This document shows positions 1 through 49,285 of a stretch of DNA of 49,285 nt, one piece after another. Location: positions 24,387,810-24,437,094 of the forward strand of contig NC_068991.1 of NCBI RefSeq assembly GCF_001194135.2, in the 5' to 3' direction. The notes below the pieces were generated by a model. It was given only the letters and a program-made list of their open reading frames with translations, was not told the DNA's origin and did not search any database. How positions within the stretch are numbered: the first letter of the stretch is position 1; each line of letters opens with the position of its first letter. Position numbers and translations under genes: made by a program. The stretch comes from Octopus bimaculoides. Its lineage: Eukaryota.

Positions 1-258
1 GAACCAGACTCCGAGCAATTTAACCGGCCCGTCGGTCCAGCGTCCCACAGTGGAGACGTTGTTAGACGGCATGGGCTTGCTTCTCCAGGTGCCGAGCCGC
101 AAGCCCACTGCCTTATCCCGGTTAATTTTTGCTCCCGTTACCGCTTCGTATTCTTTTAGTCTCTCGCCGACCAGCTCGATGTTCTTTTGGCTCGACACTA
201 TGACGGTGACGTCGTCCGCGTATGAAGACACGCTCGTCCCACATCCCAGCTCTCGTGG
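1..258 (-). mobile_element. Non-LTR retrotransposon (L1/Tx1-like) reverse transcriptase fragment, 5'-truncated at a (GATA)n/(GA)n microsatellite and running off the left edge
   Basis: Open 86-codon frame PRELGCGTSVSSYADDVTVIVSSQKNIELVGERLKEYEAVTGAKINRDKAVGLRLGTW...VKLLGVWF. The YADD catalytic motif is at 211-222, followed by the G-KIN-K and LG motifs of non-LTR RT. GC-rich compared with the flanks. Confidence 0.88.
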
Positions 259-328
<70 letters not shown>

Positions 329-616
329 CATACACATACATACATATGCATGTGTGTGTATTATTTATGCATGTATATATACATATGTATATACATACAT
401 ATGTGTATATGTATATATGTGTGTGAGCGTGTGTGTGTTTGTGTGTGTGCGTGTGTGTGTGTGTATGTATGTATATAGTCTCTTCTCCTACCCCTATTTC
501 TCTCTTACTGTGTGTGTGAGTGTAGCGTTCATTGACTCATTGCTTGCCACCAAGCCTTATATGTGCACTCATCCTGAATTTCTTGTGTTAACTCCCTCCA
601 TATCTTTCTTTTACTT

Positions 617-713
<97 letters not shown>

Positions 714-760
714 CTTTATATATCTCTTTCTCTCTCTCTCTATATATATATATATACAAG
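259..760. repeat. Compound microsatellite block: (GATA)n, (GA)n, (TACA)n, (TG)n, (CT)n, (TA)n
   Basis: Directly visible simple repeats. They explain the low-complexity ORFs 122-337 and 354-818. Confidence 0.97.
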
Positions 761-1221
761 ATTTAAAGCGTGGCTGGAGAAATTAACCAACCACCCAACC
801 TCGGCAAAGTTGTTTTAGTGAATATCATTACCACTTAATGTTTCCTTCTTTCTCTTCCTCCTCCTCCTCTGCTTCGTCCTCGTCCTCCTTTTCCTCCACC
901 TCTTCCTATATTATTCTCATTCTTCATTATGTCCAAGCTTCTCATACAATAGTCTCGTTTATTAATTGCTAAGCAGGGTGGCGTCATTTGAAGGCTAAAA
1001 GAATGAAGAAAACACATTGTGACCAGGTTTGCCAAACGTATTTTCATGAAAGTACCAGATTTAGCAAAATAAAAGTACCAAATTTTGCTCAAAAAGTACC
1101 AAAATTTTAATTTGTAATATTTTGCCTAAAAATCAACTGAAATGCATAATATATATCATTTATAATATACAGGGCTTGATTTTAAAGTGACCTACACATA
1201 TTTAATGTACCTACTTTATAA

Positions 1222-3542
1222 TTAGAATGTTGCATCATCAATAGGGTGAGGTCCCTCTTTGTACCAATGTCCCCGTCCTTCTTTTAATTTAGCACAAAGC
1301 TCTGCACCGGGTGTATAAGTTGTGCAGTTTACATCATGAAGAAAACATTTTGAATGTAGCAGAGCATTGATTGTTTGGGTATGCAGTTTAGACCTATTCT
1401 TGGCTTTAATGTTATTTAGGACTGAAAATATTCTCTCGGCTGCAACTGAAGAACGTGGTAATGACAGGAGCTGAAACATAAAGTATGATAGGACCGGATA
1501 ACGAGCTTCATCTCCATATTTTTCCTTGGAAATTTTATACCCATAATCTTCTGGTTTGGTAGCTTCAGCTATGTCATTGTTATCTTGAAGTTTAAGTTCT
1601 CTCCATTCTTATTTAAGAGCTTCAATCTGACTCTCTTGAACAATATTTTGAAATTTGCATGCCAGAGGAACAATCACGAATACTAACTGGTTACGAAAGA
1701 AATCATGTACAAAGCACTGAAAAAATTCCTTCCCAAGGCGCACCTAAAAATTTAATGTTTTCACATGAAATTGTTTCAATTCAGTTGTACTAATAGATGA
1801 AACTTTCTTTATGTAGATGCTTTCAACTTTTGCTCCACTGGGAAGATACACTGATGATAATTTCATGTAGCTCTTTATTTTTCACAATTTCTTTTTAATA
1901 AAATTGCCAAGTATTCCCTTAACAGTATATGTAATAGATAAGGCGGTGAGCTGGCAGAAATGTTAGCACGCCGAGGTCGACTTTGCCTTTCATCATCCTT
2001 TCGGGGTCGATAAATTAAGTACCAGTTACGCACTGAGGTCGATGTAATCGACTTAATCCTTTTGTTTGTCCTTGTTTGTCCCTTCTATGATTAGCCCCTT
2101 GTGGGCAATAAAGAAATAAGAAATGTTAGCACGCCAGGTGAAATGCTTAGCGGTATTTCGTCTGTCTTTACATTCTGAGTTCAAATTCTACCGAGGTCGA
2201 CTTTGCCTTTCATCCTTTCGAGGTCGATAAATTAAATATCAGTTGAGTACTGGGGTCGATCTAATCCACTGGCTCCCTCCCCCAAAATTTCGGGCCTTGT
2301 GCCTAGAGTAGAAAAGAGTATATGTAATAGATTTGTGTATTCTATAGCTTTCTAATTGGAAATCGAAGTTCAGCTTAATATCTGGCAAAACATATGCTAA
2401 AAATGCATCTCTGTGATTGGATTTGTTAATGAGTTCAACACATTTGAAGCTGAAGTGTTGTTATCTTCAACAGCAGCAGTAGTAAAGAATAACACTAGAG
2501 CAGGCCACTGTTCTAGTATTCTTTTGACTTGTTCTAAAGATAGCCACCTTGTACAACTTACATGATTTATGAGAATTTGTTTGAGCAAATGCCTGAAATT
2601 CTTCATATTCTTGCAGTCTCTTTAGGCTATTTGAGAGGAATGAATATATGCTTCTAGCAAGTACTTCTAAAATGTAGGTAATTCTGAACATGCCTTTGAT
2701 GCACAGATACGCATAGAGTGACAGACACAACCCTGGATAAAGAGAGAGGGAACTTTGCTTTTCAGTAATGCCTGCACACTCCACTTCTGTCCAATCATTA
2801 CACTAGCATTGTCACTGGCAAATCTTATCAAATTTTCAAAAGGAATATCATGTAAGGTGAAGAATCTTTCAATAGAGGAAAAAATTCCATTAGCAGAGCA
2901 ATCCTTGGCTTCCAAAAGAATTAAATAATTATCAATAATTTTTTGAGCGCTACAATCATAAAATCTAGCTAACAGAACAAGCTGTTTTTTGTACTTACAT
3001 CAGTAGTTTCCTCATCGATTAATGAAAACTTGCACTCTTTTAACTGTTTAATAAGGTTTTCAGAGTAATACATTTTTATATATTTGAGTAGCTTTGGTTC
3101 TAGCACATTTAATATTTTTAGCTATTTGTAATCAGGACATGCATAAATGATCCATAAGTCTCATTGGTGAGTTATGTTCTGCAATGAAGAAATAAAGCTT
3201 AAGCGCCGCAGCAGCTATGTTTGTAATATAAACAGAAGTTTCAGGCTGCAATAAGTCGGCCAGTTTCCCACTTTTATTTTCTGAATTAGAATTTTTAATA
3301 CGTTTATCCGTTTTACCGTGCCTCGCCAGATGAGTTACACTGCCTTGAATTTCACAACGACAAAATTTACAGTATGTTCTTTCGATATTTGTTTTACTTG
3401 GTTCTAACCATGAAGAAAGTCGAGAATCCAATAAACGTTTGTTCGATAATTTATGATTATATTGTTTAATTCTTTTCTTTGGTGGAGTTAAACCCAAGTC
3501 AATTTCATCACTGCTTTTATCTTTCGTATTCTTGCTGATCAT
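1222..3542 (-). pseudogene. Fragmented hAT transposase
   Basis: BED-like zinc finger YCKFCRCEI...HLARHGKTDKR (3132-3542). Catalytic-region FASDNASVMIG and CVCHS (2667-2915). TRWLSLEQVKRILEQWPAL (2397-2606). C-terminal dimerisation motif LLSLPRSSVAAERIFSVLNNIKAKNRSKL (1222-1479). Multiple stops, frameshifts and a SINE insertion. Confidence 0.9.
1940..2316 (+). mobile_element. Chimeric two-module tRNA-derived SINE inserted into the hAT transposase
   Basis: Perfect 16-bp TSD AGTATATGTAATAGAT (1924-1939 / 2317-2332). Two copies of the GAGGTCGACTTTGCCTTTCATC...TCGATAAATTAA body, the same family as 34278-34504. Confidence 0.9.
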
Positions 3543-6500
3543 GAGGGTTATAAACGACTCGTAATAAAAGTTTAACGTGATAGTAAGGAAGCACTTGTCA
3601 CTTATGTATAAAAGATGCTACTGACTTGCATTAGAGGCGCAAGCCGGTGATATGTACGATATACGTTCTGAATACGTTCTACACCAACTAGCTACCAATT
3701 AGCTATAAACTACCTCGTTATAACATGTTGCAAAATATATTTTGATATAAAATAGTTAGTCCAGTAGTAATGTAATGTATTTATTGTTACATTGTTATTT
3801 TTTTTACATACAGCGAAAAAATTTGAAAAAAGTACAAAATAATTGCAGGGTAGCACCAAAAGTATTACCGCACACCAAAAATACCAAATTTGGTACAATA
3901 GTACCAGGTTCGGCAAGCCTGATTCTGACCAACGATGTGTAACAACTCCTGATAGCCTAATCGGTTGTGTGATCATCTAATGTGTGTGAGAGAAAGAGGA
4001 GGTGAGAAGGGGGAGAGAGAGAGATACTGGTGAAAAGTCTGTGAAGGTTACATAATTGGTATAAAGCCCGGAAATACAAAAAATATATAAAGGAAAACAA
4101 GTGAAGGTGTAAGTACGGAGAAAAATAGGAAAAAATAGAGAAAATTTATGGTAACAGACTGATGAAAAATTATATAAAAACCACTGTTGAAGAGCCTGTG
4201 AAGGCTACATAATTGGAACATAGTCCGGGAAGGTAGAAGCTAATTTTTAAAAAGCAGGCAAATGTGTAAGCACGTGTAGAGGTTTAAAACAAAGGTGGGG
4301 AGATATATAGCGGAAAAAAGGTGGAGTAATCAAGGAAAAAGTATTTATACACGGTTGGGGAGCCCTAAGATTTTTAATTGGTAAAATCCTGTTGTGAATT
4401 CCAGAGAAAAGTTGCCTGGGAAGAAACAGCCGGGAAAACTGGAGTTGGAACTGTGTGGTGTGGCGATTCGTGTGGTGAAGAGAAAAGAGATAGAAAGAGA
4501 AAAAGAGACAGAAAGAGAAAAATGAAAAAGGTGTGCTCTTTGACTTGAAAAAATTCTTGATACAGTTAAAATATTTGGAGAGGTATTTTCTTAATTTGGA
4601 ATTATTAATTATATTTAAAAAATCTTTAAAAAAAAAAAGAATGACACAAACTTTATGGAAGGAAGTTTTCATGTTGAGTTGAGCACTTTTCGCTGTTTTT
4701 ATCTATTCAAACACGTGCGCGCGCACACACACATTTATGCTTACAATATGAACAGTGAGGTAATAGACAAGCTATCCTCGAACATCTGAGCCGTAATAGT
4801 CATATATAGACTTAGGCTGAAAACGAAGTTTAGTGGAAGCAGTGGGATGATGAACGAAGGCTGCGGAGATGAGAGAAAGTGATAGAGAAAGTGGGAGACG
4901 AGGTATACATTAAGAAGACCAGTTAAGTTTGGTTGTAAGTCGGTTTATATTAATAAGGGGTCTTTAGTATTCTCCTCTGCTAATCATATCCCATAAAATG
5001 AAAACGAAACGAAATCACTTTTGTGTGATAGCATACTTTCAGTCGAAGAACAGATTTCTTGTTACAATTTAACAATTATCATTTATATTGAAAATAATTA
5101 TGAGGAATGCATTCATCGTTTTTAATTATTCACCCTGGAAATGATTCATTAGAATCTCTTTGTCTCAATTATGAAGAAATAGTGAACTTCTGAAAATTGC
5201 GTGCCACAATTAAATCATGGAGGAATCAATTCTAACACATTTCCAAGTCAGTGAATAGAAATATATATTCTGAATATGAATATGAATTGATAGGAATGTT
5301 AATAGTCTTGTATTGTAATAGTGAGACGAGACTCCAGTTAATAGTTTATATATTAGCTTCGACTGCACAATCTTTATTAAATTTCCTTATTAAGAGCCAA
5401 TGAAGGGACCCCTTTAAGGTAGCTAGATCTACTAGAAATAGCAGTCAAATTTCCCTCATTTACCATCCAACCGTCTTAAAAATAAAGAAGGAAGACACAC
5501 AAAATAACCTACTCCGGAACACAATATGTCTGGCAGGGGAGACGAAATGGCCATGGCTAGAATGTCATTGATCATGGGGTCTACGGTGGGAGGAAGACAA
5601 GAAGGAACCTATCTACAACCGTTGCCTTAGTTCTAATGCTTGCGACAGAATGGAATCCTCTACTTAAGCCCCCAACCTACTGCAGAAACCGTGTGGTGGT
5701 GTTCAATCGTGAGATATATTATGTCTACCAGCCACATACACCACAGTATGCTAGAACAAATATTACAAGGCCTCAAATCCGTCGCTTTGGCGACCTCACC
5801 AATCCACAACCCTGAACTTGTACTTTATTTTATTAATATTGGAACGACGAAGGACATTGTTGGATTCACTTGGATTTGAACCAAGAGCGCAACGGGCTGG
5901 AATACATACTGCAAAGCATCAAATCCGACGCTCTTACGTTTCCGCTAGTCTACTACTGTATATTTGTATTTTATGTTACTGACTCCGAAAGAATGAAAAG
6001 CAAAGTTGATCTCAGCTGGAGTTGAACTTAGAACGCAAAAGTACCAAAATTAATACAGCAAGGCATTTCGTCCGACTCAGCCTATTCGCCGCCTTAATCA
6101 GAAGAGGAGGGCCTATCCCCGTTAATCAGTCTCATCAATCAAGACTGATTGGATATAGTTGTTTTCAGATCAGAAATTTCGCACGAACTCTTGATACAGA
6201 GCATAACTCCTCTAAAGATAAGCAAGAACCATATTACCAGATTGTGGTGTTAAAACGGGATTTAGACTATGTGTAACCGTTATTTGATACTGTACTGAGT
6301 CAACTAATTCATTCTCAAACACACATCACCCAACACATACATGAAAAACAAAACGATATTGATTTATTTTCAGACTTGTTTTATGATTTCCAACGTAGGT
6401 GCACCGACGCACACTATGAAAGGGGTTCATGATCGATTAGATCAACTCTAACATGAGATTGGTTCTTATTTTATTGTAGACAAAGATGGAAGACAAGCTC

Positions 6501-6692
6501 AATTCTGGAGAGATTGAAACTTGGAATGTAAAGGGTCAGATATAACTAACACCACAAGACACTTCGTCTGGAACTGCTATTTATTCTGCATTCTAACGCC
6601 CTCCCAAAATTTCTTTACATGACAGATAACATCTCTGATAACAAGTGAAATTAACCAACACTGATACAACAGAAATCCTTGTTTGCCAAATG

Positions 6693-6696
<4 letters not shown>

Positions 6697-6729
<33 letters not shown>

Positions 6730-6768
6730 CCACCACCACCACCATTATCATCATCGTCGTCGTCGTCG

Positions 6769-6820
<52 letters not shown>

Positions 6821-6836
6821 TATTATTATTATCATT
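6697..6836. repeat. Compound trinucleotide repeat (ATC/ACC/GTC/ATT)n
   Basis: Visible repeat. It produces the poly-M, poly-I and poly-D ORFs at 6593-7031. Confidence 0.97.
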
Positions 6837-7789
6837 GTGGTGAAAAGATCTAAGAATGATAAGAAACTGCTGAGTCAGGAAAGAGATAAAACCTATGAAA
6901 TGTTTGATAAAGTAAGAAACAGAAGAGGAAGCATAAACACAGAGTGGGGCGGAAATAAAGGTTAGAGATAAGATGTTGTGAAACAACAATGTAGAGAATG
7001 CATGATGTCGCCTCTTATTGAAACGATGCAATTTATTGATTCATAAGAATGGAACTAAACATCGACAGATCAGTTTTATGGAATCTTAAATTAGCTTCTA
7101 GAGAAACGAAATATGTAAGACAAATGAATGACTAGGAGGCGGGGAAATTTCCTAAGTACGCCTTCTGCATTAAAAATCAAATGACTGGGCGTTAATAAAG
7201 GCTGTTGTTATAACAACTTTATGAAGAATAAATGAGATACTAACAAAGTTTGTGTGCAATGTTGTTTAGGAAAAACTCATGTGTGTGTTTGTTTGTGTGT
7301 ATGTACGTACATGTTGAGTTTGTACGTGTGTGTGTGTGTTTGCAAGTACGTGCATATACATATGCATCCTTATTAAGTAGGAGTTCTTCAATTGAGAAAA
7401 GGATAGAAATGGTCCAAATGAATGCATAGTTCTTGAGAAGAATAATGTTGGACAGAAAGTTTGCACTGTTTCAGCTGCAAAGCATTATCATTCTTATCAC
7501 TACAATCCATTTTCACGAGTACGTGAGTAATTAAAAAATAATACTCGGCATGCATAGACAAAGTGAAGGGGAAATGGATCACATCTTTTAGTATACAGAT
7601 ACAATAAATTCCCTTTTTGGAATAACCATAAGCACTATAGCTATCACTCGCAAACGTGTATGATCTGGTATTAACTACCATGTTTCAGTTAATTCTTTTA
7701 TGTGCTTTTGTAGTCACAAGCAAACACAGACACCCTTTCGTCCCTTCAATCCTCTGTTCTAGTAGGACATGGAGGATGGATAAAAACAA

Positions 7790-7935
7790 AGCTACACTAC
7801 AACTAGGTTGCATTCACTTTCAGCTGTGTAGAATGAAGCACTTTGCTCAAGAAAATAACGCTCCGTCTGGTCCAAGACTCGAGCCCATGACTTTATGATC
7901 ATGAGCCCATCACACTAACCATTAGGCCACGCTTA
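7790..7935 (-). mobile_element. Degraded tRNA-derived SINE head
   Basis: Reverse complement reads GCGTGGCCTAATGGTTAGTGTGATGGGCTCATGATCATAAAGTCATGGGCTCGAGTC (A- and B-box-like). It resembles the head of the copy at 39640-39955. Confidence 0.6.
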
Positions 7936-8415
7936 GTGATTAGGGTTAAAACCTGTTGTAAAGGATAGTATTAGAATTTTGGCGCGTGATTCCTTGTAGA
8001 AACAAACATAACGAACATACGATCTGTTATAGACATAGTAATAGATATATCGTATTTCTGATACGGTCTGCAGAGTTTGCAGTGGTGGCGGTGGGGTGGT
8101 TTTGGTGGGGGGTGGCGGCGGCAAGGGATATTGCCATGTCACGTAAACCGATTAATCTTTCTCGCCTACATTAGAATGAACGAAGCTTGATTACCCGGCA
8201 GTCACGCCTAACCAATGAAACAGTTTTTGTCATAAAACGATTACTTTGTGGTGCTTTTATTTTCATTTTTTTTTTTTTTACTTTTATGGCTGGGGAGCGT
8301 AATTTTTGTCTTTATATTTTTATTATATTTTATTTCACTTTTATTTTGTTATTATTCCATTTCCTCTCACGTCAGCAACTCAGAGAAATCTCTGAGAATG
8401 AAACCCAAAATTAAT

Positions 8416-8488
8416 TATTATTAAAGAGAAGTACCTATCCGACAACTGCAGGACAGAAGAGGTAATATACCTTCCAAATTTGATACTT
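8416..8488. repeat. 73-bp direct repeat, copy 1 (copy 2 at 9566-9638)
   Basis: TATTATTAAAGAGAAGTACCTATCCGACAACTGCAGGACA(G/T)AAGAGGTAATATACCTTCCAAATTTGATACTT; one mismatch between the copies. Confidence 0.92.
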
Positions 8489-8744
8489 CCACATATAACG
8501 CTTGCGCAAGTATATACGCATATTTATACACAAGCGCGCACACGCACACACAAACACACATAGACATACACACACATACACGTAAGCACAATCGGAGAAT
8601 AGTAAAGTTTATAGAATTCTTAAATCACTTTGTTTCTAATGGTATGCCTGTCCGTCTGCCTGTCAAATTCTACGTATGCATGCATGCATATGCGTGTGTG
8701 TGAGTGTGTTTATTTCTGTTTGTATGTATGCATGTATATCTGTA

Positions 8745-8799
<55 letters not shown>

Positions 8800-9565
8800 G
8801 TATGCATGCATGTATGTATGTATGTATGTATGTATGTATGTATGTATGTATGCATGTATGTATGTAGCGGGCTGGATGTGATGTGCCATATCAGGTTGAT
8901 ATGATATAGCTCACTTCTGAATGTATCGTATAAGTGTAATGCTGCAAGGTTCTCGCGAAGAATCAACATCGCGAAGAATCAACACCAAGAAGGAAGAAAT
9001 ATTATTTACATATGTTTATTCGTTTGCCCGGCAGGTAGTTAAATAGACAGTAGCAATTCTAGTGATAGTAACATGGATGGCTCGCTGGTTAGTAGTTGAT
9101 AGTGTAGAAAAAGGTTGTCTGTCAGTAGAAAGTGAAAGAGTAAGGAATGCACGGTGCTGACTAGAAAGGAAGAAAGAATAAAGGTGGCATCGTCTTTCTT
9201 GCGACCGAAAGGGGAAGTGCTGCTCTTGGTCATGGCAAAAGAGCGTGCTGCTCCTTGGTCTCACTGACACAAAAGAGCGAATGTTGCTCCTTGGTCATAG
9301 CTGAGACATAAGAGAAAGAGATAGGGAATTTTCTCTGTTATATAGACTATGGTCAGTAATGTAGGTCAAACCTTAAACAAAGGACTGACCTTTCCTTGAT
9401 CAGCACAGGTCCTAGGGGGTCGAGTGTTTCCTCATCAATCATATAGTATGGAGGATTTCACTCCCGTTTTGACAAGCAACAAGCGGGTGAATTTGGTTTC
9501 AAATCTCAGGCAGGGTCAAGTTAAGTGCCTACATATATATGTGTGTGTGTGTAAGTATGTATGTG

Positions 9566-9638
9566 TATTATTAAAGAGAAGTACCTATCCGACAACTGCA
9601 GGACATAAGAGGTAATATACCTTCCAAATTTGATACTT
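9566..9638. repeat. 73-bp direct repeat, copy 2
   Basis: 72/73 identical to 8416-8488. Confidence 0.92.
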
Positions 9639-9730
9639 GTATGTGTATTTATGTGTGTATATGTGTATATTTGTGTGTGTGTGTGTAATATATATAAAAT
9701 CAAAATAAGCAACAGGATATCCAGAGGTGA

Positions 9731-9816
9731 TGCAGTACGACCGTTTCAAGCGGCTCCATTTAATTGAACAATGCAATCATTACATCAATTTAAATGCAGA
9801 GCTAAACTCAGCTGCA
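9731..9816 (-). ncRNA. Degenerate type-I hammerhead ribozyme relic with a long stem II
   Basis: Minus strand: TGCAG-CTGA[core damaged]...GCTC..CATTTAAATTGA/TCAATTAAATG-GAGC...GAAA-CGGTCG-TA-CTGCA. Stem I is TGCAG/CTGCA, stem III is near-palindromic, and the triplet is GUA. The CUGANGA box is incomplete. Confidence 0.5.
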
Positions 9817-10409
9817 CAAATAAATAAATAAATAGAATTAATTTAAACAGTCGGACACATTCGTATAATTTTACTTAAATCTTCTAAGAGGGTAAGAAGA
9901 CAAAGTCCATAGTGTTTTCACTTCAGCTTAGAAGCTACTAAGACATCAGGAAAAAAACAGAAACTTGTTAGGGTTCTAGCTTGTCACTGATTTTTGAGGT
10001 CGGTTATGATTTAGTCCTAGTTTATCAAATCTTAGTATATCAAAATCTAAGACAATAGAGCAGTGTCTGTTAAGAAAGGACATGAGGGAGATGACAGAAT
10101 CATAGTGGGTATAGTCATAAAACTTGTCAAGATTATTTTGAAGTAGTATAAAGTAACTGGCTATAATGAGGTTTTGAAATTGTACAGATAATACCGCACT
10201 AATTTTTGGTGCTTCAACTTAAGTACTTAATTCATCTGAATCTCAATTATTTTGCTTATATATATATATATATATATATATACAAGAGTTAAGGAATGGG
10301 TTGAATCTTCCATGTCTTAACATGTACCTCCTTGCGACAATGTAAACTTTTATTTAATCAAGATATCCTTGTCGTGAAGAATAGCCCGTGGTATACACCT
10401 CGCTTGGAT

Positions 10410-10949
10410 NNNNNNNNNNNNNNNNNNNNNNNNNNNNNNNNNNNNNNNNNNNNNNNNNNNNNNNNNNNNNNNNNNNNNNNNNNNNNNNNNNNNNNNNNNN
10501 NNNNNNNNNNNNNNNNNNNNNNNNNNNNNNNNNNNNNNNNNNNNNNNNNNNNNNNNNNNNNNNNNNNNNNNNNNNNNNNNNNNNNNNNNNNNNNNNNNNN
10601 NNNNNNNNNNNNNNNNNNNNNNNNNNNNNNNNNNNNNNNNNNNNNNNNNNNNNNNNNNNNNNNNNNNNNNNNNNNNNNNNNNNNNNNNNNNNNNNNNNNN
10701 NNNNNNNNNNNNNNNNNNNNNNNNNNNNNNNNNNNNNNNNNNNNNNNNNNNNNNNNNNNNNNNNNNNNNNNNNNNNNNNNNNNNNNNNNNNNNNNNNNNN
10801 NNNNNNNNNNNNNNNNNNNNNNNNNNNNNNNNNNNNNNNNNNNNNNNNNNNNNNNNNNNNNNNNNNNNNNNNNNNNNNNNNNNNNNNNNNNNNNNNNNNN
10901 NNNNNNNNNNNNNNNNNNNNNNNNNNNNNNNNNNNNNNNNNNNNNNNNN
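10410..10949. other. Assembly gap (N run). Other gaps: 11542-11914, 13722-13965, 15858-16026, 18363-18372, 22688-22830, 23110-23240
   Basis: Runs of n. ORFs that span them are artefacts. Confidence 1.
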
Positions 10950-11286
10950 TGTGTGTGTGTGTGTGTGCGTGTGTGTGTGTGTGCGTGTGTGTGTGTGTGC
11001 GTGTGTGTGTGTGTACTCTATATACACACACATTATACATGTACGTATATATATATATACACACATACATATAAAAATAGAGCGAAGAGATGAGAAAGAC
11101 AGACAGACTGATTGATTAATTAATTGAGTGATTGATTGATTGATAAACACGCAAATGGGCACACACTAACGCACACACACGCACATATGCATGCGTTTGT
11201 GCGTATATGTACGTATGTGTAAATATATGTGTATAAGCAAGGGGGTACCCCAAAGAAACCGTAATTTTGCAATATTATTTTATCCA

Positions 11287-11321
<35 letters not shown>

Positions 11322-12170
11322 TTTACTTTATATTATACTCATTTATTGTGCTTTTAATTATTAATTTTTCTATATGTGATAGTGGATTTTTATCGATGAG
11401 TTCTTCAAACTTGGTTATTTTCCCTAAAACTATATATTTTATATATATTTTATCTATAAAGCTCAATTTAATTTTAATTTTTTATAAATTGATTTTAATT
11501 GAGTTTTTACCTGTAATTTTGGATTTTGTCCCTAATATTATNNNNNNNNNNNNNNNNNNNNNNNNNNNNNNNNNNNNNNNNNNNNNNNNNNNNNNNNNNN
11601 NNNNNNNNNNNNNNNNNNNNNNNNNNNNNNNNNNNNNNNNNNNNNNNNNNNNNNNNNNNNNNNNNNNNNNNNNNNNNNNNNNNNNNNNNNNNNNNNNNNN
11701 NNNNNNNNNNNNNNNNNNNNNNNNNNNNNNNNNNNNNNNNNNNNNNNNNNNNNNNNNNNNNNNNNNNNNNNNNNNNNNNNNNNNNNNNNNNNNNNNNNNN
11801 NNNNNNNNNNNNNNNNNNNNNNNNNNNNNNNNNNNNNNNNNNNNNNNNNNNNNNNNNNNNNNNNNNNNNNNNNNNNNNNNNNNNNNNNNNNNNNNNNNNN
11901 NNNNNNNNNNNNNNTTTCTTGTATCACCTAACTGTCTGGATGTTTTGTGTTCTAGTCCCATTTTGTATTTATATACGGAATTTTGTCAGTGAACAGGTCG
12001 CGGTCTCAAAGCGACGAAAATATTTTGGCAAATTAAATTTAAATGTCGAAGTGAATCTAACGGTTTTTGTGTGTTTCTTAAATAACTTACAAACACCTTC
12101 CACGCTGCAATTGTTTTCGTTCCAGCACACGATCTCAGATCAGGTCATTTGCTATGCAAGTACATCTCCG

Positions 12171-12209
<39 letters not shown>

Positions 12210-13295
12210 CATAAACTTCCTCCACCTCCTCCTCCTCTTCGACTTTTGAAAACTGTACAGAACTCGTGATGCTCTCCCACTACCATTCATTCCATAAAAA
12301 AAAGCCAAAGCTCGAGGTCAAATGACACGATTGAGGAGATTGCGTGACTTGGATGTGACTTCGAATCCTGGGACGGTACCCCACTGCGAATTCGAGTACC
12401 TGACAAGTGCCCCGGATGCCAGAACAGGAACTACATTCGACTTCTGCACTGCAATGCAATGCACAACGAAATTATCCTGTCCTCCGGCTGCTTATGATGG
12501 TAAGCTTAGTTACTAACCATAGTACTTACTTACAACTAAGTATAATAGAAAGTTAAGTGCCGCAAGTTGAATACGAATCCTAAATCTGTTTGATGTGTCT
12601 GTTGACACCCTATATTCTCGTCCAGATGAGGCTGACTTTCCATAACTACTTAACCTATAACGAAATAACTTCCACAGAAATTGACATTAAACGCATACTA
12701 TATTATATTCCCATTGTTCTATAAACGGCCGCTGTTTTTGCAGATAATCACTCGATTTGGTCTATGTCTTTTAATTTGCTTTTTTCAAGTATCATTTAGC
12801 ATACACTTGTTTTTCTTTGGTTTCGTGTCTTTTACTATCCGTTTTGTTTTTACCTTGTTTTTTTTTTTTTTGTTAGTTCTTCTTGTTTTCTTTTTTGTTG
12901 TTTCTTTCATATCTTCTTTGTGTAATTAATAGTTTTGTGATGTGGGTGAAATTTCTGCTTAATTCATGAACAATATCATCGTTGGTTACAGGATTTCAAT
13001 GACCAATCAACTGGTTCAGTGCATTTCTAACAGGAAGAGTGTGAAGGAAATGTCTCTAACCTCTTTAGTAAGAGCGCTGATTTTTCGGTTTACTTATTTG
13101 TTTACATTTTCCACCTCCATATATATGAAAGTGTTTGTGAGTGTGTGTGCATTTGTGTCTGCGGCGATCTTTCGTATTATGCACATATTAATAGCGAACA
13201 ACAAAACGAATAGAAAACGATTACGAAACCATTACACGGAAACAGCTTTCTTATAATAGTTAGGTGAATAAGAAAACAAGTGTCAAGATCAATTG

Positions 13296-14135
13296 GGATC
13301 TTTTTGGTTTGACGGGCAACACTTGTTTTCTTGACGAAACGCTTTCAAATTTGGGATACTGGTAGAATGTGTCATATAAAACATCTTTTTCTCTTAGCCT
13401 TCTTAACAAAAATTAGTTCTTAATAAGTTATTTCGTGTTAAAGTTGTCGTATTTGTGTAATTTCAACCAACCACTGACGTCTATTCAGCTGAATACAGTT
13501 AGTGCTGTGGAATGTAAACAACGGTGTCATGGGATCTTTTCCCTTGAATAAAATTAGTGCCGTTGTTTGTCAACAACAACTATCGGCGGTAGTTATTTAT
13601 AACATCGTTCGTGCGTTTGGGTTAGGGTTCGGGTTTTAGAGTTAGGGTTAGGGTTTTAAGGTTAGGGTTAGGGTTAGGGTTATGGTTATGAGTTATAGGG
13701 TTTTAGGGTTAGGGTTATGAGNNNNNNNNNNNNNNNNNNNNNNNNNNNNNNNNNNNNNNNNNNNNNNNNNNNNNNNNNNNNNNNNNNNNNNNNNNNNNNN
13801 NNNNNNNNNNNNNNNNNNNNNNNNNNNNNNNNNNNNNNNNNNNNNNNNNNNNNNNNNNNNNNNNNNNNNNNNNNNNNNNNNNNNNNNNNNNNNNNNNNNN
13901 NNNNNNNNNNNNNNNNNNNNNNNNNNNNNNNNNNNNNNNNNNNNNNNNNNNNNNNNNNNNNNNNNAAATTACCGAAATACGACAACTTTTTACATGAAAT
14001 AACTTCGAATACAAAATTTTTTATCTGTTCTATAATACAAAATATACAAGCATACGAAGTTTGAAAGTGTTTCGGTACCAAAAACACTACATAAAACATT
14101 AATGAAAAATGTTGCCCGTCAAACCAAAAAGATCC
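13296..14135. mobile_element. Non-autonomous foldback/MITE-like DNA element with long TIRs and an internal telomere-like array
   Basis: Perfect 25-bp terminal IR GGATCTTTTTGGTTTGACGGGCAAC (13296-13320 / 14111-14135). The IR continues imperfectly to about 170 bp (AGTTGTCGTATTTGTGTAATTT / AAATTACCGAAATACGACAACT). Flanks ATCAATTG / ATCAATTA (7/8) resemble a TSD. Confidence 0.82.
13619..13721 (+). repeat. Degenerate (TTAGGG)n interstitial telomere-like array, continuing into a gap
   Basis: GGGTTAGGGTT units mixed with variants such as GGGTTTTAG and GGTTATG. Confidence 0.93.
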
Positions 14136-14169
14136 ATCAATTAGTAAATGAATGCTAGTTAGCTAGATT

Positions 14170-14477
14170 TTTATTTATGCGCCCTTTTAAAGCCTAGCCA
14201 GGCTCGTGGGCCCGGTTTCCCGGTTTCTATGGCGTATGTGTTCCCACCAACTAGACGGGACGCCAGTCCATCGCAGCGTTACTCAAGAAACAGGAAGAAA
14301 GAGTGAGAGAAAGTTGGGGCGAAAGAGTACAACAGGGGTCGCCCCTACCTCCTGCCGGAGCCTCGTGGAGATTTAGGTGTTTTCGCTCAATAAACACACA
14401 CAACAGTCTGGGAATCGAAACCGCGATGCTCCGACCGCCAGTCCGCTGCCCTAACCACTGGGCCATTGCGCCTCCAC
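14170..14477 (-). mobile_element. Full-length tRNA-derived SINE
   Basis: Head GTGGAGGCGCAATGGCCCAGTGGTTAGGGCAGCGG...GGTTTCGATTCCC (A and B boxes). A-rich tail. 13-bp TSD AGTTAGCTAGATT (14157-14169 / 14478-14490). Confidence 0.9.
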
Positions 14478-15525
14478 AGTTAGCTAGATTACTTGTAACT
14501 AGCACAACAGGAAATATGACAGGGGTAGAACAAGAAGAGAACAAAGAAATTGACGAAAATGAGTGAGAAAAACAAGAACGGGGGAAATAATTTACTTAAA
14601 ACCTTTATCTTTTTTATTTTGTTCCAAGAAGCTGCACACCACTATTAACCCATCCCACATATCTTTTCTTTCATTTATACACGTGCACGTGTATGTGTAT
14701 ACATATGTGTGCACGTGTATAAATATATAATGCACGCGTGTGTGTGGATGTATTCACGCCTAACCCTTTGACCGGTTAGTGGCTATCCAACCGTAGCTAA
14801 GCGTAGATAGTTTAAAACAATAGATGTCCAGTTAGATGAGAGGACTTAGCAGTAAAAATTACCCCTCCCCAAATACTAGCATGATTCTAAATACCCACTA
14901 CTAGCAGGACCCCCATCTTCTCCATATGAAAAAATAACGGAGTACCTCATCACAATTTTAAAAAGTTGACATATTATCCACTATTGTTATTGTTATTATT
15001 GTTATTATTATATCAACAATTCCTCAAGAAATCATTTCTACATAGACCCCTCCACCACATACAGAACTGTTAGCATATAAACAGCTTTCCAAACGCAACG
15101 AAAAACGCTCATACCAGGGATCATGTATGTATGGGAGTGTTTATATATACATATATGTATGTATGTATGTCTATGTATGTATGTATGTATGTGTAGAGGA
15201 ATATATATATATGTGTCTGTCCCCCTCACATATGGTAGCAGTGACTGTTGACTATTTTGGTATGCATGTACAGCCATCTGTGTATGTGCATCTGAGCACC
15301 CATATATGTACTCATGTGTTTATGTTTTTGTATCCATGTATATCTGTATATGGTAATGTATACATGCATATGCATGTATATATGTGTTTTTATGACTCTA
15401 TATGATTTTTATATACTTTCTGTATGTTTTTATATGCCTTATACTTTTATATTTTTATTTTTTATTTCTTATTGTTATTTTATATTTGCATGTAAATTTT
15501 TCAAAATTCATGAATTGAATTTTGT

Positions 15526-15661
15526 AAATCTCTGAAGAAGCCCAGTGAATCATGCATGTACCCCCATTACATCATTTTCATCTACTAATTACTCCAGCGT
15601 ACTGGAGTTACATAGATAGAATGGAGCATGCCAACACTAGGCCGAAACAGCTGTAAGATTT
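15526..15661 (+). ncRNA. Type-I hammerhead ribozyme (Penelope-like pattern) with a ~100-nt stem II extension, slightly mutated
   Basis: AAATCT-CTGAAGA-AGCCCAGTG...CACTAGGCC-GAAA-CAGCTG-TA^AGATTT. Stem I has 6 bp, both core boxes are intact, stem III is the palindrome CAGCTG, and the triplet is GUA. There is an A.C mismatch at the stem II base pair and one C.A mismatch. Confidence 0.72.
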
Positions 15662-16080
15662 TGTCCCTTACATTGCTAGATGTCCATTAAATTTGAAATC
15701 TTAATTTTTGATATAACATGGTATGTCATAGGTGTCTGTATATTGTCTTTTTTGTCATTTTGATTATAAAATAAACAGATTAATCAACGGAATATTGTGT
15801 CTGCAAGTTGTTGAGTACCTCATATTCCCCTCCATTTTCTTATTGCTATACATATATNNNNNNNNNNNNNNNNNNNNNNNNNNNNNNNNNNNNNNNNNNN
15901 NNNNNNNNNNNNNNNNNNNNNNNNNNNNNNNNNNNNNNNNNNNNNNNNNNNNNNNNNNNNNNNNNNNNNNNNNNNNNNNNNNNNNNNNNNNNNNNNNNNN
16001 NNNNNNNNNNNNNNNNNNNNNNNNNNGTGTCCAGTTTGTTTTGCCAAGGGAAGTTATCCCTCTCATCGTGATCTGTAGCA

Positions 16081-16125
16081 CGAACGGACCCGGGTTTCAG
16101 GGTTATTTCCCTTCGTCAGCGTCCG
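16081..16125 (-). ncRNA. Minimal type-I hammerhead ribozyme, downstream copy; predicted cleavage between 16087 and 16086
   Basis: Minus strand: CGGACG-CTGACGA-AGGG-AAATAA-CCCT-GAAA-CCCGGG-TC^CGTTCG. Stem I 6 bp, CUGANGA box, 4-bp stem II, GAAA box, palindromic stem III, GUC triplet. Confidence 0.9.
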
Positions 16126-16431
16126 ATAGCCACTGATCTTTGATGAGAGAGATAAATTCTTGGCAATCTGATGTATACTTTTCCAGTGAAATTCTTCGCT
16201 GATATCGAAAAGGTGAAAACAAGCAATGTTAATTCTCTAAATGAAGTATTAACAGTAACTGCACGATAAAGTGAAGTATATTGCCACTTAAGTGTGGCTG
16301 ACCCCTAGGGGTGGATGTTACTGTTGCTTTTAGCCCCAGGAGGACATCTCCTCCAGCTGGCTTATCGACACACTACTGTGTCCTGTTTGTTTTGCCAAGG
16401 GAAGTTATCCCTCTCATCGTGATCTGTAGCA

Positions 16432-16476
16432 CGAACGGACCCGGGTTTCAGGGTTATTTCCCTTCGTCAGCGTCCG
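16432..16476 (-). ncRNA. Minimal type-I hammerhead ribozyme, upstream copy; predicted cleavage between 16438 and 16437
   Basis: Identical sequence to 16081-16125. Confidence 0.9.
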
Positions 16477-16545
16477 ATAGCCACTGATCTTTGATGAGAG
16501 AGATAACCATAATTCAGAAATAAAGAACACACACACACACACACA

Positions 16546-16581
<36 letters not shown>

Positions 16582-16969
16582 CTTTATTTCTTAAATATGT
16601 TTAGCATTGATTTCATGTTAAGAAGAGAGGGAAAATATCCAAGTATCTTAATTATTTTTCAAGCTGATCACATGCAGAAAGGTTTTCACCTCCATTTTGG
16701 AAAACAATCTCATTTTGTTCACGGGATTACTCGTAAATTCTCATAAATGAAACAATGAATCAGAGGGACACTACTCTAGAATGCATTTTTCAGAGTTTAT
16801 CTCCCTTGGATTCGTCTCTTCGATAAATTTCTTAATTTTTTTGTATTATTTGTATCAACTTGTTCTGAGCATAGTGTTTTGTACTAGTATATTGAAGCTT
16901 GTTTCTTCTTTGTGTAGAGTTTGTGACATTTCTAGAGTATAGACGTCTAGTGTGCGCATCAGATTTTTG

Positions 16970-17400
16970 TTTTCACCGAACGTATCGAACATTACACCAA
17001 GTTTTGCCAAAAGCTTGGTGATACTCAAGCTCAAACCATCCAAAAGATTCAGCTGGCTTTTGGTCATGATGTTATAGTCAAAACTCAAATCAAGGAGGGT
17101 ACAACCGCTTCAAACATGGCAGCACCTTAGTGGAGAACCAGGCAGATTCAGGCAGGTTATCCACAAGCTGAAACGAGGAGTCAACCGAGAAGGTCCAGCG
17201 AATAGTCATGGAAGACTGTTGTGAAACAGTCTAGAAAATGGCTCATGAAGTGGGACTAAGCACAGAATCAGTGCATTCCATTTTAGCCGAGGATTTGTAC
17301 ATGCGAAGTGTGTCGGCGAAATTCGTCCCCAAGGGGCTGGCGGATCGGAAATCACCTAGGACATACTAGACTGTGCAAACTACGACCCAGACTTCATAAG
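16970..17400 (+). mobile_element. Mariner transposase remnant (N-terminal HTH region)
   Basis: KFCQKLGDTQAQTIQKIQLAFGHDVIVKTQIKE, a frameshift, then YNRFKHG...SGR, and MAHEVGLSTESVHSILAEDLYMRSVSAKFVP (the WVPHEL-equivalent linker). Confidence 0.8.
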
Positions 17401-17429
17401 GTGTATACATACACACACTCATATACGCG

Positions 17430-17535
17430 TACAGGCATGGATAGGCACCCTGCACAAGTGTCTTCTATTATAACCTAAGGCCGACCAAGGCCTTGTGAAT
17501 ACATTTGGGAGACAGAAACAGAAAGAAGATCACGG

Positions 17536-17566
<31 letters not shown>

Positions 17567-17745
17567 GCACGTATACAAACGCAAGCATGTTTGTATGATT
17601 AAGAAGTTTGCTGCCCAACTGTGTTGTGTTCAGTCCCACTACACGCTACCTTTGGCAAATATCTCTCAATATAGCCCCGAGCCGACCAAAGCTTTGTCAA
17701 TGAATTTGGTTGATGGAAACTGATAGGAGCCCGCTGCGCGCGCGT
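17430..17745 (+). mobile_element. Two degraded CORE-like tRNA-SINE fragments separated by (TATG)n
   Basis: CAAGTGTCTTCTATTATAACC...GCCGACCAAGGCCTTGTGAA and CCCACTAC...GGCAAATATCTC...GCCGACCAAAGC. Same family as the copies at 21061 and 35290. Confidence 0.7.
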
Positions 17746-18197
17746 GTGTCTGTCTGTCTGTTTGTCTGTGTTAAATAGGCTTGACAAGGTTCGACCAGCA
17801 GTATTCACGACCCGTTTTCAGAGTCTCTCAGACCGGTCGTTGAATAGGGTGGAAGTTATCCTTAGTTCGAATGCTTGCAATAAACTGGACTCTGTTAAAG
17901 CCCATACTCTCCAAGGGCCAGGTGGAGGTGTTAAACTGGGGAAGAGGACGGTTTATGTCTTCTACCCAAAAACAGGAATGGTTCCTCCGACTTGTTTCTA
18001 CAGTCTCCGTCTACCGTTATTTTTATTTTTTATTTATTAATTTTTTTTTTTTTTTGTTCACAAGTCTTTGGTTAACCCGAAACTAAAGTAAAAGTTATTT
18101 GTCTAGGTACCGTGGTATGAAATTGCATCCGATACCACACAGCAGGAGAGTGAACTTCTTAAGCACATGCCTGCACCCAATAAAACCTTCGGATCAA

Positions 18198-18243
18198 ACA
18201 CTGATTACAGCTGTTCGAGCTGAGCATGAGTCTCATCAGTGTG
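18198..18243 (-). ncRNA. Degenerate minimal hammerhead relic
   Basis: Minus strand: ACA-CTGATGA-GACT-CATGCTC-AGCTC-GAA-CAGCTG-TA-ATCAGTGT. The GAAA box lacks one A, stem II lacks one G, and stem I is disrupted. Confidence 0.45.
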
Positions 18244-18612
18244 GGAGAGAAACTTGTTAAGTTATGACAATCGCTTCCCCAACCTTTCTATCTCTTGAGT
18301 AACGTTTTGAAAAACAATATTGTTATTCGAGAACTTAAAACCAAGAAAAATTTATTAATCATNNNNNNNNNNTTATTCGAGAACTTAAAACCAAGAAAAA
18401 TTTATTAATCATTGGTTAAAAGAGTTACGAATTTTTGCATAGTCTAGGAGAGATAACTCCATATTTACAACTGCAAATTCTAGATAGCATTTTTTCTTTT
18501 TTTTAATTTTTTTGCCTTGTTATTAACTAAAGTTCTTATTGCGAGATGAAACCGCAAATGTATTAAAATGCCTCGAGTTGTTTGTACAGCGCGCGTGTGC
18601 ATGTACACACAC

Positions 18613-18644
<32 letters not shown>

Positions 18645-18859
18645 GGATGGATGGATGGTTGGTTGGTTGGTTGGATCGATCGATGGGCGGGCATAGTCAC
18701 GATTTCGACTAAGGGATGTCTCACTTATCAAAATAAATAACTGCTATATAAGCAAATTCTCTTGCCAGGAGGTCACCGCGCCCATTTTTTCCGCATATCA
18801 AGGGCACAGAAGGAATCTATTTACATTGTTACACTATATTAATTTATACAATCGGGATC

Positions 18860-20250
18860 TTTTCTGTCTGGCTGCGCAAGTTATAGGGGTTTAAAGTTTG
18901 ATCATTTTTATCCAGTCAAAAAACAGGATTTGGGAACTGTCATTTTGTGCGTCATTGCATTGCGACGATAGCACCTTCACTTTCTTTTCCAAGCGGGACT
19001 TAGGAAAAGTCGATGACGTCTTGACCAGAGGAAAGTGTCTTATCTCAATCCTTTCAGCTTCGTTCGCCATAACCACTCTTGTGGGCGGTGTTTCTTTTAT
19101 TCTTTTTTGCTGTTGCTGTTACCACTTTTGTTGTTGGTGGTGGTGGTGCTGCTGCTGCTTCTAATCTTGTAGCTGGTAGTGCAGTCACTGTTGCTGCTGT
19201 TTGTGTTGAAATTGTAGCGTTTGCAGTTAGGTTGTCTTCGTTCAGCTGTCATTTTCAGTTGTCTGGCGGAGAAGTCCTTGAGGCGATTAATATTTCCCAC
19301 AGTTGTAACATCGAGGCCTTCTATCCGCCACGACCACCTGCAGTCGCTGCTCTCCTACGATCTCTATTAGGTCGAAGATTTTTGTCTCGTGTCTCAGGCC
19401 TCACCTGAATCAAACTTTCCAACCCCTTTCTAAACCAATTCTTTCCAGCTAAAAGTGCAGTTCTGATAGTTATATTTGAGAATTTTACTTGAATTAATTT
19501 CCGTTTCAGGTAAATCGGTATGAGTGCGACATCTTCAGTTTTCTGTGGGACGGTGGAGTGCCTGTGACATCGATGAAAAATAAACTGATGCATCCGAATT
19601 TATGGGCATGTCTCACAAGACTTATGCCTTGACATATGTTCCTTAAACAATTCAGTTTCGTCTGAAAGGGAAACACTCTAATTTGTCCTTTCGTTGATAG
19701 GCATCTATACAGAATCTTTTTTTTTTTTTTTTTTTCCTTTTTGATTTTAAAAGTTCTCTGGTATATCGAGCAAAGCTTTTCTTTTCAAGTCTATTAATGT
19801 ATCTCTGCTTCTTAAACGTTCATGTATATTATTTAATGGGATATCGAACGCATCTGTGATCTTTACAAAAGAAATACATTTTCTTTTTGAAGTTTCACTT
19901 CTGCTGCTGATGTTAGCATCATCGTTCCTGCTACCAATATTTTTCTTACAGACCGTGGGGTGGTGGTAATGCAAGATTTGCGAGTGATTTTGTGAGCTTC
20001 TTTTGCCGTATTGTTCTTGCTGTGTTGCTATAGTTGTTACTGTTGTTGTTGCTACAATTTTTAATTATTACGTCTGTAGTATTGTGATAGAAGTTGACTG
20101 CGGAAAACGGTTTTACCTTCAAAAACCTCATCCCGCCATGCTCTCTTGCCATTTTGAAATTCTACATTTGCTTTTAAAATATTGCCACGTACCAAAGGCG
20201 GTTGGTCACTCTCTTGCAATTTTGATCAACTAAGAAACAAGGTAGAACAA
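18860..20250 (-). pseudogene. Unclassified degraded ORF, possibly a retroelement ORF1-like region
   Basis: Chain of short minus-strand ORFs with protein-like composition and a Thr/Ala-rich linker. GC is higher than in the flanks. No diagnostic motif recognised. Confidence 0.3.
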
Positions 20251-21060
20251 TGAAATCAACGAAAACCGGCTTCTCAAAAAGGGGAAACAAGGCACAAACT
20301 CATATAGCATTCAAAACGCGTTCAGTTTCAGCGACGAATAATATAAGTTTGGTACAAGGCCAGCAATTGAGGGGAGGGAAAGTTGATTACCTCAATCACA
20401 ATGCTTGACTGGAGATTTATCAGCTGCGAGATGGCGTAAGACAAAGTCGATCTTGGCAAAATTTGAATTTAGAACGTAACAACCAGAAATTCCATTAAGC
20501 ATTTCATCTGACGTGCTAACGATTCTGGCAGCTCACCACCTTAATAATCATTTCTGCTATAGGTACAAGGCCTGAAATTTTGTAGAGGATGGGCTAGCTG
20601 ATTACATCGCCTCCAATGCTCAACTAATACTTATTTTATCGACCCCAAAAAGATGACCTTGGCGAAATTTGAATAATGAGCATAAAGGATCTATGCAGCC
20701 TGCACTGGACTTTTGCTTTTTTTCTAGCAAATTAAGCCAATGAGAAATTGTTTCTTGTATAGGTAAGATATTCAATATCAATGGTCATATTGCATGCAAA
20801 ATATTTCTATAAGCATTCTATGATTCTCAAGCTAAAATGAATTGGCATATAAAATAAAATGTTACGAAAATAGATACAATGCAACGCTCGAAATAGATCT
20901 GAACTGATAAATCACTGAGTTCACCAGTTCAGATGAACTCAATAATTAGAAGTAACGTACGGTGGTCTTACTCATGCACTCTTCTTTTTCATGACAACTT
21001 AATAAGCGTACTATACGAGAGACATTTGTAAAATATGTATTTTAATATTTTATATTAATA

Positions 21061-21420
21061 GGCGCAGGTGTGGCTGTGTAGCTGATTTTGTTTCCCACCC
21101 ACATGATTTCGGATTTAGGCCCACTGCACTACACCTTGGGCGTCTTCTACTATAGCCCCAAGCCAACCGAAGTCTTGTGAGTGGATTCGGTAGACAGAAC
21201 CTGAAAGAATCTCGTGGTATGTGTGTGGTATATATCACTGTGTCTGTGTTTGTTCCCCACCATCGCTTGACAATTGTCTGGCTTGTTAACATCCTGTAAC
21301 TTAGCGATTTGGCAAAAAGAGACTTATAGAATAAATAGTACTGGAATTTTTAAAAAAAAGTACTGGGGTCGATCTGTTGGATCTAAACCCTTCAAAGCAA
21401 TGCCAATGCTTGAAACAAAA
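21061..21420 (+). mobile_element. Degraded CORE-like tRNA-SINE
   Basis: GGCGCAGGTGTGGCTGTG head, then CCCACTGCA...ACCTTGGGC..TCTTCTACTATAGCC core-like block and GTACTGGGGTCGAT 3' part. Confidence 0.72.
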
Positions 21421-21428
21421 GAATATGC

Positions 21429-21473
<45 letters not shown>

Positions 21474-21894
21474 TAAACTTAGGTATATCTTGGACAAACA
21501 TTGGCCCATGCCATTTCTACCTTAATAGCACCTCCTGTATTTGTATATTCATGTACTAAGTTCTATTTATTGTTCACCATTGACCACATTTCCAGCAATG
21601 GTCACCATTTACTGCATTCACTGTTATCTCCCATCTCTAACAGTCTATTACACTTCTCCCACACTGGCAAACCTGCCCACCTAGCTATCCTCAATTCTAT
21701 TTTCATCCACTTTCCTGTACCTTGAAGGTCTACTTTGACATCTCATCACCATCATCCTTTCTACTTTCTTGATGGGGTAGCCAAGTAACTCCTCTACAGT
21801 AAGACACTTGTTCCTGTCCCTCTATCATACTTTAGCATCTCAACACCTGACACGAAGCCTTCCCCCTCTCTACTACAACCCCACTCAATCGAGG

Positions 21895-22136
21895 AGGCTT
21901 TTACTTTGTTTTGCAAGTTACTTGGGCACCTCAGTAATGCTGATGCCACAATAAAAGCATCCACTGTATTCTGTAAAGTGGTTGGGGTTAGTTAGGGCAT
22001 CTATCCATAGAAACAATGCCAAAGCAGAAATCGGAGCCCAATGCAGTCCTCTGGCTAATTAGATTTTGTTGAACCACCAAACCCAGTCAACAGGGAATAT
22101 CATCATTCATGTTCATTAAATGATGATGATGATGAT
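21895..22136 (+). mobile_element. Degraded SINE/LINE-tail repeat ending in (TGA)n
   Basis: TAAAAGCATCC...CTGTAAAGTGGTTGGGGTTAG...GGGCATC...TAAATGATGATGATG. Same family as 49046-49285. Confidence 0.7.
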
Positions 22137-22189
22137 ACACAAATCTTACAAGATTAATACAAAAATTAAATTACAAATTAGCAAGCAAC

Positions 22190-22831
22190 ATTTTTTTTTT
22201 TTTTAATAATTGTGAATATAAGGCTGAACAAAAGAAAAAAGAATGCTGAAATATAGACAGGAAAAAATATCAAACTAACTTTCATTTCAAAATTGTGTGG
22301 CACAATAAAAGTTTATTTACAAGAATAATTGGGGGGAAAGGTAAAAAAAAAAAAAAAAAGATACATCTTTGCAACAAAACTAAACTTGTTAGTGAAGAAT
22401 ATAATAGAATATAGTTGAATTCTATAGTGGGTTTGGGTTTCAGTAAAATTATAATGAAACACTTTCTTCCCCTCAACCAGCTTTACAGATAACTTAATAC
22501 ATTAGACAACTCTTTTAGAGTCAATGAATAGTCTTACTGATACTTGCCTTATGGTGTTTAAACAAACGGGTTCATTACGGTTCAAAGACTTTCATTTAGT
22601 CTAAGAATAAATAACAAAAAAATATTATCCCAATAATTAATGATAAAAAGAATTTTTTAGATACTAAACCACTGGCCCCAAACTTTCNNNNNNNNNNNNN
22701 NNNNNNNNNNNNNNNNNNNNNNNNNNNNNNNNNNNNNNNNNNNNNNNNNNNNNNNNNNNNNNNNNNNNNNNNNNNNNNNNNNNNNNNNNNNNNNNNNNNN
22801 NNNNNNNNNNNNNNNNNNNNNNNNNNNNNNN

Positions 22832-22868
<37 letters not shown>

Positions 22869-23044
22869 CATAAATAGCTAAAAGTAAATTTATCTATATC
22901 TTAAGAACTTCAAAATGGGAACATTTGTTAGTATACTAGCTTCAATTCTTGAAGACTATTTCTTTTTGTCTTGTATGTATGCTTGCAAATGCGTATGTGC
23001 ATAAAACTATGCATTTGTGTGCTCTACTTGTATATCTAAGCTTA

Positions 23045-23080
<36 letters not shown>

Positions 23081-24873
23081 TGTATGTATGTATGTATGTA
23101 TGTATGTATNNNNNNNNNNNNNNNNNNNNNNNNNNNNNNNNNNNNNNNNNNNNNNNNNNNNNNNNNNNNNNNNNNNNNNNNNNNNNNNNNNNNNNNNNNN
23201 NNNNNNNNNNNNNNNNNNNNNNNNNNNNNNNNNNNNNNNNAATCCTTTATAATTTACTTATATCTATGGTTTATTTCTAAATTTTGCTTTTAATAACAAC
23301 TTTTAACATCACAATGGAAAAGGAAATGAATTATTGGAGATGGGTATATAAAAATGAAAATTGTTTTGCTTTTTTTTCAGTTTTTCTTCTTCAAAGACAA
23401 TGTTTAAGAAAGTAGTGAAAAAATTAAAACATGATTAGAAAAATGTTGTAATCTTTTGGTTTTTCTTTCTTTTTGTTTATTTGTTTATTTTGCTTATCTT
23501 TTTTCCTTTGATTCAAAAGAAAAATTTTGTAGTTTCCCCCTCTTATATTTTTGGTATTTTGAAGATTTTATTAGAAAAAATAAGAAAAGAAAACAAGATA
23601 GTATTATTTTTTTTACTTCTTTTTATACTTTTGTTGTTATTTTCTTACAAAAAATGCTTTTGTGATGGTCATAATGAGAAGTTTCAGATGGTCAAAGAAT
23701 CAGAAGATGTGGGACAAAAATGCTTAGAGGTGTTGATGAGGAGGCATATATGGTGAAAATAGGTGTGAAATGTTGGAAGCAATTAAACACTGGCAGAAGT
23801 ACATGCTAGTGAGATTAGTTCAACTAAATGCTGACATTCTGTGAAAGTATGTTTTTACCATTGTAAAGAGAAATGATAAATAAATTAAAAATGAACGATT
23901 GAAAAGATGAAGAAAACATTAGACATTATTAAAACATTCACAAAAAAATAGAATGTTACAAGGCCAGATTTATTAATAAATGAGAAAAAAAAAGAACTAA
24001 GAGGTTAATTTCTTTTTCTTGTGGGGAGAGGAATTAATTTTAGCTTTAGCTAGGTATATTATTCACGATGTCCCATATCCACATAGAAAAGGTATTATGA
24101 TAAACCTATTTTCCATTAAGCATGTTTTAAAATAAGAGAACCTCATGTAAAGCAATAGCAAAATTAAAAAATTAATTAAATGCAAAATAAAAAAAAAAAT
24201 ACAAACTAAACAATTGACAATATTTAATTTCTAATGAAAGAATATATCTACCCAGCTTTCTTAACTTATCAATAATGTTAAATTAAAGAAAGGAAGAAAA
24301 AGTTTTACCCATTAACATTTGAAAGTTTCAATTCCTCATATAGCATATTGTCATATACTATATGTCATTATACTCAACCACTCTTAATTTTGTTCCTCAT
24401 AAGTTTCAACAGTCAGGGATCATTGTTTAAATATACTCCAAAGTTATGCATATATGAATAGTGACCCTAAGTAGAACGAGAGAGTACATCATGGCAATGT
24501 ATCTAAAACAATTTGTTCATTTTCTTTTTCTTTTTTTAACTAATCTCTATGGTCCAGTTTAATGGCTGAAGTATACAAATGTCACTGAACAATTAGTCAA
24601 TAGTCAGTTGTGATTTTGTTTTTGTTTAAAAACAGAACGTGTACATTATGATAAGAACTAGGAGTTTTGTAACCCAAAACTATATGTTGATGGTAGAACA
24701 AAAAGATGTGATTGCATTAAATACAGTAGACTTACAAGGAAAATATAGTGAAATGAAAGAAATAAAGAGATGAGAGGGGGATTGCTTGGAATAGCAGCTA
24801 AAGCCAATATTAGGCAATGAGACCAGATTCCAGAGAAACTATCACAAGAGCAAATGACCAAATGCTCCTCAGA
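22190..24873 (-). other. XPO1: Probable long AT-rich XPO1 3' UTR; end position uncertain
   Basis: SINE-free AT-rich sequence downstream of the stop. Several AATAAA/ATTAAA hexamers on the minus strand (near 23970, 22312 and 22203). No transcript evidence. Confidence 0.4.
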
Positions 24874-25020
24874 TTAGTCTTGCATTTCTTCGGGAATTTC
24901 ATGTGGACCAATAATACCAGGAACTGCCATCTGAATTTTCCGTTTTTCCTCTTGAGCTTGTCGGATAGAAGCTTCTCGTTCCTCCAAAAATAAATCACTG
25001 TTGTCTTCACCAGCAAATTC
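24874..25020 (-). CDS. XPO1: XPO1 last coding exon: [48 protein letters not shown]
   Basis: 147 nt including TAA at 24874-24876. Confidence 0.96.
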   Translation of the reverse strand, partial: EFAGEDNSDLFLEEREASIRQAQEEKRKIQMAVPGIIGPHEIPEEMQD

Positions 25021-27940
25021 CTATTTTAAATAATTAACAATAAAAAACTCCATGATAAAGTGTGTTATGAACAAAAGCCACAGGTCAATTAATTATTCTA
25101 CAAAGAATAAATCCTTTCTGAGAAATAACTAATCTAAATTACACTATTTCTTGATGATGTTTTGATGCAGGTTTGCTAAAACTAGAGATATTGTAAAATT
25201 TGAAAATTTTGAATGTTCCATTGCCATATATTGCTGTTCAAAAACACTGCTTTTGTTTCAATTTAATTTTTAAAATAATGAAGAATTTAGTAAAATAATT
25301 TAGTCATTATTAAGTTCATGTTTGAGATATACATTAACACAGAATTTTTATGGTAGGTTTTTAACTTAAGTAACTTTAGAATAGGAAATTTATATTGCAG
25401 AACTAGGATCAGTCTTAAAGCAAGCTGGTATTAAAAGGGTCAAAACAAGATTTGAAAAACAGAATTGGTAATGATTAAATAAATATAAAATTTAACTTAC
25501 ACGTATCTGCACCAAGAAATCCCTCAAATGTTCTTTAAAAGCTGGGATATCCTGATTGAAACTGAACAAGCCATCAATGAAAACTTTGATTTGGGGCCTG
25601 AAATAAATATTAACCATGCATTACAAATGTACATATATTATATCCACTGAAGAAAGTAGAAACTTAATCGATATGTTCAGCTATCAAAGACACACCATAA
25701 CCTCCATAATGGTTGAATTCTAGCATTCTTTAAGAATGACAGAATTATAACAAGTTGGTGCTATCTCAACATGGTACGAGACACTAAAAGTCAAAATTTA
25801 TCCATGATGTAACCCTTAAAATATGATTTATAATCTGAAAAGGTTCAAACTTAAACTGCAATCCTAAAACAGCTGATTTTAAATCATGCTGATGTGGAAA
25901 TATAATTAAAAAAATTTCTACATTCTGTCTGTGCATATTTGAAGACAAAGACTGCTGATGTTTCAGTACTTAAAAAAAAGGAACCCTATTCACAAAATAG
26001 AAAATAAAGGTATTATTCTGTAAAAAAAAATCTCAACAGACAAAATATATCTATTCTTGAAGGGATCAGCTCTGTTTTCTTCCTAGCATAAAAATGGTAG
26101 GTTAATAGATAAACATAACAGAAAGAAATCAAAATAATTTGACTGTAAATATTCACTATATATATATATACATACAGATTCCTATGTTTTATTGGAACAT
26201 GAAAATAAGTATATATTTTTTTATCATAACCATTTACTGGTATAAAATTATCAAACCATATACCGGTATAAAATGAATATTGTTTAATTAAGCCACATAG
26301 TTTGTGCAACCATAATTTTCAGCAGTTCAAAATGAACAAAACCTTTAAGCTACCAGAATATAGCAAGATGTAAGAAAATCATCAACGATATACACATTTG
26401 TAATATTCAATCAAATGGAAGATAATTTTTGTAATTTCCAAATGTTTCTGCAAATTACAAAAATTACCTTCCATTTTAAGAATAAAACCATTCACATAAA
26501 AATATTTTAAACATGAAACCACTTGGGAAAATGTTATAGGCTGTACAGCCTTCATAAACATCTAGCCATATAATGTAATTTTAAATCTTTTTACTTACTC
26601 ATTTAAGTGAGGGAAAGCTGCCTTTAAAAGATTCAGCAAAAATTGTTGAATGTACGTAATATTTTGTGTATTTTGTATATTAGGCCCCAAAGAAACTGTG
26701 ACTTTATTTGCTTCAAGCAAGCTAAACATGTAAGCAAGAATAGTTGCATGCATTGTCAAACCTACAAAACAAAAAAACATTTACATATCAATAAGCAATT
26801 ACAAAAATGTAATATCAATAAACAAGTTGCATTTATTAATCAACTACAAAAGATTTAACTCAGTAAAAATTAAAAAAAAAACTTAATCTGTAAAGATTCA
26901 TGCCTAATTAGTCCAGCAGTTCTTTAATGGAAAACTACGACCACCACCACTCCCAACAAAAAACATTGGTGAAATCCACTCCACACTTTATTAATGCGAA
27001 AAAATAGAGTTTGCCTCTATATAATCCTTCTTCTTCACCATGGTTTTGGACAAGTTAAAAAAGTTTTAAAACCAACTTAAAATTATGAAACAGCAATATG
27101 TCTACCTTCTTTTCAATGCTTACACCCTCGCCTTTGATGAGAAACACTGTATTAGACAACAGTTTCACTAGTTAGAAAAGAACTATCAATTCCACATCAT
27201 GAAAGAACAGTTTGCATTAATAACAACAGCAAGCTGTAAAAACATACTTCTAAAACTAAAAGGTTTATCTTAAGCATGGTGAAAACAATCAACTCCACAA
27301 GAAGGGTGAAAAATAAAGTTAGCCTCAGAAGGAGTTGCAGAACCAAAGAAATACTACAAAGTATTTTGTCTGACGCTCTAATGAACATGCCAATCCACTG
27401 TCCACTGCTAATATTTTATTTTTTTATTTTATTTACCACAAGGGTGACGCATGAGGTAATATTACAAGGAGTGGTTTACAGAAGTGAGAATGTTTAAACT
27501 GAAATCTAACAAGCAAGAATAAGAAAGTCAAAGTATACAAAATTATATGACTTTTGAATAACATTCCAAAGGACACCACAGATCCTAGACGATTCTCACT
27601 ACCAAAGGTTTCTTCTCATCTTCTCACAGCTGTAATTCCCCACCAATTCATGCACACAAAAAGTAGGTTGATTCAAATGGGCTATATTTGCCACTTTCAC
27701 CTAGATCATCATTGTTTAATGTCCGTTTTCCAAGCTGTCATAGGTTGGATGGTTTAACCGAGTTCTGGAGAACCAGCAGTTGCACCAGGCTCCAATTTGA
27801 TCTGGCAATGATAATACAGCTGGATGCCCTTCCTAACGGCAAACAATCCGAGAATGTAACAAGTGCTTTTCATGTGCCACTGGTACAGGAGCCAGTCAGG
27901 CAAGCCTGGCATCGATCACGTTTGGATAGTGCCTTTTACG

Positions 27941-27983
<43 letters not shown>

Positions 27984-30900
27984 TTGAAACAAAGGCAATG
28001 TATTCCAAAGGAAATATGGTAACAATAGGGTTAAGAAATATGAAGAAAAAAACGCCAAGTAGATTTGGTCAAAAGAGGGATAGAAGTTTTAAGAACAATT
28101 TTAATAAACTAGGTGCCACTTACCAGCAGTATGTGAACTATCTGTAACAACTGAAAATATATGTTGTAAGATATCTGTAAAATAAGTTTGGTAGAAACTT
28201 TGCGCTGCATTTTCATGTTGTGCTACATTTTGCAACAACGTATAAAGTATATCAAGCCCAATATCGGCCACATTCCTCATTGTATGCTTGAAAGCCCAGA
28301 TAATTGAATCCAACACCAATTTGAATTGAGCTGGAGGAATATCCAATAGAGCTGGAAACAAAAAAAAAATAACAAAATAAATAAGAAATCTCAACTGCAA
28401 AGCAAAAAAAAAATATATAAAATGAAAAGCATTTGGCCCTTTCAATACTGACCCACCCAAGACCATCCTATATTCTTATTAACACCACATATGTACACAC
28501 ACAAAATCTCAAAGTCTTGTTGAATGACAATGCAAGATACCAATAAACAACTGTCAGTTGATGTACATCAAACACTGGTTTAATATTCCAATAAAAGAAA
28601 TTCATTAATTTAGAAAATCTTATCAAAATTATCGTTTTAAATATTTACTGTAATACACAGGTGGTTCTACTGTCATTAGAAATGATAGTGAAATGAAAGA
28701 GTTTAGAGATTTTAGCGAAACAGTAATAGTTACGTTAATTTTTACTTAATAAATTACTCCCAACAAGTATAATATTCATTATCTAGAGGTTTCTATGGAA
28801 TTATTTTAAGGCACTAGTTTTCTTGATTGTATGTTAATCAACATTTAAGTTAAAAATAAAGACTTTCTTACCTTGGAAACAGTGGAAATTGACTGCTTGT
28901 AATAATAAGAAAAAGTTGGTTCTGTGCTCTGGGAATTCCTCAAAATCCTAAAAGAAAACCGGGTAATAAATTAATAGTGATCTGCTATATTAATACATAG
29001 ACATCCATTACAGAAAATAGAATGGTTTATTTAATTCACTCCATTACACGACAGGGTTCTATTTTATCAACCATAAAGGAATGAAAGAGAAAATTAACTC
29101 AGAATATAAAAAGAATATAACTGAATAGTGTATGTTATTCAGTGTAGCTCTCTACAGTTTCTGTCATTTACTGAGAGACACTACATTTAGTATGGGTCTA
29201 CAATTTCTATCATTTATTGATAAACTGAAATCAGGGACAGAAAAAAGAAAAAAATAATAATAACTAGCTGAACCTGTAAAAACTTCACAGGAAATAAAAA
29301 ATGTAAGCATCTGTAAATTGTGTGCTGATGCCATGAGAAATTGTGACACTTACAGAATATCGAAAGCCGTGTAAAACTGATAACTATATAATCCAACCAA
29401 AAAAAAATCTGTTATGCAAACGTAAACAGAATTACTATTTAGCCTTAAAATACATCATACATATTCAAAGAACCTTCTTGGTTTAGTGGTACGGTATTCT
29501 TTTATTCTTTTGTTTCAGTCATTTGACCATGCTTTAGTCAAAGTAATCGACCCCTGGACTTATTCCCTGTAAGCCTGGTGCTTATTCTATCAGTTTCTTC
29601 TGCCAAACAGCTAAGTTACAGGGACGCAAACACACCAACATCAGTTGTCAAGCGATGGTGGTGGGGGATAAGCATACACACATATATACGACAGGATTCT
29701 TTCAGTTTCCGTCTACGAAATTCACTCCTGAGGCTTTGGTCAGTCCAAGTTGAAAGTAGGAGACACTCTTTAAAGTATAGAGTTGAATTTTGTGTAGCCA
29801 CCTGTTGGCAACTTTTCTCCCCCACCCATTTTGTAGAGGGTATTACCCATTGTTCTGGGCTCTTTTCACAGCTATACCCCATTGAAAATTTGCATAAAAA
29901 AAAGGACTTCGCCACCTTAATAATCATCATCATTTAACATCCATCTTCCATGCATGCAAGGTAGGACGGCCGACAGGAGCCAACCAGGTAGAAAAACTAC
30001 TCTAAGTTACTGTCTGTTTTGGCAGGGATTTTACGGCTAGATTCCCTTCGTAACACCAACCACTCCGCAGAGTGGACTCAGTGCTTTTTACGTGGCACTA
30101 GCACAGACAAAGTTAGTGTTGGCATGATTTTAACAGCTGGATGCCCTTCCAAACGCCAACCACGTTAGTGTGGGCTGGATGCTTTTAACATGGCATCAGC
30201 ACTGGCAGGGTAACCAAGTAACTTGCAAGACAAGGAATTATGAGAGTGGCAAGGCATTTCAGGAGGGGAACTTGTGTCAGAGGATGAAAGGTTACAGTTT
30301 GACAAAGAGGCCTGAAATTTTGGGGAGTATGGTTAGTCAATTACTTCATCCACAGTGCTCAACTGGTACTTATTTCACTAACCCCAAAAGGATGAAAGGC
30401 TTTCAACTTCTGCAGCATTTGAACTCAGGACATAAAGACAGACGAAATGCCACTGCATTTTGTCCAGTGTGCTAACAATTTGCTAGCTCACCAGCTTATT
30501 ATTATTAATAACAATAATAATTTTATAACACAGGCACTAAATAAAAATAAAAACATTGGGTTGAGAAGGTGTCATTTTTAAGCTGACTTCAGGGCTTGAT
30601 TGGCAAATATTTATCAACCCAAAAGAATGAAACTCAAAATCAATCTCAGTAGAATATGAACTTGGAATGTAGAGTAGGGACATGTGTATGTATATCTGTA
30701 TTCTATTCTTTGAGGGTTTCAATGAAGGAGAATAGCACTGATCGGAGTCATCTCAATGTTGTCCTTCAAAAACATCTCTTGCTAAGAGACACAAAAGAGC
30801 ATATTCACTACTTTGAAATTAATGATAACATTGTATAACATGATTTTTGTCCTTGAGTAGCAACTGTTATTTCCTATTTGCTTACCCATAGAAAGTATGG

Positions 30901-33900
30901 AAAATGGCTATTTCCTTCCAACTTTGCTTTTGTTACATTTATTCAAACCCCAAAAAACCCTCTCAACACATGGCTATGATGCTCTCCAACAACTCCTGCT
31001 CATGATCAGAGATGCACATATTGTCAGCCACTAAAGGACATGCTCAAGTGGTTATGGTCAAGCAACTGACAAGCAAATCTGAATTATTGAGCAGAATATT
31101 TACTATAACAATATTTCTGCTTCAGCAACTCAGTGCTGAAGCTGTCTGAAATATAATGGAAAATAAGTCCAGGTCACAAAAGCAAAGTTTGAAGGGAATA
31201 GTTGTCATTTCTTTTAATTTCTAGATAGAAGCAAATAAGAAATAACACTTACTGGCCAAAGACAAAAAAATATTTCAATTTTGTTACACAATGTAATTAT
31301 TATAATAATGAAAATACTAATAGTTAGTATACTTTCAAAATTTTAAGCTGAGTTTATTATTTCATAAAATGACAAATTTTTAACAATACAAACCTTGTTA
31401 ATCATATCTAGAGTACATTCAAATACAGCATCAAATATTTGAGGAATTTCTTCTGTTATATGGCTCTAGAAAATATTTAAAGCAATATTATAATCAATAT
31501 ACATTTATGAATAATAAAAAGTTCAGCTTACATAATTAGGAGTTGTTAAATTTTTTTTTGTTACCTTTAATTAACTAAATGAGATATTTACAAACATAAG
31601 CTTAATGCTTTTTGAAGAGAAGGAATATCATTTATGGAATTGGAAATATTTAAAAAGTTTATGATTGATAAGCATTCACTTATAAAGCAGATCAGTTGTT
31701 CAGTTCATATATTCCTTACTGAAACTGATTCCAATCTTTCTATTAGAATTTGCAGAATTTCATGAAATGTGACCCTATAAACAAGCAAATTCATAATAAT
31801 TAAATAGTCTAAAGTGAATCACAAACTCAAGTGTATATACTACTTAAAGATTCCATTAACTAAACTCAAGAGTTTTCATGCAATTATATATCAATATGTA
31901 TAATTATTATTTTAATTTTTTTTCAGTAGAAAAACCCAACAAATTACTTTTACAATCAATGCAGTTGTGCAAAAGCATGTCACACTAAGGGATATAACTA
32001 CAATTTCTCCACACACACACACACACACACACAGTAAATGCCATTAAGTATGTGGGCTTAATAATTTCTGGTTTGGTACACAGGTGCACGTTTAGGCTAC
32101 CAGGGTAGGTTAGATTCCAAACCATGATGAAGTTAACTCAACCAGGAGATGAGAAGGTAATAGAAAAGCCTAAGTTTGTGGCAAACATTTGCACCAACTT
32201 TCTGCTACCAGCATTCCCAAAAAATGTGACTGGGTAGTCTAACAGTCAGGCTGTGGGAACCTCATACATCAAGATCAACAGAAGTATCAACTGAATATAT
32301 TACACACACAAAGAAGGTGGTAGTCAGGTTTTTGTTTAGAAAGGTAAAAATAAAAAGGGAAATAATGAAGATAATTCAGTATCTCACATGACAGATGCAA
32401 TATGAATACATGCAAGAATAAGTGAAGCTCAGAAACAATAAAATAAAAAATTTAATGATGTGCAGATCCAAAGAAATAGGCATCGGAGAGTTACTAAAAT
32501 GAAACTGCAGAAGAGAAAAATTTACTAAAGAAATTTTAGTAAATGCCAATAAATGTAGTTTTCTGTATTCTAACTTTATCTTACAATCAGTTTTGGTACA
32601 TTTTAATAAAGTAAAGATATATGCTGCTACAGCACAAACAGCTGTACAAGAATAAATAAAAGAAAAATATTTACCGCTAAAGTGTTAACTATAGTGGCCA
32701 TGGTACTAAGAACTTCTGGTTCTCGAGCAGCAGGTACATTTCTCTGGTAGTCTAATAGTACAGCATCCAGCAATGGGGGAATAAAGTTACCAGCAACCTG
32801 ACATTTCAAAGGAAGATTTTAAAATTTGAGTCTACACTTTGAAAGAAATCTTTTACAATGAATCAAAAAATTAACTTAGCACAATTGATTTAAATCTTAA
32901 ATAAAAAAGAATTATCATCACACCTGTACGATTGAAGCTTATGTCAGTGTATAGCTGACATGTACTTCAATTTTCAAAACAATCAGAAATTAACTTTTTT
33001 CATTTATAGGCTTACTTAACAAATGTTTGGAGTGCAAGATTTCAGTGAAAATTTTAATTTAAATATAAACATTTTAATCAGAAGCATTACTATCAAAGGG
33101 CATTTTCTATGAAATATGAAATTACAACACCCACACCCTATTTTTCTAACTAGGTTCAATGCTCATATTCTTGTTACTTGTGAGTATACCCTAGCACTAC
33201 ACCAAGTCTCTTCTGCTCTCTCTTACACTTATGCTGTTTCCTGCTATCCTTTTGTTCATTCTCTCTCCCCTTCTCTTGCTCTCCCTCTGACTAAGTAACC
33301 AAGTATCACCTTTATATCAGCACATTTGTTTCTGGCCTCTTTCTTGTACCTCTCTCTCACTCTCTATCTCTTTTTCTCTCTCACTGGGTAACCATGTATC
33401 TCCTCTATAGCAAGACAGCTATTTCTGCCTCTCTATTTCTGTTACACTCTAGCCTTTCATCATTTGATATTGGATCACCTGCTTCTGTTTCTCTGTCTTT
33501 GTCACACTAACCTTTCATGCACCGAGACAAGTTCCCCTCCTCAAATGCTCTGCCCCTGTCCTAATTCCATGTCTTGTGAGTTACTTGGTTACCCTGCCAG
33601 TGCTGGTGCCACATTAAAAGCATCCAGTCCACACTGTAACGTGGTTGGTGTTTGGAAGAACTTCCAGCAGTAAAATCCCTGCCAAAACAGATACAGTAGC
33701 CTAGAGTAGTTATTCTACATGGCTGGCTCCTGTCAACCGTCCTACCATGCATGCATGGAAGATGGATGTATGATGATGATGTAATGCTTGTTTATTCACA
33801 TTGATATGAATTAGTCATGCCTTACCTTATAGCTTTGATATTCCAATGTCATGATTGCTTATTTTTAGAATATTGTAGGATAAGTGTGAGAGGCTGAATT

Positions 33901-36900
33901 TGGCCAGTTTGAAGATAATACAAGTAGATTATTTTGGCCAGATATGGCTGGATTAAATGCTAAAGGGTTAAATTCCAATGATCTACAATTATGTATTTTC
34001 AATAAAATTAGGGATATGCATTTGCATTATATTGTATGACCATGGCACCATCATATTCTGAATGGCCTGCTGATGATCTCTATCACTTTTGCAATCCAAA
34101 TTCAGAAATATCTATACCTTATCCAAAAACTAGCCACAGTTATTTTTTTATTTTCTTTACATTTTGTAAAGTCTCCAACTGTAAGTCTTCCCAAGCTGAA
34201 ATCACTACGTACTGAAGTAATATTAATTACAAAAAAAAAAACCATTCAAACTCCACTTCAGACATTGAAATAAATGTTATTTCTTTACTACCCACAAGGG
34301 GCTACACACAGAGGGGACAAACAAGGACAGACAAACAGATTGAGTCGATTACATCGACCCCAGTGCATGACTGGTACTTATTTAATCGACCCCGAAAGGA
34401 TGAAAGGTAAAGTCGACCTCTGCGGAATTTGAACTCAGAACGTAGCGGCAGACGAAATACCGCTAAGCATTTCGCCCGGCATGCTAACGTTTCTGCCAGC
34501 TCGCCATTGAAATAAATGTGTTGATGAAAATTTCATAGTATTTACAATCACATTTATAATCGCAGAAATGGCTTTAACTTGCATCACATTGAAGCTACAA
34601 GATTTCAATGACATAATTATTTATTTTTAGAATGATATTGTAGGGAAGGTACAAGAGGCCAGATCTGGCTGGTTTGAATATAAAACAGGTAAAATATTTG
34701 GGCTGGATATGGCTGCTTTCAATACTAGAGTTAAATGATATAGATCAGCTAGGCTATAGCTAAGCAAGGAACAAAAAGATAGGATACCCAACAACAACCA
34801 CAACAACTGCTGTGTGTTAAAATATAGCAAACAAGTTCATAAATTATACAGGAAAAGAATTCCTATTTACAGTAAAGTAGGTTTCTATAGAGGAGAACGT
34901 ATTTACCATTTGTGGATCTGCAGATCGACTGACCCAACCAGAAATTAGCTTGAGGGTCTCTTTCTTTACTGTTCGCATACTTCTGATGAGAGGCTGTTTT
35001 GTAACACTCTCTCCATTTGTAGCAATTGCACTGCTAATATTTTCACTCATCACTTTGTAAACATTAAGCATGTCCAAATAAATTCGTCCAAGCTGAAAGT
35101 AAATTTTAATCCAATTTTTTAATAACAGGGGAGTTCAGTAGCATTTCAATTACAAAAAATAAGCTTTTTCTTAAAATTTATCACATCTGTAACTAGTACA
35201 CAAAAGACACAAGAAAAAAAATCTTATAACTATTTTTTTGAAGTCTTTATAGGCATAACATAATTCAGTTTATGAATATAGAAACGGCATAGCTGCATAG
35301 ATATGGAGTTTGCTTCATAAACATGGTTTCAGGCTCTATCCCACTGCATGGCACCTTGAGCAAGTGTCTTTCTACTGGAGCCTTGGGTTGACCAATGGCT
35401 TGTAAGTGGAGTTGGTAAACAGAACTATATAGAAACCCATTATGTATGAGGGTGTCTAAATGTCATGCATGACAACACTGGAATGAAATGGTGATGACAT
35501 GTCTATGTCACCAATAAACAATACCTTGTTTATCCCTAATTCTTGTGAGAAGAAATGAAAAAATATCCCTTACTTGAAAAAACAGGTAAGAGTTAGTAAC
35601 AAGAAGAATTTCCAGCCTTATAAACAAAATCAAGATGTGAACAATGAAATAAAATCCGTGAAACAGTTAGTTGTACTGTTGGAACTTATAATGGTGTAAT
35701 GGACACAGAAAGTAGATGTATGACGTGCATTCCAGAAGTCTTGAAACTCTTTTTTTTTGTTTTAGGAGAGGCAGTTATAACTTTTCTAGATTATTCTAAT
35801 TTTAGTACATAACTATACATCTGATAAACTGACCTGCCAACTTTTGCTATTTCAAATTGAAGTAGACAGTTGTAACAGCACATTGAATACACTCTATTAA
35901 ACACTGCTTGTCACAACTGACTTGTTTGCAGAATGCAGCCAGGACATTTGGAAGCTCAATATGAAATAAAGTTTTGTGTTAAACTGGGCAAAACACTACA
36001 GAAATTTATGAAATGCTCCAAGGCTGAATATGGATTAACTTTTTTGCTGGCACAACAGTTCCAAAGATGGTTTGAGAGGAGGTAAGAGATGATGAGAAGA
36101 GGTGTAGAAGGGAGAGGGACATCAGATTGTCAAAGATGGTTGAGAAAATTCAAAATTTTCTGGATGAAGACAATCATGTGTCTATAAAGACAATAAGATA
36201 CAGTTTGGAGTTGGTGTGGCAACTATACACAGAATTATTCATGAAGATCTGAACATGCGCAAAATTTGAGCAAAGTTTGTTCCCAGGATGCTCAATGACA
36301 AGTATTCTGGTAACCAACTACTTGACAGAGATGGGAAGTTATTTTGAAGATAAAGGAGGCTGTGACAAGGGTCCTGGACACCTTCACTTTGGAGGACCTT
36401 CATGGAGGCGTTCACAAAGTGACTGGAAGACTACAGAAAGTGCATTAAAGTTGGAGGATCCTACTCGGTAGAGTTTTGTACTTCTTTGAAATTAATAAAT
36501 GTCTCACATGAAAACTTCTGGAATGCACTTTGTATATAAATTAAACTATTATACCAACCTGTAACACATATGGATGCCCTAAAGCCTTACATGCTCGAAC
36601 ATTCGTTTTTAAAATATTACTAAGTTGTTTCACAGCATCAGGATCCTTTAGAACTTCTACATTCTAAAAAAGGAAAAAGTAAATGTTCGAAATTTTACTT
36701 CATTTTATATCAATTTCAAAACATCAGAGTTATTTCAAAAAATATTTCTAAATAATGCACCTACATATGTTACTGAACAGCATGCATAATGTTCAACAAA
36801 CAGCAAATTCTTGAAATGGAATTACAATAAATTTGTAATCAACAATTTTTAAAATTAATTCTATGGATTATATCAGTTCTCACTGACAGTAGCAAGTATT

Positions 36901-38035
36901 TACCTGTGTTGCCTGGTTGATTATACCATCCCATACTTGATTGGGTAACAACATATACCTTTCTATCAAATGATCCTGGGGAACTTGGTCTATTTGTGCA
37001 CTAATCATTAATCCAACAGCTTCATAAAATGTATGAACCTAGAAAAACATTAAGATTAGTATGAAAAATAATATTAATGACATCTTTTGAGCTATCTTGC
37101 TAAATATATTATTAGCCATATATCCAAACATATCCCCTGCTCTATTTACCTGGCAGCACAACATATGAGAACAATCACTGAATGTCAAATAGTAAGGCAG
37201 ATATATAATTAAAAGGTTTACAGAGTTCAGATGGAATTATCTCAAAGCTAGGATAAATTAAATTATTAAAGAGAGACATTAAATTAGTAAAAACTATTGC
37301 ATTTTTGTACTGGTACAGTAGTAAATGGAAACAGTAGTGAGTGTGACCCAAAAAGATTGCATATCTAAACACAATATGCAATGAGATTAAATATTTTAGT
37401 CAAAATATTTTAACACCAGGCCATCCATCCATACAAGTGAGGACGAAAATGTTAAAGTACAACAAAAAAAACTTATTATTAAGGTTAACAGCAATTTGAA
37501 AACTCTAATTTAGGATTGTGAATTTAAGAATTTCAAGTAATACAAATTCATGATTTGATTTATTACAATGTTTCATTTATATGTGTGCATGTGCGTGTGG
37601 TTCCACATAAAAACCACTGGTGATGATGCTGTATAAAAAACACAGGCCATGGTACCACATAAAAAGCACCTAATACACTCTGTAAAGTGGTTGGCATAAG
37701 CAGAACATCCAGCAATAGAAATCAAGCCAAAATAGACTATGGAACCTAGTGCAACTTCTGGCCTTGCCATCTCCTGTCAAACCATCTAATCCATGCCAGT
37801 ATGGAAAATGGACAAAGTTAATAACAATAATCAACACCATCATTATCCACAGGTATGCTGATGCAAACAGGAAAAATACAACACAGAATATGAGTATGTG
37901 TATATTCTTATTAATATTTAGCAGAAGTAACAGAGTGACTCAAGGTCCAAGGGCTTCGTGCATTGGCACTAGTTTGGTAAGTGCCAATGAACAAAACTCT
38001 CAGACTTTGAGTCACTCTATTACTTCTACTAAATA

Positions 38036-38101
<66 letters not shown>

Positions 38102-41100
38102 TATATGCATTAAAAATATATTGACACAATCCAAAAGGTGTAATTACCTGCTGAGGCTGAAGGTCACAAATTATAGTATTGATAGTGGCTAAGATTTCCT
38201 CAATAAATGGCATAACTTCTCCAACTTGAACTTGAACAAAATGGCGGCGACATTTTTGAGCTATCTTAATAAATGTATCACAAGCCATATCCTGTACACC
38301 ATCATGTGTTTCTAGAAAGAGAAATTATTACAGTTGTAAAAATTAGAAAAATGATACTTTCTTACAAATACATGAGACAAAGAAAAATACTATTGCTATT
38401 AATATTCTAATAACTGAATGAAAAGTTTAAATTTTAAAATTTAAACTTTCAGTCAATGCAATTTTGCTAACCACAGACCAGAAAAAATTATCAATTTTAA
38501 TCTTTTTTCAACAATAACAACATATAAAATTTCATATATTTAAACAGACATACTATTGCCCAAATCAAATTTTTTTACTCTATTTAATAAAAAAAAAAAA
38601 CGAATTTAAATATAATTACCATGCATGAATTCAAACAGCTTATTAACCACTGTTTTTAAAAATTTCCAGTGTGCTCGAAGGAATCGGGGGTACTGTCCAA
38701 CAACATACATGATATTCGATGCAATAATGGCTTTATTGTCTTTGCCTCGTTTTTGTTCACACAATCCCAAGAGATCCTACAGCCACAAGAACAGGAGTCA
38801 GATAATTGCAAACAACTAAATACATAAATATATTAATCATTAGAGGACCAATTACAAATAACAAAGACTAACCTTGATTACAGTAACCAAAAACCGTTTC
38901 TCATCATCCTCATACATAGCACCACTAATTGAACCAATAGCCCAACAAAGCTGTAATAAAAAAACATTTATTTAATATTCATAAATATACAAAACACAGG
39001 TAGAGTATTGATATGAGGAATAAGTAGAGAAAGACTACTGAGTGTGTAAAAGGGAGAAAGAGGAGAGCATATCATGCACAGAAGACAAATCTTATACACA
39101 GAAATATAAGAAATGTATTCAAATATGAATTAGATGCAATGCTAGTGTTGTAAACATTTTCAACCACACATACTCAATGATGTGCTTTGCTTGTTTGCCG
39201 GTCAGCTGCGATTTACCATGGTGAGGATGACTCCCTCAAACTGCCGGGTGTCAAAACACTTGAAAGTCATAAACACCCAGCACTTTGAGGGAGTCATCCC
39301 CACCACACCAAATCACAGTCTACAGGCAAACAAGCAAAGCACATACACTGAGCATATGTGATCGATAGTGTATATAAGAAATATAATCTTCAATTAAGGT
39401 TCTATTCCTTGAATAAAATATAACTACATCAATAAAAACATCACATTAAGTAACTAACCGTATTTAAATTTTTCCATGACCACTCTGAGCCATTTACTTG
39501 ATTGTGAAGCTTGTCAGTCATTATATTCTCTGTATCCACATAATCTAAATGAGTGAGGTAAACTGAAGAAGAAAAAAAATCATAATAGCATAGAAAAATT
39601 AAAAGTGAACTGCATCTATCTATTAAAATCTCTTTGATCATGAATGACCATGGGATTGCACTTAAAAAGTTCCCCTCCAAAGCACAAGTCTCGGCAAGGT
39701 TGTTTATGGAAGACCAGCAGTCACCCATGCATGCCAGCCTCTCCTCTCCATGACACTGATGTTATCCAAGGGAAAGGCAAAGGGGCCGATACAGCTTGGC
39801 ACCGGTGATGTCACAACTCATTCCTACAGCTGAGTGAACTGGAGCAACATGAGATAGTGTCTTGCTCAAGAACACAACACAGCCTGGTCCGAGAATCAAA
39901 CTCACTACCTCATGATTGTAAGCCCGATGCTCTAACTACTAAGCCATGTGCCTTTCTTTCTATCTATCTATCTATATATCACCCTTGTTTTATATTTGCT
40001 TTCCATGCCAACATGGTACACACACACGAAATTGTTGAAACAAGAATTTTATTGTGAGATGTTATCTTATAAGGAAAAGAAAAGCAAAGTTAACATAAGA
40101 GGTGTAACCTGGCTGGAACTAAATATCACAAAGCACTTTCATTTGAACAACTAATTCTGGCATATCTTGCCTCTATACACAGAAATTTCTCTCACTCACA
40201 CTCACAAGCATATATATACAAACAATGTGACCAAACACAGAACCATATTGTTGTAAAGCAAACTTTTTAACCATAATTCATTTGTAACAAATTAAAATGG
40301 CCCAACTACAGACAATGAAACTATTGTTGCAAAAAATACAATCAGTAAACTGATATTGAATTGATAAAAATGAGTGATTAATCATTAACCCTTTACCATT
40401 CATATTACTCTGTTAAATATAATCCTTATTTATTCCCATTCATTATCATCATCATTTAACGTCCATTTTCCATGCTGGCAGGAGTTGGACAGTTTTACGT
40501 GGAGCTGGCTAGCAGGAAGTTGTCCAGACTCCAACTGTCTGTTGTGGCATGGTTTCTATGGTTGGATTCCCACTGTTTTGAATTAATCGTGCATTATCTA
40601 TTTGCAATTGAGATTTTGATGATGTACTTGTTTATTTTTAGTACGACATTATAGGGAAGGTGTGAGAAGCTGAACATGGTCAGTCTGTACATAAAACACA
40701 CATAATACTTGAGCCAGATATGGCTGGTTTAAATGCTAAAGGGTTAAACAAATATATTTAAATGTTAATTATAAATAAAGTGGAAATATAAAAAGATAAC
40801 ACAAAATAAAAAAGAAATATTGTTTCCACACATTGATTACAAGACTACAAATTTGCAGTTAAGAGGATATAATTGATTGAAAATATCCATTACACGATTG
40901 GTATTTTACTTTAAAGATTAAAAACCAAAAATCTTATTCGTATTCAAGCCTCAGAATACTAAGTGACGAAACTAAACATGCAAAATATTAGCTGAATACA
41001 TTTCTGCTACTCCACTTATTTCCAAGTTGTGTAAATAATATAATATAAGTAAAATCAAGATATATCACTAAATAAAAAATATCCTTTAATAGCCACAACC

Positions 41101-44100
41101 AACAAAGTAAAAAACAATATCTCACTTTCATAAAACAAAGTACTTACCTAATGTCTCCCTCATATTCTTGTATAGATTGATGGAGTCGGTGTCCTTCATA
41201 AACTCACGAACAACTTCACCCTGTTCATTTTCTACAACAAGCACTTCTTCTGGTTTTGCCATTCGAGAAATCATGACAGCTCGTACCTTAAAATAATAAC
41301 ATAAAACAGCTAAATCCAATGAGTTAATGATCTAGGTAATTGGGATATCTTAATTGAAGATGAATTCTCATACAGATTTCTTAAATGCTGTTCATAGTGT
41401 CAACACTGGAACAGCCCTGGGCAACTTTCTGCTAATGTGTATATCACTGTAACACCACTCACATATATATTTCTAGTAGTACTGATTCTATTTGTTCTGA
41501 TAGACTTGAGCCTAAGTTCGAATCACACTTACTTGTCAAGTACGTCAGCAAAACTGATCTGTGATCTCTAGTTTTCATGACTTTAAATTGCAATGGAATT
41601 TTGCCAGTCAGAAAGCCTAACAAAAGCTGTTAGGTTTTTTTTTTGGGGGGGGGGGGGTCCTACATCGCAGAGATGCACACATGTGTGCAGTGAATTACTT
41701 TAATTTAATTCCTAGTTAGTTGTAGCTTATTTTACTTCAATCGTATACAAAAGCATAAACACAACTATCAAAATTCAATAGTGATGACTGCTTGTTAAAC
41801 AGCTAACTCTGGTTAGAAAAGAATTAAAACCTCTCCAAGTGAAGCTAAAATACTAATGTGGTGATGGATTGGTTTTATAATATTTCAAAGAAAAACAATA
41901 ACTTACTCGGGAGAGCACTGACATATAGAATTGTCTCCTAATGGGTATTTCACCATGAGATCGACCAAACATCAATGGTGTTGAACCTGCTGAAAATGGA
42001 CTTTCGCGATACAAATCAGCTGCCAAAGAATTCCAATATTCCAGGCATACTTTGAATACTTCCACTTCATCCACTTCAGAAATTCGAATCAAGTAATGAT
42101 GAGCCTACAAATTAAACAGTTAAATTTACATTGCAACAAGCAAAATCAATATCAAACAGAATATCCCAACATTATTTAGCCACTTTCAGTCTGATTTCCA
42201 AATAAATTATCATTATCATTATATTAACATCCATTTTTCTATGCTTGCATGGGTTAGACAGAATTTGTTGAGACATATTTTCTAATGTCAGACACCTTTC
42301 CTGTCATTAACTTTCATCTGTTTTCAAACATGTCTAAAGACTGGCAATGAATAACACTGCTTGTATGATGGTGACATACATTTTACAGTTATCATACACT
42401 GTCAAGGTAAGGAGAAACTAACACACACACACACACACAACAGGCTTCCTTCAGTTTCTGTCAACCAAATCTATTTACAATGCTTTGGTCAGTCAGGTGC
42501 ACAGTAGAAGACTCTTGTCCAAAGTGCCATGCAGTGGGACTGAACCCAAAACCATGTGAATAGAAAATAAACTTAACAGACATGTTATTGATATTAAGTT
42601 ATATGCATGTGTAAAAAGCCAATTTCGAGACCAGTATATTTCATTAATCATTAGTTAGTTTGAAATGTAAAAATTAAATGATTTTTGATAAAATTATACA
42701 AATCAAAGACTATGATTCTTTGAAAGAGTACAGTTTTAATTCTTATCGAAATAGAAATTCATTCAAATTCTATTTGTCAGAGAAGATAAGAGGTTTACAA
42801 AAAAAGCAGGATATATCAACTAGTATCATCTATGTAAATCTAAACACAAGATGAACTAAATGTGCTTAAAGATATGTTCCATATATATAAATTCTCAACG
42901 TCATGAATATATAAAATAAAAGACTTAAGTATAAATTATACAGCAAAATAATTTTTACTCACTTGTATCAAAAGATTGTGATACTCATTCTTACGTTCTA
43001 TGAGTAGAACATGTTCTTTTAGGAAGGTGCACAAAAATAAACTAAGATTTTGAATGAAATTTTGTTCATCATCAGTCCCTTTCCTATAAGCATCTTTGAT
43101 AACTGTGTCTAAGGGCAACATCTGCAAAATATAATACACTTTACTTAAGCACAGAAATTTAATTATAAACTCTAGACACTTATATTTTGGCAAATATAAG
43201 TTAAAATAAATGAAATCAAAAGATCTGGTTCTTAAGTATATTATAAGATTTAAGAGTGAATAATATAAAGACTTAAATAAATAACTTGTAAAATACCTGT
43301 TTTAACTGTTCCATGGTTATTGTAAATAGCTGTGTAACTTGATCATCATATTGGGAAACTTGTACAGCAGCTAGAGAACACAAAATTTATTTTTAAATTA
43401 CCAATGTTCACATAGATATTGGTAACCTTTTAGCATCTTGATGTCAATACACATGAAGAATCTGAATTGTAGTTTGGTTAAATTCAAATTCTATATTAAA
43501 ACATGTAATTTAAGTGTGGGTCAATCTCTCAGTAAAATGTTTTCCACACTTTGTTACATAAGAGTTCATAATTCAAAACTCACATCACAAACATTATGCT
43601 AAAGTTTACTGCTTGATTTAAAGCAACATGGTTGTACTCTGGATATAAATCTGATAATTTAACATATTTTAAGTATTATCTAATTTGTACAGAACTTCTG
43701 GTTTTACAAAAAAGCAATTCAAATTCTTACAAAAGAGTATTTCAGGAATAAGTAGAGATATAGGAGGTGAACATACCTATTTCTGTAAGACACTTCAGAG
43801 TTACATTTCGGAACATTGGTACATTCAAGAACTATATTTAAAAAAAAAAATATTTAAAATATAACAATGAGTGTTCAATAAATTAATGGAATAAATAATA
43901 TTCTCTCTTCTTCTTGGCATTTCCTCATTGTCAGACGTTTCCAAAGTTTTGTTTTCAATGTCTCCATTTCCATAAATCTGCTTCCCAAGGTTTGAAATGA
44001 ATCAGTAATTACAAAATCTGAATAGATGAGTCTAGTCCCAGAAGTCAATGACAAGCTCTTTCCTTGCTTAGGTTACTGAACATGATCTATAGTAACAGCT

Positions 44101-47046
44101 GTTTCTCTGTACAGCTACATATTCCTAGTTGTTAGGCTAGATGTCAAGTAAGGCATCAATATTTCAGGTGTCCAGCATATTGGAATGTAAATAATTATAA
44201 GAAATAAAACCTCTTCCCAACTCTATTAATTAATGTATTAGTCAGGAAATCATTTAGTGTTTGAAGTTGGTAACAAACACTAGAACACCTCGAGGACATT
44301 TCAAACTCATTTCAACACACATAGTCAAAGTACAAGACAAATGAAATTTGACACTTTTCTATTTACAAATAGAAATGCTGATAGGACAATGCATTAGGTT
44401 ACTTAAAGGTCAAGATAATGAACAACTCACTAAAGTTTAATAACATTAACCCTTTAACATTCAGATTTTTCTTTCAAATGTGAAGCTTATTTATTCACAT
44501 TAGTTTGAATTATCTTGTATGCATTATCGCATAGCTTTGAGAGTTCAATGATGTGATTGTTGCATTTTTAGAATGACAATGTAGGGTAGGTGTGAGAGAT
44601 CAGATCTGGATGGTTTTAACATAAAACAAATAAAATATATTTGGGCCAGATATGGCCGGTTTAATTGTTGAAATGTTTTAAAATGATAACATTCATAATG
44701 TGCCTTATGAGAGAGGAGGAAAAGCAACACCAATGACTGTTGGCTTGCCCAGGCAGTTAGGAATAAGGTGGTTATGTTTGGTTCTAAATTCTGTAGTTTG
44801 ATGCCTATAGGGAAAATGTAGATTGAGGAAGAATTTCAGAAAACAGCAACTTCAAGAGAAATGAATAGCTACGTAATTAGTGTGTGGTTTGTAGGGGTAA
44901 GAAACAAGAATAATGAAAGAAAAGATATGTGGGATGGGTTAATAGTGGTGTGCAGCTTCTTGGAACAAAAGACATTTTAACAGTTAAGAGGCAAAGAGAA
45001 ACAGATTATCAAGACTGAAGTACATACTGGTACTGAAGAGGAAGCTTAGTTCCCGAGGTGTGTGTGTGTGCACGCACGTGTATGGTCATATATATATATA
45101 AGGGCTTCATGGAAGCAATGACATATGACCGAGACCTTTCGCAATATGCCATGCTTGAGAAGAAGACCCAATGTAAAATTGTAGTCATGTAAAATTGTAG
45201 TCATGGTGGATACTGGTATCATGCAACTGGCACATAAAAAGCACCCATTACACTCTCGGAGTAGAAACCATGCCAAATATTAAGCTCTAGAAACCATGCC
45301 AAATCAGACCGGAGTCTGGTGCAGCCCCTCAGCTTTCCAGCCCTGGTCAGTATGGACAATTGATGGTGATGATGTCACTGCAATAGGTCATCAGAGATTG
45401 AGAACAAGCATTTGTAATGGCTTTCATGGTTTAGTTGTGTTGTTCATGCATCTGAAAGTTGCAGGGCATGATTTTTTTTCTTTGAAATGTATTGCTTTTT
45501 TGGTGACAAGGAGCAAAACAAGATTCAAAGTTTGTTTCACAATTATTTACAAGAAAGAAAAGAAAAAAATGCACTTACTTTACAGATTAATGTAGTAATG
45601 AGTTTAGTTTCGAAGATGTATCCTAAGGGAATCCAGTTTAGAAACCTCAGCAGTGTTTCAAGATTGGAGCCAACTAAGGGAGCATTTTGTGAATTATCCT
45701 ATTTTGGAAAAGGATTAAATAACATAAACATACAATTTATTCAAACAATTCATATACAAATATTCAAATTTCTAGAACCATCTTATGCTAGTGTGTAAAA
45801 TAAATGTAAAATTACAGTAACAGCGTATAAAAATTGAGTAAATTCTTCCAAGCTTTAAACGATTTTAAAATATGAAAGATGAAATTATAAACTAAACACG
45901 ATAATGGTTCAACTGAGATTATTGATTATCAGTTCAACTAGATTATTCAGTGGTAGATGTCTATAAAATTACCTGCATTTGTTTATAAAACAAATGTTTA
46001 TAATATAGAACAATTCTGTTGGCAATGACTTGAAAAAAAGATATTAATTGTATATTTAAAAAAGAAAAATCACAACACATACCATCACAAACTGACAGAG
46101 TTGAAAGATCTGTGAAAATTCACTACACATACTGTCCTTGAGATGTTTAGCCTTTGCTTGGGTCATTTGACCACTGGAAAAGTCAAATACCTCTTCACTG
46201 AAAAAAAAAACACAAGTTTATACAAGCATACTAGCCATGCCATGATTAAACTTTCTTTTTGGTCTCAGACAATATAACCATCCTTTAATATAGTAGGGCC
46301 TGATTTGAGGGAATGCTATTTCTAGCATGTTAAGTGGCCATATGAAAGGCCCCTTCATTGGTGTGACAAACAGACTGTAGAAAACAATATAAGACGTTAA
46401 ATCATAAAATAATATGATTAAGCTAAAAAAGAGGACAAGAAAAAAGTAAATAGTAAACAATACTAACCTCAATAATTTCAAAATAGTCATATTATTTTGG
46501 CACAATGACTCATTTGTCTTGCTGGCACCAACAATATCACTAATGAAAGATGGCCAGTTCCTTGGCCATTCATATTTTAAAATCTAGTAAAATAAATAAC
46601 AAAAATATTTTTTTAAAATTATAAACTGATACTGATTATAAAATTATTAGAAATTTATATAAACACACACACACAAATACTTTGTATTAACTATATAATT
46701 AATTTGCTTCTGAATCAATTATATTTAAGTATTAATTATATAATTAATGCTTAATTATATAATTAATAAGTCATAACATCTCTTAAACTGCCTCAGAAAT
46801 TCTTATATAAATGCAAATAAAACTTTTAAATATTTCATGTGAACAATATTAATTTGATTAAATTAGGAAATAATTTTCACAGTTGTTAATTTGCCCCACC
46901 TAATGTGGGGACACCTGACAACACTTTCAACTGACTCACCTGAACTAAAATCATGTTTAATTTTCCCAAATACACTTTTTCTTTCTCCAAAAGTTGCTGC
47001 TCAGATGAGGTCTTGATAATTAAACCAACAATGTACTTTTTAATAC
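24874..47046 (-). CDS. XPO1: Exportin-1 (CRM1), 23 coding exons in the window, 5'-incomplete (about the first 100 aa missing)
   Basis: Hand-spliced exons total 2918 nt. All introns are GT-AG with consistent phases and there are no internal stops. The product runs [11 protein letters not shown]...[24 protein letters not shown]...[10 protein letters not shown] and is recognisably colinear with metazoan CRM1. Confidence 0.98.
25501..25597 (-). CDS. XPO1: XPO1 exon 22: [32 protein letters not shown]
   Basis: 97 nt, GTAAGT donor. Confidence 0.95.
26599..26761 (-). CDS. XPO1: XPO1 exon 21: (G)[20 protein letters not shown]...[10 protein letters not shown](E)
   Basis: 163 nt, GTAAGT donor. Confidence 0.94.
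27705..27945 (-). mobile_element. SINE/LINE-tail repeat, (TGA)n-tail family, intronic
   Basis: TTTAATGTCCGTTTTCCAAGC...CAGCTGGATGCCCTTCCTAACGGC; matches 49046-49285. Confidence 0.8.
28124..28351 (-). CDS. XPO1: XPO1 exon 20: (A)[31 protein letters not shown]...[12 protein letters not shown]
   Basis: 228 nt, GTAAGT donor. Confidence 0.96.
28872..28947 (-). CDS. XPO1: XPO1 exon 19: [25 protein letters not shown]
   Basis: 76 nt, GTAAGA donor. Confidence 0.95.
29540..29770 (-). mobile_element. Degraded CORE-like SINE, intronic
   Basis: TTCAGTTTCCGTCTACGAAATTCACTC...GGCTTTGGTC is the reverse complement of the family 3' body. Confidence 0.65.
29925..30240 (-). mobile_element. SINE/LINE-tail repeat, (TGA)n-tail family, intronic
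   Basis: ATCATCATCATTTAACATCCATCTTCCATGC...CAGCTGGATGCCCTTCC. Confidence 0.78.
31394..31465 (-). CDS. XPO1: XPO1 exon 18: [24 protein letters not shown]
   Basis: 72 nt, GTTTGT donor. Confidence 0.94.
32675..32797 (-). CDS. XPO1: XPO1 exon 17: [41 protein letters not shown]
   Basis: 123 nt. Confidence 0.96.
33520..33780 (+). mobile_element. SINE/LINE-tail repeat, (TGA)n-tail family, intronic
   Basis: Ends ...CATGCATGGAAGATGGATGTATGATGATGAT. Close similarity to 29925-30240 in the opposite orientation. Confidence 0.78.
34278..34504 (-). mobile_element. Young full-length tRNA-derived SINE in an XPO1 intron
   Basis: Minus strand GGCGAGCTGGCAGAAACGTTAGCATGCCGGGCG...GAGTTCAAATTCC (B box)...GGGGTCGATTAAATAAGTACCAGT...TAGTAAAGAAATA. 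15-bp TSD CATTGAAATAAATGT (34263-34277 / 34505-34519). Confidence 0.92.
34907..35092 (-). CDS. XPO1: XPO1 exon 16: [23 protein letters not shown]...[20 protein letters not shown]
   Basis: 186 nt. Confidence 0.96.
35290..35450 (+). mobile_element. Degraded CORE-like SINE
   Basis: CCCACTGCATGGCACCTTGAGCAAGTGTCTTCTACT...GACCAATGGCTTGTAAGTGGA. Confidence 0.7.
35721..36532 (+). mobile_element. Internally deleted mariner element, intronic
   Basis: TA-flanked TIRs TGACGTGCATTCCAGAAGT / ACTTCTGGAATGCACTTTG. Transposase remnants [18 protein letters not shown] and [16 protein letters not shown]. Confidence 0.85.
36559..36663 (-). CDS. XPO1: XPO1 exon 15: [35 protein letters not shown]
   Basis: 105 nt, GTTGGT donor. 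Confidence 0.95.
36904..37038 (-). CDS. XPO1: XPO1 exon 14: [45 protein letters not shown]
   Basis: 135 nt. Confidence 0.95.
37615..37830 (+). mobile_element. Degraded SINE/LINE-tail repeat
   Basis: TAAAAAGCACC...CTGTAAAGTGGTTGGCATAAGCAGAACATCCAGC...CCATGCCAGTATGGAAAATGGAC. Confidence 0.68.
37910..38040. repeat. 131-bp intronic inverted repeat (hairpin, MITE-like)
   Basis: ATTAATATTTAGCAGAAGTAACAGAGTGACTCAA pairs with TTGAGTCACTCTATTACTTCTACTAAATATTAAT (2 mismatches). Inner CATTGGCACT / AGTGCCAATG. Confidence 0.9.
38148..38311 (-). CDS. XPO1: XPO1 exon 13: (E)[54 protein letters not shown]
   Basis: 164 nt. Confidence 0.96.
38620..38776 (-). CDS. XPO1: XPO1 exon 12: [52 protein letters not shown] (NES-binding groove)
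   Basis: 157 nt. The Cys528-equivalent codon TGT is at 38759-38761. Confidence 0.97.
38873..38950 (-). CDS. XPO1: XPO1 exon 11: [26 protein letters not shown]
   Basis: 78 nt, GTTAGT donor. Confidence 0.95.
39167..39360. repeat. About 194-bp intronic inverted repeat (hairpin, MITE-like)
   Basis: ATGTGCTTTGCTTGTTTGCC / GGCAAACAAGCAAAGCACAT (20/20). GGATGACTCCCTCAAA / TTTGAGGGAGTCATCC (16/16). GGGTG / CACCC inner stem. Confidence 0.92.
39459..39562 (-). CDS. XPO1: XPO1 exon 10: (V)[34 protein letters not shown]
   Basis: 104 nt, GTTAGT donor. Confidence 0.95.
39640..39955 (-). mobile_element. tRNA-derived SINE, intronic
   Basis: Minus-strand head GGCACATGGCTTAGTAGTTAGAGCATCGGGCTTACAATCATGAGGTAGTGAGTTTGATTCTC (A and B boxes), then TTGAGCAAGACAC. 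Confidence 0.8.
40389..40743. mobile_element. piggyBac-like MITE with a nested SINE fragment (about 40440-40570)
   Basis: TTAA-CCCTTTA ... TAAAGGG-TTAA termini. The shared CCAGATATGGCTGGTTTAAATGC block recurs near 33940, 34700 and 44650. Confidence 0.75.
41148..41286 (-). CDS. XPO1: XPO1 exon 9: [46 protein letters not shown] (HEAT9 acidic loop)
   Basis: 139 nt, GTAAGT donor. Confidence 0.96.
41907..42104 (-). CDS. XPO1: XPO1 exon 8: [37 protein letters not shown]...MSVLSR
   Basis: 198 nt, GTAAGT donor. Confidence 0.95.
42963..43121 (-). CDS. XPO1: XPO1 exon 7: [37 protein letters not shown]...LLIQ
   Basis: 159 nt, GTGAGT donor. Confidence 0.95.
43297..43370 (-). CDS. XPO1: XPO1 exon 6: (A)[24 protein letters not shown]
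   Basis: 74 nt, phases match both neighbours. Confidence 0.92.
43777..43831 (-). CDS. XPO1: XPO1 exon 5: [18 protein letters not shown]
   Basis: 55 nt, GTATGT donor. Confidence 0.94.
44450..44675. mobile_element. piggyBac-like MITE, one end degraded
   Basis: TTAA-CCCTTTAACATTCAGA left end. Body similar to 40389-40743. Confidence 0.65.
45200..45375 (+). mobile_element. SINE/LINE-tail repeat, (TGA)n-tail family
   Basis: TAAAAAGCACCCATTACACTCTCGGAG...TAGAAACCATGCCAAATCAGACCGGAGTCTGGTGCAGCC. Confidence 0.72.
45579..45698 (-). CDS. XPO1: XPO1 exon 4: [40 protein letters not shown]
   Basis: 120 nt, GTAAGT donor. Confidence 0.95.
46083..46197 (-). CDS. XPO1: XPO1 exon 3: [38 protein letters not shown]
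   Basis: 115 nt, GTATGT donor. Confidence 0.95.
46468..46583 (-). CDS. XPO1: XPO1 exon 2: [38 protein letters not shown](S)
   Basis: 116 nt, GTTAGT donor. Confidence 0.95.
46940..47046 (-). CDS. XPO1: XPO1 exon 1 of 23 in window: (G)[35 protein letters not shown]
   Basis: 107 nt, AG acceptor, GTGAGT donor. Confidence 0.95.
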
Positions 47047-47569
47047 CTAAATAAAAACAAACAAATCATATTAAATCCTCATCTAATTATTTTCATTCAA
47101 AAAGTATAATCTGTCTGACAAAAAGAGAAATTTTTGTAATCTTTCCATGCTTATGAACAGCACCCATCACTTTTTTTACTTTTTTCTCTTTAACTCCTTA
47201 TGAAAAACAGAAAAACCCAAAATACAGCAAACATCAGTAATCATCAAGCAATCTCAACATCCTTCTCTCATAAGTCTCTAATGAGAGATACAGTTTTATT
47301 TATCTAATTAGTCAGGAGAGGCAGTGCTCATAACCTACTGATAAGAGTTCATTCTGAACCTCTCTAAGGTCTGCAAAAAAAAAATATGAGTGCTGAAGAC
47401 ATTTGAAGGAGTTGCAATTCTAGGGAGAAGTTAGGCAGTGTTTAAGATTTGAGGTGAGATACAGTTAAAACTGAACAGAGAGTATATGTATTTAGTTAGC
47501 TAAGAGAAGCAAAAAAATCACTATAGTAATGATAAAAGAGGCAAAAAAAAGAAACAGGATCTCATACTA

Positions 47570-47800
47570 ATTAAGTGGATAATTAAGATATCGTCATCAT
47601 AATAAAGGGGTTTAATGTCCAAGTCGAGAAATACTGGAACAAATTCATTGGTATCAAAAGAAGACTATAACCATGGCTTAAAGAACAAGGGTATCATATT
47701 CCTGACAGTGCAAATAAATTGAATATATATTAAACAATTCACATGAAACCAGATTGTCAGGGAGTTACTTGTCCAACAGGTGAGATAAAGAACCAAATCA
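47570..47800 (+). mobile_element. Possible LINE apurinic-endonuclease remnant
   Basis: DIVIIIKGFNVQVEK resembles the IIxGDFNAxVG motif. Heavily degraded. Confidence 0.35.
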
Positions 47801-49045
47801 ATTTTTTCAGCTGGGTGGAGGGGAAAAACTAGACAAATAGTCATGAATTCAAACAGCTAGTAACTAATGAGATAAAGCTAAAAACAAAGAGTACTTTAAA
47901 GAGGAAAAAAAAACAGAAAAAGAAGTAAAAGCTGAAAACTGTTCCTGTAAAGGCTGGTTTCACAAAAGATTGGAAATAGGCATAAGGTTGAGGAGAAATA
48001 TACTGAAAAGCTATAAATCTGCTCTGATTAAAATTATTGGTTGCAGGAAAATAAAAGATCTTCAGTAAAAAGCCTCTAGAGAGTCACTTAACCTACTAGA
48101 AATAGCAATAAAATATCTCTCAAATTACACTCCACGGACTTAAAATATTGTAAGACAACTTGGACAATGAAGCTCTTGATATACAGACAGTACAGTGGTG
48201 ACTGGAATGCCTTTGATTACAGGTCTGCGCAATCATGATTGACTTGGGGCTAAACAACAGATATACTAAATATAGCAAGTGTAGAACATGCCTTGACTGT
48301 TACACTACCATACTGAAACATGACATAACCAATATAGTGAATGAGTGGATTTCTCTTCACTCAAGAAGGGCTAACTCAATAAATGTATTTGGTAAGATAT
48401 AAAAGCATTTCATCATAATAACTAACATAGTTAAATATATAGTTTACATTTACTTCTTTACCTAATCTGTATACAAAATTACATTTTGTAATTTCCTTGA
48501 AATTACTAAAATGAAGTAACATTATCATTAAATGTCTACATCATTATTTCTAAAAAAAAAAAATCTATAAAATGCAATAAGTGTCATCTTTACCATGGTC
48601 ATCATCATCATTTAAGCATCTTCAAGTTTTGTGAAATGATTCCCATATTATTAAATTCCAAAAAAAGTAAAACTCCAAAATGAAAAATAATTAGAAATTT
48701 AGGTACATGGTTAATCATTGAAGAATAAGCTTATAGTTGATTGCACTAAACAAAATGTTTCCTGCTAATTATTTCATTTCTTCAAGAGGGAAAAAAGTGA
48801 AGTCAACCACAAGATTTTAAACTCAAAACCATGAATGTTAATACTTCAAAAAATGCAATTAAGTTCAAAATGTTTCAGTCATCTCCACTACCAGAACATG
48901 GAGAATAAAAATTAAAATAGTATAACATTATTTTAAAATGCAGTATGCTAACCCTTTTTTTACCATATTTTTCTTACGTTAAGTTTGCAAATAAGAAAAA
49001 ATAAAGTAAAATATCTTAGACTTCAACCTGTTGTTTGCAACAGAA

Positions 49046-49285
49046 ATTCATCATCATCATCATCATCATCATCGTTTAACGTCCGCTTTCCATGCTAGCA
49101 TGGGTTGGACGATTTGACTGAGGACTGGTGAAACCGGATGGCAACACCAGGCTCCAGTCTGATTTGGCAGAGTTTCTACAGCTGGATGCCCTTCCTAACG
49201 CCAACCACTCAGAGAGTGTAGTGGGTGCTTTTACGTGTCACCCGCACGAAAACGGCCACGCTCGAAATGGTGTCTTTTATGTGCC
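49046..49285 (-). mobile_element. Relatively young SINE/LINE-tail repeat with (TGA)n tail, truncated by the window edge
   Basis: (CAT)n-CGTTTAACGTCCGCTTTCCATGCTAGCATGGGTTGGACG...CAGCTGGATGCCCTTCCTAACGCCAACCAC. At least seven related copies lie in the window. Confidence 0.85.

Follow-up and report, generated by a model that had tools for sequence, protein, structure and literature searches.

A tandem 351-nt hammerhead ribozyme repeat downstream of the Octopus bimaculoides exportin-1 gene is probably a copy of a metazoan retrozyme

The window analyzed here, by which we mean the whole 49,285-nt stretch of Octopus bimaculoides DNA, has a base composition of 34% GC with a CpG observed/expected ratio of 0.5 and is interrupted by seven N gaps. 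The minus strand carries the exportin-1 (CRM1) gene at ~24877-38288, with exon open reading frames at 37911-38288 and 28101-28466 and further exon matches extending to 24876. The last coding exon of the gene lies at 25020-24877 on the minus strand, and a Pfam CRM1_C relative was found. This exon places the repeat element described below on the same strand as exportin-1 and ~8.4 kb past its stop codon, in DNA that is apparently intergenic.

The assembled part of the element (16027-16506, minus strand) consists of 1.37 head-to-tail units of 351 nt, these being a complete repeat unit (unit 1) at 16156-16506 and a partial unit of 129 nt (unit 2) at 16027-16155. The 129-nt direct repeats (16027-16155 and 16378-16506) are offset by exactly 351 nt and are identical at 128 of 129 positions, the sole mismatch being 16033 versus 16384. 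A preceding sequence-only reading of this DNA had described direct repeats 351 nt apart that carry two identical 45-nt motifs on the minus strand, and both the repeat comparison and the motif scan agree with that description. The 5' boundary of the element is at 16506-16508 and its 3' end enters an assembly gap of 169 N (15858-16026), which conceals the 3' junction together with any further copies. The DNA on the far side of this gap does not resemble the 351-nt unit, of which no additional copies were found within the 49-kb window.

As unit 2 stops at the gap, the tandem arrangement depends on a single contig edge. The tandem could therefore be an assembly artifact, in which case the locus would hold a single unit with one hammerhead, the second copy having arisen at the contig edge from gap closing or from the collapse of reads that belong to other copies. 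That copy 2 ends exactly at the 169-N gap, that the one mismatched base is 7 nt from the contig end, and that the seven gaps give the window a short-read-scaffold look are all in keeping with such an origin. However, the sequence runs uninterrupted from the full unit into copy 2 with one mismatch, and tandem organization is the norm for retrozymes, the class to which we assign the element below. We consider an artifact to be very unlikely and note that the locus would even then have an intact hammerhead within a retrozyme-like unit.

The 45-nt motif, CGGACGCTGACGAAGGGAAATAACCCTGAAACCCGGGTCCGTTCG, has two identical occurrences on the minus strand, hammerhead 1 at 16432-16476 and hammerhead 2 at 16081-16125; being identical, they provide no covariation for or against the helices. 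A search of the whole window that allowed up to three mismatches gave no other matches to the motif, and none were expected based on 100 shuffles. When read directly from the sequence the conserved type-I core is complete (CUGACGA ... GAAA ... U-C^C). Helix I (CGGACG/CGUUCG) has 6 bp including one G-U pair and is the open helix, as is found in type I ribozymes. Helix II (AGGG/CCCU) has 4 bp and a 6-nt loop, AAAUAA, whereas helix III consists of two base pairs, A15.1-U16.1 and C15.2-G16.2, capped by CCGG. Cleavage is predicted to occur after C17 of the GUC triplet (GUC^C), at 16438/16437 in hammerhead 1 and at 16087/16086 in hammerhead 2. Direct reading and the descriptor scan given below bear out the earlier claim that all of the core elements are present in both motifs, and the predicted cut sites are the same as those previously given. 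That reading had also called the motifs "minimal" type-I hammerheads with a palindromic stem III. The palindrome is indeed present, but the motifs are not of the minimal type found in Penelope-like elements (PLEs). Their dimensions are those of the "canonical" metazoan type I, in which helices I and II have 6 and 4 bp, respectively, and helix III has 1-2 bp with a small palindromic loop (PMC4209133). These features support assignment of the motifs as type-I hammerheads of canonical metazoan architecture. Note that the 10.1-11.1 pair at the base of helix II is A-U in the octopus hammerheads, whereas the usual (although not universal) pair is G-C. The A-U pair may lower ribozyme activity; the axolotl Ax353 ribozyme has U.U at 10.1-11.1, and its cleavage is poor in the monomer and good in the dimer (PMC7229834).

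A type-I hammerhead descriptor (helix I of at least 4 bp, CUGANGA, a helix II hairpin, GAAA, A15.1-U16.1, and H17) detected these two sites only in the 49-kb window and none in 300 dinucleotide-preserving shuffles. By the same descriptor no hammerhead was found on the plus strand of the 351-nt unit. A covariance model, called R1, was built from the coral Amil224, mussel Mg353, and axolotl Ax353 and Ax330 hammerheads with the octopus sequence left out. These four seed hammerheads have been shown experimentally to cleave and their sequences are given in Supplementary Table 2 of PMC7229834. R1 aligned with the two octopus motifs across each of its 44 positions, 12 of 12 pairs being standard, at a score of 21.6 bits (E = 6e-4 when searched over the whole window, 1.7e-5 over 1.4 kb), and the runner-up scored 9.6 bits. 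The score was also 21.6 bits for each of the two motifs when the filters were turned off. The Rfam hammerhead models, which the sequence-only reading had put forward as a check, gave a different outcome. These curated models reported no match at the gathering score in the whole window, and at E<=10 there was likewise no match in slices of 571 nt and 81 nt, a negative of uncertain weight for ribozymes with so short a helix III. The Rfam matches that were obtained were miRNA noise from microsatellites and included no hammerhead.

The predicted 351-nt monomer, which extends from cut to cut (16087-16437, minus strand), is 43.9% GC. Its MFE is -115.9 kcal/mol versus -82.7 +/- 5.5 for shuffled sequences (z = -6.09), none of the 100 shuffles being as good, and neighboring 351-nt windows gave values of -62 to -90. 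Folding of the monomer as a circle gave an MFE of -114.1 kcal/mol (z = -6.1) with ~60% of the bases predicted to be paired. The predicted junction of the circle joins position 351 to position 1 (...CCCGGGUC onto CGUUCGUG...). Helices I and II are both present in the predicted MFE fold of the monomer, and the hammerhead flanks are predicted to pair together such that a branched, largely double-stranded molecule is closed. Retrozyme and viroid-like circles have been described with the same flank-paired, self-paired fold (PMC7229834).

These data bear on the notion that the motif is a chance hammerhead-like sequence within an inert local duplication or satellite, having neither ribozyme activity nor an RNA product. 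The lack of an Rfam match and the A-U pair at 10.1-11.1 would fit such a sequence, but the type-I descriptor gave no hits in 300 window shuffles, R1 matched with an E value of ~6e-4 and all pairs intact, and the fold energy of the unit is exceptional (z = -6.1). A chance origin is thus extremely improbable.

Given that the motifs read as hammerheads, helix III merits comment. Its strands lie within an 8-nt palindrome, ACCCGGGU, that runs from A15.1 to U16.1 (16439-16446, minus strand, with the second at 16088-16095). Two such palindromes are predicted to form an intermolecular helix III having a duplex energy of -14.9 kcal/mol. Cofolding of two 57-nt hammerhead segments gave -40.9 kcal/mol versus 2 x -17.7 for the segments apart, indicating that the predicted dimer is favored by ~5.5 kcal/mol. 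In the monomer helix III amounts to no more than 2 bp and a CCGG loop, yet its sequence is palindromic, and the best cleavage would therefore be expected in the dimeric mode. Ribozymes with a weak helix III are known to cleave best as dimers (PMC7229834).

The coding capacity of the element is negligible, as the earlier reading had stated in saying that the unit has no ORF. The longest run of sense codons in any frame of the tandem extends to 62, and ORFs that begin with a start codon encode at most 58 residues. A Pfam scan of joined stop-free segments of at least 35 residues found no RT, no GIY-YIG endonuclease, and no other Pfam domain across 12.1-21.7 kb, and no PLE was seen in the window. 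ARAGORN reported no tRNA in the unit and Pol III A and B boxes were also absent from it. These two results gave no sign of a tRNA-derived SINE origin or of a Pol III promoter for the unit.

Metazoan non-LTR retrozymes are tandem repeats of 170-400 nt that contain type-I hammerheads, have GC contents of <50%, and lack coding capacity (PMC7229834). The octopus unit, at 351 nt and 43.9% GC, has no ORF and no RT or endonuclease of its own, and everything about the element that could be tested here supports its fit to the published definition. Moreover, intergenic enrichment has been reported for retrozymes and the location of the octopus element agrees with this. Hence, the element most probably belongs to the metazoan non-LTR retrozymes as one of their genomic copies. 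The retrozyme class itself has been well described since 2014-2020, and since 2020 animal elements of this kind have been recognized as sources of small circular RNAs. In the literature searched we found no paper that links hammerheads or retrozymes to octopus or to other cephalopods, and the octopus family appears to be undescribed there.

Like the octopus unit, Mg353 from Mytilus galloprovincialis (Cervera & de la Pena 2020, PMC7229834) is a non-coding head-to-tail repeat from a mollusc, and the two are of similar length (353 versus 351 nt). Both have GC contents below 50% and highly self-paired predicted circles, and both carry type-I hammerheads in which helix I has 6 bp, helix II has 4 bp, and loop 2 has 5-6 nt, with cleavage at GUC. 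The 8-nt palindromic A-CNNNNG-U helix III is also common to both (ACGCGCGU in Mg353 and ACCCGGGU in octopus). They differ at 10.1-11.1 (A-U in octopus, G-C in Mg353) and at 1.1-2.1 (C-G in octopus, U-A in Mg353). Mg353 is found as arrays and in thousands of copies in mussel, and its expression and circularity have been shown, whereas the octopus element comprises 1.37 units and is known from sequence alone. Outside the ribozyme the body of the octopus unit has no significant overall similarity to the mussel or axolotl retrozymes. A 29-nt patch, TGTGTCGATAAGCCAGCTGGAGGAGAT (window 16346-16372, monomer positions 66-92), resembles Mg353 positions 56-82. The score of this patch, which was found post hoc, was reached in 43 of 2000 shuffles (p ~0.02) and at a similar offset in 6 of 2000 (~0.003). 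It is possibly a domain shared by mollusc retrozymes.

The axolotl and newt retrozymes of the satellite-2 type (Ax330 and Ax353) resemble the octopus element in having units of 330-350 nt, a weak helix III, and a palindromic loop. The axolotl helix III palindromes are ACACGUGU and ACAUGU, and activity depends on dimers formed between tandem copies. Neither Ax353 nor the octopus ribozyme has G-C at 10.1-11.1, although Ax353 cleaves at GUA rather than GUC. In contrast to the octopus element, Ax330 and Ax353 are from vertebrates, reach up to ~120,000 copies, and have unrelated body sequences. The LTR retrozymes of plants (Cervera et al. 2016, PMC4918200) have in common with the octopus element a non-autonomous organization in which two hammerheads are the basis for self-cleavage and circularization, the latter two steps being predicted in octopus. 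However, the plant elements have type-III hammerheads located in ~350-bp LTRs, a PBS and a PPT, 4-bp TSDs, and circles of 600-1000 nt, whereas the ribozymes of the octopus element are type I, LTR structure is lacking, and no tRNA-related feature was found.

Hammerheads within direct terminal repeats are also a feature of the pseudo-LTRs (pLTRs) of PLEs (Cervera & de la Pena 2014, PMC4209133; Craig et al. 2021, PMC8557442). PLEs share with the octopus element partial tandem insertion next to microsatellites and are the proposed source of RT for retrozymes. A 2026 preprint reports that retrozymes share their distribution with PLEs and are related to PLE pLTRs, and PLE families (Naiad lineages) have been reported in Octopus spp. 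Both ends of the octopus element are of interest in this regard. Adjoining its 5' end is a near-perfect 100-bp palindrome (16504-16603), which has 46-nt arms that are 91% complementary, the form (AC)n ATGTAT (GT)n, and unique outer arms (AGAAATAAAGAAC and GTTCTTTATTTCT). The palindrome is present in the flank only and is absent before unit 2. Possible origins of the palindrome include the insertion target and a fold-back resulting from insertion, or it may be unrelated to the element; PLEs are reported to favor microsatellite targets. At the other end, unit 2 breaks off within a predicted AC-rich hairpin, GACACA-GUAG-UGUGUC (16367-16382 in unit 1, minus strand; monomer positions 56-71 after the cut), with 16027 corresponding to monomer position 60. 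As short-read contigs tend to break at the junction between a repeat and its unique flank, the element may truly end, on its 3' side, at monomer position ~60 regardless of how many copies are present. In an anole PLE, RT initiation is internal and occurs in an AC-rich stem loop ~90 nt downstream of the hammerhead cut (PMC11167929). The parallel between that site and the octopus hairpin is suggestive only.

Taken in this light, the locus could be read as the remnant of an autonomous PLE, the 129-nt repeats being the pLTRs of a heavily deleted or partial-tandem insertion, and not as a member of a circular-RNA family. PLE pLTRs carry hammerheads, and PLE insertions are partial tandems that are often located in microsatellites, as might be said of an element that adjoins an (AC)n/(GT)n tract. 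The succession of 129-nt repeat, 222-nt body, and 129-nt repeat is akin to a miniature pLTR-body-pLTR arrangement, and the contig exits in an AC-rich hairpin past the ribozyme, like the anole PLE RT initiation site. Moreover, the 2026 preprint derives retrozymes from pLTRs, which makes for a soft boundary between the retrozyme and PLE-remnant readings. However, PLEs have an RT and a GIY-YIG endonuclease between repeats that are ~3 kb apart, whereas the spacing in octopus is 351 nt, the 222-nt body lacks an ORF, and neither an RT nor a GIY-YIG signal was detected between the repeats or within ~5 kb of them. The ribozymes also differ. Those of metazoan PLEs are minimal, having a long helix II, a short helix I, and no helix III (the "min-HHR" with helix II of 7-8 bp and helix I of 4-5 bp; PMC4209133), whereas the octopus ribozyme is a canonical type I. 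Finally, the octopus body is within a compact and very stable predicted fold of the sort typical of retrozyme circles. A PLE remnant is therefore unlikely, and we retain assignment of the element to the metazoan non-LTR retrozymes.

The coral, mussel, and axolotl retrozymes are transcribed and self-cleaving, and both linear and circular RNAs accumulate (PMC7229834). In vitro, the tRNA ligase RtcB circularizes the RNAs efficiently, whereas self-ligation does so poorly (PMC7229834). As the class is well described we propose the same cycle for the octopus retrozyme, for which the present data provide the sequence prerequisites, and by analogy we infer its transcription, self-cleavage, and circularization. 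The cycle would begin with minus-strand transcription across both units. Given the absence of Pol III boxes, transcription could result either from read-through from the exportin-1 side or from an unrecognized internal promoter. The two hammerheads would then cut after GUC at 16438/16437 and 16087/16086, acting best as a helix-III-paired dimer in a multimeric transcript, and the released 351-nt RNA would have 5'-OH and 2',3'-cyclic phosphate ends. A host tRNA ligase of the RtcB type would close this RNA into a stable, highly self-paired circle, and a PLE reverse transcriptase acting in trans would copy the RNA to give new genomic copies.

A protein search with a 61-residue antisense translation of the unit gave one true match, the O. 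bimaculoides UniRef entry A0A0L8IHK6_OCTBM. This "uncharacterized protein" of 54 residues has its first 25 residues identical to one antisense frame of the unit and then shifts frame exactly as would be given by a 5-nt deletion, TGTTTG[TTTTG]CCAAGG. There are also four substitutions, two of which (G to V and P to S) correspond to the antisense of helix III plus the cleavage triplet. The simplest reading of the codons is that GGGUC has been changed to a GGAUA-like sequence in a diverged copy. A0A0L8IHK6_OCTBM is almost certainly a spurious gene model that runs across the antisense of another retrozyme copy, and thus the match indicates at least one further, diverged copy in O. bimaculoides. The sequence-only reading had raised the point of whether the ribozyme core is better conserved than its flanks. 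There was no sign of this in the one comparison available, which was made via the protein model only.

The HMMER search with the 61-residue antisense peptide was done against 1.84 billion representatives and gave six matches at E<=0.001. The five matches other than A0A0L8IHK6_OCTBM were to long repetitive proteins in which many weak stretches had been summed. These were rejected as spurious because the antisense-hammerhead peptide is present in none of them. A0A0L8IHK6_OCTBM was the only other copy found in the collections searched. Exact-pattern ribozyme scans of IMG/VR and the JGI metagenomes (including one JGI scan with helix III left free) gave no match, and exact look-up of the antisense 58-residue ORF and of A0A0L8IHK6_OCTBM in the contig collection returned no record. 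In a contig from a related species (ENA ERZ21867824 ctg114918l) no unit was present in the 5.8 kb downstream of the last exportin-1 exon. The matched exportin-1 exon segments of this contig are ~81-88% identical in nucleotide sequence to those of the window, but its introns and intergenic DNA could not be aligned, and hence the absence of the unit there says little.

If the assignment is correct, the documented range of animal retrozymes reaches cephalopods, and a second mollusc ribozyme with the palindromic helix III design becomes available for comparison with the mussel element. Understanding of how retrozymes work is unchanged. If the family is active, octopus tissues would hold a 351-nt ribozyme-made circular RNA that is missed by poly(A) RNA-seq and by back-splice circRNA pipelines. 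Genome annotation currently has the unit as an anonymous repeat, and at one locus or more it has been given a spurious protein (A0A0L8IHK6). A bolder proposal is that the element belongs to an active cephalopod-specific retrozyme family in which the genomic 3' end lies at the AC-rich hairpin 56-71 nt past the cut and the 5' end adjoins an (AC)n/(GT)n palindrome. We view this as a rather speculative and unlikely extension. With such a family, an abundant ribozyme-derived circular RNA would be added to cephalopod transcriptomes. Should the same geometry recur at many octopus insertions, this would be direct genomic evidence that PLE RTs mobilize retrozymes by the same internal initiation.

Other repeat-like sequences were seen in the neighborhood of the element. 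On the plus strand at 16951-17366 are two short stop-free segments that by eye look like the N-terminal helix-turn-helix of a mariner-type transposase (e.g., KMAHEVGLSTESVHSILAEDLYMRSVSAKFVP); Pfam at E<=0.01 gave no report for these segments. A tRNA-like head in which the Pol III A and B boxes are both well matched (TGGCCCAGTGG at 14455-14465 and GTTTCGATTCC at 14411-14421) is present on the minus strand at ~14400-14470 and probably marks a tRNA-derived SINE. A degenerate interstitial telomere-like (TTAGGG)n repeat is located on the plus strand at 13615-13717, ends at a gap (13722-13965), and is ~2.3 kb from the putative retrozyme. In the earlier literature animal hammerhead repeats were often noted near telomeric sequences and retrotransposons.
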